Assembly (NCBI GenBank): GCA_041685265.1
Contig: JAWLGC010000005.1
Location: forward strand, 178-64,177
DNA length: 64,000 bases
Direction of reading: 5' to 3'
From: Desulfomicrobiaceae bacterium
Lineage (GTDB): Bacteria; Desulfobacterota; Desulfovibrionia; Desulfovibrionales; Desulfomicrobiaceae
Below the pieces are notes generated by a model that ran no database searches, was not told the origin of the DNA, and worked only from the letters and a program-made list of their open reading frames with translations. Below, piece after piece: positions 1-64,000 of this stretch; within the stretch, counting starts at the first letter, position 1; each line of letters begins with the position of its first letter. A program made the position numbers and the translations under genes.

Positions 1-108
1 GGAATGACAGGGCCGGTACCGAAGTTCAGTATTGCCGTCTCGCGTCGCAGCCTACAACTCCGAGATTCCCTTCTTCTCGCTTTCCCGCGTTCCCCCTCCC
101 CTTCCGGG

Positions 109-408
109 CTACCCGTCCAGAAAGTCGACCACCACCTTGACCAGCTTTTCCATGCTCTCCCTGGAGTCTTCCTCGGACGTTCCGGCCCGGGCTGTTTCGT
201 GGCATTCCAGGAGATAGCGCTTCAAAATCTGCCCGCTGGCCGAACGCAGGGCGGACCGGACGGCCCGGACCTGAACAAGGACATCCTTACACTCTTTGCC
301 ATCCTCGATCATGCGCTGGATCCCGCGCACCTGACCTTCCACCCGCTTCATGCGGGACAGTACGTTCTGCTTGAGACGTTCCTGCTCCTGCTCCCTGTCA
401 CTCATCAT
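109..408 (-). CDS. CsoR/RcnR/FrmR-family (DUF156) transcriptional repressor
   Basis: ORF 109..498(-). The core 'LSRMKRVEGQVRGIQRMIEDGKECKDVLVQVRAVRSALRSASGQILKRYLLECH' is typical of this family. Start trimmed to the tandem Met (MMSDRE) at 408. The upstream 30 codons are Gly/Pro/His-rich and probably not translated. Confidence 0.8.
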   Translation of the reverse strand: MMSDREQEQERLKQNVLSRMKRVEGQVRGIQRMIEDGKECKDVLVQVRAVRSALRSASGQILKRYLLECHETARAGTSEEDSRESMEKLVKVVVDFLDG

Positions 409-745
409 ATGCAGTCTCCCGAAATGTTGCGCCCCCGGCCCCCCCCCGGGGCGTGCCGGCTGTGTGCGGTGGTTGTTGTTATGAAGCTGCCCGGCCACTT
501 ACCCGCAGTTCCGGCCGGCGTCGAGGACCAGTGCCCGTAAAACAGCAGAAACTCGCTCCGGGTTCACCGCAATCGACACCGCATCTTCACGCCTGTCCGC
601 CTTCTGCCCGAAACGAAAGCCTGTTTCGAGGCGGCCGCCATTACTCCTGCGTAATGCACTTTCGTACACCAGGTGTAAGAGAACATAAAATATGTTCCCC
701 TCATTTGATTATACCCCAGCAGAACGGCAACGCACAGAGGTGACC

Positions 746-1159
746 ATGACCCACCGCGCTCCGATCTCGGCACCGGTCCTTACCCGCGCGCAAAAACAAC
801 CGGTCAGGGCCGAACGACGCCGCTTTCCACGGCACCTGGTCCTTGTCGACCTCGAGTATGCCTACCCCGCAAACACCGCCTTCATCCCGGGACTTGTCTA
901 CAACTGCAGCAGGGGCGGGGTCCTGATGGGCTCGGACTTTCCATTTACTCCCGGAGAGCGGGTTCGAATCAGACTCTCGAGACCACGAACACTTCTTTCC
1001 CGGAAAGCAGACATCCTTGTGACCGGACAAATCTGCTGGACCGTTCTCAGAACCCCGGCCGGATGTCTTCCCGTTCACGAGGCCGGAGTCCTTTTCAGCC
1101 GGTACATAGACCTGAAACGGGCACCCGGCCTGCGTACCCTGCTCCCTTGCACGAAATGA
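746..1159 (+). CDS. PilZ-domain protein (c-di-GMP receptor family)
   Basis: ORF 692..1159. 'RRRFPR' followed by 'NCSRGG' matches the RxxxR plus (D/N)xSxxG PilZ signature. Start placed at MTHRAP (746); the exact start is uncertain. Confidence 0.7.
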   Translation: MTHRAPISAPVLTRAQKQPVRAERRRFPRHLVLVDLEYAYPANTAFIPGLVYNCSRGGVLMGSDFPFTPGERVRIRLSRPRTLLSRKADILVTGQICWTVLRTPAGCLPVHEAGVLFSRYIDLKRAPGLRTLLPCTK

Positions 1160-1767
1160 CGAACAGCATCATCACGGAGTCAACCATGCGCCTCATCAGC
1201 ATCCTCGCCCTCGCCATATTCATAGCCACAGGGGTTTACCGCATCGGAGTCATCCATGGAATGCAAGAAATTCAAATTATGGCCAGGGACCGGGCTGCCC
1301 GTCTGAATACGGCCATCTCCCATAGCCGACGCACTCTTGAACTGCTGCAGCGGGTCAGCGGTCTTCAAGCCAGTCTCGCGGAACTTGCCGCCCGAACCGA
1401 AGAGCTGCAGGCCCGTATTGACAAGCGATATGTTGAACAGGTCACCGTGACCGCATACACTCCACGCAGGCAGGAGTGTGACAGCGACCCCCTGATCACC
1501 GCCAGCATGCGCAAGGTCCAGGCCGGGACCGTGGCTGTAAGCAGAGACCTCTTTGAAAGAGGCTGGGTATTCGGCAGAAAAATTTATATCAAAGGACTTG
1601 GGATATACGAAATCCGGGATTTGATGAATAAACGATTTACCAAGAGAATCGACGTATTCTTCTGGGACTATCATGATGCGCAAAAGTTTGGCAAAAAAAA
1701 TACAACAGCTGCTCTTATTTTCGTTTCCGATGACTATAAACCACTTCAGTCAGCATCTTTGAATTAA
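1156..1767 (+). CDS. 3D-domain (MltA-like double-psi beta-barrel) cell-wall protein with N-terminal TM helix and coiled coil
   Basis: ORF 1063..1767. The C-terminal 'VTAYTPRRQECDSDPLITASMRKVQAGTVAVSRDLF...IYIKGLGIYEIRDLMNKRFTKRIDVFF' fits the 3D-domain pattern. The ATG at 1156 overlaps the PilZ stop (ATGA), which suggests translational coupling. Confidence 0.6.
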   Translation: MTNSIITESTMRLISILALAIFIATGVYRIGVIHGMQEIQIMARDRAARLNTAISHSRRTLELLQRVSGLQASLAELAARTEELQARIDKRYVEQVTVTAYTPRRQECDSDPLITASMRKVQAGTVAVSRDLFERGWVFGRKIYIKGLGIYEIRDLMNKRFTKRIDVFFWDYHDAQKFGKKNTTAALIFVSDDYKPLQSASLN

Positions 1768-1852
1768 ATTTAACTATTTTATCATACCTTATAAGAATAA
1801 TTCGTCTAAAAACTTTCCCATTTCACACCTTATTAGTATACATAAATCTTTA

Positions 1853-1892
1853 TTGTCATCCCTTCTTTACATCCTTGTCACGCTACAGTCAC
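1853..1892 (+). promoter_or_regulatory. Tandem Pho boxes (PhoB binding sites) upstream of alkaline phosphatase
   Basis: Four 7-bp direct repeats with 4-bp spacers (11-bp phasing): TTGTCAT ccct TCTTTAC atcc TTGTCAC gcta CAGTCAC. Compare the CTGTCAT-N4-CTGTCAY consensus. Lies about 140 nt upstream of the phoA start in an AT-rich intergenic region. Confidence 0.7.
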
Positions 1893-2029
1893 ATGCTTCG
1901 ACTACCTCTGGGGCGTCATCTAAAGGAAGTTATCCGGTCGCCTCGGGTCCGCACAGACCATCGCATCTCCACCGGATACACCGCATTTGACAAACCTTGA
2001 TCATGACACCCACCACAGGAGAAGACAGG

Positions 2030-3505
2030 ATGAAACACGTTCACGCTACGACCGCAGGAACCCTGCTCAAGGCCATTTTCGGCCTGCTGCTGGCCCTGAT
2101 GATTTCCCTGCCCGCTTACGCAGGCCAGGCCAAGTACGTTTTCATGTTCATCGGCGACGGCATGGGCATCCCCCAGCGTACCGCTGCGGCACAGTATACT
2201 GAAAAAGAGCTGCTCATGGATACCTTCCCGGCCCAGGGGGTGACCTCCACCTTTGCCGCCGACCGGTTCATTACCGGCTCCGCCGCTTCCGCCACCGCGC
2301 TGGCCTCCGGACAGAAGACCAACATCAACATGCTCGGCATGACTCCGGACATGCAGCCCCTGAAGACCATGGCCGAACTGGCCAAAGAAAAGGGAATGAA
2401 GGTCGGAATCGTCTCCAGCGTGTCCATCGACCACGCCACTCCCGCCGCCTTCTACTCCCACGTCAAACACCGAAGCCAGTATTATGATGTGGACGTGGCC
2501 CTGGCCGAAAGCGGGTTCGACTATTTCGGCGGCGGCGGTCTCAAGGACCCCACCAACAAAAAAGGAAACTCCGAAAATTTCAAGGGAGATGCCCGTGAGC
2601 TGATCAAAAAGGCCGGCTACAAATATGTGACCGACAAGCAGGAATTCCTGGGGCTGACCCCCAAGGACGGCAAGATCCTGGCTGTCAACGCCTGGCTTCA
2701 AGACGGTGGAGCCCTGCCCTACGTCATGGACATGACCGAAAAGGACATCACCCTGCCCGAGTTCACCGCCAAGGGCATCGAACTGCTGGACAACCCCAAA
2801 GGATTCTTCATGATGGTCGAGGGCGGCAAGATCGACTGGGCCTGTCACGCCAACGACGCCACAGCGGCTATTGAAAACACCCTGGCCTTTGACAAGGCCA
2901 TTGCCGAGGCCGTCGAGTTTTACAAAAAGCACCCGGAGGAGACCCTGATCGTGGTCACCGGCGACCACGAGTGCGGCGGTCTGACCCTCGGCTTCGCCGG
3001 AACCAAGTACGCTACAAACTTCGAAATTCTGGGCAAGCAGAAGATCTCCTTTCAGAAATTCACTGACGAAATCATCAAAGACCTCAAGAATTCCGGGAAA
3101 ACTGATCTCGCTTCTGCCAAAAAAATCATCACCGAACAGTTCGGCCTGAAGTTCGAAGGCGACGCCAAGGCCGATCCCATGGTCCTCAAGGCGCATGAAA
3201 TCGTCCAGATCGAGCAGGCTCTGGCCAAATCCATGAAGGGCGAGGAGGAAGGCTCCAAGAACCCCGAAACCTATATCCTGTATGGCGGATACGACCCCCT
3301 GGCCGTCTCCCTGACTCATATTCTTAACCAGAAGGCCGGTCTGGGCTGGACCTCCTACAAGCACACCGGGGTTCCCGTAACCACCGCGGCGATCGGGGTA
3401 AACGCCCTTGAATTCAATGGCTTCTACGACAACACCGATGTAGCAAAAAAAATATTCAAAATCATGGGCTTATCTCAAGAAGCGCCTGTTTTTGCCGCCA
3501 AGTAA
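2030..3505 (+). CDS. phoA: Alkaline phosphatase (PhoA family), secreted
   Basis: ORF 1997..3505. Motifs 'FIGDGMG', active-site 'TGSAASATA', 'DHATPAAF', 'EGGKIDWACHAND', 'VTGDHECGG'. Signal peptide present. Start at MKHV (2030), preceded by GGAG. Confidence 0.93.
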   Translation: MKHVHATTAGTLLKAIFGLLLALMISLPAYAGQAKYVFMFIGDGMGIPQRTAAAQYTEKELLMDTFPAQGVTSTFAADRFITGSAASATALASGQKTNINMLGMTPDMQPLKTMAELAKEKGMKVGIVSSVSIDHATPAAFYSHVKHRSQYYDVDVALAESGFDYFGGGGLKDPTNKKGNSENFKGDARELIKKAGYKYVTDKQEFLGLTPKDGKILAVNAWLQDGGALPYVMDMTEKDITLPEFTAKGIELLDNPKGFFMMVEGGKIDWACHANDATAAIENTLAFDKAIAEAVEFYKKHPEETLIVVTGDHECGGLTLGFAGTKYATNFEILGKQKISFQKFTDEIIKDLKNSGKTDLASAKKIITEQFGLKFEGDAKADPMVLKAHEIVQIEQALAKSMKGEEEGSKNPETYILYGGYDPLAVSLTHILNQKAGLGWTSYKHTGVPVTTAAIGVNALEFNGFYDNTDVAKKIFKIMGLSQEAPVFAAK

Positions 3506-3538
3506 AACCGGCCAGAACAGGTCCTGCTGTTAAAAAAA

Positions 3539-3567
3539 GGCGAAGCCGATACGGCTTCGCCTTTTTT
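3539..3567 (+). terminator. Rho-independent terminator after phoA (A-tract upstream, so potentially bidirectional)
   Basis: GGCGAAGCCG atac GGCTTCGCC followed by TTTTTT, and preceded by AAAAAAA. Confidence 0.85.
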
Positions 3568-3606
3568 CTACACCTTTCGTAATTATTCACCTCGGATAAA
3601 AAATAA

Positions 3607-3725
3607 GGGATTTAGGGAGTAGAAGGATAAATGGGATTACGGTCAAAGGCCGGATAGTCCTGTAACCCTGCGACACAGGAGCATACTCCTCTTAATCCCG
3701 GAACGGGTACCTGAATAGTTACCAC
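3607..3725 (+). other. Conserved noncoding element, copy A (candidate cis-regulatory RNA or operator region), 26 nt upstream of the YibE/F start
   Basis: 3658..3699 (TCCTGTAACCCTGCGACACAGGAGCATACTCCTCTTAATCCC) matches 29284..29325 at 37 of 42 positions, including a 17-nt identical core. The GGGAG motif lies exactly 43 nt upstream of the core in both copies. Flanks show weaker similarity. Confidence 0.55.
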
Positions 3726-3750
3726 CTTTCAAAATGGAGCGAGATTTTCC

Positions 3751-4908
3751 ATGCCTCGATTCGCACTCAAAAACATCCACTCCGACGGAATTCTGGCCAT
3801 GGTCTTCATCGTTTTGAGCTTCGTTCTTGTGCAACTTCCTTCAGGTTTCGACGATCGCATCGACCAGGATGCAATCCGCTGCAAGGGCACTATTATGGAA
3901 GTTGACGACTCCCAGATTCAACAGCTCGGGATGATTTTTACCGGCGACCAGGGGGTGGTGGTAAAAATCGAGGACGGTCCTTTCGAAGGTCGAATTCTCG
4001 AGGCGTCCAACCCGCTTCTGGGACAGATGGACAGGGATAAAATTTTCAAGCCAGGCGACATAGCCCTCATTGTCCTGACCGTAACCGACGACGAAATCGT
4101 ATACGTCAACCCCCAGGAACACTACCGCATCGACCTGGAGTTGCTTCTGCTCGGTCTATTCGTTCTGGCACTGACCTTGTTCGGCGGATGGACCGGCGTC
4201 AAAGCATTGGTCTCCTTCGGATTTTCCGCCGTGTGCATGTGGAAGGTGCTAATCCCTCTCATCCTCCTGGGATGGGCTGCCATTCCCGTGGCCCTGGGCG
4301 TCGTCACCCTGCTTACCGCAACCGTCATCTTTCTCGTGGCCGGTCTGAGTCGGAAAGGCTTCACCGCCTTTGCAGGCGCCATGCTGGGAGTACTCACCAG
4401 TTGCGTCCTGTCCGTAATCTTTACCAGAGCCTTTCATGTCCACGGGGCGATCATGCCCTTTGCCGAAACTCTGCTCTACTCCGGATTCGGGCACCTGAAC
4501 CTGACCGACATCTACTGCGCAGCCGTGTTTCTGGCAGCCTCGGGCGCAGTTATGGATCTGGCCATGGACGTGGCCGCGAGCATGGATGAAGTGGTCAGCA
4601 AAAAACCGGGAATCACCCGGCTCGAAGCGCTGCGATCCGGGCTGAGCGTGGGCAGAGTGGTCGTCGGCACAATGACAACCACCCTGCTCTTTGCCTATTC
4701 CGGTGGGTACATCACCCTGCTCATGGCCTTCATGGCCCAGGGGATCCCGCTGGTGAACGTTGCCAACCTGATCTACGTGGCTGCGGAAGTACTCAAAACC
4801 CTGGTCGGCAGCTTCGGTCTGGTCATGGTCGCCCCGTTCACCGCCCTGGTCGGGGCGATCATCCTGGTCCCCTCCGGAGACCGGAGGCAGGTCGCCCGGG
4901 AAGAATAA
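3751..4908 (+). CDS. YibE/F-family integral membrane protein
   Basis: 385-aa ORF with an N-terminal soluble beta-rich part followed by multiple TM helices. Overall sequence pattern is typical of YibE/F (PF07907-like). Function unknown. Confidence 0.7.
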   Translation: MPRFALKNIHSDGILAMVFIVLSFVLVQLPSGFDDRIDQDAIRCKGTIMEVDDSQIQQLGMIFTGDQGVVVKIEDGPFEGRILEASNPLLGQMDRDKIFKPGDIALIVLTVTDDEIVYVNPQEHYRIDLELLLLGLFVLALTLFGGWTGVKALVSFGFSAVCMWKVLIPLILLGWAAIPVALGVVTLLTATVIFLVAGLSRKGFTAFAGAMLGVLTSCVLSVIFTRAFHVHGAIMPFAETLLYSGFGHLNLTDIYCAAVFLAASGAVMDLAMDVAASMDEVVSKKPGITRLEALRSGLSVGRVVVGTMTTTLLFAYSGGYITLLMAFMAQGIPLVNVANLIYVAAEVLKTLVGSFGLVMVAPFTALVGAIILVPSGDRRQVAREE

Positions 4909-4939
4909 TCACCCGTCAACACATCAGACAGGCTCCGGT

Positions 4940-5479
4940 TCAACGACGGCGCTTCCACCACCAGCCGCAGACGAGCAGAAGGGCGAGCCCCAGCCCGAAC
5001 CCCTGAACCCCCTGCTCCAGAGATTCCACACCAAGGGCGGCCCCGGCAACCACGCCGAGCCCGGTCACCAGAATCGCCCACACCAGGGCGGTAAGCAGGC
5101 TCATTACCAGAAAAAACAGAGGCCCGACCTCAGTCATTCCCAGGGCAAAAAGAACCGCCCCCCGGGTCCCGTACAGAAACCGGTACCCAAGGAGGACCTT
5201 GGTCTTGTTGCGGTGCAGCCAGGACTTCGCCTGCCCCACCCGTCGTCTCAGTCCGGGCAGACGAAAGAGCAATCTGTCTCCCCATACCCGCCCCATCCAG
5301 AAAAAGGCCTGATCCCCGAGTACTGCGCCGACAAAGGCAAACCCGATCACGCCCCAGAAGGAAAGCATTCCCTGCCCCACTGCCAGGCCCGCCACCAGCA
5401 GGACCCCTTCTCCTTCCAGGGCCGTTCCCAGGGCCACGGCCAGATACCCGTAGGTCTCAATCATCATCACGATATCCAT
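4940..5479 (-). CDS. DedA-family (SNARE-associated/VTT domain) membrane protein
   Basis: 179-aa ORF. 'YGYLAVALGTALEGEGVLLVAG...FFWMGRVWGDRL...LLGYRFLYGTRGAVLFALG' fits the DedA pattern. Confidence 0.8.
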   Translation of the reverse strand: MDIVMMIETYGYLAVALGTALEGEGVLLVAGLAVGQGMLSFWGVIGFAFVGAVLGDQAFFWMGRVWGDRLLFRLPGLRRRVGQAKSWLHRNKTKVLLGYRFLYGTRGAVLFALGMTEVGPLFFLVMSLLTALVWAILVTGLGVVAGAALGVESLEQGVQGFGLGLALLLVCGWWWKRRR

Positions 5480-5654
5480 TATCCTCTCCTTGATGCCGAA
5501 TCCCTATCCGTTCCAGGTGACGGGGGTATGACTTTTTTCCATAGGGAAACCATCAAAACTTCACACCGGCTTCATCATCGCGTCACACGAATGTGGTGTT
5601 CTCGCGGACCATATCAACTCCTCCGGGAACGGACGAACCGCCAAGGAGAGCATC

Positions 5655-8126
5655 TTGAAACAACCCGTCGACCTGAACGACTATGCCGAACTCGGGCCGC
5701 CGGCGGCCAAACTGATCAGCCTGCTCGGCCTCGGCTCCCATGGACCTGATTCCCTGGTCGAAGCACTGCCCTTTACCCATGGAGACACCACCGTGGGAAC
5801 GGAAAACGAACTCCAGGTCGCTGTTCTTGGGAGCAGGGAGGACGTGGACCTGCCGGGGACCATTCGTGACTCGGACTATTTCAAGAACGTGCTCAAAAGA
5901 ACGGCCACCGGAGATGCTCCGGCCAACATGCTGGCCGGCCTTGAGAGTTTTCTCGACCACAACCCGGAACAGGTCTGGGAGAACAGCTGGGTCCGGTTCC
6001 CCAGGCGGACCCTGACCCGTTCGGCGGACGCCCTTCTCGAACAGGACCTGCAGGCCGACAAGAGCGAACCCGAAAGTCCGAGGCGCAGCGATTACAAAAC
6101 CTTTCTCATTTCCTCGAACGGGGAAAATTACGTACGCATCCCCATAAGTTATCTTCTCAAGCTGGCTCTAGCGGACATGATAGGAGCCGAAACGGTTCCG
6201 GATGCCGTCAAGGCGCTCGGAGAACGGTTTCTGGCCCACTTCCTGAGCGACAACACCTCCCCGGAGACCTTTTCCTTCTACCCGGCGCCCGGCGGCCGAG
6301 TCGGCATTGGAAACGCCGCAGCCAGAGAAACTGCCCAACGGTTTCTCCTGTGTCAGATCCTGGTTTCCTGGGCCAACACCAAATTCGAACTCAACGCCCA
6401 CGGCCAGCATGCCATAGTCTACTTCGCGCCCAATGCTCCTGTCCGGCAAAAAGAACTGAACACCCTGATTCCGGACTCCTTCTACCGCAGGCTTTTCATG
6501 TCGCCCTGTCTTTCGGGGTGGGACCGGGGCGAAGAAAAGCATGCCTATATGGGACTGTGCCACCGGGTCCTGTCCCGAAGCCAGCTGAATACCATCGCCA
6601 AGCTCAAGGAGGCGGGCATCATCACCAGCAACCTGGTCACCCTGCCCAACACCTCCAACACCTGCCTGGCAAACAACGGAACCCACATCAGCCTGGGGAG
6701 CAGCAGACTGACCCGACTGCACAAGAACCGTGGGTCCGGGTTTGGGCCGGCCGAAGAAAAACACCTCGGAGACCTGAGCATCAAAATCATCGAGCATTTC
6801 CTGCCCCTGTTTGCCGGCACGTATTCCGCGGCCCCGTACCGAATGGACTTTCAGGATTTTCATCCGGAAAAGGCACTGGGATTTCTCCCCCACGAACTGG
6901 ATTTCACCCACCTGCGCATGATCTGGAGACGGTGGAAAAAAAAGGCGTCCCTGAACCTGTTCGGCCATCGCCTGACCCCTTTTGGTCCCGAAATTCTGGA
7001 CAAGACCCTGAGCAGGGTATTGGGACTCAAGGGAGATTTCATACCCGATTTCAGGCTCATCGACTACCTGACCACCCTCATGAGCACCTATCAGAGTCCG
7101 GCTCTGGACGGCACCCTGCACAACGACGATCGCCTCAAGCAGGACCTGACAGATATGGGCGTATTTCACTCCTCCATGTCCACCTATCTGCTCTACAAAT
7201 TGCGCAGATTCGAAACCATGGGGTTTTCCGGGTTCGAGGGGCGGTACTACAGTCAGTTTCCATCCCTTGTCAGGGACATGGTCCCGGCCGTTGAGCTGCA
7301 GAACCTGCTTTCCGCTCTCGCCTACAAATACCTGCTCACCGGACAGATCACCCACAGGGACATCCCCGACGACCCCACCATTGAAAGTGAGCGGCGCCAG
7401 ATCTTTTTCGGCTCCGCCCTGGGTATTCCCACTTTCTATGTCTGGAAACGAACGAAAAACAAATTTCTGCGCCGGATTCTCAAGAAAACGGATCGGATCC
7501 GGAGCAGTCGTCGATACAAGGGGTATTTCCGGATCTACAACCGGGAATACCGCACCGCTCTGATTCGGCTCATCCGGGAAGACGGCGCGGATCTGGTGGA
7601 AAATCTGGGCATGGGCACAACTCTCCAGGACCTGAAACACCGCCTCGCACATCCGGAGGCTCAGGCCTCGGGCAGATTGACTGCAGCCATTATGGACCGG
7701 ACCGGGGCCGGGCACCCCCTGAAGCTCAACGGGGAACAATTCAACGCTGCCGCGGAACATTACTATCGAAACGACCTGCGCAAAACATACCTTAAAGAGG
7801 CCATGCAGTTCTTCCTTGAGGATTGCAAAACCGTGGAGGCTTTCGGATGTCTGCCGGAAAAGTTTTGCCATACCGGGCTGCACCGGTTGCTCGAAGGAGC
7901 AAACATCGTCGAGTATATCAGCCGCATCAGAGGCGACATGGTCGAAGACCGTCTCCCGCTGGCCGAGCTTGAAAAGACCGGGCACCTGCTGCTTCTGGTC
8001 ATCGGCATGCACCTGAACAATTCCATCAAACCAAGCCACAAGGAACACGCCAATGCGTCAACCACTCCGGCACCAGTACATCTCCCGGACCAGTTCCTCT
8101 CCCCGGACCGAGCCTCTGTTCTGTGA
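5655..8126 (+). CDS. Large conserved-looking hypothetical protein (823 aa), no family recognised
   Basis: Long uninterrupted ORF with normal amino-acid composition. TTG start 6 nt after AAGGAGAG. No TM segments and no motif I can assign. 'NNGTHISLGS' is only weakly reminiscent of the GS/carboxylate-amine-ligase 'GxHxHxS' motif. Confidence 0.75.
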   Translation: MKQPVDLNDYAELGPPAAKLISLLGLGSHGPDSLVEALPFTHGDTTVGTENELQVAVLGSREDVDLPGTIRDSDYFKNVLKRTATGDAPANMLAGLESFLDHNPEQVWENSWVRFPRRTLTRSADALLEQDLQADKSEPESPRRSDYKTFLISSNGENYVRIPISYLLKLALADMIGAETVPDAVKALGERFLAHFLSDNTSPETFSFYPAPGGRVGIGNAAARETAQRFLLCQILVSWANTKFELNAHGQHAIVYFAPNAPVRQKELNTLIPDSFYRRLFMSPCLSGWDRGEEKHAYMGLCHRVLSRSQLNTIAKLKEAGIITSNLVTLPNTSNTCLANNGTHISLGSSRLTRLHKNRGSGFGPAEEKHLGDLSIKIIEHFLPLFAGTYSAAPYRMDFQDFHPEKALGFLPHELDFTHLRMIWRRWKKKASLNLFGHRLTPFGPEILDKTLSRVLGLKGDFIPDFRLIDYLTTLMSTYQSPALDGTLHNDDRLKQDLTDMGVFHSSMSTYLLYKLRRFETMGFSGFEGRYYSQFPSLVRDMVPAVELQNLLSALAYKYLLTGQITHRDIPDDPTIESERRQIFFGSALGIPTFYVWKRTKNKFLRRILKKTDRIRSSRRYKGYFRIYNREYRTALIRLIREDGADLVENLGMGTTLQDLKHRLAHPEAQASGRLTAAIMDRTGAGHPLKLNGEQFNAAAEHYYRNDLRKTYLKEAMQFFLEDCKTVEAFGCLPEKFCHTGLHRLLEGANIVEYISRIRGDMVEDRLPLAELEKTGHLLLLVIGMHLNNSIKPSHKEHANASTTPAPVHLPDQFLSPDRASVL

Positions 8127-9072
8127 CCGAATCATCTCCTATCTCTATTCCAGGGTGCGGGAAAACTGCCCGGCCATGTTCAGGGCCGTGACCTCGGCAC
8201 GGACCTCCTCGCTGCTCGGATTTCTGAACTACGATCTTCCCCTGGGAGGAAGGCTGACCGGAGGGGAGCGCCTGATGCGCACCATGGGCATCGATCTGGA
8301 AGAATGCGTGCTCCCGGCCCGGTCCTACACCACCCCCAGGGCCGTCTTCGAACGCCAGATCCGGTACTGGGAAAAACGTCCCATGCCCGAATCCGTAAAA
8401 AGCGTGGTCTCCCCGGCCGATTCCCGCATGCTGGTCGGCTCTCTGGCCCGGGAATCCCACCTGTTTCTCAAGGACAAATTCTTTTCCTATGAGGAACTGC
8501 TCGGGACCCGGCACCGGAAATGGATCGAGCGGTTCTCCTGTGGTGATTTCGCTGTTTTTCGGCTCACACCCGAAAAATACCACCACAACCATGTTCCGGT
8601 CACCGGAAAGGTGGTGGACATCTACACCATCGACGGGGCCTTCCACTCCTGCAACCCGTCCGCGGTCATCGCCGAATGCACCCCGTTTTCCAAAAACAGA
8701 CGGGTTGTGACCATACTTGATACAGACATCCCCGGCGGTACCGGATGCGGGCTGGTGGCCATGGTCGAAGTGGTGGCCCTGATGATCGGACAGATCGTGC
8801 AGTGCTACAGTGAAACGGGTTACGAAAACCCGCTGGATGTCCGGCCTCAGATGATCCTGCGCAAGGGGCAGCCCAAAAGTCTGTACCGCCCCGGCAGTTC
8901 CCTGGACATTCTCTTTTTCGAACCCGGCCGCATCACCTTTTCCCCGGACCTTGTGTCCAACCAGCACCGGCTCGATGTGGAAAGCCGATTCTCCCGTTTC
9001 TTCGAACAACCCATGGTGGAAACCGACATCCAGGTCCGGGCCGAAATCGCCACGGTCAGCGGACCCGCCTGA
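8053..9072 (+). CDS. Phosphatidylserine decarboxylase-family (pyruvoyl-dependent) decarboxylase
   Basis: 'VVSPADSRMLVG', 'FRLTPEKYHHNHVPVTGKV', 'NRRVVTILD...LVAMVEVVALMIGQIV', and 'PGSSLDILFF' at the position of the LGST self-cleavage site. The ATG at 8053 has AAGGAA 8 nt upstream and overlaps the previous ORF by 74 nt. An alternative start is at 8176. Confidence 0.8.
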   Translation: MRQPLRHQYISRTSSSPRTEPLFCDRIISYLYSRVRENCPAMFRAVTSARTSSLLGFLNYDLPLGGRLTGGERLMRTMGIDLEECVLPARSYTTPRAVFERQIRYWEKRPMPESVKSVVSPADSRMLVGSLARESHLFLKDKFFSYEELLGTRHRKWIERFSCGDFAVFRLTPEKYHHNHVPVTGKVVDIYTIDGAFHSCNPSAVIAECTPFSKNRRVVTILDTDIPGGTGCGLVAMVEVVALMIGQIVQCYSETGYENPLDVRPQMILRKGQPKSLYRPGSSLDILFFEPGRITFSPDLVSNQHRLDVESRFSRFFEQPMVETDIQVRAEIATVSGPA

Positions 9073-9116
9073 GTTTTCGCCGTCCACAACAACCATCCGG
9101 CAACGAGTGCAATGCT

Positions 9117-10160
9117 ATGATCAATACCGTATTCATTCTCGTTATGACCCTGGCCCTGACCGGGATGATTTACCTGGGATTCTGGATTCTGCCCGCAGAG
9201 CGGTGGCAGATGTTCGGGGCCATCCCGTTACGCAAGAACAGCAACGGAACCTGGCAGGGACTGAACATCACCTGGTACGGGATACTGAACGGGCTCAGCT
9301 ACACTCTGGCAACGGCCCTGGTTCTCCTGCTGCTCGGCAGCATCCGCCTTCCCCTGACCGTGACCCTGTTTCTGGTCTTCGCCGTGCTCGGCCTGTGCAT
9401 TCCGGCCTCGAGTATCGTGGCCCGTATCGTCGAAAAGAAAAAACACACCTTCAGCGTGGGTGGAGCAGCCTTCGTGGGCATCCTGGCCACCCCCTGGATC
9501 GCCCTGGTCTCCATTCGTCTTCTGGCACCGCCCGATACCGCGGTCATGCCCGTACTGGCCGCCATCAGCATCGCCTACGCCCTGGGGGAGGGGACCGGAC
9601 GTCTGGCCTGCATCAGCTTCGGCTGCTGCTACGGTCGGGCCGTGCAGGATCTGCCGAAAAAATGGCAATCCCTGTTCTCCTCATTTCACCTCGTGTTTCA
9701 AGGCAAGACCAGAAAAATCGCCTATGCCGACAACCTGGACAACACCCCGGTGGTCCCCATTCAGATCATCACTTCCGCCCTGTACTGCTCAGCCGCACTG
9801 CTCGGCCTGATTCTGTTTCTCGGCTCGCATTTCACGACCGCTTTTCTGCTGACCCTGATGGTCACCCAGGGATGGCGGTTTCTTTCCGAATTCCTCCGGG
9901 CTGACTACCGAGGAGGCGGCAACACCTCCGCGTACCAGAAAATGGGTCTCATATCCATGGGCTATGGGCTGATCCCAGCCATATTCCTCGCCAACGGACC
10001 GGCTACGACCCCGAACCTCGCAGCCGGATTCGGACTGCTCTGGACCCCCGGGACCATCCTGTTCCTGCAGGGACTTTTTGTTCTGACCTCATTATACACC
10101 GGCCGCAGCGAGGTGACCGGTTCCACATTAGACTTTTACGTTGAACAGTCCCGGGTCTGA
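9117..10160 (+). CDS. Prolipoprotein diacylglyceryl transferase (Lgt)-family polytopic membrane protein
   Basis: 347-aa multi-TM ORF. 'GEGTGRLACISFGCCYGR' resembles the GRxGCxxxGCCYG motif of an Lgt subfamily. 'FLSEFLRADYRG' is also Lgt-like. Confidence 0.6.
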   Translation: MINTVFILVMTLALTGMIYLGFWILPAERWQMFGAIPLRKNSNGTWQGLNITWYGILNGLSYTLATALVLLLLGSIRLPLTVTLFLVFAVLGLCIPASSIVARIVEKKKHTFSVGGAAFVGILATPWIALVSIRLLAPPDTAVMPVLAAISIAYALGEGTGRLACISFGCCYGRAVQDLPKKWQSLFSSFHLVFQGKTRKIAYADNLDNTPVVPIQIITSALYCSAALLGLILFLGSHFTTAFLLTLMVTQGWRFLSEFLRADYRGGGNTSAYQKMGLISMGYGLIPAIFLANGPATTPNLAAGFGLLWTPGTILFLQGLFVLTSLYTGRSEVTGSTLDFYVEQSRV

Positions 10161-10184
10161 CCCCTTCCCTCCATACCATCTTCA

Positions 10185-10212
10185 GGGGCGACCCGCTGGT
10201 CGTCCCTCTTTT
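10185..10212 (+). terminator. Rho-independent terminator closing the 5655..10160 operon
   Basis: GGGGCGACC cgct GGTCGTCCC (9 bp including one G-T) followed by TCTTTT. Confidence 0.65.
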
Positions 10213-10315
10213 GATGGTTACCCGCCACAAAACCTCCTTGTCCACGTCCCCGGGCTGTCACATTCGCGCCGTAATATACAGGGATTGTCATCCATCTTTC
10301 ACCAAGTGGACCCTC

Positions 10316-12361
10316 ATGCCCCCTTTGCGCGCTTTCTTCCCGGCTCTTTTCACAGGCTCCCTTCTTCTGCCGCACCCGGCCCGTTCTCAAGCCGAACATC
10401 TCGACGCAGAAATCGCCGGCCTGGTCCACCCCACAAGATCCATCGGTGACGGGTTGATCACATACCTTTCCCAGGCCGGGACAGAAGTGATCATTCTGGC
10501 CATTTTCACCATCCTGACCCTGATCGCCCTGATCCGAACCCAGATTCTGCGCAACAGAATCTCCGCCCGATCTCAGGAGCTTCAACTGGCCAACAAGGCC
10601 CTCGAGGCAGAGATCCGGGGCAGGCGCCGGGTCCAGCAGGACCTCGACCTGGAGCGAGCCTACTTCTCCCAGCTGTTTGCCAATTCCCCCCAGGCTATCA
10701 TACTCATCGGCCGGGACGGGGCCATTGTGGATCTGAATGCAGGATTTGAAAAACTCTTCGGGGTAAGCAAAGAGGATCTGGCCCACGGGTTCGACTGGAA
10801 AAAGCTGATCCCGGGGGAGTATGTCCAGGAAGCGATCTCCATCCGCAAAACAATTCTAGGCGGAAAACCGCTTATCCGGGAAACGGTTCGGGTTCATAAG
10901 CAGGGGTATCCCATTCCGGTCTGTATGACCGGATACCCGGTCCTGCTCCAGGGCAGAATCGAGGCCATATTCTACATCTACTCCGACATCTCCGAACGAA
11001 AATCATTTGAAGAACAACTCGTCACCCGGGCCTGCTACGACACCCTGACCGGACTGCCCAACCGGAGTCTGTTCCTGGACCGCCTGAACCGGGCCATCGT
11101 CCGCAGAAAACAAAACCAGAATCCATCCTTTGCCGTACTCATGCTCGACCTGGACAGATTCAAAAGGGTCAACGACAGCCTGGGCCACCAGGCAGGGGAT
11201 GCCCTGCTTGCCGAAATCGGATCCCGCCTGCAACGCTGCGTACGGTCCATGGATACCGTTGCCCGGTTCGGGGGGGACGAATTCGCGATTCTGCTCGAAG
11301 ACCTCTCCACGGTCCGGGAGATCCTGCCGGTGATCGAACGCATCCAACGCATCATGGATCGTTCCTGCCGGATCGCGAATCGACACATTCATACGAGCAC
11401 CAGCATCGGGGTCGTTCTCGACGGTTCGCGTTATGACACGGCCGACCCCATGCTTCGGGATGCCGATATCGCCATGTACCGGGCCAAAGATCGCGGCCCG
11501 GGAAAGTTCAAGATCTTCAATCAACGGATGCACGTCCGGGCCGAAGAAAGCCTGTATATGGAAAATGCCCTGCGCCAGGCAATGGGTACAGCCCAAATCT
11601 CCCTGCATTACCAGCCCATCGTATCCGTAAGCGATGCCTCCATCATCGGATTCGAGGCACTGCTTCGATGGAACCATCCCGAAATCGGCCGGATTGCACC
11701 GGACAGGTTCATCCCTCTGGCCGAAGAAACAGGACTGATAATCCAGCTTGGTCAATGGGTTCTGCACGAGGCATGTACAATGCTCGCCAGGTGGCGATCC
11801 ATGCCGGGTAACGACAGCCTGACCATGAGCGTAAACCTCTCCACCCGCCAGCTGGAACAAAAAGACCTGGTCCCCTTTATTTCACGTCTGCTGTCGACGC
11901 ACGATCTTCCCGGGTCCGCCCTTAAACTGGAGATCACCGAAAACCTGCTCATGCAGAACAGCCGTGTCTGCCTGGAAAAACTCCAGGAATTAAAAAAACT
12001 CGAACTGGACCTGGCTGTGGACGATTTCGGCACCGGGTACTCATCACTGAGCTACCTGCAGCAGTTTCCCGTTGATCAACTGAAGATCGACAGATCTTTT
12101 GTGAGCGGACAATCCGCAACAACCAAAGGACGGGAGATTGTCCGGGCCATCATCGACATGGCCAGACATCTGAAACTCAAGGTAGTGGCCGAAGGCGTGG
12201 AGGAACAGGACCAGCTCATCAGGTTGCGCGACCAGGGGTGCGATCACGCCCAGGGCTATTTCTTTTCCCGCCCCCTGTGTCAGGAGAAGGCGGAAGGACT
12301 TCTGTGCACCCCCGGAGATCACCAGTCCGGGCCCGCCGATCTCGTCGCCCCGCACGGATGA
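10316..12361 (+). CDS. Membrane-anchored PAS-GGDEF-EAL c-di-GMP turnover protein
   Basis: ORF 10211..12361. 'GGDEFAILL', 'FEALLRW', 'DDFGTGYSSL', 'KIDRSF', a TM segment and a coiled coil. Start placed at MPPLRAFF (signal-like); the start is uncertain. Confidence 0.88.
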   Translation: MPPLRAFFPALFTGSLLLPHPARSQAEHLDAEIAGLVHPTRSIGDGLITYLSQAGTEVIILAIFTILTLIALIRTQILRNRISARSQELQLANKALEAEIRGRRRVQQDLDLERAYFSQLFANSPQAIILIGRDGAIVDLNAGFEKLFGVSKEDLAHGFDWKKLIPGEYVQEAISIRKTILGGKPLIRETVRVHKQGYPIPVCMTGYPVLLQGRIEAIFYIYSDISERKSFEEQLVTRACYDTLTGLPNRSLFLDRLNRAIVRRKQNQNPSFAVLMLDLDRFKRVNDSLGHQAGDALLAEIGSRLQRCVRSMDTVARFGGDEFAILLEDLSTVREILPVIERIQRIMDRSCRIANRHIHTSTSIGVVLDGSRYDTADPMLRDADIAMYRAKDRGPGKFKIFNQRMHVRAEESLYMENALRQAMGTAQISLHYQPIVSVSDASIIGFEALLRWNHPEIGRIAPDRFIPLAEETGLIIQLGQWVLHEACTMLARWRSMPGNDSLTMSVNLSTRQLEQKDLVPFISRLLSTHDLPGSALKLEITENLLMQNSRVCLEKLQELKKLELDLAVDDFGTGYSSLSYLQQFPVDQLKIDRSFVSGQSATTKGREIVRAIIDMARHLKLKVVAEGVEEQDQLIRLRDQGCDHAQGYFFSRPLCQEKAEGLLCTPGDHQSGPADLVAPHG

Positions 12362-12379
12362 CCGTGTCCCGGCCGAACA

Positions 12380-12419
12380 CTGTCACAAGACTTCTACCCC
12401 CCTGTCACACTCCTGTAAC
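12380..12419 (+). promoter_or_regulatory. Tandem Pho boxes of the pst promoter
   Basis: CTGTCAC aaga CTTCTAC cccc CTGTCAC actc CTGTAAC, i.e. 7-bp repeats with 4-bp spacers. A TATACT -10-like hexamer at 12432..12437 follows 12 nt later. The pstS ATG is at 12487. Confidence 0.8.
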
Positions 12420-12486
12420 ATTTCATACCTATATACTTGCGTATCGAAAGGCACATTGCTTACAACAACTCTATTTGGAGGAAATT

Positions 12487-13296
12487 ATGAAAAAAGGACT
12501 TCTTCTCTCTCTGGCCCTTCTGCTGGCCATGACCTCTGCCGCCTGGGCCAAATCCCTGCAGATCAAAGGCTCCACCACAGTTCTGCCCATCGCCCAGAAA
12601 GCTGCTGAAGCGTACATGAAGGAATACCCCGAGGTCTCCATCTCCCTTTCCGGCGGCGGATCGAGCAACGGCATCAAGGCCCTCATCGACGGGACCACCG
12701 ACATCGCCGACGCCTCCCGGTTCATCAAGGGCAAGGAAGTCAAAAAGGCCGTTGAGAACGGCAACTACCCCGTGCCCTTCGCAGTCGCCTATGACGCCAT
12801 CGTGCCCATCGTGCACCCCTCCAACCCGGTCGAAAACCTGACCACCGCCCAGCTCAAAGACATCTACATGGGCAAGATCACCAACTGGAAGGACGTAGGC
12901 GGTAATGACATGCGCATCGTGGTCATCTCCCGTGACTCCTCCTCCGGTACCTTCGAAACCTGGGAAGGAAAAGTCATGGACAAGGAACGCGTGTTCCCCG
13001 CTGCTCAGTTGGTCGCTTCCGCCGGCGCAGTCGACCAGGCCGTGGCCAAAAACAAGTACGCAATCGGCTACAACGGCATCGGCTACCTGAACGACTCCAT
13101 CAAGGGCCTGACCGTCAACGGCGTCGAGGGTACCAACGAAACCGCCCTGAGCGGCGAGTTCCCCATTTCCCGGCCCCTGTTCATGTTCACCAACGGCTGG
13201 CCCAAGGGCGAAACCGCTAAATTCATCCAGTACGTTCTGAACCCCAACAAGGGCCAGAAGGCTGTTGCTGAATCCGGTTACGTTCCCCTGTACTAG
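12487..13296 (+). CDS. pstS: Phosphate ABC transporter substrate-binding protein
   Basis: MKKGLLL signal peptide after GGAGG. 'IKGSTTVLPIAQKAAEAY', 'SGGGSSNGIKALIDGTTDIADASR'. Part of ORF 12238..13296. Confidence 0.92.
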   Translation: MKKGLLLSLALLLAMTSAAWAKSLQIKGSTTVLPIAQKAAEAYMKEYPEVSISLSGGGSSNGIKALIDGTTDIADASRFIKGKEVKKAVENGNYPVPFAVAYDAIVPIVHPSNPVENLTTAQLKDIYMGKITNWKDVGGNDMRIVVISRDSSSGTFETWEGKVMDKERVFPAAQLVASAGAVDQAVAKNKYAIGYNGIGYLNDSIKGLTVNGVEGTNETALSGEFPISRPLFMFTNGWPKGETAKFIQYVLNPNKGQKAVAESGYVPLY

Positions 13297-13340
13297 TCTC
13301 CGGGTGATACCCGTCCGGTAGAAGAGCACAACCACACAGA

Positions 13341-13375
13341 GGGACCGGTCGAAGCACACCCCTTCGGCCGGTCCC
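13341..13375 (+). other. Intercistronic stem-loop between pstS and pstC (possible partial terminator or mRNA stabiliser)
   Basis: GGGACCGGTCGAAG cacaccc CTTCGGCCGGTCCC (14 bp, one mismatch) with only a weak T tract (TTCTC). Confidence 0.5.
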
Positions 13376-13437
13376 TTCTCATGGATCAACCCCAGCCGGC
13401 ACCGGACTGCCTCCAGCCCGATGCCACGGATCACGCC

Positions 13438-14331
13438 ATGACCAACTCGCGCCAGAAAAAAGAAAAACTCATTCACTTCGGCTTCTTTTCATTGGCCTCG
13501 ATTTCCATCCTGATCCTGGCCATGATCATGGTCTTTCTCTTTTCCCAGGGAGTGCCCATCTTCGAGCATGTCAGTGTGATGGACTTTCTGTTCGGAAACT
13601 ACTGGTATCCCACGTCCGAACCGCCGAACTTCGGAATCTTTCCCCTGCTGATGGCCTCTCTGGCGGTCACCGCCCTGTCCTCGGCCATCGCCATCCCTCT
13701 CGGGGTCATGACCGCCATCTACCTGGCCGAGATCGCCTCGCCCCGAATGCGCAATTTCACCAAACCCCTGGTGGAACTTCTGGCCGCCCTGCCCTCCGTG
13801 GTTATCGGCTTTTTCGGGATGGTCATCGTGGCCCCGTTTCTTCTTGAGACCCTGGACCTGTACTCCGGGCTGAACCTGTTCAATGCCTCGCTCATGCTCG
13901 CGTTCATGTCCGTACCGACCATCTGCTCCATCTCCGAAGATGCCATCTACTCGGTCCCGGAAGAACTGCGCGAAGCCTCGCTGGGGCTCGGGGCCACGCA
14001 CTGGCAGACCATCTGCAGGGTGGTCATTCCGGCCTCCCTGTCCGGGATCTCCACGGCCATTATCCTGGGCATGTCCCGGGCCATCGGAGAAACCATGGTC
14101 GTGCTCATGGTCGCAGGCGGCGCAGGCCTGATCCCCTCGTCCATTTTTGATCCGGTCCGGCCCATGCCGGCCAGTATCGCCGCGGAAATGGCCGAAGCGC
14201 CCTTTCACAGCGAACACTACTACGCCCTGTTCGGCATCGGTCTGGTGCTGTTCATCTTCACCTTTCTGTTCAACCTGGTGGCAGATTACATCGCCAACAA
14301 GCACTCCCAGGTCGGCGCAGCCACCCTGTAG
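13438..14331 (+). CDS. pstC: Phosphate ABC transporter permease
   Basis: ORF 13381..14331. Multi-TM with the EAA-like loop 'EELREASLGLGATHWQT'. Start at MTNSRQ chosen; 13381 is also possible. Confidence 0.9.
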   Translation: MTNSRQKKEKLIHFGFFSLASISILILAMIMVFLFSQGVPIFEHVSVMDFLFGNYWYPTSEPPNFGIFPLLMASLAVTALSSAIAIPLGVMTAIYLAEIASPRMRNFTKPLVELLAALPSVVIGFFGMVIVAPFLLETLDLYSGLNLFNASLMLAFMSVPTICSISEDAIYSVPEELREASLGLGATHWQTICRVVIPASLSGISTAIILGMSRAIGETMVVLMVAGGAGLIPSSIFDPVRPMPASIAAEMAEAPFHSEHYYALFGIGLVLFIFTFLFNLVADYIANKHSQVGAATL

Positions 14332-14354
14332 CGACCGGACGGATCGAGGAATAC

Positions 14355-15221
14355 ATGCTATCCACCACATCCACGCAGCGTAAAGTCATCCAGACCATGA
14401 TGTTCACCCTGCTCAGGGGAGCCGTGCTCATCAACGGTCTGGCCCTGGCCATCATCGTCTTTTTTTTGCTCAAGAACGGCATCGGGGCAATCAGCTGGGA
14501 ATTTCTGACCGCCAAACCGTATGATTCCATGACCAAGGGCGGAATTTTCCCCTGCATCGTGGGCACCCTGATCCTCGGTGTCGGATCCATGCTCGTGGCC
14601 TTTCCCCTCGGGGTGGCCTCGGCCATCTATCTGCAGGAATACGCCCGGCCCGGAAAAACCGTGCGTATCATCCGCCTCGGCATCAACAACCTGGCCGGAG
14701 TCCCGTCCGTTGTCTTCGGGCTGTTCGGTCTGGCCTTTTTTGTGACCTGGTGCGGATTCGGAGTATCCATACTGTCCGGAATACTGACCCTCGGCTTTCT
14801 GACCCTTCCGGTCATCATCGGTACAGCCGAGGAATCCCTCCGGTCCGTTCCCCAGACATATCGGGAAGCCTCGCTGGGACTCGGGGCGACCAAGTGGCAG
14901 ACCATATCCAGGGTCGTGCTGCCGACTGCTTTGCCCGGCATGCTCACCGGTTCAATTCTCGGCCTGTCCAGAGCCGCCGGGGAGACTGCAGCCATCATGT
15001 TCACCGCCTCTGTATTTTTCTCTCCGAAAATGCCGACTTCCATTTTTAGTGATGTAATGGCACTTCCGTATCATATTTATGTCCTGGCCACGGCCGGAAC
15101 CGACATCGAAGAGACTCGGCCGCTGCAATACGGAACAGCCCTGGTGCTCATCACCCTGGTCTTCGGGATGAACCTGCTGGCCATCTGGTACCGGGCCCGG
15201 ATTCAGAAAAAAAGACGTTAA
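14355..15221 (+). CDS. pstA: Phosphate ABC transporter permease
   Basis: 288-aa multi-TM ORF. 'YREASLGLGATKWQTISRVVLP'. Paralogous to pstC. Confidence 0.9.
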   Translation: MLSTTSTQRKVIQTMMFTLLRGAVLINGLALAIIVFFLLKNGIGAISWEFLTAKPYDSMTKGGIFPCIVGTLILGVGSMLVAFPLGVASAIYLQEYARPGKTVRIIRLGINNLAGVPSVVFGLFGLAFFVTWCGFGVSILSGILTLGFLTLPVIIGTAEESLRSVPQTYREASLGLGATKWQTISRVVLPTALPGMLTGSILGLSRAAGETAAIMFTASVFFSPKMPTSIFSDVMALPYHIYVLATAGTDIEETRPLQYGTALVLITLVFGMNLLAIWYRARIQKKRR

Positions 15222-15238
15222 CCACAACCAAGACACAC

Positions 15239-15916
15239 ATGAAACGTATCCTTGTCATCGAAGACGAACCCGATATCGCCGACCTGCTCGCGTTCAACCT
15301 GAAGGCCGAAGGATTTACCCCTCTCGTGGCCCGAGAGGGAGAGAAAGGGCTGAAGATGGCGCTGAACGAAAAACCGGATCTCATTCTGCTGGACCTCATG
15401 CTTCCCGGAATCAGCGGCACGGACCTGTGCAAACAGATCAAGGGCAATCCCGGGAGCAACCATATTCCGATCATCATGCTTACGGCCAAGAGTGAAGAAA
15501 TAGACCGCATACTCGGCTTCGAACTCGGTGCGGATGACTATGTGCTCAAACCCTTCAGCCCGCGGGAACTCCTTCTGCGTATCAAAGCCGTGCTGAAACG
15601 AAGCTCCGGAGCCACACCGGCCCTGAAGCAGTGGGAAAAGGAGGGCCTGCTGGCCGATTTCGACTCCTATACCCTGACCGTGGACGGGGAGGACGCACAT
15701 CTGACTCCAACGGAATTCAATCTGTTCGCCGAATTCGTCAAAAACCAGGGCAAGGTCCTCAGCCGGGAAAAACTGCTCGTCAATGCCTGGGGGTACGACT
15801 ACGAAGGGTACAGCAGAACCGTGGACACCCATATCAGACGGCTGCGCAAAAAACTCGGACCGTATTCCCCGCTGCTGGAAACCGTCCGCGGTATCGGCTA
15901 CCGCCTCAAGGCGTAA
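15239..15916 (+). CDS. phoB: OmpR-family response regulator (PhoB)
   Basis: Receiver domain 'ILVIEDE...DLILLDLMLPG...PIIMLTAK' plus a winged helix 'LTPTEFNLF...VDTHIRRLRKKL'. Embedded in the pst operon. Confidence 0.88.
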   Translation: MKRILVIEDEPDIADLLAFNLKAEGFTPLVAREGEKGLKMALNEKPDLILLDLMLPGISGTDLCKQIKGNPGSNHIPIIMLTAKSEEIDRILGFELGADDYVLKPFSPRELLLRIKAVLKRSSGATPALKQWEKEGLLADFDSYTLTVDGEDAHLTPTEFNLFAEFVKNQGKVLSREKLLVNAWGYDYEGYSRTVDTHIRRLRKKLGPYSPLLETVRGIGYRLKA

Positions 15917-15959
15917 CAGGCACCTCACCCGTACAATATACCTGTAAAAGGAGCGGGAC

Positions 15960-17759
15960 ATGACAAGCGCATCCTCCCTCAAAGTACGACTTCTGCTTGC
16001 CTTCGGGGTGGTCCTGATCCTGGCCGTAGCGGGTCCGGGACTCTATTTCGGCAAGATGATCACTGAGGAAAGCCGCACAGAAGCCGCGACAAGTATCACC
16101 CGCGAACTACACACGATCCACTGGACGCTGAAACACCTGAACGCTCCGGCCTCGCTGCCGACCCTGAGCAGCACCATCAACGACCTGGCCCGGGCGTCCG
16201 GAGTGCGTATCACCTTTATCGAAAACACGGGGCGGGTAACCCTTGATTCGGCTACGCCCCTTGGAAGCATCGACACCCTGGACAACCATGCCTCCAGGCC
16301 CGAAGTGAGCGCCGCCAGAAGAAACGGGACCGGAACCAGCATCCGCCACAGCGGGACGCTGGATTCCTCCCTGGTTTACGCGGCCGTGCAGGCCCCGGCT
16401 CTCCCGGGCCTGCCTCCCGGCATCCTGCGCATCGCCGCTCCCTATGCCCGAACCGAGGCCTTTGCCAAACGATTGTACGGAAACACCCCGCTGGTTCTCG
16501 GGGTGACGTTCTGCCTCGGTTTTATCCTGTTCTCTCTGGTTCTACGAAACATGAACCGGTCCCTGCAGGCCATTGTCACCGTGGCCGGAGAACTGGGCCA
16601 GGGGGCCCAGGGCAAGCGCATACGGGTTTCACCGGCCCGCGAATTCGACCCCCTGGTCTCGGCCTTTAATCAGATGGCAAAACGGATCGAGCACAATATC
16701 GCCACCATCACGACCCAGAAAAAGGAATCCGAAGCCATTTTGAACGGGATGCGGGCCGGAGTCATGGTCGTGGACGGGGAAGGAAAGATTCTGCGCGGCA
16801 ACTACGCCCTTGAAGAAATTTTTCCCGGCATCCATGCCTTTGCCGGCAAAAACCCGCTCGAGGCCGTGCTCATCACCCAGCTGCAGCACATTTGCGAACA
16901 GGCACTGCACAACAGAGAACGGGGGGACTTTTCCCAGATCTCGACCCAGATCGAAGTCGGCTCGGGCCGATATTTCGAAGTCAGTGTGGTCCCGGTACAG
17001 GGAGAAAAAACCCTGGGCGCGATCCTGGTCTTTCATGACATCACGGAAATCAAGCGGGTCGAAAAGATCAGGCGGGACTTCGTGGCCAATGTATCCCATG
17101 AACTGCGTACCCCGCTGACTTCGATCAAGGGATACTCGGAAACCCTGCTGTCCATGCCCGCTCTGCGCGATGGGCAGGAAGGCAGCTTTCTGAACATCAT
17201 CCTGCGCAACGCCAACAATATGAACAAGATGCTCGACGAGCTCCTGCAGCTTTCCCGCATCGAGGCCAGACGAGACGCCATCGACCTGCGGCCCGTTGAC
17301 GTCCCGGCCTCCATCTACAGCGCATGGAAGAGCTGCGAGCACATCATCACGGAAAAAAACATCAGCTATGAAAATCTGACTCCCCGCGATCTTTCAAAAA
17401 TCAAGGCCAATTCCGAACAAGCGGTTCAGGTTTTTCGCAATATTCTGGAAAACGCCGTCAAGTACGTCGCAGAGGAAACCGGAACCATCTCGGTCCGGGC
17501 CGAGGAGGATGCCGAGTCGGTCACCGTCACCGTTACAGACAACGGCCCCGGCATCCCCGAGGAAGATCAGAGTCGAATATTCGAACGCTTTTACAGGGTG
17601 GAAAAACACCGTAACAGCAAAATCTCCGGAACGGGGCTGGGCCTGGCCATCTGCAGGCACATTCTCCTCAACCATGGCGGAACTATCAGTGTCGTCAGTC
17701 CGGTACCGGAAACCGGAACAGGAAGCAGGTTCGTCATCACCTTTCCCAAGGCAGAATGA
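15960..17759 (+). CDS. phoR: Phosphate-sensing histidine kinase (PhoR-like: HAMP/PAS, HisKA, HATPase)
   Basis: H-box 'SHELRTPLTSIKGY', 'DNGPGIP', 'GTGLGLAICR'. Confidence 0.85.
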   Translation: MTSASSLKVRLLLAFGVVLILAVAGPGLYFGKMITEESRTEAATSITRELHTIHWTLKHLNAPASLPTLSSTINDLARASGVRITFIENTGRVTLDSATPLGSIDTLDNHASRPEVSAARRNGTGTSIRHSGTLDSSLVYAAVQAPALPGLPPGILRIAAPYARTEAFAKRLYGNTPLVLGVTFCLGFILFSLVLRNMNRSLQAIVTVAGELGQGAQGKRIRVSPAREFDPLVSAFNQMAKRIEHNIATITTQKKESEAILNGMRAGVMVVDGEGKILRGNYALEEIFPGIHAFAGKNPLEAVLITQLQHICEQALHNRERGDFSQISTQIEVGSGRYFEVSVVPVQGEKTLGAILVFHDITEIKRVEKIRRDFVANVSHELRTPLTSIKGYSETLLSMPALRDGQEGSFLNIILRNANNMNKMLDELLQLSRIEARRDAIDLRPVDVPASIYSAWKSCEHIITEKNISYENLTPRDLSKIKANSEQAVQVFRNILENAVKYVAEETGTISVRAEEDAESVTVTVTDNGPGIPEEDQSRIFERFYRVEKHRNSKISGTGLGLAICRHILLNHGGTISVVSPVPETGTGSRFVITFPKAE

Positions 17760-17795
17760 CCACCCCACCAAACGTCAGCAACCCATGAGACGCAT

Positions 17796-18557
17796 ATGAT
17801 TCAGGACATCAAGATTTCTTCACAGCATCTCGATTTTTACTATTCCGACTTCCACGCCCTGCACGACATCACCATGGACTTCTATGTCAATCAGGCCACG
17901 GCCCTCATCGGACCTTCCGGATGCGGAAAATCAACCTTTCTGCGCTGCATCAACCGCATGAACGACCTCATCCCCGGCACCCGGGTGGAAGGGGCCCTTG
18001 TTCTGGACGGCAGCAACATCTACGATCCCGGGGTGGACGTCGTTGAACTGCGCCGAAGTGTGGGAATGGTTTTTCAAAAGCCCAACCCGTTTCCAAAAAC
18101 CATTTTCGAGAATGTCGCCTACGGGCTGCGGGTCAACGGGGTCACGGACAAGGAATACATCGCCGAACGGGTGGAGGAGAGCATCAAGCTTTCCGCCCTG
18201 TGGACAGAGGTCAAAGACAGACTGCACCAGTCCGCACTCGGACTGTCCGGCGGGCAGCAGCAACGGTTATGCATCGCCCGGGCCCTGGCCGTTGAGCCCG
18301 AAGTGCTGCTCATGGATGAGCCGGCCTCTGCCCTTGATCCCATCGCCACCCAGAAGATCGAAGAACTGATTCACGAGCTCAAAAAGCAGTTCACCATCGT
18401 CATCGTCACCCACTCGATGCAGCAGGCTGCCCGTGTTTCAGACCGAACCGCTTTTTTCTACATGGGCAAGCTGATCGAGGTCGGACAGACAGACAAGGTT
18501 TTCACCCGTCCGGAACAGAAACAGACCGAGGACTACATTACCGGCAGATTCGGTTAA
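17796..18557 (+). CDS. pstB: Phosphate ABC transporter ATP-binding protein
   Basis: Walker A 'GPSGCGKST', signature 'LSGGQQQRL', Walker B '[11 protein letters not shown]', and a typical PstB C-terminus '[10 protein letters not shown]'. Confidence 0.95.
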
Positions 18558-18624
18558 ACGTACACCAGGGAAGTCCCCCTGTTTCAGATCCGATCATACT
18601 TTTTTTCATAACGAGGTAACAACA

Positions 18625-19296
18625 ATGCAGTTCCACTTAGAGGAAGAGCTGAACCAGCTCAAGCTGAAGGCCCTGAGCATGGCCGCGAACACGGAACAGA
18701 TCATCCGCAAGTCCATCCGGGCCTACGAAAAACGGGATGAGTTTCTGGCCGAGCAGGTCATCGACAGTGATGCGGAGATCAACAAGCAGGAAGTCGAAAT
18801 CGATGAAATGAGCCTCCGCCTCCTGGCCCTGGAAGGACCGGTGGCCAGCGACCTGCGATTCATCCTCGGCACCACGCGAATCAGCGTGGATCTTGAACGC
18901 ATCGCCGACGAGGCCGTGAACATGGCGGAACGATCCATGCTTCTCAGTTCCCGTCCGGTCCTTCCCTTCAGAGAAGAGGTTGTCGACATGGCCGAAAAGG
19001 CCCTGGCCATGTTCAAGGAGGCTGTGCGGGCCTATGCCTCGGGCGACGCGGAGCTGGCCCTGTCCGTATGCAAAATGGATTCGGACGTGGACATGCTCAA
19101 CCATAAAAACGTGCGCAACATTATCGAGCACATGATCAAGGAGACCCCGGCCATCGAGCGGTCGGTGCACACCATCATCCTTGTCCGGCGCATCGAACGT
19201 ATCGCGGACCTGGCCACGAATATCGCGGAATCCGTTGTGTTCATGGTCCGAGGGGTAAACATCAAGCACCAGAGTTTTTTCGATACCCGGAACTGA
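18625..19296 (+). CDS. phoU: Phosphate signalling regulator PhoU
   Basis: 223 aa with two PhoU repeats ('DLERIADEAVNMAE', 'IERIADLATNIAE'). Confidence 0.9.
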   Translation: MQFHLEEELNQLKLKALSMAANTEQIIRKSIRAYEKRDEFLAEQVIDSDAEINKQEVEIDEMSLRLLALEGPVASDLRFILGTTRISVDLERIADEAVNMAERSMLLSSRPVLPFREEVVDMAEKALAMFKEAVRAYASGDAELALSVCKMDSDVDMLNHKNVRNIIEHMIKETPAIERSVHTIILVRRIERIADLATNIAESVVFMVRGVNIKHQSFFDTRN

Positions 19297-19325
19297 TTAT
19301 CCAAAAGATCCGATTCCGACTGCAA

Positions 19326-19355
19326 TGATCCCCGGGCGGCAACGTCCGGGGATCA
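19326..19355. terminator. Hairpin between convergent phoU(+) and rlpA(-)
   Basis: TGATCCCCGG gcggcaacgt CCGGGGATCA followed by TTTCATTTC. Sits between two stop codons. Confidence 0.55.
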
Positions 19356-19357
19356 TT

Positions 19358-19828
19358 TCATTTCAACCCCTCCACCTTGACCCGGACCACTCCGGTCTCG
19401 GTCATCTCCAGCAGTTCCGCCGCTCCCAGAGAGAGGTCGATGATCCGCCCGTCCCCGCGATGAAACGGCCCCCGGTCGTTGATGCGCACGATGGTCGAGG
19501 TTCCCGTATCAAGCCTGGTGACCCGGACCAGAGAGCCAAAGGGAAGCGTCTTGTGCGCAGCGGTCATGGCGTTGCAGTTATAGGGCTCGCCGCTGGCAGT
19601 CCTGCGCTGGGAACAGTCGGTCCAGGTTGCCAGTCCGTAGTCCGCGTACCCCACGGCGGAATCCCGCACCGTATACCGTTTGGATCCCATTCTGTAGCTC
19701 GGTTCGGGCATGGCCACTCCCGACCCGATCTCCTGTTTGCCGCAAGCCGACAAGGCAGGAAGCAGAAACAGGCAGAACACGACGAACAGGCCCTTCCCGA
19801 TTCCCGAGAGGGACGGTTTGCAGTTCAT
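19358..19828 (-). CDS. rlpA: Septal ring lytic transglycosylase RlpA-family lipoprotein (DPBB domain)
   Basis: ORF 19358..19966(-). Lipobox 'LSACG'. 'ASGEPYNCNAMTAAHKTLPFGSLVRVTRLDTGTSTIVRINDRGPFHRGDGRIIDLSLGAA'. Start at MNCKP (19828), preceded by AAGGAG. Confidence 0.88.
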   Translation of the reverse strand: MNCKPSLSGIGKGLFVVFCLFLLPALSACGKQEIGSGVAMPEPSYRMGSKRYTVRDSAVGYADYGLATWTDCSQRRTASGEPYNCNAMTAAHKTLPFGSLVRVTRLDTGTSTIVRINDRGPFHRGDGRIIDLSLGAAELLEMTETGVVRVKVEGLK

Positions 19829-19959
19829 GAGATGCTCCTTGTTGAAGATTGACCGAAAATTGGCCGGAAAAAGGATACCGCTCCTTTTATCGGGAGGCAA
19901 ATACAACGGCCCGGGACAGGAGATTTTGAGGAAATTCGAAAAAAAATGCAAAAAGGGGG

Positions 19960-19988
19960 TTGCCAACGAAAACGATTTTCCCTAGATA
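19960..19988 (+). promoter_or_regulatory. Sigma70-type promoter of tRNA-Phe copy 1
   Basis: TTGCCA, 17 nt, TAGATA, about 20 nt upstream of the mature tRNA 5' end. Confidence 0.5.
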
Positions 19989-20008
19989 CCCTCTTCGTCG
20001 GTTGCGGT

Positions 20009-20084
20009 GCCGAGGTAGCTCAGTCGGTAGAGCAGGGGACTGAAAATCCCCGTGTCGGCAGTTCGATTCTGTCCCTCGGCACCA
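20009..20084 (+). tRNA. tRNA-Phe (anticodon GAA), CCA encoded
   Basis: Manual cloverleaf: GCCGAGG TA GCTC AGTCGGTA GAGC A GGGGA CTGAAAA TCCCC GTGTC GGCAG TTCGATT CTGTC CCTCGGC A CCA. Confidence 0.95.
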
Positions 20085-20100
20085 TCCACGGCATTGAAGA

Positions 20101-20133
20101 CGCTTTGCCCCTTGCGGGACAGAGCGTTTTTTT
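20101..20133 (+). terminator. Rho-independent terminator after tRNA-Phe copy 1
   Basis: CGCTTTGCCCC ttgc GGGACAGAGCG (one mismatch, one G-T) followed by TTTTTTT. Confidence 0.65.
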
Positions 20134-20162
20134 GTGCCCTGAAACCGGGAGACAAATTTTTC

Positions 20163-20191
20163 TTGCCATCCTTCTCGCTTTTCCCTAAAAG
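20163..20191 (+). promoter_or_regulatory. Sigma70-type promoter of tRNA-Phe copy 2
   Basis: TTGCCA, 17 nt, TAAAAG. Same architecture and same spacing to the tRNA as copy 1. Confidence 0.45.
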
Positions 20192-20211
20192 CCAATTTCG
20201 TCGGTTGCGGT

Positions 20212-20287
20212 GCCGAGGTAGCTCAGTCGGTAGAGCAGGGGACTGAAAATCCCCGTGTCGGCAGTTCGATTCTGTCCCTCGGCACCA
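20212..20287 (+). tRNA. tRNA-Phe (anticodon GAA), identical second copy
   Basis: 76 of 76 identical to 20009..20084. The 14-nt 5' leader TTCGTCGGTTGCGGT is also duplicated. Confidence 0.95.
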
Positions 20288-20304
20288 TTGACACGACCTG
20301 TACA

Positions 20305-20338
20305 GGCCGGACAGCAGAACTGCTGTTTCGGCCTTTTT
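20305..20338 (+). terminator. Rho-independent terminator after tRNA-Phe copy 2
   Basis: GGCCGgACAGCAgaaCTGCTGTtTCGGCC followed by TTTTTCTTTT. Confidence 0.7.
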
Positions 20339-20432
20339 CTTTTCATTCCGTTTGAACATCCCTTCCTTTTCGGATACCCTCCACCGCATACAGTCCATTT
20401 CCCCGCTCCGACCGATTCCCTCAGGAGGCCCC

Positions 20433-22751
20433 ATGCCCATCCGAACCAAAAATCATTTCAATCTCCTTTGCGACATCAGCGACCTCGCCACCCTGCTGAC
20501 CGGAACCGGCGACATCTCCGCCTTTCTGCAGCAGAGCGTCGAAATGGTGGCTACGGCCCTGCACGTGCCGGTCTGCTCCATCTATCTGTTTGACGAAGAG
20601 AGAAACGAGCTGGTCCTCACGTCAACCACCGGGCTCAATCCGGCCTCCGTGAACAACGTCCGCATGCAGCCCGGCGAAGGTCTTGTCGGCCTGTGTCTGG
20701 AACAGCTTCGCCCGGTCCGGGAAGGAGATGCCTTCCGATCATCCCATTTTAAATATTTCGAAATCACCGGAGAAGACCCCTATGCCTCCTTCCTTGGCGT
20801 GCCCATCCGCCGCGGAAGAGAACGGATCGGGGTTCTGGCAGTCCAGCATCACGACAAAGACATATTCGGGCCGGTGGATGTCCGGGCCCTGCGGGCTCTT
20901 GCCTCACAGCTTGCGGGCCCCATCGAAAATGCCCGACTGCTCATCTCTCTGCACGCCCGGGAAGCCCTGGGCCAGGAAGGACTTTCCGATACTGTTCCCA
21001 GCTTTTTCAAAGGCAGACCGGTCTCTCCGGGCTGGGCCGAGGCTCCGGCCCTGATCCTGGAAAAAAACCGGGATTTTCTGACCACGGGCTATGCGGACCC
21101 CGACATCTCCTGGACCGAGAAGGATTTCGAGGACGCCCTGCAGCTCACGGGGGTGCAACTCAAGGCGTTGCAGGAAAAATTTTCCGAACGCCTTCCGGAA
21201 AGCGCCTCCCTGATTTTCACCACCCACTTCATGATGCTCCGGGACAAAAAATTCGTGGACAAAATCCGGGAAGGCCTGGGCAGGGGGTTGACGCCGCCCC
21301 AGGCGGTCCGGGCCGTTGCCAGGCACTACATCTCGATCTTTCAGGCCAGTCCCAACGAATACATCCGGGAAAAGGCCACCGACCTCGAAGACCTCTGTTC
21401 CAGACTGCTTGCCAATCTGCTGAACCGCTCCGAACCATCCTCTGTCCGGGGAGGAGAACGGATCGTGGTGGCCCGGGAACTCTATCCCTCGGAACTGCTG
21501 AAACTGGTTTCGGACAATGTCAGCGGCATCGTGCTGGTCAGCGGGGGGCCCAGTTCCCACGTGGCCATCCTGGCCAAGTCGCTGCGCGTCCCCATGCTCA
21601 TTGTCGAGCAACCGGCCCTGCTTTCCCTGCCCCGTGAGACCCGGCTCCTCCTTGACTGCGAGGCAGGCACCCTGGTTGCCGACCCATCCCTTGAAGTCCT
21701 TGAAAAATTCCGGACGCGGGTCTCCACCCAGAAAAGCGCGGAATCCTGGGCCCAGTCCATGCAGGACACGACACGGACTGCCGACGGTACCCGGGTCAGA
21801 CTTCTGGCCAACATCAATCTCCTTTCCCAGATCGAACTGGCCCAACAGCTCAAGGCCGAAGGGATCGGATTGTACCGGACCGAATTTCCCTTCCTGATCC
21901 GCTCGGGCTTTCCATCGGAGACCGAACAATTTCTCATCTATGACCGCGTGTGCCGCTCCATGCAGGACAGCCCGGTCACCTTCAGAACCCTGGATATCGG
22001 TGGCGACAAGCTTCTGCCCAGCTCCCATCCGGCCGGAGAACGCAACCCTGAACTGGGGTTGCGCTCCATTCGATTTTCCATGCGCCACCCCCACCTGTTC
22101 GAAGTCCAACTGCGGGCTATCCTGCGGGCCGGGGTAGACGCTGAAAAACTGCGGATCATGTTTCCCATGATTTCCTCTCTGGACGAATTCCGCTCGGCCA
22201 AAGCAATGGTCATGAACTGCATTGCGGCCCTGCAGGACGAAGGCGTGCCGTGCCGGGAGAATCCGGCCATCGGGATGATGGTCGAGCTTCCGGCGGTCCT
22301 GGAAACCATGGAGGAGTTTGCCGGGGAGGCCCATTTCTTCTCCATCGGCTCCAATGATTTCATCCAGTACCTTCTGGCCGCGGACCGAACCAACAGCGAT
22401 GTCGAAACCTACTACGAGGCGAGACATCCGGCCGTGCTGCGGGGGCTGGCAAACATCGTACGCACGGCCCGGGCCTTCAGCCGGGAAGTGTCCATCTGCG
22501 GCGACCTGGCCACGTCCGACACCTTTCTCCCTTTTCTGCTCGGCATCGGACTGCGCTCCTTCAGCCTGGATCCACAGTTTCTGCCCGCGGTACAGCGGCG
22601 CATCGGGGAGTTGGACCTGGACCGATGTACCGCATTCGCCGAGGAGGCCCTGACGCAGTCGACCATTGCCGGGGCCGTGGACGTATTTGATCGTTTCAAC
22701 GCATCCCGGAACAACACCCCGCTTCCGGCATCCAAAGGAGGTCCCACCTGA
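20433..22751 (+). CDS. ptsP: GAF-domain phosphoenolpyruvate-protein phosphotransferase (EI-Ntr)
   Basis: ORF 20352..22751. N-terminal GAF domain, phospho-His region 'GGPSSHVAILAKSLRVPM', 'FFSIGSNDFIQY'. Start at MPIRTK after AGGAGG. Confidence 0.9.
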   Translation: MPIRTKNHFNLLCDISDLATLLTGTGDISAFLQQSVEMVATALHVPVCSIYLFDEERNELVLTSTTGLNPASVNNVRMQPGEGLVGLCLEQLRPVREGDAFRSSHFKYFEITGEDPYASFLGVPIRRGRERIGVLAVQHHDKDIFGPVDVRALRALASQLAGPIENARLLISLHAREALGQEGLSDTVPSFFKGRPVSPGWAEAPALILEKNRDFLTTGYADPDISWTEKDFEDALQLTGVQLKALQEKFSERLPESASLIFTTHFMMLRDKKFVDKIREGLGRGLTPPQAVRAVARHYISIFQASPNEYIREKATDLEDLCSRLLANLLNRSEPSSVRGGERIVVARELYPSELLKLVSDNVSGIVLVSGGPSSHVAILAKSLRVPMLIVEQPALLSLPRETRLLLDCEAGTLVADPSLEVLEKFRTRVSTQKSAESWAQSMQDTTRTADGTRVRLLANINLLSQIELAQQLKAEGIGLYRTEFPFLIRSGFPSETEQFLIYDRVCRSMQDSPVTFRTLDIGGDKLLPSSHPAGERNPELGLRSIRFSMRHPHLFEVQLRAILRAGVDAEKLRIMFPMISSLDEFRSAKAMVMNCIAALQDEGVPCRENPAIGMMVELPAVLETMEEFAGEAHFFSIGSNDFIQYLLAADRTNSDVETYYEARHPAVLRGLANIVRTARAFSREVSICGDLATSDTFLPFLLGIGLRSFSLDPQFLPAVQRRIGELDLDRCTAFAEEALTQSTIAGAVDVFDRFNASRNNTPLPASKGGPT

Positions 22752-23022
22752 ATCTGATCTGGCCCCTCACCATCTTCGGCTTTCTGCTTGGCGGCATAAT
22801 CTGCGCGCTGCTGTTCCTGGTCGCCCGCCGCAACGGACGAAAAAAGTGATCACGGAAAGAATACTCCCATGATTCCGGTGTCAAAATATCCCTATTGACT
22901 TTCGAGTTGCCCATGTCTAGGTGGGCGCCTCACCAATCGGAAATCGCAGGGAGCGGATCGGCCGCGACCCGCTCCCGACCTGATTGCCGGCGAATCGGAC
23001 TGCTCCCCATGGAGGATAGTGC

Positions 23023-24942
23023 ATGTTGAAAAAAGGAACTTTGGAACGGTGGACCACAGAGGATGCCGTCGACGAATACGGCATCCGCAACTGGGGCAAC
23101 GGATATTTCGACATCGCCGACAACGGCGATGTGGTCATCACCCCCAACGGTTCCCACAAACCCACTTCGGTCAGCATCCCCAGAATCATTCAGGGGCTGA
23201 AGGCCAGGGGCATGGACATGCCGGTGCTGCTGCGCATCGAAAACATCCTGGACAGCCAGATCACCAATCTGCACGCCAGTTTTCACCAAGCCATCGAGGA
23301 ACATGAATACAGGGGCGCGTTCCGGGGGGTGTACCCCATCAAGGTCAACCAGCAGCAGCAGGTCGTGGAGGAGGTCACCAAATTCGGGGCCAGCATGCAC
23401 CACGGGCTGGAAGCGGGCAGCAAAGCCGAACTCATCGCGGCCCTGTCTCTGCTCAAGGATCCGGAAGCCTGCCTGATCTGCAACGGGTACAAGGATGAAG
23501 AGTTCATCGACATCGGGTTGTATGCCCGCAAGATGGGGTATAAAATTTTTTTCGTAGTGGAAATCCCCAGCGAACTCTCCATGATCCTGGCCCGGGCCCG
23601 GGCCCTGAATATCACCCCCCTTCTCGGGGTTCGCATGAAGCTCTCCACCCGGGCCGGAGGACATTGGACCGAGTCCGGCGGGGACCAGTCCATTTTCGGC
23701 CTGAACACCACCCAGCTGGTGGACGTGGTGGACCGCCTCCGCGAAGAGGGCATGCTCGACTGCCTGCAGCTCCTGCACTACCATCTCGGTTCCCAGATCC
23801 CGAACATCCGGGACATCCGTTCGGCCGTATTCGAGGCCTGCCGGGTCTATGCCGGGCTGGTGGACGAGGGTGCGCCCATGGAATATCTGGACCTGGGAGG
23901 TGGGCTGGCCGTGGACTATGACGGCACGCACACCAATTTCATGAACAGCCGCAACTATTCGGTGCAGGAATACTGCGCGGACATCGTGGAAGCGATCATG
24001 GCCACTCTGGATGAACGGGACATCCCCCACCCGACCATCATCACCGAGTCGGGCCGGGCCACGGTGGCCTACTATTCGGTTCTCCTGTTCAACATTCTGG
24101 ACGTAAGCCGGTTTGAAACCCGCCCTCTGCCCGATCCCTTTCCAGAGGACGCCCCGGAAATGATCGGCAACCTGATGGAAGTCCTTCGGTCCATCAACCT
24201 GCGCAACCTGCAGGAGTGCTACAACGACGCCATCTACTACCGGGACGAGGTCCGGCAGCTGTTCAAGCACGGGACCATCTCCCTGCGGGACCGGTCCCTG
24301 GGGGAGACCATCTTCTGGCACATCGTCAAGGCCATTGTCCGGGACACCAAAAAACTCAAGCATGTCCCCAAGGATCTCACGGACCTGGAAAACGTCCTGG
24401 CCGACACCTATTACGGCAATTTCAGCGTGTTCCAGTCCGTGCCCGATGCCTGGGCCATCGACCACCTCTTTCCGATCATGCCCGTGCATCGGCTGACCGA
24501 AGAGCCCCGGCGACCGGCCATCCTGGCCGACATCACCTGCGACTGCGACGGCAAAATCGACAAGTTCATCGACCTGCACGGCATGCGCCGGACCCTGCCG
24601 CTGCACGACCTCAAGGACGATGAGGAGTACTATCTGGGCGTGTTTCTGGTGGGAGCCTACCAGGAGACCCTCGGCGACCTGCACAACCTGCTCGGCGACA
24701 CCAATGTTGTCTCCATTCGAATATGGGACGACGATCAGTTTGACGTGGTCCGGGAGATCGAGGGCGACTCCGTGGCCGATGTCCTCAACTACGTGGAATA
24801 CGACCCCAAGGCGACCCTGATCCGGTTCCGGGAGATGGCCGAGCAATCGGTACGGGACGGCAGGATCACGGTCGAGGAACGGTATAGGATCGTCAAGGCC
24901 TATGAGGACGGCCTGCGCGGCTACACCTATTTTGAACGATAA
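23023..24942 (+). CDS. speA: Biosynthetic arginine decarboxylase
   Basis: 639 aa. 'WGNGYFDI', PLP-Lys region 'VYPIKVNQQ', 'LDLGGGLAVDYDG', and a typical SpeA C-terminus. Confidence 0.93.
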   Translation: MLKKGTLERWTTEDAVDEYGIRNWGNGYFDIADNGDVVITPNGSHKPTSVSIPRIIQGLKARGMDMPVLLRIENILDSQITNLHASFHQAIEEHEYRGAFRGVYPIKVNQQQQVVEEVTKFGASMHHGLEAGSKAELIAALSLLKDPEACLICNGYKDEEFIDIGLYARKMGYKIFFVVEIPSELSMILARARALNITPLLGVRMKLSTRAGGHWTESGGDQSIFGLNTTQLVDVVDRLREEGMLDCLQLLHYHLGSQIPNIRDIRSAVFEACRVYAGLVDEGAPMEYLDLGGGLAVDYDGTHTNFMNSRNYSVQEYCADIVEAIMATLDERDIPHPTIITESGRATVAYYSVLLFNILDVSRFETRPLPDPFPEDAPEMIGNLMEVLRSINLRNLQECYNDAIYYRDEVRQLFKHGTISLRDRSLGETIFWHIVKAIVRDTKKLKHVPKDLTDLENVLADTYYGNFSVFQSVPDAWAIDHLFPIMPVHRLTEEPRRPAILADITCDCDGKIDKFIDLHGMRRTLPLHDLKDDEEYYLGVFLVGAYQETLGDLHNLLGDTNVVSIRIWDDDQFDVVREIEGDSVADVLNYVEYDPKATLIRFREMAEQSVRDGRITVEERYRIVKAYEDGLRGYTYFER

Positions 24943-25107
24943 TCGAGACCCTGTGGATTAAACGGATTAAAACGGGAGTATCGGGGACGGCATTCTCTTG
25001 TCGGAGCGCGGATGCCGCGCCGCATCCCGATACCCCCCCATGATCCCGTTGCGTACAATCCCTGACAACAACCAATCCAAGCCCCTTCTTCACCGGAGGA
25101 AAGCATC

Positions 25108-26295
25108 ATGTCCAAAGTTCTGATCATCGGCGCCGGAGGCGTCGGCCAGGTGGTGGCCCACAAATGCGCCCAGGTCCCGGAAGTGTTCTCGGAAATCTGT
25201 CTGGCCAGCCGGACCAGATCCAAATGCGACGCCATCGCGGCTCAACTCGATCGCCCCATCCGCACCGCATCTCTTGACGCGGACAACGTGGCCGAAACCG
25301 TGGCCCTGATCCGGGACTTCCGGCCGGAGATGGTCATCAACGTGGCCCTGCCCTACCAGGATCTGGCCATCATGGACGCCTGCCTGGAGACCGGCGTACA
25401 CTACCTGGACACGGCCAATTACGAACCCCCGGAAGAGGCCAGGTTCGAATACAAATGGCAGTGGGAGTACCAGGACCGGTTCAGAGAAAAAGGCCTCATG
25501 GCTCTGCTCGGATCAGGGTTCGATCCCGGAGTGACCAACGTGTTCTGCGCCCATGCCCAGAAACACCATTTCGATGAAATCCACGAACTGGACATCATCG
25601 ACTGCAACGCCGGGGATCACGGCAGACCCTTTGCCACCAACTTCAACCCGGAGATCAACATCCGGGAGGTCACGGCCCGGGGACGATACTGGGAGCGGGG
25701 CGAATGGGTGGAGACCGATCCCCTGGCCTGGTCCATGACCTATGACTTTCCCGAAGGGATCGGCCCCAGAAAGTGCTACCTCCTGTACCACGAGGAGCTC
25801 GAATCCCTGGCCCTTAATCTCAAGGGACTGAAGCGGGCCCGATTCTGGATGACTTTTTCCGAGGCGTACCTGAAGCACCTGGAGGTCCTCGGAAACGTGG
25901 GCATGACCCGTATCGATCCCGTTCAGTTCCAGGGACAGCAGATCGTGCCCATCCAGTTTTTAAAGGCCCTGCTCCCCGACCCCGCCTCCCTGGGACCGAC
26001 CACCAAGGGGCGGACCTGTATCGGGTGCCGGATGAAGGGCATCAAAAACGGCCGGGAAAAAGAATACTACGTCTACAACATCTGCGATCACCAGGAGTGC
26101 TACCGGGAAGTGCAGGCCCAGGCAGTCTCCTACACCACGGGTGTTCCGGCCATGATCGGAGCCATGCTCATGCTCACCGGCAAGTGGACCGGCAAAGGGG
26201 TGTTCAACATGGAGCAGCTCGACCCGGATCCGTTCATGGAACACCTCAACCGGTACGGCCTCCCATGGACCGAAACGATACTTTCCGAAAAATAA
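25108..26295 (+). CDS. Carboxy(nor)spermidine dehydrogenase/synthase (saccharopine dehydrogenase family)
   Basis: 'VLIIGAGGVGQVVAHK' Rossmann motif. 395 aa, located directly upstream of nspC. Confidence 0.85.
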   Translation: MSKVLIIGAGGVGQVVAHKCAQVPEVFSEICLASRTRSKCDAIAAQLDRPIRTASLDADNVAETVALIRDFRPEMVINVALPYQDLAIMDACLETGVHYLDTANYEPPEEARFEYKWQWEYQDRFREKGLMALLGSGFDPGVTNVFCAHAQKHHFDEIHELDIIDCNAGDHGRPFATNFNPEINIREVTARGRYWERGEWVETDPLAWSMTYDFPEGIGPRKCYLLYHEELESLALNLKGLKRARFWMTFSEAYLKHLEVLGNVGMTRIDPVQFQGQQIVPIQFLKALLPDPASLGPTTKGRTCIGCRMKGIKNGREKEYYVYNICDHQECYREVQAQAVSYTTGVPAMIGAMLMLTGKWTGKGVFNMEQLDPDPFMEHLNRYGLPWTETILSEK

Positions 26296-27422
26296 AGGAC
26301 CGCGTCCCTACGCCCTCCTTTGTGGTCGACCTGGGCACCCTCCGGCGCAATCTGGCGGTTCTTGAAACGGTCAAAAAACGAACCGGGTGCCGTATCCTTC
26401 TGGCCCAGAAAGGATTCGCCATGTTTGCGGTCTACCCCCTGCTGGCACGGGTCCTGGACGGGACCTGTGCCAGTTCGCCTCACGAGGCCAGACTGGGGCG
26501 GGAGGAATTCGGGGGTGAGGTGCATGCCTTCGCCGCCGCCTACGGCGAACCGGACATCCGGGAGTTGACCGGAACCTGCGACCACATCGTGTTCAACTCC
26601 TTCGAACAATGGACCCGGTTCCGGGACCCGGTCCTCGGTGCGGACCGGACCATCCGGTGCGGACTGCGCATCAACCCGGAGCACTCGGAAGGGGCCGTGC
26701 CCATCTATGACCCCTGTTCCCCCGGCTCCCGGCTGGGTATCCGGCGCCAGGATTTTCAGGCGAAGGACCTGGACGGGATCTCCGGCCTGCACTTCCACAC
26801 CCTGTGCGAGCAGAATGCCGACGCCCTGGACCGGACCCTGGCCGTGGTGGAGAAAAAGTTCGGGAACATCATGCACCGCATGCAGTGGATCAACTTCGGG
26901 GGAGGGCACCACATCACCCGCGAGGACTACGACATCGAAACCCTTTGCAGATGCATCGAACATATCCAGCGTACCTACGGCGTCACCGTGTACCTGGAAC
27001 CCGGCGAAGCCGTGGCCCTGAATGCGGGCGTGCTGGTCACCGAGGTCCTGGACATGGTCCGCAACCGGGGCGAGATCGCCATCCTGGACACCTCGGCTCC
27101 GGCCCACATGCCCGACGTGCTTGAAATGCCCTATCGCCCCGAGGTGGTCGACGCGTCCCTGCCCGGAAAAAAGAAATGCACCTGCCGGTTGACCGGATTG
27201 TCCTGTCTGGCCGGGGACGTCATCGGAGAGTACTCCTTCGACCACCCTCTGCAGGTGGGGGACCGCCTCCTGTTCCTGGACATGGCCCACTACACCATGG
27301 TCAAGACAACCACCTTCAACGGCGTTAAGCTCCCGTCCATCCTGACCTTTGACCCGGACACGGACGAGCTGCAGCTCATCCGGAAATTCGGATACGAGGA
27401 CTTCAAGGGACGTTTGTCCTGA
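26265..27422 (+). CDS. nspC: Carboxy(nor)spermidine decarboxylase
   Basis: ORF 26025..27422, trimmed to MDRNDT. 'PTPSFVVDLGTLRRN', 'LLAQKGFAM', 'NFGGGHH', 'CLAGDVIG'. Overlaps the upstream gene by 31 nt. Confidence 0.88.
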   Translation: MDRNDTFRKIKDRVPTPSFVVDLGTLRRNLAVLETVKKRTGCRILLAQKGFAMFAVYPLLARVLDGTCASSPHEARLGREEFGGEVHAFAAAYGEPDIRELTGTCDHIVFNSFEQWTRFRDPVLGADRTIRCGLRINPEHSEGAVPIYDPCSPGSRLGIRRQDFQAKDLDGISGLHFHTLCEQNADALDRTLAVVEKKFGNIMHRMQWINFGGGHHITREDYDIETLCRCIEHIQRTYGVTVYLEPGEAVALNAGVLVTEVLDMVRNRGEIAILDTSAPAHMPDVLEMPYRPEVVDASLPGKKKCTCRLTGLSCLAGDVIGEYSFDHPLQVGDRLLFLDMAHYTMVKTTTFNGVKLPSILTFDPDTDELQLIRKFGYEDFKGRLS

Positions 27423-27448
27423 ACCCCGACCCACCAAGGACCACACCC

Positions 27449-28321
27449 ATGCACCCCTATTTTCTGGACTCGGAAATCGAGCAGCCCAGGCCCGAGCAGG
27501 CCCTGTTTCACATCATCTGTGCCCCGTACGAACAGACCGTATCCTACGGCGGGGGAACCGGAAAAGGGCCGGCGGCCATCATCGAGGCCTCCCAGCAGCT
27601 GGAACTCTTCGACGGATTCTCCATCCCGGCCGACGAAGGAATCCACACCCACCCCCCGCTGGCCTGCACCGGATCCGCCGAGCAGGTCCTGGAGGAGATC
27701 CGGGACTGCACAGCCAGAGTGGCCCGATTCGGCAAAGTCCCGGTCCTGCTCGGCGGAGAGCATACCGTGACCTGGGGGGCGCTCAAAGCGCTGCAGGAGA
27801 TCCACGGCACGTTCGGCGTCGTCCAGTTCGATGCCCACGCCGACCTGAGGGACACATACGAAGGCACCCCCTGGAGCCATGCCTGCGTCATGCACCGGGC
27901 CCTGGACCTGGGACTGCCCCTGTTTCAGGTCGGGGTGCGGAGCATGTCCTTTCCTGAAACCGAAGTCAGGACAAGGCACGGGGTAAAATTTGTGGATGGA
28001 TACGAGCTGGGAACAAAGGGGCTTCCCGAGTCGCTGCTGCCCGGAAATTTTCCGGACAAGATCTACGTAACCTTTGACGTGGACGGTCTCGATCCGAGCG
28101 TGATTCCCGGAACAGGAACCCCGGAACCGGGCGGACTGACCTGGTACCAGGCCATGCAGGCCCTGGCCGGGAGCATTGCCGGGAGGACTGTGATCGGGGC
28201 GGACGTGGTCGAACTGGCCCCGATCACGGGAGAGCATGTTTCCGACTTCGCCGCAGCCAGACTGGTTTACAATCTCCTTGGAATGATTCAAAGAAATTCA
28301 AAAAAGAGCGGGAACAGCTGA
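27449..28321 (+). CDS. speB: Agmatinase (ureohydrolase family)
   Basis: 'LGGEHTVT', 'VQFDAHADLRD', 'TFDVDGLDPSVIPGTGTPEPGG', 'ADVVELAP'. Confidence 0.9.
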   Translation: MHPYFLDSEIEQPRPEQALFHIICAPYEQTVSYGGGTGKGPAAIIEASQQLELFDGFSIPADEGIHTHPPLACTGSAEQVLEEIRDCTARVARFGKVPVLLGGEHTVTWGALKALQEIHGTFGVVQFDAHADLRDTYEGTPWSHACVMHRALDLGLPLFQVGVRSMSFPETEVRTRHGVKFVDGYELGTKGLPESLLPGNFPDKIYVTFDVDGLDPSVIPGTGTPEPGGLTWYQAMQALAGSIAGRTVIGADVVELAPITGEHVSDFAAARLVYNLLGMIQRNSKKSGNS

Positions 28322-28485
28322 AAAACGGGTTACATGAAGAAGGATTTATTGTATTTTATGAAATATTCATGTATGTGCTCTCCCGAGACTGTCCAGAACC
28401 GCGACCCGGACCCGGCCGAAGCGACATCGCTTCACGGGTCGATTTTTCCCGTACCGTTTCGGCCTGACCGTGCAAGGAGTTCTCC

Positions 28486-28653
28486 ATGAAAAAATTTCTC
28501 TACGGCTTCTTTACCCTGATCAGCTTGATCCTTCGCTTTTGCAACCGATTTCTGTCTACGATCATCATCTTTCTGGTCCTGCTGGCCACCCTGCTGCTGG
28601 TCGACTGGACCGCGGACACAGTTTTTCCCTTTGTCCGATCCCTTTTCAGCTGA
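28486..28653 (+). CDS. Small hydrophobic protein (55 aa), hypothetical
   Basis: Not in the ORF track because it is under 60 aa. The ATG lies 7 nt after AAGGAG. Translation: MKKFLYGFFTLISLILRFCNRFLSTIIIFLVLLATLLLVDWTADTVFPFVRSLFS. Followed by the terminator at 28740. Confidence 0.45.
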   Translation: MKKFLYGFFTLISLILRFCNRFLSTIIIFLVLLATLLLVDWTADTVFPFVRSLFS

Positions 28654-28676
28654 CCCCGCACATCCGGGATACGCGT

Positions 28677-29066
28677 TCAGGACTCTCCATTGCCGCTGCC
28701 TGTAATTCCCAGGCCCGGCAATCGCCCTCTGACGCTTCGGGCGCCGGATTTTACCGGCGCCTTTTTTTTCTTTTTGGCCCGAGGCAGCCTGCCGAATCGG
28801 TATGAATACAGCGGGCAGGCAGCGTGCAGCCGATACGGTTTCCCTGCCGGGCATTCCCGAACCGCGTCTTCATCTCCGGCGCACTGCAGACAGTATGCCC
28901 GGATCGCCCTGGCAACCACACGTTCGTCCTCACCCGATCCCATCCGGACCGGATGCAGGGGGCACTCCTCATCACAACAGTCTGCGACCCGCGTCCTGCC
29001 GTCTCCCTGGCACCACAGGCAGAACCTGCGGGCGGACCGTGCCGCCGATACCCTTTCTTTTGCCAT
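28677..29066 (-). CDS. Cys-rich hypothetical protein with an internally duplicated zinc-ribbon-like module and a Lys-rich tail
   Basis: ORF 28677..29273(-), trimmed to MAKERV (GGGGAAGGGA upstream). There are two repeats of the pattern (A)xRxxCLxCxG...C...CPL...RxG. Confidence 0.5.
   Translation of the reverse strand: MAKERVSAARSARRFCLWCQGDGRTRVADCCDEECPLHPVRMGSGEDERVVARAIRAYCLQCAGDEDAVRECPAGKPYRLHAACPLYSYRFGRLPRAKKKKKAPVKSGARSVRGRLPGLGITGSGNGES
28740..28769 (+). terminator. Rho-independent terminator (plus strand) lying inside the 3' end of a convergent CDS
   Basis: GGCGCCGG atttta CCGGCGCC followed by T8. Confidence 0.75.
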
Positions 29067-29232
29067 TCCCTTCCCCGTTTGCAGTCCGTTGCAGATCGAC
29101 AAGACACTGCCGTCCGCTTGTTTTCCGCTGCGATTCGTACAGATTACACCAAAAAAGTCCATAGGGAGCCTCTTTCGAGCTGACTCGAATACTTCGTCAA
29201 AAACTGACTCTTCACATCGAACAAAAAAGCCT

Positions 29233-29350
29233 GGAATTATGGGAGATAAGAGGATTAACGGGAGTATTGCCACAAGACAGTAATCCTGTAACCCTGCGAC
29301 GAAGAAGCATAATCCTCTTAATCCTTACGTGGGCATCTGCAGAATTACGT
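29233..29350 (+). other. Conserved noncoding element, copy B
   Basis: See copy A. The core TCCTGTAACCCTGCGAC at 29284..29300 is identical to A, and AGCATAATCCTCTTAATCC is nearly identical. It lies in the divergent intergenic region, 63 nt upstream of the aromatic leader ORF. Confidence 0.55.
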
Positions 29351-29412
29351 CATAAATATGTGCCATCTTTTTCCTTGACAAAACAGATGCCGAAGGAATA
29401 GCCACTGAATTC

Positions 29413-29526
29413 ATGCACAACAAGACCCAGAATATCTCTCTTTTTACCTCCTTTGAAACCAGCCTGTTCTGGTTTTTCTGGTATTTTTATTTTAGAGAGA
29501 CCTGTGGTCTGAAGGGTGCATCATAA
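29413..29526 (+). CDS. Attenuation leader peptide of the aromatic amino acid supraoperon (37 codons)
   Basis: Read manually; too short for the ORF track. Translation: [37 protein letters not shown]. Nine consecutive Phe/Trp/Tyr codons at 29467..29493. An intrinsic terminator starts 30 nt after its stop. Confidence 0.75.
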
Positions 29527-29555
29527 CGTTTTACAAACAACACAGCACACCCAAA

Positions 29556-29588
29556 GGGCCGCAGGCGAAAGCCGGCGGCCCTTTTTTT
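29556..29588 (+). terminator. Attenuator terminator upstream of aroA'
   Basis: GGGCCGCaGGCgaaaGCCgGCGGCCC followed by T7, 50 nt upstream of the aroA' ATG. Confidence 0.85.
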
Positions 29589-29638
29589 GTACCCGAAGAC
29601 CGCCGGCAGCCGGACCCGAAACCTCGGAGGATCGGACC

Positions 29639-30463
29639 ATGCATATAGGCAAAAGCATCAGACTGGAACGAATTTTCAACCGGAACACCGGACGAGCCAT
29701 CATCGTGCCCCTGGACCACGGCACCACTGTCGGCCCCATCTACGGGCTGGTCGATCTTCGGGAGACCGTAAACAAGGTTGCCGAAGGCGGTGCCAACGCG
29801 GTGCTCATGCACAAAGGCCTCCCCCGCTGTTCCCACCGCGGTCACGGCAGGGACGTCGGGCTGATCATCCATATCTCCGCCTCCACCTCCCTGTCCCCCT
29901 TCCCAAACGCCAAGACCCTTGTAGGTACCGTCGAGGATGCCATCCGCCTCGGTGCGGATGCGGTTTCAGTCCATGTCAATATCGGCGACGAAACCGAGGG
30001 ACAGATGCTCCATGACCTGGGGGAAGTAGCCTCCAAAACCACCTCCTGGGGTATGCCCCTTCTGGCCATGGTCTACGCCCGCGGGCCCAAAGTGGAAAAC
30101 GAATACGATCCCGCAGTGGTCGCCCACTGCGCCCGGCTCGGTGAGGAGCTGGGGGCCGACGTGATCAAGGTGGTCTACACCGGAGACAAAGAGTCCTTTG
30201 CCAGGGTCACGGACGGATGCTGCGTGCCCGTGGTCATTGCCGGTGGCCCAAAGATGACCTCCGCCCGGGATATCGTCCAGATGGCCCACGACTCCGTAGA
30301 GGCAGGCGGAGCCGGATTGTCCATGGGAAGGAACATTTTCCAGGCCGAAAACCCGACCCGGCTGGTGCGGGCCCTGAACGCCGTTGTCCACGAAGATTAC
30401 GATGTGGAACAGGCCATGGAACTCCTGAGCGGCCCGGACAGATCCAAAACCATCACCATCTAA
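29639..30463 (+). CDS. 2-amino-3,7-dideoxy-D-threo-hept-6-ulosonate synthase (AroA', class I aldolase/DhnA family)
   Basis: ORF 29516..30463, trimmed to MHIGKS after GGAGG. DhnA-type aldolase sequence with '[10 protein letters not shown]'. Immediately followed by DHQ synthase type II. Confidence 0.8.
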
Positions 30464-30480
30464 GCCGGAGAACCAGTATC

Positions 30481-31452
30481 ATGTCCAAAGAAATCCTGTT
30501 TCTCTGCTCTCCTTTCGACAAGAATCTGCTCACCCTGGCCCTGGAGTCCGGCGTCGACGGTATCATCACCGACACGGCCCATGTGGACGACGTCCGGGCC
30601 CTGGCCCGCTGCCGGGTACTGGACAAAGACGCTTTGACCTGGATCACCCTTGCGGCCAAGGAGGACGAGGAAGCCGCGGTGGAGGCTCTGCAACAGGGCG
30701 ACCTCGCGATCCTGACCTCGGGATGGGAAATCATCCCGGTGGAAAACATCCTGGCCCAGAGCCCGGACCTGGCCGTGGAGGCCGACTCCCTGGCCCAGGC
30801 CAGACTGGCCGCAGGCATTCTGGAGTCCGGAGTAAAAACCGTGGTGGTTCGCCCCGAGGCGGCTGCAGACCTGAAGGACATCGTCAAGGAACTCAAACTG
30901 AGCCAGGGGACCTGTGCATTGGAAACCGCCGTCGTCACCGAAGTCCGTCCCGTGGGCATGGGGCACCGGGTCTGCGTGGACACCATGACCCTGATGTCCA
31001 CGGGCCAGGGAATGCTCGTGGGCAACTCAAGCGCATTCACCTTTCTGGTCCATGCCGAGACCGAGTCCAATCCCTATGTGGCTCCCCGACCGTTTCGCAT
31101 CAACGCCGGAGGCGTCCACGCCTACACCCAGCTTCCAGGAGACAGGACCACCTACCTCGAGGAACTCGAGGCGGGAAGCGAAGTGCTGATCGTAGGGGCC
31201 GACGGCTCCACCACCATGGCCACGGTGGGACGGTGCAAGACGGAAATCCGCCCCATGCTTCTGATCAGGGCCGAGTGCGGCGACCGGCAAGGGACCATTT
31301 TTTTGCAGAACGCAGAGACCATCCGGGTGGTTCGGGAATCGGGCGAGCCGGTCAGCGTGGTCACCCTGGAGCCCGGCGATCGTATTCTGTGCCGCACGGA
31401 CCAGGCCGGACGCCACTTCGGCATGCGCATCACCGAAGAGATCAAGGAATGA
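30481..31452 (+). CDS. 3-dehydroquinate synthase type II (AroB')
   Basis: ORF 30217..31452, trimmed to MSKEILF. About 323 aa, with length and sequence typical of the archaeal-type DHQ synthase. Paired with AroA'. Confidence 0.75.
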   Translation: MSKEILFLCSPFDKNLLTLALESGVDGIITDTAHVDDVRALARCRVLDKDALTWITLAAKEDEEAAVEALQQGDLAILTSGWEIIPVENILAQSPDLAVEADSLAQARLAAGILESGVKTVVVRPEAAADLKDIVKELKLSQGTCALETAVVTEVRPVGMGHRVCVDTMTLMSTGQGMLVGNSSAFTFLVHAETESNPYVAPRPFRINAGGVHAYTQLPGDRTTYLEELEAGSEVLIVGADGSTTMATVGRCKTEIRPMLLIRAECGDRQGTIFLQNAETIRVVRESGEPVSVVTLEPGDRILCRTDQAGRHFGMRITEEIKE

Positions 31453-31456
31453 TGCC

Positions 31457-32569
31457 ATGACCACGACCGCCACCACCGAATCCGTCGCCCGCCTGGCGCG
31501 GATCAGGGCCGAAATCGATGCCCTGGACACCTCCCTGGTGCAGATGCTTTCCTCCCGGGCCGCCCTGTCCCGGGAGGTTGGACAAATCAAGGCCGACAGC
31601 CGGGAAGCAATCTTCAAGCCATTCCGGGAAAAAGAGGTTCTGGACCGACTGGCCCGGCTGGGGGACGGCACGCTGCCTGAAGAACACCTGCGGGCCATCT
31701 ACCGGGAGATCCTGTCCTCCTCCAGGCGGCTGCAGCGACCGCAGAAAGTCGCCTTTCTCGGCCCCGTGGGCACTTTTTCCCATTTCGCCGGGATGGAATA
31801 CCTCGGTCACAGTCTGGAATACGAGCCCAAACGGGACTTCAAGGCGATTTTCTCGGCCGTGGCCGCCCGGGAGGCCGACCTCGGCGTGGTTCCTCTGGAG
31901 AACTCCCTGCACGGCAGCGTGGGGCAGAGCCTGGATCTGTTCCTGCGCTTCGAGGTGTTCATCCAGGCCGAAATCTACTGCAAGATCAGCAACAACCTGC
32001 TCAGCAGGGAGCGCGACCTATCCTCCATCAAGGTGGTCTACTCCCATGCCCAGCCCCTGGCCCAATGCGCCGAATGGCTGCGCACCAATCTCGGCCACGC
32101 CCGGCTCGAGCCGGTGGCGTCCACGGCAGCTGCGGCCCAGCGGGCCGCCGTTGAACCCGGCGCAGCCGCCGTGGGACATCGCAGACTGGCCCCCATGCAC
32201 GACCTGAACATCCTGGCCGGGGCCATCGAGGACCTGCAGGACAACTGGACCCGATTTCTGATCATCGGCCCCACCCCGCCCATGGAAGGGAACCGGGACA
32301 AGACCTCCATCCTGTTCACCCTGCCCGACACCCCCGGAGCACTGGTGAACATCCTCAAGCAGCTGGCCATGGAAGGCATCAACATGAAAAAACTGGAGTC
32401 CCGCCCCCTGCGGTCCGAAAAATGGAAATACGTTTTTTTCGCGGACGTGGAGTGCGACCTGAACATGGACCAATACCAGGAGCTGCTGACCAGCCTCAGG
32501 AACCAGTGCCACACCCTGCGCGTTCTGGGCAGCTATCCTGCCGGACCGTACCTGGACATGGGGGAGTGA
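31457..32569 (+). CDS. pheA: Bifunctional chorismate mutase / prephenate dehydratase (P-protein)
   Basis: N-terminal CM helix 'RIRAEIDALDTSLVQMLSSRAALSREVGQIK', PDT domain 'TRFLIIG', ACT domain 'LESRP'. Confidence 0.92.
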   Translation: MTTTATTESVARLARIRAEIDALDTSLVQMLSSRAALSREVGQIKADSREAIFKPFREKEVLDRLARLGDGTLPEEHLRAIYREILSSSRRLQRPQKVAFLGPVGTFSHFAGMEYLGHSLEYEPKRDFKAIFSAVAAREADLGVVPLENSLHGSVGQSLDLFLRFEVFIQAEIYCKISNNLLSRERDLSSIKVVYSHAQPLAQCAEWLRTNLGHARLEPVASTAAAAQRAAVEPGAAAVGHRRLAPMHDLNILAGAIEDLQDNWTRFLIIGPTPPMEGNRDKTSILFTLPDTPGALVNILKQLAMEGINMKKLESRPLRSEKWKYVFFADVECDLNMDQYQELLTSLRNQCHTLRVLGSYPAGPYLDMGE

Positions 32570-32579
32570 AGGAAACACC

Positions 32580-33911
32580 ATGGAACACGCCAAAATCATC
32601 ATTCAGGCTCCGGCTTCCAAATCCCAGTCTCACCGGGCCCTGATCGCCGCGGCCCTGGCCGAGGGGACCTCGGAACTGACCAGCGTCCTCAAGAGCCAGG
32701 ACCTGGAACGGACCCGGGACTGTCTGACCGCCCTGGGCGCAGATATCACGGAACAGGGGAACAGCCTCACGGTCCGCGGGCTGGGCGGCAGTCATCCCCT
32801 TGCAGGCCGGGTCGAACTCAGAGTCGGCGAATCCGGGACCACCTGCCGGCTGATCATCGGGGTGGCCGCGGCATTCCCGGGGACCGTGCGGGTCTCGGGT
32901 GAAGGACGGATGCACGACCGACCGGTCAGCGACCTGACCGACGCCCTTGCCGCTTTCGGAGCGGAGTTCCTCTTCGAAGAGACGCCGGGCAATCCGCCCC
33001 TGGTCATGACCTCGCCCGGTATTCCCGGAGGGGAGACCGCAGTCAGCCTGGAGCAGAGCAGTCAGTACCTGTCCGGCCTGCTTCTGGGTGCTCCTCTGGG
33101 CCGGGAGCGGGTCCGGATCACCGTGACCGGAAACAAAGTGGTGTCCTGGCCCTATGTCGCCCTGACCCTGGCCATGATGGAGGAGTTCGGCATCCCGGTT
33201 CTGGTGGAAGAACTCCATGGATCCAAGTGGGTTGCCGCAGACTGGAACACCATGACCTCCATCCTGCCGGGCCGGGTCCGGTTCACGGTGGAGCCCGGCA
33301 CATACCGGGCCCGCACCCATCGCGTTGAAGCAGACTGGAGTAATACCTCCTACTTCGTGGCCGCCGGAGCGATCGGGCCGGAGCCGGTGACCATCCTCGG
33401 GGTCAGCCCGAATTCCCTGCAGGGAGACCGGGCCATCGTGGACATCGCCAAAGAGATGGGCGCACGAGTCGAGTGGTCCGACAACGGGCTCACCGTCTCC
33501 CCCGGACTGTTGACCGGCTGCACCCTGGACATGGGCGACTGCCCGGATCTGGTCCCCACCGTGGCCACCATGGCCTGTTTTGCACAGGGACAGACCACCA
33601 TCCGTGGCGTGGCCCACCTGCGGATCAAGGAAAGCGACAGATTGGAAGGGGTCGCCGGCGAACTGCGCAAAACCGGGGCCGCGGTGTCCACTTTTGCCGA
33701 CGGCATGACCATCACCCCGGCTGCCATGCCAGTCGGACTGGCCCTGAATATCCGGACCCACGACGACCACCGGATGGCCATGTCCATGTCCCTCCTGGAA
33801 CTGGGTGGCGTAGCCGTACACCTGGACAATCCCGGATGCGTGGCCAAATCCTTTCCCGGATTCTGGCAGGAATGGGAGAGGGTACGGGAAAACATAAAAA
33901 GAAAAAGCTGA
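32580..33911 (+). CDS. aroA: 3-phosphoshikimate 1-carboxyvinyltransferase (EPSP synthase)
   Basis: 'PASKSQSHRALI', 'RIKESDRL', 'DHRMAMS'. Confidence 0.93.
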   Translation: MEHAKIIIQAPASKSQSHRALIAAALAEGTSELTSVLKSQDLERTRDCLTALGADITEQGNSLTVRGLGGSHPLAGRVELRVGESGTTCRLIIGVAAAFPGTVRVSGEGRMHDRPVSDLTDALAAFGAEFLFEETPGNPPLVMTSPGIPGGETAVSLEQSSQYLSGLLLGAPLGRERVRITVTGNKVVSWPYVALTLAMMEEFGIPVLVEELHGSKWVAADWNTMTSILPGRVRFTVEPGTYRARTHRVEADWSNTSYFVAAGAIGPEPVTILGVSPNSLQGDRAIVDIAKEMGARVEWSDNGLTVSPGLLTGCTLDMGDCPDLVPTVATMACFAQGQTTIRGVAHLRIKESDRLEGVAGELRKTGAAVSTFADGMTITPAAMPVGLALNIRTHDDHRMAMSMSLLELGGVAVHLDNPGCVAKSFPGFWQEWERVRENIKRKS

Positions 33912-33980
33912 CAACAGGCCCAATCGATCTTAATGAATATCATTACCAGATAAGACAACAAGAGAAAGGCAAGAAATCAC

Positions 33981-34748
33981 ATGCTCACCACCGCCACCAT
34001 CGTCGGCTCCGACGGCAAAATGGGAGCCCTGTTCACCAGACTGCTCACCAGGGCCGGAATGACCGTCCGCGGCCTGGACCGCCCCCTCGCCCCCGAGGCC
34101 GTGCGACCGGCCGTGGCCGGAGCCGACCTGGTCGTGCTGGCCGTTCCGGTCCCGGCCATGGACGAGGTCGTGGCCGCGGTGGCCCCGTTCCTGGATCCGT
34201 CCACCATTCTGGCGGACATCTGTTCCCTGAAGACCCTCCCGGTCAAGGCCATGTGTTCCGGATTCGCCGGACCGGTGGTCGGAACCCATCCCCTGTTCGG
34301 CCCCGAACCCGATCCTGCGGACATGACCTGCTGCCTGACCCCGGGGCGGGACGAACACGTTCTGCCCCTTCTTGAGGAGCTGTTCACCGCCTGCGGCATG
34401 ACCCTGTTCACGGCCACGGCCGAGGAACACGACCGGGCCATGGCCTACATCCAGGGACTCAATTTCGTAACCACCCTGTCCTACCTGTCCTGTCTGCCCG
34501 AGGACGTGGACATCGACCGGTTCCTGACCCCGTCCTTCAAACGGCGGCTGAATGCGGCCAAGACCATGGTCACCCGTGATGCGGCTCTGTTCGCGACCCT
34601 GTTTGATTCCAATCCGTACAGCGGAGAGTCCGTGCGCAATTTCCGTTCCTTCCTGAACGTCGCCGCCGGCGGCGATCTCGATCTGCTGACCGAAAAGGCA
34701 CTCTGGTGGTGGCGTACGCCCGAAAACCAGGGAGGACCTCCAGCGTAA
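33981..34748 (+). CDS. tyrA: Prephenate dehydrogenase
   Basis: 'IVGSDGKMG' dinucleotide fold, 'THPLFGPE', 'EEHDRAMAYIQGL'. Confidence 0.85.
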   Translation: MLTTATIVGSDGKMGALFTRLLTRAGMTVRGLDRPLAPEAVRPAVAGADLVVLAVPVPAMDEVVAAVAPFLDPSTILADICSLKTLPVKAMCSGFAGPVVGTHPLFGPEPDPADMTCCLTPGRDEHVLPLLEELFTACGMTLFTATAEEHDRAMAYIQGLNFVTTLSYLSCLPEDVDIDRFLTPSFKRRLNAAKTMVTRDAALFATLFDSNPYSGESVRNFRSFLNVAAGGDLDLLTEKALWWWRTPENQGGPPA

Positions 34749-34765
34749 CTACATGAAATGCATAC

Positions 34766-34804
34766 AAAAAGCGCCAGAGTCTCCCGGACCTGGCGCTTTT
34801 TTTT
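34766..34804 (+). terminator. Strong intrinsic terminator between tyrA and trpE, internal to the supraoperon
   Basis: A5, then GCGCCAGaGTC tcccg GACCTGGCGC, then T8. 10 bp with one bulge. Confidence 0.85.
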
Positions 34805-34862
34805 ATCCCCTGTTCACCGCAACCAAACCATGCAAACCTTACAACCTCATTCCGGAGCCCCC

Positions 34863-36275
34863 ATGAATATCACCCTCACCCAGCAGGGAGAATGGCTGCA
34901 GGCGGATACCCAGACGCCCATCTCTCTGTACCTGAACCTGGTCGGAGCCAAAAAGGGCATCCTGCTGGAAAGTTCGGAAGTGGACGGGCGACTGGGCAGG
35001 TACAGCCTCATCGCCTGGGACTTCAAAATGACCCTGACCGCACGTGACGGCAGGCTGGACATGCACGTAACCGACCCGAGACTCGAGGGCCTGCTCGAGC
35101 ACCAGGGCGCTGAGTACCTGTCCGGTATCCGGAGCATTCTCAAGGACCTGACCGTCGCACCACCCGAGGACATTTCCGGTCTTCCGCCCATGACCCGCTC
35201 CCTGTGCGGTTTTTTCGCCTACAACACCGGCGGCATGTTCGAACCTGCTCTGGCCGAGGTTCTGCCGCCGGATCAGGCCGAGACCACCCTGGTCCTGCCC
35301 GGCCAGGTCATCCTGTTCGATCATCTCCACCACCGATGCTGCCATCTCTCCCTGGACGGCAGCAAAATCCGTTTCCGCCCCCGCCCCGGTCAGACCCCGG
35401 AGCCGACCTTCGGCCCGGTCACGGCTACCCCGACAAAAGAGGCCTTCATGGACGGTGTGCGCCGGGCGAAAGAACTCATCACCCAGGGTGAAGTCATCCA
35501 GATCGTCCTCTCCACCCAGTTCTCAACATCCTTTTCCGGGGACCCTTTTGAACTGTACCGCAGGCTGCGCCAGATCAACCCGTCGCCGTACACGTTTTAT
35601 ATGAACCTTCCGGACATCACCCTGCTCGGCTCATCCCCGGAGCTTATGGTCAAATGCACCGACGGCACCGTGGAGCTGCGCCCCATCGCCGGGACCCGGG
35701 TTCGGGGGGCTTCTCCGGCCGAAGACCGAGAACTGGGCGAAGACCTGCTGGCCGACCCCAAGGAACGGGCCGAGCATGTCATGCTCGTAGACCTCGGGCG
35801 TAACGACCTGGGGAGGGTGGCCCGCCCGGGGACGGTCAAACTGGATCAATACATGCAAGTGGAGATGTTCTCCCATGTCATGCACCTGACCTCCTACATC
35901 TCGGCCCTGGTCCGCCCGGAACTGGACGCCATCGATGTGCTCAAGGCCGCGTTCCCGGCCGGAACCGTGAGCGGGGCTCCCAAAATCCGGGCCATGCAGA
36001 TCATCGCCGAAAAGGAGACCGTGGATCGCGGGCCCTATGCCGGATGTATAGGCTGGCTGGGACTGGATTCGGACCAGGTCCAGATGGATACCGGAATCAC
36101 GATCCGGTCCCTGTGGATCAAGGATTCCACCCTGTACTGGCAGTCCGGTGCAGGCATCGTGTTCGATTCCGACCCCGAAAAGGAATGGCAGGAATGCCAC
36201 AACAAGTCCCGGGCCACGGTCCAGGCCATCAGCCAGAGAGGAGGCACCGATGATTTTGTGCATAGACAACTTTGA
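34863..36275 (+). CDS. trpE: Anthranilate synthase component I
   Basis: ORF 34758..36275, trimmed to MNITL (GGAG 7 nt upstream). 'GAPKIRAMQII', 'RGPYAGCIGW'. Confidence 0.93.
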   Translation: MNITLTQQGEWLQADTQTPISLYLNLVGAKKGILLESSEVDGRLGRYSLIAWDFKMTLTARDGRLDMHVTDPRLEGLLEHQGAEYLSGIRSILKDLTVAPPEDISGLPPMTRSLCGFFAYNTGGMFEPALAEVLPPDQAETTLVLPGQVILFDHLHHRCCHLSLDGSKIRFRPRPGQTPEPTFGPVTATPTKEAFMDGVRRAKELITQGEVIQIVLSTQFSTSFSGDPFELYRRLRQINPSPYTFYMNLPDITLLGSSPELMVKCTDGTVELRPIAGTRVRGASPAEDRELGEDLLADPKERAEHVMLVDLGRNDLGRVARPGTVKLDQYMQVEMFSHVMHLTSYISALVRPELDAIDVLKAAFPAGTVSGAPKIRAMQIIAEKETVDRGPYAGCIGWLGLDSDQVQMDTGITIRSLWIKDSTLYWQSGAGIVFDSDPEKEWQECHNKSRATVQAISQRGGTDDFVHRQL

Positions 36276-36861
36276 TTCCTTTACTTTCAACCTGGTTCAG
36301 GTTTTTCAGCAACTCGGAACCGATCCTGTTGTCCTTCGTAACAACGACCCCCGAATTCTGGACCTGGCCAGAGACCTGGCTCTCAGCGGCGTGATCATCT
36401 CCCCGGGCCCCGGGCACCCCAGGGATGCCGGATTGTGTCTGGAATTTCTGAAACGGCTTCCGCTCCACATCCCGGTCCTCGGGGTCTGCCTGGGACACCA
36501 GGTCCTCGGGGTGCATGCCGGAGCCGAGGTGTCCGGGGCCGGCCGGATCATGCACGGCAAGTCCTCACGCATCGAGCATGACGGGCAGGGGCTTTTTGCC
36601 GGACTGCCTCAAAACATGGAAGTGGCCCGGTATCATTCCCTTATCGTGCATGGAGACGGGGGCGACATCTTCGAGGTCACCTGCCGGACCGAATCCGGGG
36701 AACCCATGGGGCTCCGTTTTCTGGACCGCCCCTGGAGGGGAGTCCAGTTTCATCCGGAATCCATCCTGACCCCCCAGGGGCCCGGTCTCCTGGCCAACTT
36801 CCTGAACATGTGCAACGAACCGACCCAGGCCCCTCAACCGGGCCTGCAGGAGACAATATGA
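36250..36861 (+). CDS. trpG: Anthranilate synthase component II (glutamine amidotransferase)
   Basis: 'MILCIDNFDSFT', 'GVCLGHQ', 'VQFHPES'. Overlaps trpE by 26 nt. Confidence 0.93.
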   Translation: MILCIDNFDSFTFNLVQVFQQLGTDPVVLRNNDPRILDLARDLALSGVIISPGPGHPRDAGLCLEFLKRLPLHIPVLGVCLGHQVLGVHAGAEVSGAGRIMHGKSSRIEHDGQGLFAGLPQNMEVARYHSLIVHGDGGDIFEVTCRTESGEPMGLRFLDRPWRGVQFHPESILTPQGPGLLANFLNMCNEPTQAPQPGLQETI

Positions 36862-37859
36862 CCACCATTCATCAGACCCTGAACGACCTCGCCACAGGCA
36901 ACAACCTGGCTTCCGAACAGAGCCGGGAGATCTTCACCGCCCTGCTGACGGGCCGGCTGACCCCGGCCCAGAGCGGCGCCCTGCTCATGGGGCTGTCCGC
37001 CAAAGGGGAAACCCCGGATGAGCTCGGCGCGGCCGTGGACGCGGCCATGTCTCAGGCCCGCCTCGTGCCCGATCTCACCGGCAAGCGCATCGATACCTGC
37101 GGCACGGGCGGCGACGGCAAGAAGAGCTTCAACTGCTCGACCGCCGTGGCCCTGTTTCTGGCCGACCTCGGCCACCAGGTGGTCAAGCACGGCAACCGGG
37201 CCGTCTCCAGCCAGTGCGGATCGGCCGATGTGGTGGAGAGCCTGGGCTACCCCCTGGTGGACGACCCCGCCCTGGTGGCCGAGGAGCTGCGCAAACGGAA
37301 CTTCGTGTTTCTGTTCGCCCCCCACTTTCATCCCGCCTTCAAACATGTGGCTCCCATTCGCCAGGAACTCAGGATCCGGACCCTGTTCAACCTCATGGGC
37401 CCCCTTCTGAATCCGGCCGAGCCCACCCACCAGATCATCGGCATCCCCAATCCGCAGTTCGCCCCCATGCTGGCCAGGGTCCTGGTCAAGCGCAAGGAAC
37501 TGACTGCGGCCATCGTACATGGTGCAGGCGGCTTCGACGAAGTCACCCCGTGCGGCACCTCGAGCGTTCTCTACGTGGACCGGGGCAAGACCCGCTCCTG
37601 CTTCATCGTTCCCCGGGAGCTCGGTATCTCCCTGTGCAAGCCCGAAGAGCTGATCTGCCCCACCAAAAAAGAGGCCCTGGCCATGCAGACCGCCATCCTG
37701 ACCGGCAACGCCCCAAAAGCGGTCAAGGACATGGTCGCCCTGAACCTGGGGCTGGCCCTGCACCTCCTGGAAGACGACCTGACCCTCAAAGAGGGCGTGG
37801 ATCAGGCCCTGGAGGCCCTGAACTGCGGGCTGCGCCGGGGGAGCGAATATGCTGCTTGA
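36858..37859 (+). CDS. trpD: Anthranilate phosphoribosyltransferase
   Basis: 'DTCGTGGDG', 'KHGNRAVSS'. ATGA overlap with the trpG stop. Confidence 0.93.
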   Translation: MTTIHQTLNDLATGNNLASEQSREIFTALLTGRLTPAQSGALLMGLSAKGETPDELGAAVDAAMSQARLVPDLTGKRIDTCGTGGDGKKSFNCSTAVALFLADLGHQVVKHGNRAVSSQCGSADVVESLGYPLVDDPALVAEELRKRNFVFLFAPHFHPAFKHVAPIRQELRIRTLFNLMGPLLNPAEPTHQIIGIPNPQFAPMLARVLVKRKELTAAIVHGAGGFDEVTPCGTSSVLYVDRGKTRSCFIVPRELGISLCKPEELICPTKKEALAMQTAILTGNAPKAVKDMVALNLGLALHLLEDDLTLKEGVDQALEALNCGLRRGSEYAA

Positions 37860-38634
37860 TCGCTTCGCCGCCGCCAAGGAACCGGAGATCAGCGCTCTCA
37901 AGGCCCTCGAAACCATCGGCACCCTGCCCGTTCCCCTGTCCTGCGTGCGCCCTTCTTTTTCAGGGGCGCTGCGGGGCAGGGGCCCGGGGGCCGTCATCGC
38001 CGAGTACAAACGGGCCTCCCCGTCCAAAGGCGTCATCAACACAGAGCTCGGTCCCGAAGAGGTCACTGCGGCCTACAAAGCCGGCGGAGCAGCGGCCCTG
38101 TCCGTGCTTACCGAAGAGGAGCACTTTGCCGGGTCCCTTGAATACCTGAAGCCGGCTGCGAACACCGGGCTCCCCGTACTGCGCAAGGATTTCATCCTGC
38201 ACCCCCTGCAGATCCGGGCCACTGCCGCCACCGAGGCGTCGGCCCTGCTGCTTATCGCCCGGATGGTGGATACCGCCGAACAGCTTGCGGCCATGATCGC
38301 CCTCACCCAGGAGCTGGGCATGGAGGCCGTGGTGGAGATCTTTGACCAGGCCGACCTGGACAAGGCCGGAGCCGCCGGAGCAACCATTATCCAGGTCAAC
38401 AACCGGGACCTGGACACCCTGGCCATCGACCTGAACACCTCCCTGCAGTTCATCAAGCAGCGAAAGGATGGCGAGCTATGGATCGCGGCCAGCGGTATCA
38501 CCACTCCTGAAGACGCCGAAAAGATGCGGGCAGCCGGATTCGACGGACTGCTCATGGGCACGGTGCTCATGCAGAACGGCACTCCGGGCGAAACCCTGCG
38601 GACCTTCACGGCCGGAGCAACGGCAGATGGCTAG
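37849..38634 (+). CDS. trpC: Indole-3-glycerol phosphate synthase
   Basis: 'IAEYKRASPSKG', 'QVNNRDL'. Confidence 0.92.
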   Translation: MLLDRFAAAKEPEISALKALETIGTLPVPLSCVRPSFSGALRGRGPGAVIAEYKRASPSKGVINTELGPEEVTAAYKAGGAAALSVLTEEEHFAGSLEYLKPAANTGLPVLRKDFILHPLQIRATAATEASALLLIARMVDTAEQLAAMIALTQELGMEAVVEIFDQADLDKAGAAGATIIQVNNRDLDTLAIDLNTSLQFIKQRKDGELWIAASGITTPEDAEKMRAAGFDGLLMGTVLMQNGTPGETLRTFTAGATADG

Positions 38635-39265
38635 CCCGAAGATCCCGGAACACCGCCCCCTGATCAAGGTCTGCGGCATGACCCGGGCAGAGGATCTCAA
38701 GGCGTGCAGGGAGGCCGGAGTGGACCTGACCGGGTTCATCTTTCACCCGGGAAGCCCTCGATTCGTTACCCCGGAGCAGGCCGCCGGGCTGCCCCGGGTG
38801 GGACTGCGGGTAGGAGTGTTTGTTTCCCAGTCGGCGGAAGAAGTCCGGGAAATCATGAACACGGCCGACCTGGACCTGGCCCAGCTGCATGGAAAGCAGG
38901 ACAAGGAGTTCTGCAGGGCGGTAGGCAAAGACCGGGCCATCAGGGTGTTCTGGCCTGCCGGGTATGACTCGGTTAAAGAGTTGAACCGGGACCTGACGAG
39001 ATTCGCTCCGGTGTGCCGCATGTTTCTGCTGGACAGCGGTACCGGTGGAGGCGGACACGGGACGGCTATTGACTGGAGCGGATTACAAGGACTTGAGACA
39101 GAACGCCCCTGGCTGTTGGCGGGCGGGCTGACGCCCGGGACCGTTGCCGAGGCCCTGAGAACATGCAGCCCGGACGGACTGGACCTGAATTCGGGGCTGG
39201 AATCGTCGCCCGGATGCAAGGAGGCAGAATTGATCAGGACGGCTGTGAAGGCCTCCGGCAGGTAG
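38627..39265 (+). CDS. trpF: Phosphoribosylanthranilate isomerase
   Basis: ORF 38468..39265, trimmed to MASPKIP. 'IKVCGMT'. Overlaps the trpC stop. Confidence 0.88.
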   Translation: MASPKIPEHRPLIKVCGMTRAEDLKACREAGVDLTGFIFHPGSPRFVTPEQAAGLPRVGLRVGVFVSQSAEEVREIMNTADLDLAQLHGKQDKEFCRAVGKDRAIRVFWPAGYDSVKELNRDLTRFAPVCRMFLLDSGTGGGGHGTAIDWSGLQGLETERPWLLAGGLTPGTVAEALRTCSPDGLDLNSGLESSPGCKEAELIRTAVKASGR

Positions 39266-39311
39266 CATTTCACCTCTGGCCCACACAAACTCGCCAAACC
39301 AGGCCCCTCTT

Positions 39312-39380
39312 CCTTCGCGCCTCTTCGCGTCCTTCGCGGTAAGATTCTTTCACCGCGAAGGACGCGAAGGAATGCGAAGG
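39312..39380 (+). repeat. Long perfect hairpin built from CTTCGCG repeats between trpF and trpB
   Basis: CTTCGCGTCCTTCGCGGT (39323..39340), an 11-nt loop, then ACCGCGAAGGACGCGAAG (39352..39369): 18 bp perfect. Extended by CCTTCGC/GCGAAGG across an internal loop. No T tract. Confidence 0.8.
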
Positions 39381-39474
39381 GGGAATTTGAGCAGCGATGC
39401 GTAATTTCTGTTCGTTATAGAGCTGACGTCAATATTGCACTTTGACACCTTAACAACCAATTTCGAGAACAACC

Positions 39475-40704
39475 ATGACCTCTCAATCAAAAATCGAACG
39501 CTACTTCGGCCCCCACGGGGGGCGATATGTGCCCGAGATGCTGGTTCCGGCCCTTGAGGAACTCGAGGAAGCCTATGCGGCGGCCAAAGCCGATCCGCAG
39601 TTCCAGGCCGAACTGAACACCCTCTTCGCCACCTATTCCGGCCGCCCCACCCCCCTGACCTATGCAGGAAACCTCACCGAGGAACTCGGCGGGTGCAAAA
39701 TCTATCTGAAGATGGAAGGGCTCAATCACACCGGGGCTCACAAGATCAACAACGCCCTGGGCCAGGGTCTGCTGGCCAAGAAGATGGGGAAAAACCGGCT
39801 CATCGCCGAGACAGGTGCCGGCCAGCACGGCGTGGCCACGGCCACTGTGGCGGCCAAACTGGGCATGAAGTGCACCGTGTTCATGGGGGAAGTGGACATC
39901 CGCCGCCAGTACCCCAACGTCTATTCCATGAAACTCCTCGGAGCCGAAGTGGTCCCGGTCACCTCAGGGACGAAAACCCTCAAAGACGCGGTCAACGAGG
40001 CCCTCAAACACTGGATCGGCCACCTTGATGACACCCACTACCTGATCGGCTCGGCCCTCGGCCCCGCTCCGTATCCGGCCATGGTCCGGGATTTCCAGTC
40101 CGTGATCGGCAACGAGGCCCGTGCCCAGCTGCAGGAGGCCGAAGGTCGCCTTCCCGATCATCTCGTGGCCTGCGTGGGCGGCGGCTCCAACTCCATCGGG
40201 CTGTTCCATCCTTTCCTGCACGACACCAGGGTGGCCATGCACGGAGCCGAGGCAGGCGGACGCGGGGACGAACCCGGAGAACATGCGGCCCGGTTCCTCG
40301 ACCCCAAAATCGGCATCGTCCAGGGATACAAATCCTATTTTCTCCAGGACGAGCATGGACAGGTCCAGGCCACCCATTCCGTAAGCGCCGGCCTCGACTA
40401 CGCCGGAATCGGTCCGGAACTGGCCAGGCTGCAGGATATCGACCGGGTCGCCTTTACGGCCGTACGGGACACCGAGGCCCTGAGCGCGTTCAAACTCCTG
40501 TGCCGCACCGAAGGGATCATCCCGGCCCTGGAATCCTCCCACGCCGTGGCCCTGGCCTGCAGACTGGCACCCACCCGGCCCAAGGATGAGATCATGGTCG
40601 TGAACATCTCCGGCCGGGGTGACAAGGACATCTTCATCACGGCCAGGGCCCTGGACCGGGACAACTGGATCGAATTTCTTCGCTCGGAGGTGCAGTATGT
40701 GTAA
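39475..40704 (+). CDS. trpB: Tryptophan synthase beta chain
   Basis: 'HTGAHKINN', 'GGGSNSIG', 'AETGAGQHG'. Confidence 0.95.
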
Positions 40705-41461
40705 CCCCCTTTCCGCTCTTTTTGAAAATGAGGCGCCGGTCCGGATCATGACCCATGTGGTGGCCGGATTTCCGGATCTGGACACGACCCGGCAGCTGGT
40801 CAAAACCATGGCCGCATGCGGCGTGAGCTGCATCGAGATCCAGATCCCTTTTTCCGACCCCCTGGCCGACGGCCCGACCATCATGAAGGCCAGCCAGCAT
40901 GCCCTGGACCATGGAGTCACCCCTAAGGACTGCTTTACCCTGGCCCGGGAATTGAGTGCCGAAGTCGACATACCGCTTCTGTTTATGACCTACGCCAACA
41001 TTCCCTACGCCATGGGGGTTGAAAAATTTGTGCGCCGGAGCGCGGAGGCCGGCATCAGGGGGCTGATCATCCCGGACATGGCCTTTGACGAAGAGAACTA
41101 CGCCCCGACGGCCAGGAAGCATGGACTGTGTCCGATCCAGGTTCTCTCTCCGACCATGCGGCAGGACAGACTACGGAAGATCCTTTCCCACGGTCACGGA
41201 TTCGTGTATACAACCCTGAAAACCGGAATCACCGGGGCCGGCAGTTCCATTGCCCATGAGGGCATCGAGTTCATACACCGGGTCAAGGAGCTTTCCAACC
41301 TGCCTGTAGCGGCCGGATTCGGAATTTCCGCCCCCGAGCATGTCCGTCAGGTCATGGAAGTGGCCGATATGGCCGTCATCGGCAGCCACGTCATCAACCT
41401 GTTTTCAAAACACGGCATGGAGGCGGTCTCCGAATTTCTGAAGGAATGTACCAAAAAGTGA
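40697..41461 (+). CDS. trpA: Tryptophan synthase alpha chain
   Basis: ORF 40619..41461, trimmed to MCNPL (overlaps the trpB stop). '[17 protein letters not shown]'. Confidence 0.9.
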
Positions 41462-41622
41462 CGCAAAAAAGGGTGCTGGCCCAACAGATCCGGGCGCATT
41501 ATTTCAATTTTGTCAAAACCGACAAAAAATCCTTCCTTTTTGCACACATTTTTGTAAACTCAGTATGTTACCCGGAAGCACCGTTTCGAGCAACATTTTG
41601 AATTAAAAAAGAAATTAGAGGT

Positions 41623-41637
41623 TGGCCCGTTCTTTGT
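41623..41637 (+). promoter_or_regulatory. Weak candidate sigma54 (-24/-12) promoter of glnA
   Basis: TGGCCCGTTCTTTGT versus the consensus TGGCAC-N5-TTGC. The -12 element is GT rather than GC. Lies 62 nt upstream of the glnA ATG. Confidence 0.3.
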
Positions 41638-41698
41638 TACTTCAACACCAAGAACAGGCTTTTTTCCTTTGTGTCAAAAATCGCGGAGGATGTGGAGT

Positions 41699-43045
41699 AT
41701 GATCGAAACACCGGTTTTCAATTGCAAGAATGCGGACGATGTGCTCAAGGCGGTCAAGGACTACGATATCAGCTTTGTCCAGTTCTGGTTCGTGGATGTG
41801 CTGGGCACCCTGAAAAGCTTTCAGGTCACCCCCAACGAGCTGGAAGCCGCCTTTGAAGAGGGCATGGGCTTTGACGGGTCATCCATCGAAGGATTCGCCC
41901 GCATCCATGAAAGCGATATGGTCGCCTACCCGGACCCGAGCACGTTTCAACTGGTTTCCTGGCGGCCGACGGAGCGCCCGGTGGCCCGGATGTTCTGTGA
42001 CATCACCCAGCCCGACGGCACCCCGTACGAGGGCGACAGCCGGTATGTGCTGAAGCGCAACCTGCAGCGGGCCGCGGAAAAAGGGTATTCCTTCTATGTC
42101 GGTCCCGAACTTGAGTTCTTTTTGTTCGAAAACGACCGGGAGCCGAAAATCCTGGACCGCGGCGGATATTTTGATGCCCCGCCCCTGGACCTGGCCAACG
42201 ACATCCGCCGGGACATCATCTTCTCCCTGAACCGGATGGGCATTCAGGTCGAATACAGCCACCACGAAGTGGCCCCGAGCCAGCACGAAATCGACCTCAG
42301 GTACCAGGAGGCCCTGCGCATGGCCGACACGGCCATCACCTACCGGGTCATCGTCAAGGAATGCGCCCGCAAGCACGGGTGTTACGCCACCTTCATGCCC
42401 AAGCCCCTCTACGGAGAAAACGGTTCGGGCATGCATGTCCACCAGTCCCTGTTCAAAAACGGAAAAAACCTTTTTTTCGACGCCCATGACAAACACCACC
42501 TCAGCCATGAAGGTAAAGCCTATATCGCCGGACTGCTCAAGCACGCCGGGGAGTTGACTGCAATCTGCAACCAGTGGGTCAATTCCTACAAGCGGCTTGT
42601 GCCCGGCTACGAAGCCCCGGTGTACATCGCCTGGGCCATGCGCAACCGATCCTCCCTGGTCCGCATGCCCCTGTACAAACCGGGCAAGGAAGCGGCCACC
42701 CGCGTGGAACTGCGCTCTCCCGATCCGGCCGCCAACCCGTACCTGGCCTTCGCGGCCATGCTGGCTGCCGGACTGAAGGGAATCGAAGAAGGGTACACCC
42801 TGCCGGCCCCGGTGGAGGCCGATATCTTCGACATGGACACGGCAGAGCGCACGGCGCACGGCATCGAGAGCCTGCCCGGCTCCCTGCACGAAGCGGTCAC
42901 GGCCATGGAGCACAGCACCCTCATGCGTGAGGCCCTGGGCGACCATATCTTTGAAAAATTCATCGCCAACAAGCACCTGGAGTGGGACGAGTACCGCACC
43001 CAGATCACGTGCTTCGAACTTCAGAAATATCTGCCGCTTCTGTAG
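41699..43045 (+). CDS. glnA: Glutamine synthetase type I
   Basis: ORF 41669..43045, trimmed to MIETP (GGAGG 9 nt upstream). 'GSGMHVHQS', 'FMPKP', 'ELRSPD'. Confidence 0.94.
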   Translation: MIETPVFNCKNADDVLKAVKDYDISFVQFWFVDVLGTLKSFQVTPNELEAAFEEGMGFDGSSIEGFARIHESDMVAYPDPSTFQLVSWRPTERPVARMFCDITQPDGTPYEGDSRYVLKRNLQRAAEKGYSFYVGPELEFFLFENDREPKILDRGGYFDAPPLDLANDIRRDIIFSLNRMGIQVEYSHHEVAPSQHEIDLRYQEALRMADTAITYRVIVKECARKHGCYATFMPKPLYGENGSGMHVHQSLFKNGKNLFFDAHDKHHLSHEGKAYIAGLLKHAGELTAICNQWVNSYKRLVPGYEAPVYIAWAMRNRSSLVRMPLYKPGKEAATRVELRSPDPAANPYLAFAAMLAAGLKGIEEGYTLPAPVEADIFDMDTAERTAHGIESLPGSLHEAVTAMEHSTLMREALGDHIFEKFIANKHLEWDEYRTQITCFELQKYLPLL

Positions 43046-43163
43046 CCACTGAAAAGCGGCAGCAGCACTCTACGGCAGAACATCATGGTCCGGTTCGGGC
43101 GGCCAGGCCCGAACCGGTACCTTCTGCCAAACACCATTTCAAACCAACCCGGAGTACGACTCA

Positions 43164-45347
43164 ATGAGTGGAATCAAAGCCCGTCTGGACGCAATTTCTG
43201 CCGTAACCAACTACGCGCCCGTGGAAAAGCCCCTGGATTTCTCCAAATCCGCTGCAACGAAACTGTTCGGCTGCAATGTCTTCAACTCCTCGGTAATGAA
43301 GGCCAGACTGCCCAAGGCCGTTTACAAATCCGTCATGAAGACTATCGAGAGCGGGCAACGCCTGGACCCGTCCGTCGCCGATGTGGTCGCCGCGGCCATG
43401 AAGGACTGGGCCATCGAAAAGGGTGCCACCCACTTCACCCATGTTTTCTATCCCCTGACCGGGCTGACCGCTGAAAAACACGACAGCTTCCTGACCCCGG
43501 ACGACAAGGGCGGGGCCATGGCCGAATTTTCCGGGCAGACCCTGATCCAGGGAGAGCCCGATGCCTCGAGCTTCCCCAACGGCGGCATCCGAGCCACCTT
43601 CGAAGCCCGCGGCTACACCGCCTGGGAAGTGACCAGCCCGGCCTATATTCTGGAAACCCCCACCGGAGCCACCCTGTGCATCCCCACCGCGTTCATTTCC
43701 TGGACCGGTGAAGCTCTTGACAAAAAGACCCCGCTGCTGCGGGCCCAGCAGGCCCTGAACATCCAGGTCCAGCGCGCTCTCAAACTCTTCGGGCATGACG
43801 AGATTGCCAAAGTCTCGGCCAGTGCCGGTGCCGAACAGGAATACTTTCTGGTGGACCGTCATTTCTTCTTCAGCCGTCCGGACCTGCTCCACTGCGGCCG
43901 GACCCTGTTCGGAGCCAAGCCGCCCAAAGGGCAGGAGTTCGACGATCACTATTTCGGCGTCATCCCCGAACGGGTCATGGGCTTCATGCTCGAGGCCGAA
44001 CGGGAACTGTACAAGCTGGGTATTCCGGTCAAAACCCGACACAACGAGGTTGCCCCGGGGCAGTTCGAAATCGCGCCCATCTATGAAAGTGCCAACCTGG
44101 CCCACGACCATCAGCAATTGATCATGGGGATCCTCAAGCGAGTGGCCAAGCGGCACGGCATGGCCTGCCTGCTGCACGAAAAGCCGTTTGCCGGCATTAA
44201 CGGATCAGGCAAGCATCTCAACTTCTCCTTTGGCAACGCCACTCAGGGCAACCTTTTGGATCCTGGTGACACCCCGAGCAAGAACGCCCAGTTCCTGGTA
44301 TTCTGCACCGCAGTCATCCGGGCCGTCTCCAAGTACGCCCCCCTGCTGCGTTCCGTGGTGGCCACGGCCAGCAACGACCATCGACTGGGAGCCAACGAGG
44401 CCCCGCCGGCCATCATGTCCATCTTCCTGGGTGAAGAGCTGACCGAGGTCTTCGAGCAGGTCAAGAAGGGAGCCACTGCCGCTGTCCGGGACAAGGAAAC
44501 CCTGACCGTGGGCGTGGACACCCTGCCCCCTCTGCCCCGGGACACCGGCGACCGGAACCGGACCTCCCCCTTCGCCTTCACCCAGAACCGTTTCGAGTTC
44601 CGGGCCGTGGGTTCAAGTCAGTCCATCTCCGGCCCCACTGTGGCCCTGTCCACCATTGTCGCCGAATCCATCGACTACATCGTCACCAAGCTTGAAGCAG
44701 CCGTGGCCAAGGATCCGGCCAGCCTGAACAAAGCGGTCCAGACGATCATCAAAGAAGTTCTGGACGAGCACGGCCAGGTCATCTTCAACGGTGACGGCTA
44801 TTCCGACGAATGGCAGGAAGAGGCCGCACGCCGCGGTCTGGCCAATCTGCGGACCACTGCCGACGCCCTGCCGGCCATGAATACGCCCGAGGTGGCCGAG
44901 CTGTTCGAAAAGTACCAGGTCCTGTCCAAGCGGGAGCTGGACAGCCGGGCCGAGATCTATCTCGAGCAGTACTCCCTGGCCATCCAGGTGGAAGCCAACC
45001 TGGTGGTCAAAATGGCCAAAACCGTCATCTACCCCGCGGCAGTCAAATACCAGAAGATGCTGGCCGAGACCTGCGTGGCCCTGAAGACCATCGGCCTTGA
45101 GTACCAGACCAGGGGACTGGAAGAACTGACCGCCACCCGTCGCGCCCTGCAGAATGCCGTGGAAGACCTCAAGGCCCTGCTGGCCGCCAAGGAAGAGACC
45201 GATCCCGTGGCCGAAGCACGGTTCTACTGCGACAAGGTCCTCCCGGCCATGCTCGAAGTACGCACGTACGCCGACGAACTGGAAGGCATCGTGGACGATT
45301 CCCTGTGGGCCCTGCCCAGCTACCAGGAAATGCTGTTCATCAAGTAA
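43164..45347 (+). CDS. glnN: Glutamine synthetase type III
   Basis: 727 aa. '[10 protein letters not shown]', '[10 protein letters not shown]', and a length typical of GSIII. Confidence 0.9.
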
Positions 45348-45400
45348 TACTCCATTATATCACTCCGCGGCGGCCGGCCACCGGCCGCCATTTCCTCTGC

Positions 45401-45440
45401 GGCCTGTCCGGTTTTCCTGTTCACCGGACAGGCCTTTTTT
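45401..45440 (+). terminator. Rho-independent terminator after glnN
   Basis: GGCCTGTCCGGT tttcctgttc ACCGGACAGGCC followed by TTTTTT. A second hairpin, GGCGGCCGG cca CCGGCCGCC, lies at 45369..45389. Confidence 0.85.
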
Positions 45441-45545
45441 GTTGGTTTTTGGTTTCCGGTTTTTCGTTTCTGGTTGTTGGTTTCTGGTTTCCGGCATGTG
45501 CCTTCCTCGCTCCTGCTAAAAACCAGAAACGAAAAACCGGAAACC
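45441..45545. repeat. Heptad-periodic array (nnYnGTT x7-8) forming a perfect 25-bp inverted repeat
   Basis: gttggtt tttggtt tccggtt tttcgtt tctggtt gttggtt tctggtt. The arm 45451..45475 is the exact reverse complement of 45521..45545, with a 45-nt loop. Confidence 0.9.
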
Positions 45546-45666
45546 TTCCCCGGCAACTTGCAAAACATTGCAGAGCCTTGTACCCAATACAGACAAAGAA
45601 TCCAGCCCGCACCCGGCCACATGGTGCGGCACCGGTGTCACTCACTCAACTGAACGAGGAACCACT

Positions 45667-46221
45667 ATGCTCAACCCCAAGGACTGCATCCTCTACAGCG
45701 GCGGCGCCCAGGGCGCTGAACAGGAATTCGGCAAACAGGCAGAAGCGTACGGCATCCAGGAGGTGAATTACTCCTTTGACGGACACAAGATCGAACGCAC
45801 CCGGGGCATGCGGGTTCTGACCTCGGAAGAGCTGGCTCTCAAGGATGTCAGCCTGACCTATGTCTCCAAACTCATGAACCGGACCTTTTCCCGGGCCCCC
45901 ATCTTTCGCAAGGTTCTTCAGTCCATCTGCTGGCAGGTCAGCGGCGGCCACGAGGTGTTCGTCATCGGCACCATCCAGGAGGATGACACGGTCAAGGGAG
46001 GCACAGGCTGGGGCGCGGAATACGCTAAAATCTGCAACAAGCCCCTGTACGTATTCGGTCAGAAACGCAACGGCTGGTACAAATGGGAAAAGCAGCAATG
46101 GATCGAGGTGGCCCCGCCGGTCATCTCCCACCGCCATTTCTCCTGTACCGGCACCAGGTTTTTGGAGGACAACGGGAGACAGGCCATCGCAAGCCTGTTT
46201 GAGCGATCCTTCGGAAAATAA
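45667..46221 (+). CDS. Hypothetical protein, possibly a Rossmann-like SLOG/LOG/DprA-type nucleotide-binding fold
   Basis: ORF 45568..46221, trimmed to MLNPKD after GAGGAA. 'ILYSGGAQGAEQEFG' and 'VFVIGT...GGTGWGAEYA' resemble SLOG-type glycine-rich loops. The assignment is tentative. Confidence 0.5.
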   Translation: MLNPKDCILYSGGAQGAEQEFGKQAEAYGIQEVNYSFDGHKIERTRGMRVLTSEELALKDVSLTYVSKLMNRTFSRAPIFRKVLQSICWQVSGGHEVFVIGTIQEDDTVKGGTGWGAEYAKICNKPLYVFGQKRNGWYKWEKQQWIEVAPPVISHRHFSCTGTRFLEDNGRQAIASLFERSFGK

Positions 46222-46267
46222 AATAATACAGGGAGGATGCCTGCATAACGCCGGTCCCCACTCCAAC

Positions 46268-46306
46268 GAAAAAGGGCGAAAACCTGATCAGGTTTTCGCC
46301 CTTTTT
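46268..46306. terminator. Bidirectional rho-independent terminator between convergent genes
   Basis: A-run (AAAAA), then GGGCGAAAACC tgatca GGTTTTCGCCC, then T5. Confidence 0.85.
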
Positions 46307-46339
46307 AACTGGAAAGGAGAACAGCATGACACCGCCCCG

Positions 46340-47026
46340 TCATCCCCCCATGATCAGCGTGATGACCACCACGTACACCAGGGCCGGAAGCAGGGAACTG
46401 AGTCTGATCTGCTTGATACCCAGCAGAGTGATACCGATACCGAGAATAAGCACCCCGCCCGTGGCTGTAAGCTGGGCAATGAGCAGATCAGAGAACCAGG
46501 CCTGAAAAAATCCGGCCCCCAGTGTCAGGGCCCCCTGATAGAGCAGGACCGGAATAAAGGAAAACAGGACTCCGGTGCCGTAGCTGGAGGCCAGAGCTAT
46601 GGAAGCGAATCCGTCCAGGATGGACTTGGTGAACAAAATGGATCTGTCTCCGGTCAATCCTTCGGTGAAGGATCCGATAATGGCCATGGCCCCGATGCAA
46701 TAAATCAGGGAGGCGGTGATCAATCCGTCCGTGAACCGGACATTTTTGGACCGAATGGTCCGCTTCAGCCCGGAGGCGATCCGTTCGAACAGGTGCTCCA
46801 GGCCGAGGAGTTCACCAGTGATCCCCCCCAGCAAAACGGAACAGACCACAACCAGAGGATTTTCAACCTTCAAGGCCATCTGCATGCCGATCAGCAGCAC
46901 GCACAGGCCGAGACCCTGAAAGACCACGTCCCGGACCCGGTCCGGAAACCTGCTGTGCAGCCCTATCCCGACCAGACTGCCGACAATAATGGCCGCGGCA
47001 TTGACCAGTGACCCGACAGGAACCAT
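46340..47026 (-). CDS. DUF554-family membrane protein (YdfK/YqgA-like)
   Basis: ORF 46340..47038(-). 'MVPVGSLVNAAAIIVGSLVG'. Start at the Met with GGAGG 5 nt upstream. Confidence 0.7.
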   Translation of the reverse strand: MVPVGSLVNAAAIIVGSLVGIGLHSRFPDRVRDVVFQGLGLCVLLIGMQMALKVENPLVVVCSVLLGGITGELLGLEHLFERIASGLKRTIRSKNVRFTDGLITASLIYCIGAMAIIGSFTEGLTGDRSILFTKSILDGFASIALASSYGTGVLFSFIPVLLYQGALTLGAGFFQAWFSDLLIAQLTATGGVLILGIGITLLGIKQIRLSSLLPALVYVVVITLIMGG

Positions 47027-47105
47027 GCATACCTCCATTTACAAAAAATAAACGCCGGCAAAGGACGAATAGGGATGCATTACGTCCGGGGGCCGCTTTG
47101 ATTAA

Positions 47106-48839
47106 TCAATCCAGGCTGGCATATTGCTCCAGCTGCCGCTTGTAGGATTCGATGCCGGCCACCATACCCGTGGCGATCCGTCTCAGATAGGCATCGCTAC
47201 CGAGCCGCTTTGCCTCGGTCCTGTTGGTCAGATATCCGAGTTCCGCCAGCAGAGAAGGCATCTTGGCCCCGGTCAGGACATAAAAAAACGCCCCGCGCAC
47301 GCCGTGATCTTTTGCCGAACGGTACTTCCCACGCACCGAACGCAGGGTCGCGTCATGGACCAGGTTGGCCATCTCTTTGGATTCCTTGATCTTGGAATTG
47401 AGCATCAGGTCGGACAGGATAAACTGCATATCGCTGATCTTCTTGACCGTAACTCCGTTTTCCCGAGCCGCGACCCGGACCGCAGCTTTGGATGTGGCCA
47501 GGTTCAGATAATAAATCTCCAGCCCGCTTACGTCCCGATCCTTGTATGCGTTGCAATGCAGGGAGAGAAACAGATCCGCTCCCTTGGAGTTGGCCATGGC
47601 AGTGCGTTCATCAAGGGGAATGAACGTATCCGTGGTCCGGGTGTACAGAACCCTGTACCCTTTCTTTTCGAGCATCCCCCCGAGGATCCTGGCCATACGC
47701 AGATTGATGTCCTTTTCCAGTTTCCCGTTGGCCGTTGCCCCGGGGTCCTTTCCCCCATGTCCCGGATCGAGCATGACCGTCCGGATCTTGAGCCCCAGCT
47801 GCTCGATCAGGCTTCCGGTGAACTTCTTGTGTTCCCTGGTCACCTTGAGGGTCGGCGGTGTCACTCCGGTTGGAGAGGTCTGCTCTCCCTCGAAGGACTG
47901 CCCCGGCCTGGCGTAGACATCCACCACAATCCGATCCGGATTGGGCAGAGAAAAAACGCGGTAATCGCTGAGCTGGCCGATATCCAGCACCACCCGCGAA
48001 GAAGAGGCGGACCGTTTTCCGGTCCGAACCCGACGCAAAATCCCGTCGGCAACCAGATCCTCCGCGGGCACGTCCCCCCCAAGCCTGGTTCCGGCCAGAT
48101 CCACCACCAGACGATGCGGCGTTTTCAGCCTGGGATCGGGCTTAAGCAGCATATGGGAAAAATGCGGCTCCTGTTCCAGATCCAGAACGACCCGGGTGTA
48201 ATCGCTGCTGGTCCAGTGTCGAATGGCCAGCAGCTTCTGGACCCGTGCCCCGTCTTTCGAACTACCGGGAGGAGGAAGTGCGGCCCGCTTCCTATCCGCA
48301 GCGTCCTTCTTTGGTGCCGAAGCCCGGGCCGGATAACTGCCCTTGGCCTGATCCAGTTTTCGGAGATACTCCCTGGCCCTGGGTACCATATCCCCGTTCG
48401 GATGATCATGAACCACACGCAAAAAGGCCACGTAGGCCTGTTCCTTACGCTTCAACTGATCAAGAAGAACCTCTCCCTTTTTTAGGAGGGCGTCGTCGGC
48501 CCAGGAATGACTGGGAAATCTGGTTGCCACCCGCTGAAAATAATCCACCGCGTGCAGCCTGTCCGCATCCAGATAGGACCGCTTGCCCAGCTCCTGATAG
48601 ACCCGCCCCAGATAATAGAGGGCCTTGGGTGCATACGCCCCCCGGGGCGACTGGGTATAGGCTCGCTGGAACAGGGTCTTCAGGTCCAGCCAGTGAGAGC
48701 GGTACTTGGCCCTGCGCTCGTTCTTGACCAGGGAGTGAAATCCCTTCCACCCCTTTTGAAAGTCCCCGGCCGGAGAGGCATGCACCGACCCGACCAGGGA
48801 CACCATGACCAGAAAGGCGAGAATGATTCGATATACCAT
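47106..48839 (-). CDS. N-acetylmuramoyl-L-alanine amidase (AmiC-like) with an N-terminal TPR/YbgF-like domain and an AMIN domain
   Basis: Signal peptide. 'DPGHGGKDPGA', 'LSLHCNA', 'ELGYLTN'. Confidence 0.88.
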   Translation of the reverse strand: MVYRIILAFLVMVSLVGSVHASPAGDFQKGWKGFHSLVKNERRAKYRSHWLDLKTLFQRAYTQSPRGAYAPKALYYLGRVYQELGKRSYLDADRLHAVDYFQRVATRFPSHSWADDALLKKGEVLLDQLKRKEQAYVAFLRVVHDHPNGDMVPRAREYLRKLDQAKGSYPARASAPKKDAADRKRAALPPPGSSKDGARVQKLLAIRHWTSSDYTRVVLDLEQEPHFSHMLLKPDPRLKTPHRLVVDLAGTRLGGDVPAEDLVADGILRRVRTGKRSASSSRVVLDIGQLSDYRVFSLPNPDRIVVDVYARPGQSFEGEQTSPTGVTPPTLKVTREHKKFTGSLIEQLGLKIRTVMLDPGHGGKDPGATANGKLEKDINLRMARILGGMLEKKGYRVLYTRTTDTFIPLDERTAMANSKGADLFLSLHCNAYKDRDVSGLEIYYLNLATSKAAVRVAARENGVTVKKISDMQFILSDLMLNSKIKESKEMANLVHDATLRSVRGKYRSAKDHGVRGAFFYVLTGAKMPSLLAELGYLTNRTEAKRLGSDAYLRRIATGMVAGIESYKRQLEQYASLD

Positions 48840-48929
48840 GCGTTCGTCAGGGACCGTGTTGGTTGTGCTGCGTCGGCTGGTGCCGGACAGTGGCTCTCCC
48901 GGTCAGGAGAAAAACGGGAACGTGCAGAA

Positions 48930-50753
48930 TCATTCGACCGTCACACTCTTGGCCAGATTGCGGGGCTGATCCACATCCTTGCCCAGGTACACGGCCATCT
49001 CGTAGGCAAAAAGCTGCACCGCGGGCAGGACCAGAAAACAGGACAGAGGACCGCTCAGCCGGGAGAGCACCCAGGGATCATTCACCGTAAGATCAGTGCC
49101 GGAGTTGGTCAGGGCGATCACCCTGCCTCCCCGGGCCTGGACCTCCTGCAGGTTGGACTGCACCTTGGGCAGCAGCTCATCGTCCAGGGCCATGGCAAAG
49201 GTGGGGAAATTGGGATCGACCAGGGCAATGGGACCGTGCTTCATCTCGCCCGAGGCATACCCTTCGGCGTGGATGTAGGAAATCTCCTTGAGCTTCAATG
49301 CCCCTTCCAGGGCCAGAGGAAAATTCATGCCCCGCCCCAGGAAAAAGAAACTGCGGGCTTCGCTGTACTGTTGGCAGAGCTGCCGGGCCCGGTCCCGAAC
49401 CGCGGGCAGTTCCTTTTCCAGGAGCTCCGGCAGCAGGGCCAGGCTGGGCAGGATCTCTTTGGACGCCTCCGGGGACAGGGTGCCTTTGCGTCCCCCCCAG
49501 GAAAGCCCCAGCAGCAACAGCAGAACCAGCTGACTGCACATGGCCTTGGTGGAGGCCACACTGATCTCCGGCCCGGCCTGGGTGTAGATGACCCGATCCG
49601 ACTCCCGGGCGATGCTTGAGCCGACCACGTTGCACAGCCCGAGAATGGGCACATCCTGGTCCTTGGCGATCCTGATTCCGGCCAGAGTGTCCGCGGTCTC
49701 TCCGGACTGACTGATGGTCAGCACCAGATCACCGGATGAAAAGACCGGATCCCGGTACCTGAATTCCGAGGCGATCTCCACCTGAACCGGAATGCGGGCC
49801 CAGCTCTCAATAAGATATTTGGCCCACAGTCCGGCATGAAACGAGGTTCCGCAGGCCACGATGGTCAGTCGTTCGGGAATGTCCAGGCCCTCCAGTTCGG
49901 GCAGCACCACGCTGTTCCCGAAAGGATCAATGCGCCCGGTCAGGCAGTCCCGGATGACCTTGGGCTGCTCAAAAATCTCCTTGAGCATGAAATGCTTGTA
50001 GCCTTCCTTCTGGGCTGCCTGTACATCCCAGTCGATGCGCTGCGCCTCCTTGGCCACCGGGGCCAGCGTCGCACCATCATAAACGGCCCAGGAGTTGGCG
50101 TCCATCTCAACGACTTCTCCGTCCTCCAGAAAAACCACATCCCGGGTATAGGGCAGAAAGGCGGGAATGTCCGAGGCCACGAAATTTTCTCCGGTGCCCA
50201 CTCCGAGAAGCAGCGGGGAGGCCTGACGTCCGGCCCAGACCCGGCCTGGATGGTCCAGGGAGACAAGAGCAAAGGCATACGATCCGTCCACCAGAGCCAG
50301 AGCCCGGGACACGCACTCGAGAACCGAGCCGTCCCCGGCCAGTTCCCGGGACAGAAGCTGGACCAGAACCTCGGTGTCTGTCTCCGAGGAAAAGGTGTAC
50401 CCCTGTGATTGAAGCTCGCTCTTGAGCTCGGCATAATTCTCGATGATTCCGTTGTGCACCAGGGCCAAGCGCCCCGCCCCGTCCCGGTGCGGATGGGCGT
50501 TGCCTTCGGTGGGCAGTCCGTGGGTGGCCCACCGGGTGTGGCCGACCCCGGTCAGCGCCTGGGAACAGTCCTCCCGTTCCAGGGCGTTTTCCAGGGCGAT
50601 GAGCTTGCCCTGGGCCCGAATGACTTCCAGTTCCCCACGCTGCAAAAAGGCCACTCCGGCCGAATCATACCCGCGGTACTCAAGACGTTTCAATCCTTCT
50701 ATGATCAACGGCACGGCCGGTCTGTGCCCGGCATACCCGATAATTCCGCACAT
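48930..50753 (-). CDS. glmS: Glutamine--fructose-6-phosphate aminotransferase
   Basis: 'MCGIIGY', two SIS domains, and the C-terminal 'NLAKSVTVE'. Confidence 0.96.
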   Translation of the reverse strand: MCGIIGYAGHRPAVPLIIEGLKRLEYRGYDSAGVAFLQRGELEVIRAQGKLIALENALEREDCSQALTGVGHTRWATHGLPTEGNAHPHRDGAGRLALVHNGIIENYAELKSELQSQGYTFSSETDTEVLVQLLSRELAGDGSVLECVSRALALVDGSYAFALVSLDHPGRVWAGRQASPLLLGVGTGENFVASDIPAFLPYTRDVVFLEDGEVVEMDANSWAVYDGATLAPVAKEAQRIDWDVQAAQKEGYKHFMLKEIFEQPKVIRDCLTGRIDPFGNSVVLPELEGLDIPERLTIVACGTSFHAGLWAKYLIESWARIPVQVEIASEFRYRDPVFSSGDLVLTISQSGETADTLAGIRIAKDQDVPILGLCNVVGSSIARESDRVIYTQAGPEISVASTKAMCSQLVLLLLLGLSWGGRKGTLSPEASKEILPSLALLPELLEKELPAVRDRARQLCQQYSEARSFFFLGRGMNFPLALEGALKLKEISYIHAEGYASGEMKHGPIALVDPNFPTFAMALDDELLPKVQSNLQEVQARGGRVIALTNSGTDLTVNDPWVLSRLSGPLSCFLVLPAVQLFAYEMAVYLGKDVDQPRNLAKSVTVE

Positions 50754-50773
50754 CGGTTTCTCTCCTCAGATTG

Positions 50774-51388
50774 TTATTGCCCGGAACGGACCCAGAATCC
50801 GTCCCATTCCGCCATCAGTGAGCGCAACGCCCTGCCCCTGTGACTCCGGCCGTTCTTGACCTCCGGCGCCATCTGAGCCGCGGAGCACTGCAGCTCGTCA
50901 TCCCAGAAAACCGGGTCATATCCGAACCCGTTCTCACCCAGAGGCTCCCGGATGATCCGGCCTTCCCAGAATCCTTCCGCCACCAGAGTCGCCCCGTTGG
51001 GGGCGCAGGCGGCAATGACGCACATGAACCGGGCCGTGCGTCGGCTGTCCTCCACGCACTCCAGTTCGGCCAGAACCCTGGCCAGGTTGGAGTGGTCCGT
51101 GGCCCCTGCCCCGCTGTACCGGGCCGAGTAGACCCCGGGAGCTCCGCCCAGACCGTCCACGACCAACCCGGAATCATCGGCCACGGCCACCAGGCCCGTG
51201 GCCGCACACACGGCCCGGGCCTTGATCAGGGCATTCTCCTCAAAGGTCTCCCCGGTCTCGGGGATCTCCCCTATTTCCGGAAAATCCTTCAGCCCGAGCA
51301 CGGTCAGGTCCGGATGCGACGCCCTCAGCATTTCGGAAAGTTCCCGAATTTTTCCTTTATTTCCTGTTGCCAGCACGATTGTCGGCAT
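50774..51388 (-). CDS. rdgB: Non-canonical purine NTP pyrophosphatase (RdgB/HAM1)
   Basis: 'IVLATGNKGKIRE', 'FGYDPVF'. Start at MPTIV with AAGGAA 6 nt upstream. Confidence 0.9.
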   Translation of the reverse strand: MPTIVLATGNKGKIRELSEMLRASHPDLTVLGLKDFPEIGEIPETGETFEENALIKARAVCAATGLVAVADDSGLVVDGLGGAPGVYSARYSGAGATDHSNLARVLAELECVEDSRRTARFMCVIAACAPNGATLVAEGFWEGRIIREPLGENGFGYDPVFWDDELQCSAAQMAPEVKNGRSHRGRALRSLMAEWDGFWVRSGQ

Positions 51389-51470
51389 GATCGTTTCCTT
51401 CATATTTTTAATTCTAAGATTCTAGAATTGAAGACAAATTACAATTTTTCCGCTATGATATAAAATTTTC

Positions 51471-51595
51471 AGAATCCCAGAATCCCAGAATCCCAGAATC
51501 CCAAAATCCCAGAATCCCAGAATCCCAGAATCCCAGAATCCCAAAATCCCAGAATCCCAGAATCCCAGAATCCCAGAATCCCAGAATCCCAGAAT
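51471..51595. repeat. Octanucleotide tandem repeat AGAATCCC (15 full units plus 5 nt)
   Basis: Units 5 and 10 are AAAATCCC, which gives a 40-bp higher-order unit. The array abuts the kinase stop codon (51597) and lies about 80 nt upstream of rdgB. Confidence 0.97.
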
Positions 51596-51596
51596 A

Positions 51597-53051
51597 TCAT
51601 TCCAGCGCCAGCAGCGGCGGCATCAGGAGAATCACCGTGGTCCCTTTTCCTTCCTGACTGAGCACGGCTACGGAGCCCCCCAGCCCTTCGATGAGCTTCT
51701 TGGTCATGGCCAGCCCCAGACCTGAACCTTTCTTTTTGGTGCTGAAAAAGGGATTAAAGATCATTTCCAGATTCCCCTTAGGGATTCCCGCTCCGGTATC
51801 CTCGACCTCCACTGCCACGAAATTATGTTCGATTCCGGTTCTGACGACCAGTTCCCCCCCGTCCGGCATAGACTCGATACCGTTCTTGACCACATTGATC
51901 AAACACTGCTTGATCTGCTCGGCATCCCCATGGACCCGGGGCAGCCCCTGAGTCAATTCCACGGTAAGGCAGATTCCCTGTTTTTCACATCCGATCCGCA
52001 TCAGACTGAGTACATCATCAAGAATCGCATTCACGTCCACAGCCATGGCCTCACCCTGAACAGGCCTGGCAAACCCCAGGATAGATGTAAGAATCCGGTC
52101 CAGACGCTGGGCCTCCTCCATGATGATGCGGATCTTGTCCATATCCCGATCCTCGAGGCGCCCGGACTTGAGCAGGGTATGGGCAAATCCCCCGATGGCG
52201 AACAGGGGGTTGCGGATCTCGTGGGCGATATAGGTGGACAACTCCCCGATGGCGGCCATTTTTTCCGACTGCTGCAACCGTTTCTCCATGTCCGTCCGGC
52301 GGGTGATGTCCCGACGCATTTCCACGAACTGGACGATGGCCCCGTCTTTATCAAAGATGGGATACACATATATGCGAAAGTAATGAAGCAGCCCATCTGC
52401 ATCGATTCTGGAATGCACCGCTTCGGCCTTGCGGCCGGTTTCCAGCACGGTCTCGTAGGGACACTGCATGTCCGGGGAACCACATCCACTCCCCCCGATC
52501 TGCCAGGTGGTCCAGCACGGTCTGCCCACAATATCCTGCTTGGAACGTCCGAGGCGCTTGCATACGTTCTCGTTCACGTCGAGAATACTCTTGTCCGTAT
52601 CCAGAAGCAGAATGTCTTCCCGGACCTCATCCACAATGGTCTTGAGCATGGACTGAGCGGTTTGCAGGTCGGTCCGACAACTCAGACAGAATCGCTCCTC
52701 GACGATCAGGTCCCAAAGAAACGAGGCGGAAAAATGATCCAGCAGGGAAATATGTACCGGAAGATTTCGGCGCAGCAGGGCCAGCAGGGCGGGATCATCC
52801 TGAAACAGAGCCACGAGATTCACCTCGGGTTGTCCCGCAAGAAGGGCGACGTGGCTTGTATAGGTGGGAATTTTCAGACGCCGGGCCAGACGAATAACCT
52901 TGGGGTCCGGCTCCAAATCGGCCAGGCCCGCAATGAGCACATCGGGAAAGAGGTCGGCCAGCCGCATGGACAGGACCGCACTCAGCAGGGCGGCCACCCG
53001 ATGGTCCGCCCCCACAATCCCGATCACGAGACTTTTGTTCTCACTCTGCAT
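51597..53051 (-). CDS. Cytoplasmic PAS sensor histidine kinase with an N-terminal Rossmann-like domain
   Basis: ORF 51597..53285(-), trimmed to MQSENK. H-box 'AHEIRNPL', 'GSGLGLAM', and a Cys-rich PAS region. Confidence 0.85.
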   Translation of the reverse strand: MQSENKSLVIGIVGADHRVAALLSAVLSMRLADLFPDVLIAGLADLEPDPKVIRLARRLKIPTYTSHVALLAGQPEVNLVALFQDDPALLALLRRNLPVHISLLDHFSASFLWDLIVEERFCLSCRTDLQTAQSMLKTIVDEVREDILLLDTDKSILDVNENVCKRLGRSKQDIVGRPCWTTWQIGGSGCGSPDMQCPYETVLETGRKAEAVHSRIDADGLLHYFRIYVYPIFDKDGAIVQFVEMRRDITRRTDMEKRLQQSEKMAAIGELSTYIAHEIRNPLFAIGGFAHTLLKSGRLEDRDMDKIRIIMEEAQRLDRILTSILGFARPVQGEAMAVDVNAILDDVLSLMRIGCEKQGICLTVELTQGLPRVHGDAEQIKQCLINVVKNGIESMPDGGELVVRTGIEHNFVAVEVEDTGAGIPKGNLEMIFNPFFSTKKKGSGLGLAMTKKLIEGLGGSVAVLSQEGKGTTVILLMPPLLALE

Positions 53052-53077
53052 ACCGTCCCCCTGGCCATCAAGACTTC

Positions 53078-53302
53078 TCAACCACCGCCGACCGCCGGAA
53101 ATATGCCTACCCGGTCCCCGGCCGTTACCGCCGTATCCAGGGAGACATGCTTTCCATTCACGAACATGATCTTCACATCCTCCTCCCTGAGATCCAGCAT
53201 GGGAAGCAGCTCTCCAAGGGTCACACCCTCGACCACGGTCATCCGCTTTCCGGAAGGGGTATGCCCGGCCAGAGTCGCAAAACACTGTACTTCGATATCC
53301 AT
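53078..53302 (-). CDS. MoaD/ThiS-family ubiquitin-like sulfur carrier protein
   Basis: 74 aa ending in 'FPAVGGG'. ATG after GGAGGAG. Confidence 0.6.
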   Translation of the reverse strand: MDIEVQCFATLAGHTPSGKRMTVVEGVTLGELLPMLDLREEDVKIMFVNGKHVSLDTAVTAGDRVGIFPAVGGG

Positions 53303-53313
53303 CACTCCTCCAT

Positions 53314-55140
53314 TTATTTTTCCCGAGACTTCATTTCCTTGAGCCGACTGTTGTACACATCAATGACTGCCCGGCGATCGAGCATGCCCACAAGAAGACG
53401 GGGATCCTCCTCATCCACGACCGGGAGGCTGTCGATATTGCGCACGGTAAACTTGTGCAGCACCGTGTTCAGGTCCTCCCCGAAATTGGTGGTAATGACC
53501 TTTTTCCTCCCGATATCGCCCATGAGAACCAGGTCATCCAGGCCCTTTTCAAAAAGGACCTCCCGGATATCCGTACTTGAAAAAATCCCCTTCATGCGCT
53601 CATCCCGGTCCACCACGGGAAAATAGTGCTGCTTGGTGGTGGTGAACAGACGCTTGAACCCGGCCAGGGACATGTCCTCGGGGATGAGAATGGGCGACTT
53701 GAGCCGATCGACCATTTCCCTGACTTTGATCTTCTCCAGGATGTCCACGAAAAACGCACCGGCATGGGCCGGGGAGGCAATCCGGTTCTTGACCTGACGA
53801 TCATAGATGGTCCACCGGGACGAGGCCAGATACGAGATGGAACACACCAGCATACTGGGCAGGAGCAGCTGATAGGAATTGGTCATCTCGCTGATGAATA
53901 TGATGGTCGAGATAGGCGTATTGGAGACCCCGGCAAAAAATCCGGCCATGCCGACAATAACGAAGGAAGCCGGCTCCACGACCACACCGGGTATAAACTG
54001 ATGGAAAAGCTGTCCGACCACACCGCCCACGGCCCCGCCGATGACCACGGACGGACCGAAAACCCCGCCGCTGCCTCCCGACCCGATGGTGAAGGAGGTG
54101 GTCACGATTTTGCCCAGGGCCAGGGCCAGCAGAAACATGATGGTCACCTCCCCGTTCAGGGCCTGCTGGACATATCCGTACCCGAAGGCCAGGGTCTGGG
54201 GCAGAAAGAATCCGATGATTCCGGTCAGCAGCCCCCCGATGGCCGGTTTAAAGTGATTGGGAAGCTTCAGCTTCCTGAACGCCCGGGTCACCCCGTAAAA
54301 GGTGCGGACATACAGAAACCCGAACCCGGCCAGAACCAGTGCCAGGACACAATACGGACCGAGTTCCAATGGATTGTTGAATGCCATGGCCGGAGACTTG
54401 AAGAGCGCTCCCCACCCGAATACCACGCAAAAAACGCAGTACCCCACGATGGAAGAGATTCCGGCCGGGATGATCACCTCGGATTCCATCTCCGGATCCT
54501 GATACAGCACCTCGGCCGCAAACAGAGCTCCGGCCAGGGGAGCCCGAAAAATAGAGCCGACCCCGGCCCCCATGCCCGCGGCGAGCATGATCCGCCGCTC
54601 GCGTCTGGACAGGCCGAGCCTGGTGGCCAGAAAGGACCCGAACCCGGCTCCGATCTGGGCAATGGGTCCCTCACGCCCCCCGGACCCGCCGCTGCTCAGG
54701 GTCACGGCCGAAGCCAGGGTCTTGATGATGGGCACCCGCCCCCGGACATAGCCGCCCTTGGTATGGTAGGCGTCGATGGCTGCATCCGTGCCGTGCCCTT
54801 CGGCTTCGGGACAGTAGGTGTAAACCAGAAAGCCGCTGATCAATCCGCCCACGGCCGGAACAAGCAGCAGAATCCAACGGGAAAAAGGGTGTTCGGAAGA
54901 AGAAAACAGCTTTTCTTCTCCGGCCGGGGTCGGGGGGTGAAACCCGGCCAGAACATCCATGAACACATAGGTCCCGATCTCGCACAAATAGTGAAAGATC
55001 ACCGAACCAAGGCCGGCGACAATCCCGATGGCCACGAAATACAGGGCCCACTTTCCCATGGACAGGAACTTGAGACAGGTGTCCTTGCTCGCCATACGCC
55101 CCCCGGTCGAGATTGCTGGAGACAGAAATGTTCGCATCAA
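53314..55140 (-). CDS. ClC-family chloride channel / H+-Cl- antiporter with a C-terminal CBS pair
   Basis: 'GGSGGREGP', 'GSGGVFGPS', multiple TM helices, and a CBS-like tail. Confidence 0.9.
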   Translation of the reverse strand: MMRTFLSPAISTGGRMASKDTCLKFLSMGKWALYFVAIGIVAGLGSVIFHYLCEIGTYVFMDVLAGFHPPTPAGEEKLFSSSEHPFSRWILLLVPAVGGLISGFLVYTYCPEAEGHGTDAAIDAYHTKGGYVRGRVPIIKTLASAVTLSSGGSGGREGPIAQIGAGFGSFLATRLGLSRRERRIMLAAGMGAGVGSIFRAPLAGALFAAEVLYQDPEMESEVIIPAGISSIVGYCVFCVVFGWGALFKSPAMAFNNPLELGPYCVLALVLAGFGFLYVRTFYGVTRAFRKLKLPNHFKPAIGGLLTGIIGFFLPQTLAFGYGYVQQALNGEVTIMFLLALALGKIVTTSFTIGSGGSGGVFGPSVVIGGAVGGVVGQLFHQFIPGVVVEPASFVIVGMAGFFAGVSNTPISTIIFISEMTNSYQLLLPSMLVCSISYLASSRWTIYDRQVKNRIASPAHAGAFFVDILEKIKVREMVDRLKSPILIPEDMSLAGFKRLFTTTKQHYFPVVDRDERMKGIFSSTDIREVLFEKGLDDLVLMGDIGRKKVITTNFGEDLNTVLHKFTVRNIDSLPVVDEEDPRLLVGMLDRRAVIDVYNSRLKEMKSREK

Positions 55141-55167
55141 CAGGGTCGTCGTTCCATCTGCCTACCC

Positions 55168-55872
55168 CTATTTGAAACGAATTTCCACCTCGGCCCCGGG
55201 GGAATACCCTTTGAGCTGCTCCAGGACGACCCGCAGGTTTCCGGCCATAACGTTCTCCACGAAGGGATTCATGGCCAGGGGGTACCCGTTGACCGTAACC
55301 TCAAGAGCCGTGCGCATGGCCTTGCAGGCCCGGCAGGATGCCTTACCGGCCACGATCTCCCGCCCCAGAGAGAGACAATCGGCCCGGCCGCACGTGCCGC
55401 AGTCGAGGCCGGGCAGCCGGAATCCCTGTTCGAGAACTGCTGCGGCCATCTCCTCCACTGATCTAAAGGCATGCATCCCGGGCACGGCACACTCCCCCCA
55501 GGTCCCAAGACTGAGCCCGTTGTCCAGAGTGTCCACGTCGCCCGGTTCCTTCAGGGCCAGGACCCGGGGAAGCCAGGTCAGGAACTTGCCTCCTTCAACC
55601 AGCAGGATGTCTTCTCCGGCCAGGGGGAGCATATCCGGCAGGAACCGTTCCCGGTTCCAGTGAACCATACTCTCTTTCCTGCCCAGCCCGAACACGGTGG
55701 AGCAAACCTCCTGCAGGGCCGCGGTGTCCGTACCTTCCTTGTCCAGAGGGTGATGAGAAAATTTTGCCGCAGCAACAGAATACCCCATTTCAGTCAGGTT
55801 ACGGGCCAGATCCAGCACCAGGGTGGTCTTCCCCGACTTCTTGAATCCGACCACGGCGACAGCCTTCTGCAT
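55168..55872 (-). CDS. mobB: MobB (molybdopterin-guanine dinucleotide biosynthesis adapter) fused to a Cys-rich putative Fe-S domain
   Basis: P-loop 'VGFKKSGKTT'. The C-terminal 'LDCGTCGRADCLSLGREIVAGKASCRAC' resembles the RnfB-type putative Fe-S module. Start at MQKAVA after AAAGGAG. Confidence 0.75.
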   Translation of the reverse strand: MQKAVAVVGFKKSGKTTLVLDLARNLTEMGYSVAAAKFSHHPLDKEGTDTAALQEVCSTVFGLGRKESMVHWNRERFLPDMLPLAGEDILLVEGGKFLTWLPRVLALKEPGDVDTLDNGLSLGTWGECAVPGMHAFRSVEEMAAAVLEQGFRLPGLDCGTCGRADCLSLGREIVAGKASCRACKAMRTALEVTVNGYPLAMNPFVENVMAGNLRVVLEQLKGYSPGAEVEIRFK

Positions 55873-56066
55873 ATGCGCTCCTTTTGACATTCACAATCGT
55901 TTGTTCTAACCAATAATGCTTTTCATTCGGAAGCGAAATATTCCTCGTCCCGGTCAGAGCCGGGCAGCTCCCCGGTCGACTCTTCCTTGCCCGCTTTCGC
56001 ATTGTATCGGCCACTGATCCCGACACGCTCCGCCCCACAACGTTTCAAACGAACAGCTGAATAAAT

Positions 56067-57314
56067 ATGTCCAAAATTCAAAAAATCAAAGGGTTTTCTG
56101 ACCTGTTTTCCCCGGAAAGCGACCAGTTCCAATTTCTGGAACAGACCGCCAGAGACGTCTTTTCCCGGTACGGCTGCCGCGAACTCCGCACGCCGATCAT
56201 TGAAAAGACCAACCTGTTCGCCCGGTCCATCGGTGAGGAAACCGACGTGGTCCAGAAAGAGATGTACACATTTCCGGACCGCAAAGGGCGTTCCCTGACC
56301 CTGCGCCCCGAGGCCACGGCCGGAGTGCTTCGGGCTTACATCGAAAACAAGCTCTACGCCCGGGAACCGTTGCAGAAACTTTTCACCTGCGGCCCCATGT
56401 TTCGCTATGAACGCCCTCAAAAAGGGCGTATGCGCCAGTTCCACCAGATCAATGTCGAGGTCCTGGGCACGGATGCCCCCCAGGCCGACGCAGAAGTCCT
56501 GCTCATGCTCTGGACATTTCTTCAGTCCACCGGCCTGAAAGGACTGGCCATCGAGCTCAACTCTTTGGGGTGCGCCGAATGCCGGCCTGTTTTTCACGAC
56601 GCCCTGCGCTCCTTTCTCGACTCTCTGGACACGGACCGGCTCTGCGACGACTGCAAACGGCGCAAGGACACCAATCCGCTCAGGGTCCTCGACTGCAAGG
56701 TGCCCGCATGCAAAGAGATGACCAAAGACGCCCCCTGCATCTCCGACCACCTCTGCCCCGAGTGCAGGGAACACTTTGCCGCGGTCAGGGAAGTCCTGGA
56801 TCAGGCCGAACTCCCGTATACTCTGAATCCCCGCCTGGTCCGCGGTCTGGATTACTACCAGCGGACCACCTTCGAAATCGTATCCGGCGACATCGGATCC
56901 CAGTCGGCCGTGGCCGGGGGGGGACGATATGACGGGCTGATCGAGAAACTGGGCGGTCCCAAACTGCCCGGCATAGGGTTTGCCTGCGGCATGGAACGCC
57001 TGGCCCTGCTTCTGCCCGAGCAGGAAGAACCCCATCTGGATTTCTACCTGGCCGTACTCGATGATTCCGCCCTGAACACCTCCCTGATCCTTGCCCAGCA
57101 CCTGCGGGACAAGGGGTTCACCGGCGAGGTCGGATTCGAGACCAAAAGCGTCAAGGCCCAGCTCCGCCAGGCGAACAGAAAGCAGGCCAAGACCTGCCTC
57201 CTCCTCGGCACCGAGGAAATGGACAAGGGGCAGATTCTCGTCAAGGATATGGCCACCGGCGCCCAGCAGTCCGTCAGCCAGGACGACCTGGAACAGGCAT
57301 TGGGATTGCAATAA
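56067..57314 (+). CDS. hisS: Histidine--tRNA ligase
   Basis: 'FRYERPQKGRMRQFHQ', 'GGGRYDGL'. Confidence 0.95.
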   Translation: MSKIQKIKGFSDLFSPESDQFQFLEQTARDVFSRYGCRELRTPIIEKTNLFARSIGEETDVVQKEMYTFPDRKGRSLTLRPEATAGVLRAYIENKLYAREPLQKLFTCGPMFRYERPQKGRMRQFHQINVEVLGTDAPQADAEVLLMLWTFLQSTGLKGLAIELNSLGCAECRPVFHDALRSFLDSLDTDRLCDDCKRRKDTNPLRVLDCKVPACKEMTKDAPCISDHLCPECREHFAAVREVLDQAELPYTLNPRLVRGLDYYQRTTFEIVSGDIGSQSAVAGGGRYDGLIEKLGGPKLPGIGFACGMERLALLLPEQEEPHLDFYLAVLDDSALNTSLILAQHLRDKGFTGEVGFETKSVKAQLRQANRKQAKTCLLLGTEEMDKGQILVKDMATGAQQSVSQDDLEQALGLQ

Positions 57315-57317
57315 AAA

Positions 57318-57359
57318 CCAAGGCTATAGCCCATAGTCCATAGCCTCTTGCCCCTAGCC
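57318..57359 (+). repeat. Heptad-periodic array nnTnGCC (5-6 units) in the hisS-aspS spacer
   Basis: (ccaaggc) tatagcc catagtc catagcc tcttgcc cctagcc. TAG triplets at 57327, 57334 and 57341 are spaced exactly 7 nt apart. Confidence 0.85.
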
Positions 57360-57400
57360 CAACCATACCAACAATTTTCAGAATAAAAAGGAACCACATA

Positions 57401-59212
57401 ATGGACGAACGTCAAACCTTTCAGACCGATACCTTGAACGGCTGGAAACGGTCACATCACTGCGCCGAACTGGGCGCAGAACATGTTGACCAGGAAGTCT
57501 GCCTCATGGGCTGGGTCCAGTACCGCCGCGACCACGGAGGCCTGATCTTCATCGATCTTCGTGACGTCAACGGACTGACCCAGGTGGTCTTCTCTCCCGA
57601 GGTTGCGCCCGAGCCCCACTCCCGGGCCCACGTGCTGCGTACCGAATACGTCCTGGCCATCAAGGGCACGGTCCGCCCCCGCCCCGACGATATGATCAAC
57701 CCCAAAATGAAGACCGGGGCCATTGAAATCGAGGTCTCCGAATTCAAACTTCTGAACGCATCCAAAACGCCCCCCTTCGTCATCGAAGACCGGGCCGAGG
57801 TATCTGAGAACCTGCGCCTCAAGTACCGCTACCTGGATCTTAGGCGGTCGCAGATGACCCGCAACCTGGTGCTGCGCAACCGGACCGCCCAGGCCGTACG
57901 CCGCTACCTGGACGATCTCGATTTCCTCGAAGTGGAGACCCCGGTCCTGACCAAATCCACCCCCGAAGGCGCCCGCGACTTTCTGGTTCCCAGTCGGGTC
58001 AACCAGGGCGAGTTCTACGCCCTGCCCCAGTCCCCCCAGCTGTTCAAGCAGCTGCTCATGTGCGGCGGACTGGACCGGTATTACCAGATCGTGAAATGCT
58101 TCCGGGACGAGGACCTGCGCGCCGACCGCCAGCCCGAGTTCACCCAGATCGACATCGAGATGTCCTTTGTGGAAGAGGAAGACGTCATGTCCATGGCCGA
58201 AGGCATGGTCCGGCGCATCTTCCGGGAGACCCTGAATAAGGAGCTGGCCGAAACCTTCCCCCGCATGACCTACGACGAGGCCATGGAGCGGTACGGCGTG
58301 GACAAGCCCGACGTGCGGTTCGGCCTGGAGCTGAAGACGGTCACGGACATCGTGCGCGGTTCCGGATTCCGTCTGTTCGCCAAGGCCGAGCTGGTCAAAG
58401 GGATGCGCGTCCCCGGCGGTTCGGTCCTGTCCCGCAAGGAGATCGACGACCTGACCGATTTCGTGCGCATCTACGGGGCCCAGGGTCTGGCCTGGATCAA
58501 GATCAAGGAAGACGACTGGCAGTCTCCCATCGCCAAGTTCCTGAGCGAAGAGGAGCGGGCCGGACTCAAGGAAGCCCTGGAACTCGAAGTCGGCGACATC
58601 GTGTTTTTCCAGGCCGGTGCCCCGGACATGGTCAACGCGGCTCTCGGGAACCTGCGCCTCAAGCTGGGCGAACGGTTTGAACTCATCCCCGCAGACTCCT
58701 TCGCCCCCCTGTGGGTCACGGACTTTCCCCTGCTTGAATGGGACGCCGACGCAAAGCGGTATGTAGCCAAACACCACCCCTTTACTGCACCCCAAACCGG
58801 TCATATTGATACCCTTGGCACCGAGCCCGGCAAAGCCCTGGCACGTGCCTACGACCTGGTTTTAAACGGCAGCGAGATCGGCGGCGGGTCCATCCGGATC
58901 CACACCCCTGCCATGCAGCAGGAAATGTTCACGGCCCTGGGCATCGACGAAGAAGAGGCCCGGGCCAAATTCGGTTTTCTTCTTGGAGCCCTGGAGTTCG
59001 GCGCCCCGCCCCATGGCGGTATCGCCTTCGGGCTGGACCGGCTGGTCATGCTCCTGTCCGGAGCCAGATCCATCCGGGACGTCATCGCCTTCCCCAAGAC
59101 CCAGAAGGCGACCTGCCTGATGACCGAAGCTCCCTCGAGGGTCGCTTCGACCCAGCTCCGGGAGCTTGGACTGCGGCTCCGGGAAAACGTCAAAGAGGAA
59201 AAAAATGGCTAG
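57401..59212 (+). CDS. aspS: Aspartate--tRNA ligase
   Basis: '[18 protein letters not shown]', 'GLDRLVM'. 603 aa. Confidence 0.95.
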
Positions 59213-59702
59213 AGAAATCGTCACCTACCCTGATCCGATCCTGGCCCGGAAATCCGAGCCCGTCGCAGAAATCACCGACGAGATCAGGGAACTTGCCGGC
59301 GAAATGGCCGAAGCCATGTACGAAAACAAGGGGATCGGCCTGGCCGCACCCCAGATCGGCGAGAATATCAGGCTGGTCACAGTGGACCTCTCCGGGCCGG
59401 ACGAGCGGAACGACCTGCAGGTGCTGGTCAATCCGCGGATCACAGCCAAAAGCGGTTCCACGGAATCCGAAGAGGGATGCCTGAGTGTGACCGGATACCG
59501 GGCCAAAGTGAAGCGGGCCGAGTTTGTAACTCTTACCGCCACGGACCTGGATGGCAACGAAATCACTCTTGAAGCCGACGATCTGCTGGCCATCTGCCTG
59601 CAGCATGAACTCGACCACCTGGACGGCGTGCTGTTCATCGATCATATCAGCCGCCTGAAACGGTCTCTGTACGAGAAGAAGCTCAAAAAATGGAAAAAAT
59701 AA
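59205..59702 (+). CDS. def: Peptide deformylase
   Basis: '[10 protein letters not shown]', 'EGCLS', 'HELDHL'. Start at MAREIV, overlapping the aspS stop. Confidence 0.94.
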
Positions 59703-60646
59703 CTCCGCTGCGTATCGTGTACATGGGCACGCCGGATATCGCGGCCACCATCCTGCGCCGCCTCCTCACCTGGGAAGGCGGCCGGGTGGTGGGCGTGTAC
59801 ACCCAGCCCGACCGCCCCTGCGGCCGGGGGCAGGTGTGCAGGCCTTCGGCCGTGAAGCAGGTGGCTCTTGAACAGGGGCTGGACATTTTCCAGCCGGTCA
59901 ACTTCAAGGATGAAGCGGACCGCAAGGTTCTGGCCGACCTGGAACCCGACCTGCTGGTGGTGGCCGCCTACGGGTTGATTCTGCCCCGATCCGTACTGGA
60001 CATTGCTCGCCTCGGGGCCGTGAACGTACACGCCTCCCTGCTGCCCGGGTACCGCGGGGCCGCTCCTATCCAGCGGGTGATCATGGACGGAGAACAGGTC
60101 ACCGGCATCACCATCATGCAGATGGAGGCAGGCCTGGACTCCGGCCCCATGCTCCTGCAGCGCGCCCTGGCCATCGGCATCGACGATACTGCGGCCACCC
60201 TGCACGACGAGCTGGCAGACATGGGAGGACGGGTATTGGTGGAGGCTCTGGACCGGATGGTCGCAGGGACCCTCAAACCCATCGAACAGGATCACGAACT
60301 GGCCACCTACGCCCCCAAGCTGAAAAAAAAGGAAGGGCTCATCGACTGGAACCGCCCGGCCGAAGAGATCCACAACCGCATCCGCGGCCTGTATCCCTGG
60401 CCCGGGTCCTGGTTCGACTGGGACGGCATCCCGGGCAGGACGGTCCGGCTGACACTGTTCCCGGGCCGGGTGGGCCGGGAGCGGACCGCCGATGAAATAC
60501 CGGGCACCATCCTGGGGGAAGAGGAAGACAGCCTTGCCATCGTGTGCGCGGACAAAATCTATCTCCTGCCCGGGGTCAAACCCGCTTCGGGCAAGCCTAT
60601 GGACACCAAGGCATTTCTGTGCGGGTACATGAGCCGCTGCGGATGA
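59690..60646 (+). CDS. fmt: Methionyl-tRNA formyltransferase
   Basis: 'IVYMGTPD', 'HASLLPGYRGAAPIQ'. Confidence 0.94.
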   Translation: MEKITPLRIVYMGTPDIAATILRRLLTWEGGRVVGVYTQPDRPCGRGQVCRPSAVKQVALEQGLDIFQPVNFKDEADRKVLADLEPDLLVVAAYGLILPRSVLDIARLGAVNVHASLLPGYRGAAPIQRVIMDGEQVTGITIMQMEAGLDSGPMLLQRALAIGIDDTAATLHDELADMGGRVLVEALDRMVAGTLKPIEQDHELATYAPKLKKKEGLIDWNRPAEEIHNRIRGLYPWPGSWFDWDGIPGRTVRLTLFPGRVGRERTADEIPGTILGEEEDSLAIVCADKIYLLPGVKPASGKPMDTKAFLCGYMSRCG

Positions 60647-60654
60647 ATAAAAAA

Positions 60655-60792
60655 GGGAATAGGCAAGAGGCGAGGGGCTATAGGCAATAGGGAAGAAATA
60701 CCCCCGCCCATAGCCGGTTGCCGATTGCCTATCGCCTCTTGCCTATAGCCGATCGCCTATTGCCCATGGCCTCTCGCCCATCGCCTCTAGCC
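60655..60792. repeat. Heptad-periodic arrays in inverted orientation: GGCnnnn x5-6, then nnnnGCC x13
   Basis: Left arm (60655..60696): gggaata ggcaaga ggcgagg ggctata ggcaata gggaaga. Right arm (60702..60792): ccccgcc catagcc ggttgcc gattgcc tatcgcc tcttgcc tatagcc gatcgcc tattgcc catggcc tctcgcc catcgcc tctagcc. 60659..60673 is the exact reverse complement of 60732..60746. Confidence 0.9.
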
Positions 60793-60809
60793 CTCCCCTT
60801 CGGAGCTGC

Positions 60810-61658
60810 ATGTCAAAACAGTATTCCCCTTTAGAGCAGGAAATCCGGGACACTTTCGTGGCCCGGAAACGCGTCTTCATCGGCCTGATCTCGGGATCGT
60901 CCATTTTCATCTGCCTGCTCCTGATCCTGCTCTGGGTCATCCCCTTCGTGGGACTGGCCAACATCCACCCCTCTGCTCCCTGGATCCTCGGGACGCTCGT
61001 GATTGCAGCCGTTGGTGCCATTGTCTGGGGTGCTCTGGCCCTGGTCCTGAATATTCTTCTGGGCAGACCGGTGCTGTTCGCCAAGAAACTGCGCGGACTG
61101 ACCATCAAGTTGTTTCTGCCGTTGATGACCCTGCTCGGACGATTTGCGGGACTGTCCAAGCAGGAGGTCCGGGCCTCGTTCATCAAGGTGAACAATGAGC
61201 TGCTTCGAGGGGAGGGCAGGACCTATCCCCCGGACCGCATCCTGATGCTCATGCCCCACTGCATCCAAAACAGCCGGTGCAGATACCGCCTGACCTACGA
61301 CATCGAAAACTGCAAACGGTGCGGCAAATGCCCTATCGCCGGACTCCTGGAACTCCGGGACAAGTACGGTGTGCACCTGGCCATCGCCACGGGGGGCACC
61401 ATTGCCCGGCGCATCGTGGTCCAAACCAGGCCCAAATTCATTATCGCCGTGGCCTGCGAACGGGACCTGGCTTCGGGTATCCAGGATGTCTATCCCGTAC
61501 CGGTCTTCGGCGTGCTCAACCGCCGCCCCTTCGGTCCCTGCCTGGACACCAACGTGCCCCTGCACCATGTGGAATGGGCCCTGCAGCAGTTTCTGGTCCC
61601 GGCCTCCATTTCTTCTTCCGTGCCTGCATCCAAAGACGACAATGACAAAACAGCCTAA
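60810..61658 (+). CDS. DUF116-family membrane protein
   Basis: N-terminal TM helices plus 'PHCIQNSRCRYRLTYDIENCKRCGKCPI...IATGGTIARRIV...IIAVACERDL'. Sits in the fmt-rsmB position typical of DUF116. Confidence 0.7.
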   Translation: MSKQYSPLEQEIRDTFVARKRVFIGLISGSSIFICLLLILLWVIPFVGLANIHPSAPWILGTLVIAAVGAIVWGALALVLNILLGRPVLFAKKLRGLTIKLFLPLMTLLGRFAGLSKQEVRASFIKVNNELLRGEGRTYPPDRILMLMPHCIQNSRCRYRLTYDIENCKRCGKCPIAGLLELRDKYGVHLAIATGGTIARRIVVQTRPKFIIAVACERDLASGIQDVYPVPVFGVLNRRPFGPCLDTNVPLHHVEWALQQFLVPASISSSVPASKDDNDKTA

Positions 61659-62949
61659 GTCCGGGGCCATCCCCCCGGCCCGGCGCATGGCCCTGCGGGC
61701 CCTGACCATGACCCTGGGGCAGGGGAGAGACGTACAGTCCGCCCTGGACCGGGTGCTTGCCGAGTCCGACGAAGCGGACTCGGACCGGTCCCTGTGCACG
61801 GAGCTGGTCTACGGCTATCTGCGCTACAAAGGACGGATCGATTTTCTCCTCGCCTCGCGCCTGGATTCGAAGAAGCCCCTCCCGGCCAGGGTTGCCCGGA
61901 CATTGGGGCTCGCTCTGTACGAGATGCTGTTTTTGACCCGCATCCCGACCTATGCGACGGTAAACTGGGCCGTGAACGCAGTGCGAAAGGACGCGGGGCC
62001 CGGTCTGGCAAAACTGGCCAACGGGGTGCTCCGCTCCCTGAGCGACCTTCCTGCCGAGGGAGATGATCCCGATCTCTACCGGGACGACAACCCGCCTTTG
62101 GAGATCTTTCTCTCCCGATATTTTTCCTGCCCGAAATGGATCGTGACCCTGTGGTTGAACAGCTTTGGCCGGGAGCGGACGGAGCAATTGCTGCAGGGAT
62201 CACTGCGCCGCCCTCCCGTGAGCCTGCGGGTGAACTTGGCCCGGCCGGGCCATGCAGAACTTCTCGCCGAACTCATACCGGGTGGCAACTGCCTGGAAGC
62301 CAACGGCTCGGGTCTGGCGCTTTCCCGGCTTCCAGAAAACTTTTCAGAAATGGAACAAAGCGGCCAGGTCAGCCGGCAATCCCTTGCGGCCCAGAACGCT
62401 CTTGCTGCTCTGGCTCCCGAGACCTGGCCCACGCCCCTCCTGGACGCGTGCTGCGGCCGAGGCGGCAAGTCCCTGTTCCTGGCCGAGCAGGGCTACGCTC
62501 CGATCATGGCCTCGGACGTGAACATGTTTCGACTGCGCGGCCTTCTTGAAGAGCAGCGCCGACTGAACATCTTTTTCCCCATCTTCAGAGCCTCTGCATC
62601 CGCCCCGTTCCCTTTGCAGATCATGCCCCGCACCATCCTCCTGGACGTCCCCTGCTCCGGCCTTGGGGTCCTCTCCCGCCGCCCTGATTCCAAATGGAAA
62701 CGGACCAAGCGGGACCTGCGGGACCTGGAACGCATCCAGCTGGAAATTCTGGGCAACAGCTGGGCCCAGCTGCCGCAGGGAGGGAAGATCGTGTATCTGA
62801 CCTGCACCGTGAATGTACGGGAGAATGAAGAGCAGGTGGGGGCCTTTTTGAAGCGGGAGCCAGAGGCAAAGCTGGAGCGGGAGTATCGGACGCCGCTTGA
62901 TTCCGTGCTGGGAGAATTTTTCTATGGAGCGGTGATAAGGAAAGGGTGA
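61642..62949 (+). CDS. rsmB: 16S rRNA (cytosine967-C5)-methyltransferase
   Basis: ORF 61369..62949, trimmed to MTKQPK. N-terminal NusB-like domain, 'DACCGRGGKS', 'LDVPCSGLGV', 'VYLTCT'. Confidence 0.88.
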   Translation: MTKQPKSGAIPPARRMALRALTMTLGQGRDVQSALDRVLAESDEADSDRSLCTELVYGYLRYKGRIDFLLASRLDSKKPLPARVARTLGLALYEMLFLTRIPTYATVNWAVNAVRKDAGPGLAKLANGVLRSLSDLPAEGDDPDLYRDDNPPLEIFLSRYFSCPKWIVTLWLNSFGRERTEQLLQGSLRRPPVSLRVNLARPGHAELLAELIPGGNCLEANGSGLALSRLPENFSEMEQSGQVSRQSLAAQNALAALAPETWPTPLLDACCGRGGKSLFLAEQGYAPIMASDVNMFRLRGLLEEQRRLNIFFPIFRASASAPFPLQIMPRTILLDVPCSGLGVLSRRPDSKWKRTKRDLRDLERIQLEILGNSWAQLPQGGKIVYLTCTVNVRENEEQVGAFLKREPEAKLEREYRTPLDSVLGEFFYGAVIRKG

Positions 62950-63046
62950 TTGGTGATCAGACGCCACGCGGCAACAGACTCTGCGCCTGACTCACAAATT
63001 CAGACATTCAATCGCGGTCCCGGCAAGATCATCCTCCAAAATAAAA

Positions 63047-63072
63047 AGCGCCGTGGGTTCCCCCACGGCGCT
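63047..63072. terminator. Bidirectional terminator between rsmB(+) and pyrD(-)
   Basis: AAAAA, then AGCGCCGTGGG ttcc CCCACGGCGCT, then TCTTCTCTTTTT. Confidence 0.7.
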
Positions 63073-63103
63073 TCTTCTCTTTTTATCAGGCTCAAACCCA
63101 AAC

Positions 63104-64000
63104 TCACACCTGCAGACTCCCCCGGTATTCCTCAATTGAGGCAATCCCCAGCTCTTCCCCAAGCTCGGCCACTTCACCCACAAGGTTGAAAGCGAAGTCC
63201 GGACGCAGGAAATTTCCCGTGCCCACCTGGACCGCAGAGGCTCCCACAAGCAGGAACTCGAATACGTCCTCAACCGAGGAAATGCCGCCCATGCCCACCA
63301 CGGGAACATCCACGGCCCGGCAGACCTGATGGACCATGCGCAGGGCCACGGGCTTGATGGCCGGGCCGGACAGTCCGCCGACCACATTGGCCAGTCTCGG
63401 CGTGCGTCTTCTGATATCCACGGCCATGCCGCTCAGGGTGTTGATCAGCGAAAGGCAGTCCGCCCCGGCGTCCACGACGGCCCGGGCCACCACGGTGATG
63501 TCCGTCACATTGGGGCTCAACTTGACCATGACCGGAAGGGAGCCGGATTTCTTCTTGACCGCCTCCACGACCTTCGCGCCCATGGCCGGATCCTGCCCGA
63601 ATTGGACTCCTCCCTCTTTGACGTTGGGACAGGAGATGTTCACCTCCAGGGCCGCGATACCCTCTTCTCCGGCCAGCACCCCGGCCAAATCCGCGAATTC
63701 CTCGGCGGACTGCGCGTACAGGTTGGCGATCACGGCCGTTTCGCTGTGCGGCAGCCTGGGCAGTTTTTCCTTGAGGAACTGTTCCACCCCGATGTTCTGC
63801 AGCCCGATGGCATTGAGCATGCCTGCCGATGTTTCTACGATACGCGGTGTGGGATTGCCCAGACGCGGCTTGAGTGAAAGCCCCTTGACCGCGATACCGC
63901 CCAGCCTGGCCAGATCCCCGTAGCGCATGAACTCCAGACCGTAGCCGAACGTGCCCGAGGCGGGAATAATGGGATTTTTAAGCTCCAGCCTGCCGATGCG
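63104..64000 (-). CDS. pyrD: Dihydroorotate dehydrogenase catalytic subunit (class 1), with its 5' end outside the window
   Basis: 'NISCPNVKEGG', 'GGISSVEDVFEFLLVGASAVQVGT'. The reading frame stays open to position 64000 ('LKNPIIPASGTFGYG'). Confidence 0.9.
   Translation of the reverse strand, partial: RIGRLELKNPIIPASGTFGYGLEFMRYGDLARLGGIAVKGLSLKPRLGNPTPRIVETSAGMLNAIGLQNIGVEQFLKEKLPRLPHSETAVIANLYAQSAEEFADLAGVLAGEEGIAALEVNISCPNVKEGGVQFGQDPAMGAKVVEAVKKKSGSLPVMVKLSPNVTDITVVARAVVDAGADCLSLINTLSGMAVDIRRRTPRLANVVGGLSGPAIKPVALRMVHQVCRAVDVPVVGMGGISSVEDVFEFLLVGASAVQVGTGNFLRPDFAFNLVGEVAELGEELGIASIEEYRGSLQV

Follow-up and report, generated by a model that had tools for sequence, protein, structure and literature searches.

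The closest described systems come from Xanthomonas, in which about 185 heterogeneous (GGGANTN)n arrays have been reported, and convergent inverted pairs account for 70 to 75 cases (Rehm et al. 2015, PMC4692102). These arrays are transcribed and overwhelmingly intergenic, lying mostly between co-oriented ORFs near the upstream ORF, and at the same spacer their length and sequence differ between sister species (PMC4692102). The excess of heptamers has been ascribed to polymerase slippage, the arrays adjoin housekeeping genes, and no role could be found for them; the counterpart heptamer in Nostoc is GGGGA(C/T)T (PMC4692102). In cyanobacteria, 7-bp repeats of the STRR class form a hairpin between hupS and hupL, for which a function in transcript stability or translational coupling has been suggested (PMC2670836). 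Direct repeats of the heptamer TAACTGA are found in marine Beggiatoaceae, cyanobacteria, and some Bacteroidetes (MacGregor 2015, PMC4679880). They are abundant and intergenic, relatives with shorter spacers do not have them, and assemblies often break there; an array has two to six direct copies that are nearly perfect and usually sits a short way ahead of a start codon, and only one inverted case was reported (PMC4679880).

The papers searched contained no account of repeats of this kind in Desulfovibrio or Desulfomicrobium. Two other kinds of system are relevant to the locus described here. The REP and BIME elements of enterobacteria and pseudomonads are extragenic, often intra-operonic, imperfect palindromes that form mRNA stem-loops and are gained and lost between relatives, REPs being dispersed copies of a 20- to 40-nt palindrome mobilised by a RAYT transposase. 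The RNA-binding proteins HutP and TRAP read short triplets at set intervals: the HutP target is UAG-N4-UAG, with a period of 7 and 3 + 3 triplets, and that of TRAP is 9 to 11 (G/U)AG triplets separated by 2- to 3-nt spacers.

Two facing heptad arrays between fmt and DUF116

The window analysed here is a 64-kb stretch of DNA from an uncultured member of the Desulfomicrobiaceae, in which the gene string def-fmt-DUF116-rsmB includes a 163-nt spacer housing two facing heptad arrays. The upstream gene, fmt (59690..60646, plus strand), encodes methionyl-tRNA formyltransferase; its ORF ends with a stop codon at 60644-60646, and the identical gene in contigs L001 to L003 has Pfam Formyl_trans_N/C matches. 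The downstream gene (60810..61658, plus strand) is an ORF with a match to Pfam PF01976 (DUF116); the next gene on this strand is rsmB. Gene calls made independently on identical contigs, and the Pfam matches there, confirm that the fmt-DUF116 region is intergenic, as the original prediction had stated from the fmt stop at 60646 and the DUF116 start at 60810. No tRNA or tmRNA was found at the locus. A coding region or peptide repeat was rejected as an identity for the element, since the 7-nt indels seen among relatives (see below) would shift the frame and the mechanical ORFs overlapping it are all short or antisense.

An A-rich spacer, ATAAAAAA (60647..60654, plus strand), comes between the fmt stop codon and the start of the repeats; read as the minus strand, it is a U-tract directly following the hairpin. 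A similar A-rich stretch precedes the array between hisS and aspS (57315-57321) and the elements in the relatives L084 and L085. The left arm (60655..60696, plus strand), delimited by unit reading, complementarity, and Tandem Repeats Finder (row 60654-60691, period 7), consists of six inverse units of the form GG(C/G)nAnn (GGGAATA, GGCAAGA, GGCGAGG, GGCTATA, GGCAATA, and GGGAAGA), four starting with GGC and two with GGG, where five or six had been predicted; they are of the reverse-complement type to the right-arm units. The right arm (60702..60792, plus strand), recovered by Tandem Repeats Finder as rows at 60718-60793 with periods of 7, 14, and 21, comprises 13 contiguous heptads with the consensus Y-M-T-N-G-C-C. 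Read in register 7 from 60702, units 1 to 7 are CCCCGCC, CATAGCC, GGTTGCC, GATTGCC, TATCGCC, TCTTGCC, and TATAGCC, and units 8 to 13, ending at 60792, are GATCGCC, TATTGCC, CATGGCC, TCTCGCC, CATCGCC, and TCTAGCC. All 13 end in GCC and 12 of the 13 have T at position 3, which bears out the nnTnGCC consensus first read from this stretch. Where the arms meet, GGGAAGAAATACCCCCGCC (60690..60708, plus strand) forms the apex of the stem-loop in predicted folds and is the best-kept part of the element among the six versions found in relatives, all of which contain GGGAAGAAAT. The right flank, CTCCCCTTCGGAGCTGC (60793..60809, plus strand), is nearly unchanged in all relatives and contains a Shine-Dalgarno-like GGAG (60802-60805) 4 nt ahead of the DUF116 ATG.

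The heptad pattern at the fmt-DUF116 spacer is far beyond chance. A lag-7 self-match scan of the window detected four regions against 0.05 expected, and the pattern GCC-N4-GCC-N4-GCC-N4-GCC had 11 matches, every one of them inside the fmt-DUF116 element, compared with a mean of 0.10 in dinucleotide shuffles. The predicted perfect pairings between the arms, one of 15 bp (60659-60673 with 60732-60746) and two of 9 bp, exist as described, and we identified a further perfect pairing of 12 bp (60676-60687 with 60739-60750). Because the arms pair in several alternative registers, with 73 to 82% complementarity across 33 to 44 nt, the element is not a simple hairpin, again in agreement with the first reading. 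The sequence of the element is identical in three independent Logan assemblies, which excludes an assembly artefact. The units are contiguous, with no spacers, which sets the element apart from a CRISPR-like array.

The fmt-DUF116 array is of the same kind as the Xanthomonas arrays without belonging to that sequence family. It has 13 + 6 tandem 7-nt units, compared with the minimum of at least two head-to-tail units by which such arrays are recognised, and the units are heterogeneous, with fixed positions 3 and 5 to 7 here and 1 to 4 and 6 in Xanthomonas. It is intergenic and lies near the upstream ORF between co-oriented ORFs, the co-orientation being shared by the other four arrays in the window. 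It forms a convergent inverted pair with stem-loop capacity, the GGC-type arm lying 5' of the GCC-type arm, and its length and sequence vary among close relatives (7 to 13 right-arm units in six versions). However, the unit is GGCnAnn/nnTnGCC rather than GGGAATC, and the host belongs to the Desulfomicrobiaceae, a sulfate-reducer lineage. Furthermore, the Xanthomonas family proper needs at least four G3 tracts (G-quadruplex), whereas the fmt-DUF116 left arm has two or three (runs of GGG, GGGG, and GGG, the remaining runs being GG only). With so few G3 runs, the G-quadruplex property of the GGGAATC family is not expected here, and a Xanthomonas-type G-quadruplex element is unlikely given that most G runs are only GG.

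The element resembles the cyanobacterial STRRs in consisting of 7-bp tandem repeats with hairpin capacity between genes, which in the present case would be co-transcribed. It differs from them in occurring in another phylum, in that YMTNGCC is absent among the heptamers quoted for cyanobacteria, and in that STRR units are usually near-perfect copies whereas the units here are heterogeneous around a fixed T-GCC core. The arrays here share with the TAACTGA arrays an intergenic position and their absence from relatives with shorter spacers, but they are long and heterogeneous and face an inverse arm. REP and BIME elements are alike in principle, but here the arms are tandem heptads, and the two loci in the window that share a unit type share only that, with no near-identical dispersed palindrome.

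Sister arrays and unit turnover in relatives

The window contains four further short-period arrays, with periods of 7, 9, 8, and 7 for the units TGGTTTC, TCCTTCGCG, CAGAATCC, and ATAGCCC, respectively. All four lie between same-strand genes, 1 to 88 nt past the upstream stop codon, and three of them are inverted pairs of unequal arms, one long and the other short. The fourth, the hisS-aspS array (57322..57359, plus strand), retains a single left unit (GGCTATA) overlapping five right units (TATAGCC, CATAGTC, CATAGCC, TCTTGCC, and CCTAGCC). It belongs to the same unit family as the fmt-DUF116 array, 3.4 kb away. In the window it has no partner arm and no stable fold (z-score of 0.17), indicating that a stem-loop is not obligatory. 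The two elements have the unit type in common but differ in flanks, unit order, and loops, and for this reason we rejected a mobile-element copy (MITE or REP). The other three elements were all detected by Tandem Repeats Finder. A period-7 element with an unrelated unit (45435..45547, plus strand) sits after the glnA type III gene and its canonical terminator and consists of about seven copies of (YYGGTTT) facing about four of (AAACCRG), which yields a 25-bp perfect stem (fold z-score of -6.3). A period-9 element between trpF and trpB (39305..39384, plus strand) has three copies of (TCCTTCGCG) facing three of (CGCGAAGGA) (fold z-score of -6.6), and a period-8 element (51410..51595, minus strand) between a histidine kinase stop codon and the rdgB/Ham1 start, both genes being on the minus strand, has 16 copies of (CAGAATCC), 96% identical, opposite a short inverse arm, AATTCTAA GATTCTAG.

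The nearest named relatives of the source are Desulfomicrobiaceae and Desulfomicrobium. In Desulfomicrobium genomes and MAGs (approximately 75% DUF116 amino acid identity), the fmt stop codon is only about 5 to 20 nt from the DUF116 start, the array is absent from this spacer, and no non-coding period-7 array was found in the 20-kb neighbourhoods; conservation of the array at the orthologous spacer in other genera was likewise sought and not found. The array has been inserted, or has grown, in a spacer that is short in Desulfomicrobium species. Relatives with more than 90% DUF116 identity carry six versions of the array, with 13, 11, 11, 9, 7, and 7 right-arm units. An alignment of the window array with that of L084 contains two separate 7-nt gaps, and all five arm substitutions between them fall at heptad positions 1, 2, or 4. 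In L209, CATAGCC occurs three times in a row and TCTTGCC also occurs three times in a row, representing fresh triplications. Across the six versions, the edges and apex are stable and the interior units are reshuffled.

Turnover is also evident at the other loci. The hisS-aspS spacer, with five units in the window, holds only a remnant in L084, where it is 28 nt shorter; L085 and L086 have a complete inverted pair there, L210 has a palindromic element of another kind, and L215 has no array. The octamer array at 51410..51595, with 16 units in the window, is missing from L084, which has a 25-nt spacer, and is represented in L085 by four or five degenerate units. Similar architectures are found well beyond this lineage. 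Among the metagenome matches listed, heptamer arrays came from very diverse bacteria ranging from 32 to 74% GC; 31 of the 127 arrays listed had an inverse-unit array within 200 nt, compared with 2 for a reversed-unit control, and in 23 of these 31 listed pairs the G-arm lay 5' of the C-arm, the other 8 being opposite. One metagenome match, L201, has GCCTATT and TAACTGA arrays side by side. The original prediction had allowed for a repeat family specific to this genome; assignment to a repeat family, of the STRR type, stands, but genome specificity does not, as equivalent arrays occur in diverse bacteria.

Overall, the fmt-DUF116 element is probably a slippage-generated, stem-loop-forming intercistronic heptad repeat of the STRR/Xanthomonas type and not a gene-specific regulatory site. 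Whole units are gained and lost, as seen in the 7-nt indels, the 28-nt difference at hisS-aspS, and the fresh single-unit triplications, and we infer that replication slippage adds and removes them. The facing arm may have been born, and held partly complementary, through intrastrand template switching (quasipalindrome correction). The element would be transcribed within the operon, and any effect would probably be exerted through a generic mRNA stem-loop or DNA cruciform. Candidate effects, of the sort proposed for cyanobacterial STRR hairpins and shown for E. coli REP elements, are shielding of the upstream cistron from 3' exonucleases and uncoupled translation of fmt and DUF116.

Folding, strand bias, and transcription signals

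A long imperfect stem-loop is possible in every version of the element. For the element-only range, the RNA fold z-scores of the fmt-DUF116 versions were -3.9 in the window, -4.7 in L084, -2.3 in L085, and -5.5 in L086, that of the L085 hisS-aspS element was -6.6, and the DNA fold had a z-score of -3.7. When 26 more flanking bases were included (60640-60815), the RNA fold z-score was -1.5, no better than shuffles, so whether the hairpin is significant depends on which boundaries are chosen. A consensus scan found no σ70 promoter-like site and no sense terminator- or antiterminator-like site at the array, and there is no T-tract after the right arm on the sense strand; a DUF116 promoter or a sense intrinsic terminator was accordingly rejected as an identity. 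The element is also not a known RNA family: searches with Rfam covariance models gave no match at the gathering score, and a permissive local search returned only sub-threshold matches to miRNA precursors, which represent generic hairpins.

In all five elements of the YMTNGCC unit family, the antisense RNA folds 7 to 18 kcal/mol better than the sense RNA, with 4 to 9 G:U pairs in the antisense folds versus 0 to 3 in the sense folds. Selection for sense mRNA structure would not predict such a bias. It is what might be seen if the element were an antisense-strand terminator or insulator, in which a G:U-rich minus-strand hairpin followed by a U-tract stops antisense transcription into fmt or hisS. 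Consistent with this idea, a U6 tract directly follows the minus-strand hairpin (UUUUUUAUUCA in the window, with UUUUUCUUUAC in the L085 hisS-aspS element), and the sense side has no counterpart. However, canonical terminators have much smaller stem-loops and there is no minus-strand gene end at the site, the closest minus-strand ORF ending near 63104; the T-tract of the L085 fmt version is weak (CTTTAAAT); and the A-rich spacer past the stop codon may be a coincidence. The consensus terminator scan also reported nothing at the array, although it limits stem and loop size and so large a hairpin would escape it. We regard an antisense terminator as very improbable.

The composition of the right arm raises a different possibility, namely that this 91-nt C-rich, G-poor segment is a rut-like spacer on which Rho would load past the fmt stop codon, attenuating DUF116-rsmB, with unit number tuning polarity. 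Sites of the rut type are C-rich, G-poor, and untranslated. By count, C makes up 44% and G 20% of the right arm, the GC skew over 60700-60800 is -0.36 to -0.52, and the array, which begins 8 nt past the fmt stop codon between two plus-strand genes, is untranslated. In addition, with 6 units on the left and 13 on the right, only about half of the right arm can be sequestered, leaving several C-rich units unpaired in predicted folds. Against Rho loading, the spacer is short, the DUF116 Shine-Dalgarno sequence lies within 10 nt, and other arrays, for example, those with TGGTTTC and GGAUUCUG, are not C-rich on the sense strand. On balance, Rho loading seems very unlikely.

The T-GCC core and its implications

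GCC is present in 58 of 58 right-arm units in the six versions of the fmt-DUF116 array, and T occupies heptad position 3 almost without exception; positions 1, 2, and 4 are free to vary. In a minimum spanning tree of the versions, 14 of 17 substitution steps fall at positions 1, 2, and 4 (P = 0.001), and the window array alone shows position-specific conservation (chi-square P = 3e-4). That T-GCC is fixed while the other three positions are free is one point in favour of some constraint, and pure slippage leaves the invariance of GCC unexplained. These data bear on the simplest alternative, in which the arrays are neutral slippage relics, by-products of replication error that are tolerated in spacers and have neither constraint nor effect. 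The rapid gain, loss, and reshuffling of units, the complete absence of arrays from orthologous spacers in both close and distant relatives, the unrelated units at other spacers, and the functionally unrelated housekeeping genes that flank the arrays, as in Xanthomonas, are all in keeping with a relic. Yet a relic would be expected to decay uniformly at all seven positions, and T-GCC has been spared; none of the six fmt-DUF116 versions has lost the apex, edge units, or facing arm; and the hairpin potential survives unit turnover. We consider a purely neutral relic unlikely.

If there is constraint, T-GCC-core arrays might be read heptad by heptad by a lineage-specific nucleic acid-binding protein that contacts T-GCC, either on RNA (a ring or filament like those of HutP, TRAP, or CspB, or another OB-fold/Csp-like protein) or on double-stranded DNA, as a filament of a ribbon-helix-helix polymer. 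The omega repressor of inc18 plasmids is a ribbon-helix-helix protein of this sort, which polymerises along unbroken runs of 7-bp iterons, both direct and inverted. The invariant GCC, the near-invariant T, and the freedom of the other positions fit such a reader, as do the presence of the core in both arms, the sparing of the core by substitutions between close relatives and the occurrence of one unit type at two loci 3.4 kb apart, both loci being represented in three lineages. Xanthomonas also has heterogeneous units with a fixed core, and binding of CspB to heptamers has been discussed for the TAACTGA repeats (PMC4679880).

Other features argue against a heptad-reading protein, and particularly against the platform for a ring-shaped protein of the HutP or TRAP type envisaged in the original prediction. 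The likeness to HutP and TRAP sites lies in a short triplet at fixed spacing, with a period of 7 in the case of HutP, but the triplet here is GCC (GGC in the other arm), the 13 and 6 units do not fit, and the regulated operon and any leader, terminator, or antiterminator context are missing. Desulfomicrobium lacks the array, and among close relatives one locus has anywhere between 7 and 13 units and the other goes from a full pair to none. It lies between two housekeeping genes of one operon, and fmt, DUF116, hisS, and aspS have no obvious common regulation. Elsewhere in the window the architecture is built from unrelated units and periods of 7, 8, and 9, so several different proteins would be needed. 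A heptad-reading protein of any kind is quite improbable. Were one to exist, the facing arrays would be a functional element and not slippage debris, possible roles would include stops for antisense transcription and punctuation marks of the nucleoid or of operons, and the preferred orientation, G-arm and then C-arm, is one that is seen in other bacteria too.

Taken alone, the fmt-DUF116 locus is ordinary, being one more intergenic heptamer repeat, and a riboswitch-like or attenuator annotation for DUF116 is not warranted. Its wider interest is that it extends hairpin-forming heptamer arrays from cyanobacteria and Xanthomonas to the Desulfovibrionales and, together with the metagenome sample, indicates that the architecture of two facing arrays is common and orientation biased. 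The six close versions offer an unusually clean view of array evolution, with stable edges and apex and whole-unit turnover in the interior, and the T-GCC core and the antisense folding bias provide testable hints as to why heptamers are a favoured long repeat unit in bacteria.

Structure of the fmt-DUF116 element

The fmt-DUF116 element occupies the space between the end of fmt at 60646 and the start of the DUF116 gene at 60810, and is made up of a left arm (60655-60696) and a right arm (60702-60792). Read in the period-7 register, all 13 right-arm heptads end in GCC and 12 of the 13 carry T at position 3, and the left arm comprises six heptads of the reverse-complement type, GG(C/G)nAnn. The array is real and the statistics behind it are solid. 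Runs of four GCC triplets spaced at period 7 number 11 in the window, every one inside this element (0.10 in dinucleotide shuffles), a lag-7 self-match scan of the 64 kb found 4 regions against 0.05 expected, and the element has the same sequence in three independent assemblies. These results confirm in full the original prediction of an intergenic GCC heptad array facing an inverse array. The predicted perfect pairings between the arms, one of 15 bp and two of 9 bp, all exist, together with an additional one of 12 bp, and several alternative registers of the arms reach 73-82% complementarity across 33-44 nt.

Short-period arrays in the window and their turnover among relatives

Tandem Repeats Finder and our own lag-7 scan identified four other short-period arrays in the window, three of which are inverted pairs. 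All five elements lie between same-strand genes and start 1-88 nt past the upstream stop codon. Unit sequences differ between loci, and so does the period (7, 8 or 9). The hisS-aspS array (57322-57359; TATAGCC, CATAGTC, CATAGCC, TCTTGCC, CCTAGCC) belongs to the unit family of the fmt-DUF116 element and has a single left unit. In the trpF/trpB spacer, three copies of TCCTTCGCG face three of CGCGAAGGA at period 9 (39305-39384; fold-energy z-score against shuffled sequences, -6.6). A TGGTTTC-type heptad element at 45435-45547, in which about seven YYGGTTT units face about four AAACCRG units (25-bp perfect stem; z = -6.3), lies downstream of glnA-III and that gene's terminator. The latter is a canonical intrinsic terminator (45400-45440; CTGTCCGGT…ACCGGACAG followed by TTTTTTT), and the array starts right in its T-tract, as if grown from the terminator tail. 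The octamer element (51410-51595), in the spacer between a histidine-kinase gene and rdgB, contains 16 copies of CAGAATCC with 96% identity (51470-51595). These lie 1-2 nt from the stop codon of the histidine-kinase gene, which is on the minus strand, and opposite them is a short inverse arm (51410-51430) immediately upstream of the rdgB start. Folded as minus-strand RNA, the octamer array pairs with itself and includes numerous G:U pairs (-79.8 kcal/mol, versus -15.1 kcal/mol for the plus strand). Among relatives, whose contigs are designated here by L-numbers, the 16-unit array is short and degenerate in L085 and entirely missing from the 96%-identical L084, which has a spacer of 25 nt; the expansion of the array is therefore very recent. 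Elsewhere in the window, tRNA-Phe(GAA) is encoded twice, at 20009-20084 and 20212-20287, about 200 nt apart and with the same Rfam score for both genes.

The closest named relatives are Desulfomicrobiaceae. In Desulfomicrobium genomes and MAGs (DUF116 about 75% identical in amino acids), only a few nucleotides separate the fmt stop from the DUF116 start, and no comparable non-coding period-7 array was found in the 20-kb neighbourhoods, so that the 163-nt spacer is a lineage-specific acquisition. The array occurs in all contigs with a DUF116 protein more than 90% identical, in six versions. The window has six left and 13 right units; L084, L211, L213 and L214 share a version with six and 11 (compared with the window, it lacks 7 nt at each of two sites); L210 has five and 11, with the unit variants in a different order; L209 has about six and nine, including three consecutive CATAGCC and three consecutive TCTTGCC units; and the L085 version and that of L086 and L215 each have seven right-arm units. 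The interior is reshuffled, while the versions agree in their first units, last unit, apex (GGGAAGAAAT...) and Shine-Dalgarno flank. Not all length changes are of whole units, since L085 and L086 differ by a 3-nt indel where apex and arm meet. The hisS-aspS spacer is more fluid still: the window has five units and L084 a remnant 28 nt shorter, L085 and L086 carry the inverted pair in full, L215 lacks an array, and L210 (809-978) has a different, 170-nt palindromic element (…CCCGTAGGGGCAGACCTGCGTGTCTGCCC … GGGCAGACACACAGGTCTGCCCCTAC…); different strains therefore hold different hairpin-forming inserts in one spacer. Turnover of this sort is what slippage-prone simple-sequence DNA shows, and a conserved regulatory site does not behave in this way.

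Unit conservation, folding and strand asymmetry

Two features give rise to rival explanations, namely a factor that reads the heptads or a function of the antisense strand. The first is position-specific conservation of the T-GCC core (T at heptad position 3, GCC at positions 5-7). GCC is invariant in the right-arm units of the six versions (58/58), and non-consensus bases at positions 1 to 7 number 24, 17, 4, 29, 0, 1 and 0 across the 50 units tabulated (six arrays, two loci). The 18 distinct unit variants, joined in a minimum spanning tree, are separated by 17 substitutions, of which 14 are at positions 1, 2 and 4 (P = 0.001). L084 and the window differ by five arm substitutions, all of them at those positions.

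The second is strand asymmetry. Every version of the fmt-DUF116 element, like the full hisS-aspS element of L085, is predicted to form a long imperfect stem-loop, the left arm pairing with part of the right arm, which is longer. RNA z-scores for the fmt-DUF116 element are -3.9 (window), -4.7 (L084), -2.3 (L085) and -5.5 (L086), and -6.6 for hisS-aspS of L085; the value depends on the boundaries chosen, falling to only -1.5 when 26 more flanking bases are included. The DNA z-score is -3.7, and the one-armed hisS-aspS array of the window gave no fold as RNA. An Rfam search with the fmt-DUF116 element returned no family match, and a consensus scan found nothing promoter-like or terminator-like at the array. 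In all five GCC-heptad elements the antisense RNA has the more stable fold, by 7-18 kcal/mol, and contains more G:U pairs than the sense RNA. The antisense hairpin sits directly 5' of a U-tract (minus strand, 60636-60800 in the window and 6462-6595 in L085), an arrangement resembling a terminator of antisense transcription; no gene on the minus strand has its end there. Simple slippage explains neither the position-specific conservation nor the antisense folding bias, and because of these two features we allow a heptad-reading factor or antisense function a small chance of being involved.

Relation to known heptamer arrays

Xanthomonas genomes each contain about 185 heterogeneous heptamer arrays, (GGGANTN)n, conserved at positions 1-4 and 6; about 90% lie outside genes, in most cases between co-oriented ORFs and about 28 nt from the upstream ORF, and 70-75 cases form convergent inverted pairs with stem-loop capacity (Rehm et al. 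2015, PMC4692102). These arrays vary extensively in length and sequence among sister species and are mostly transcribed, with no function found, and the same report cites a proposal that heptamer excess arises from DNA-polymerase slippage (PMC4692102). Cyanobacterial STRRs have 7-bp units and form a hairpin between hupS and hupL, with suggested roles in transcript stability or translational coupling (PMC2670836). The fmt-DUF116 element shares every architectural feature of this class. It differs from the Xanthomonas family only in having no G4-forming unit, and from STRRs only in its units and in its host, which is not a cyanobacterium. It lacks the defining features of REP/BIME elements and of sense-strand intrinsic terminators. 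Those of HutP and TRAP sites are likewise missing. Of the two readings originally offered, an attenuation-protein platform finds no support and an STRR-like repeat family is supported.

A scan of metagenome contigs for five GCC-nnTn units points to the breadth of such arrays. The matches listed include heptamer arrays from organisms of 32-74% GC, most of them near-perfect (e.g., GCCAATA, GCCACTA, GCCTGTT, GCCGATA and GCCTTTA) and many at contig ends. Among the 127 arrays listed, 31 are accompanied within 200 nt by three or more inverse units; a reversed-unit control gave 2. The GGC-type (inverse) arm is on the 5' side of the GCC-type arm in 23 of the 31 and on its 3' side in 8 (among the matches listed, L089-L208). 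This convergent, G-arm-first order is strand-symmetric and is the same in the window and in the Xanthomonas report. In one contig (L201, about 458-530) a GCCTATT array is followed immediately by TAACTGA repeats, giving mixed heptamer arrays in one spacer; TAACTGA is a heptamer described in Beggiatoaceae and cyanobacteria, with arrays in Beggiatoaceae (PMC4679880). Our literature search found no account of such arrays in Desulfovibrionales, where degenerate arrays built of unrelated units, with periods of 7-11, occur at other loci. In a Desulfonatronovibrio MAG (L043), GTTCAAC/GTTGAAC arrays at 4694-4743 and 11173-11221, near-exact reverse complements including their flanks, bracket the DUF116 region 6.4 kb apart, with a third copy at 11287-11323. 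The arrays may represent one repeat in dispersed copies, or else mark the ends of a larger inverted structure.

Overall, the fmt-DUF116 element is best read as a slippage-driven, hairpin-forming intercistronic heptamer array of an already known kind. Any action would most likely be exerted through a generic stem-loop in the polycistronic def-fmt-DUF116-rsmB transcript, which would protect the upstream cistron or uncouple the two cistrons.
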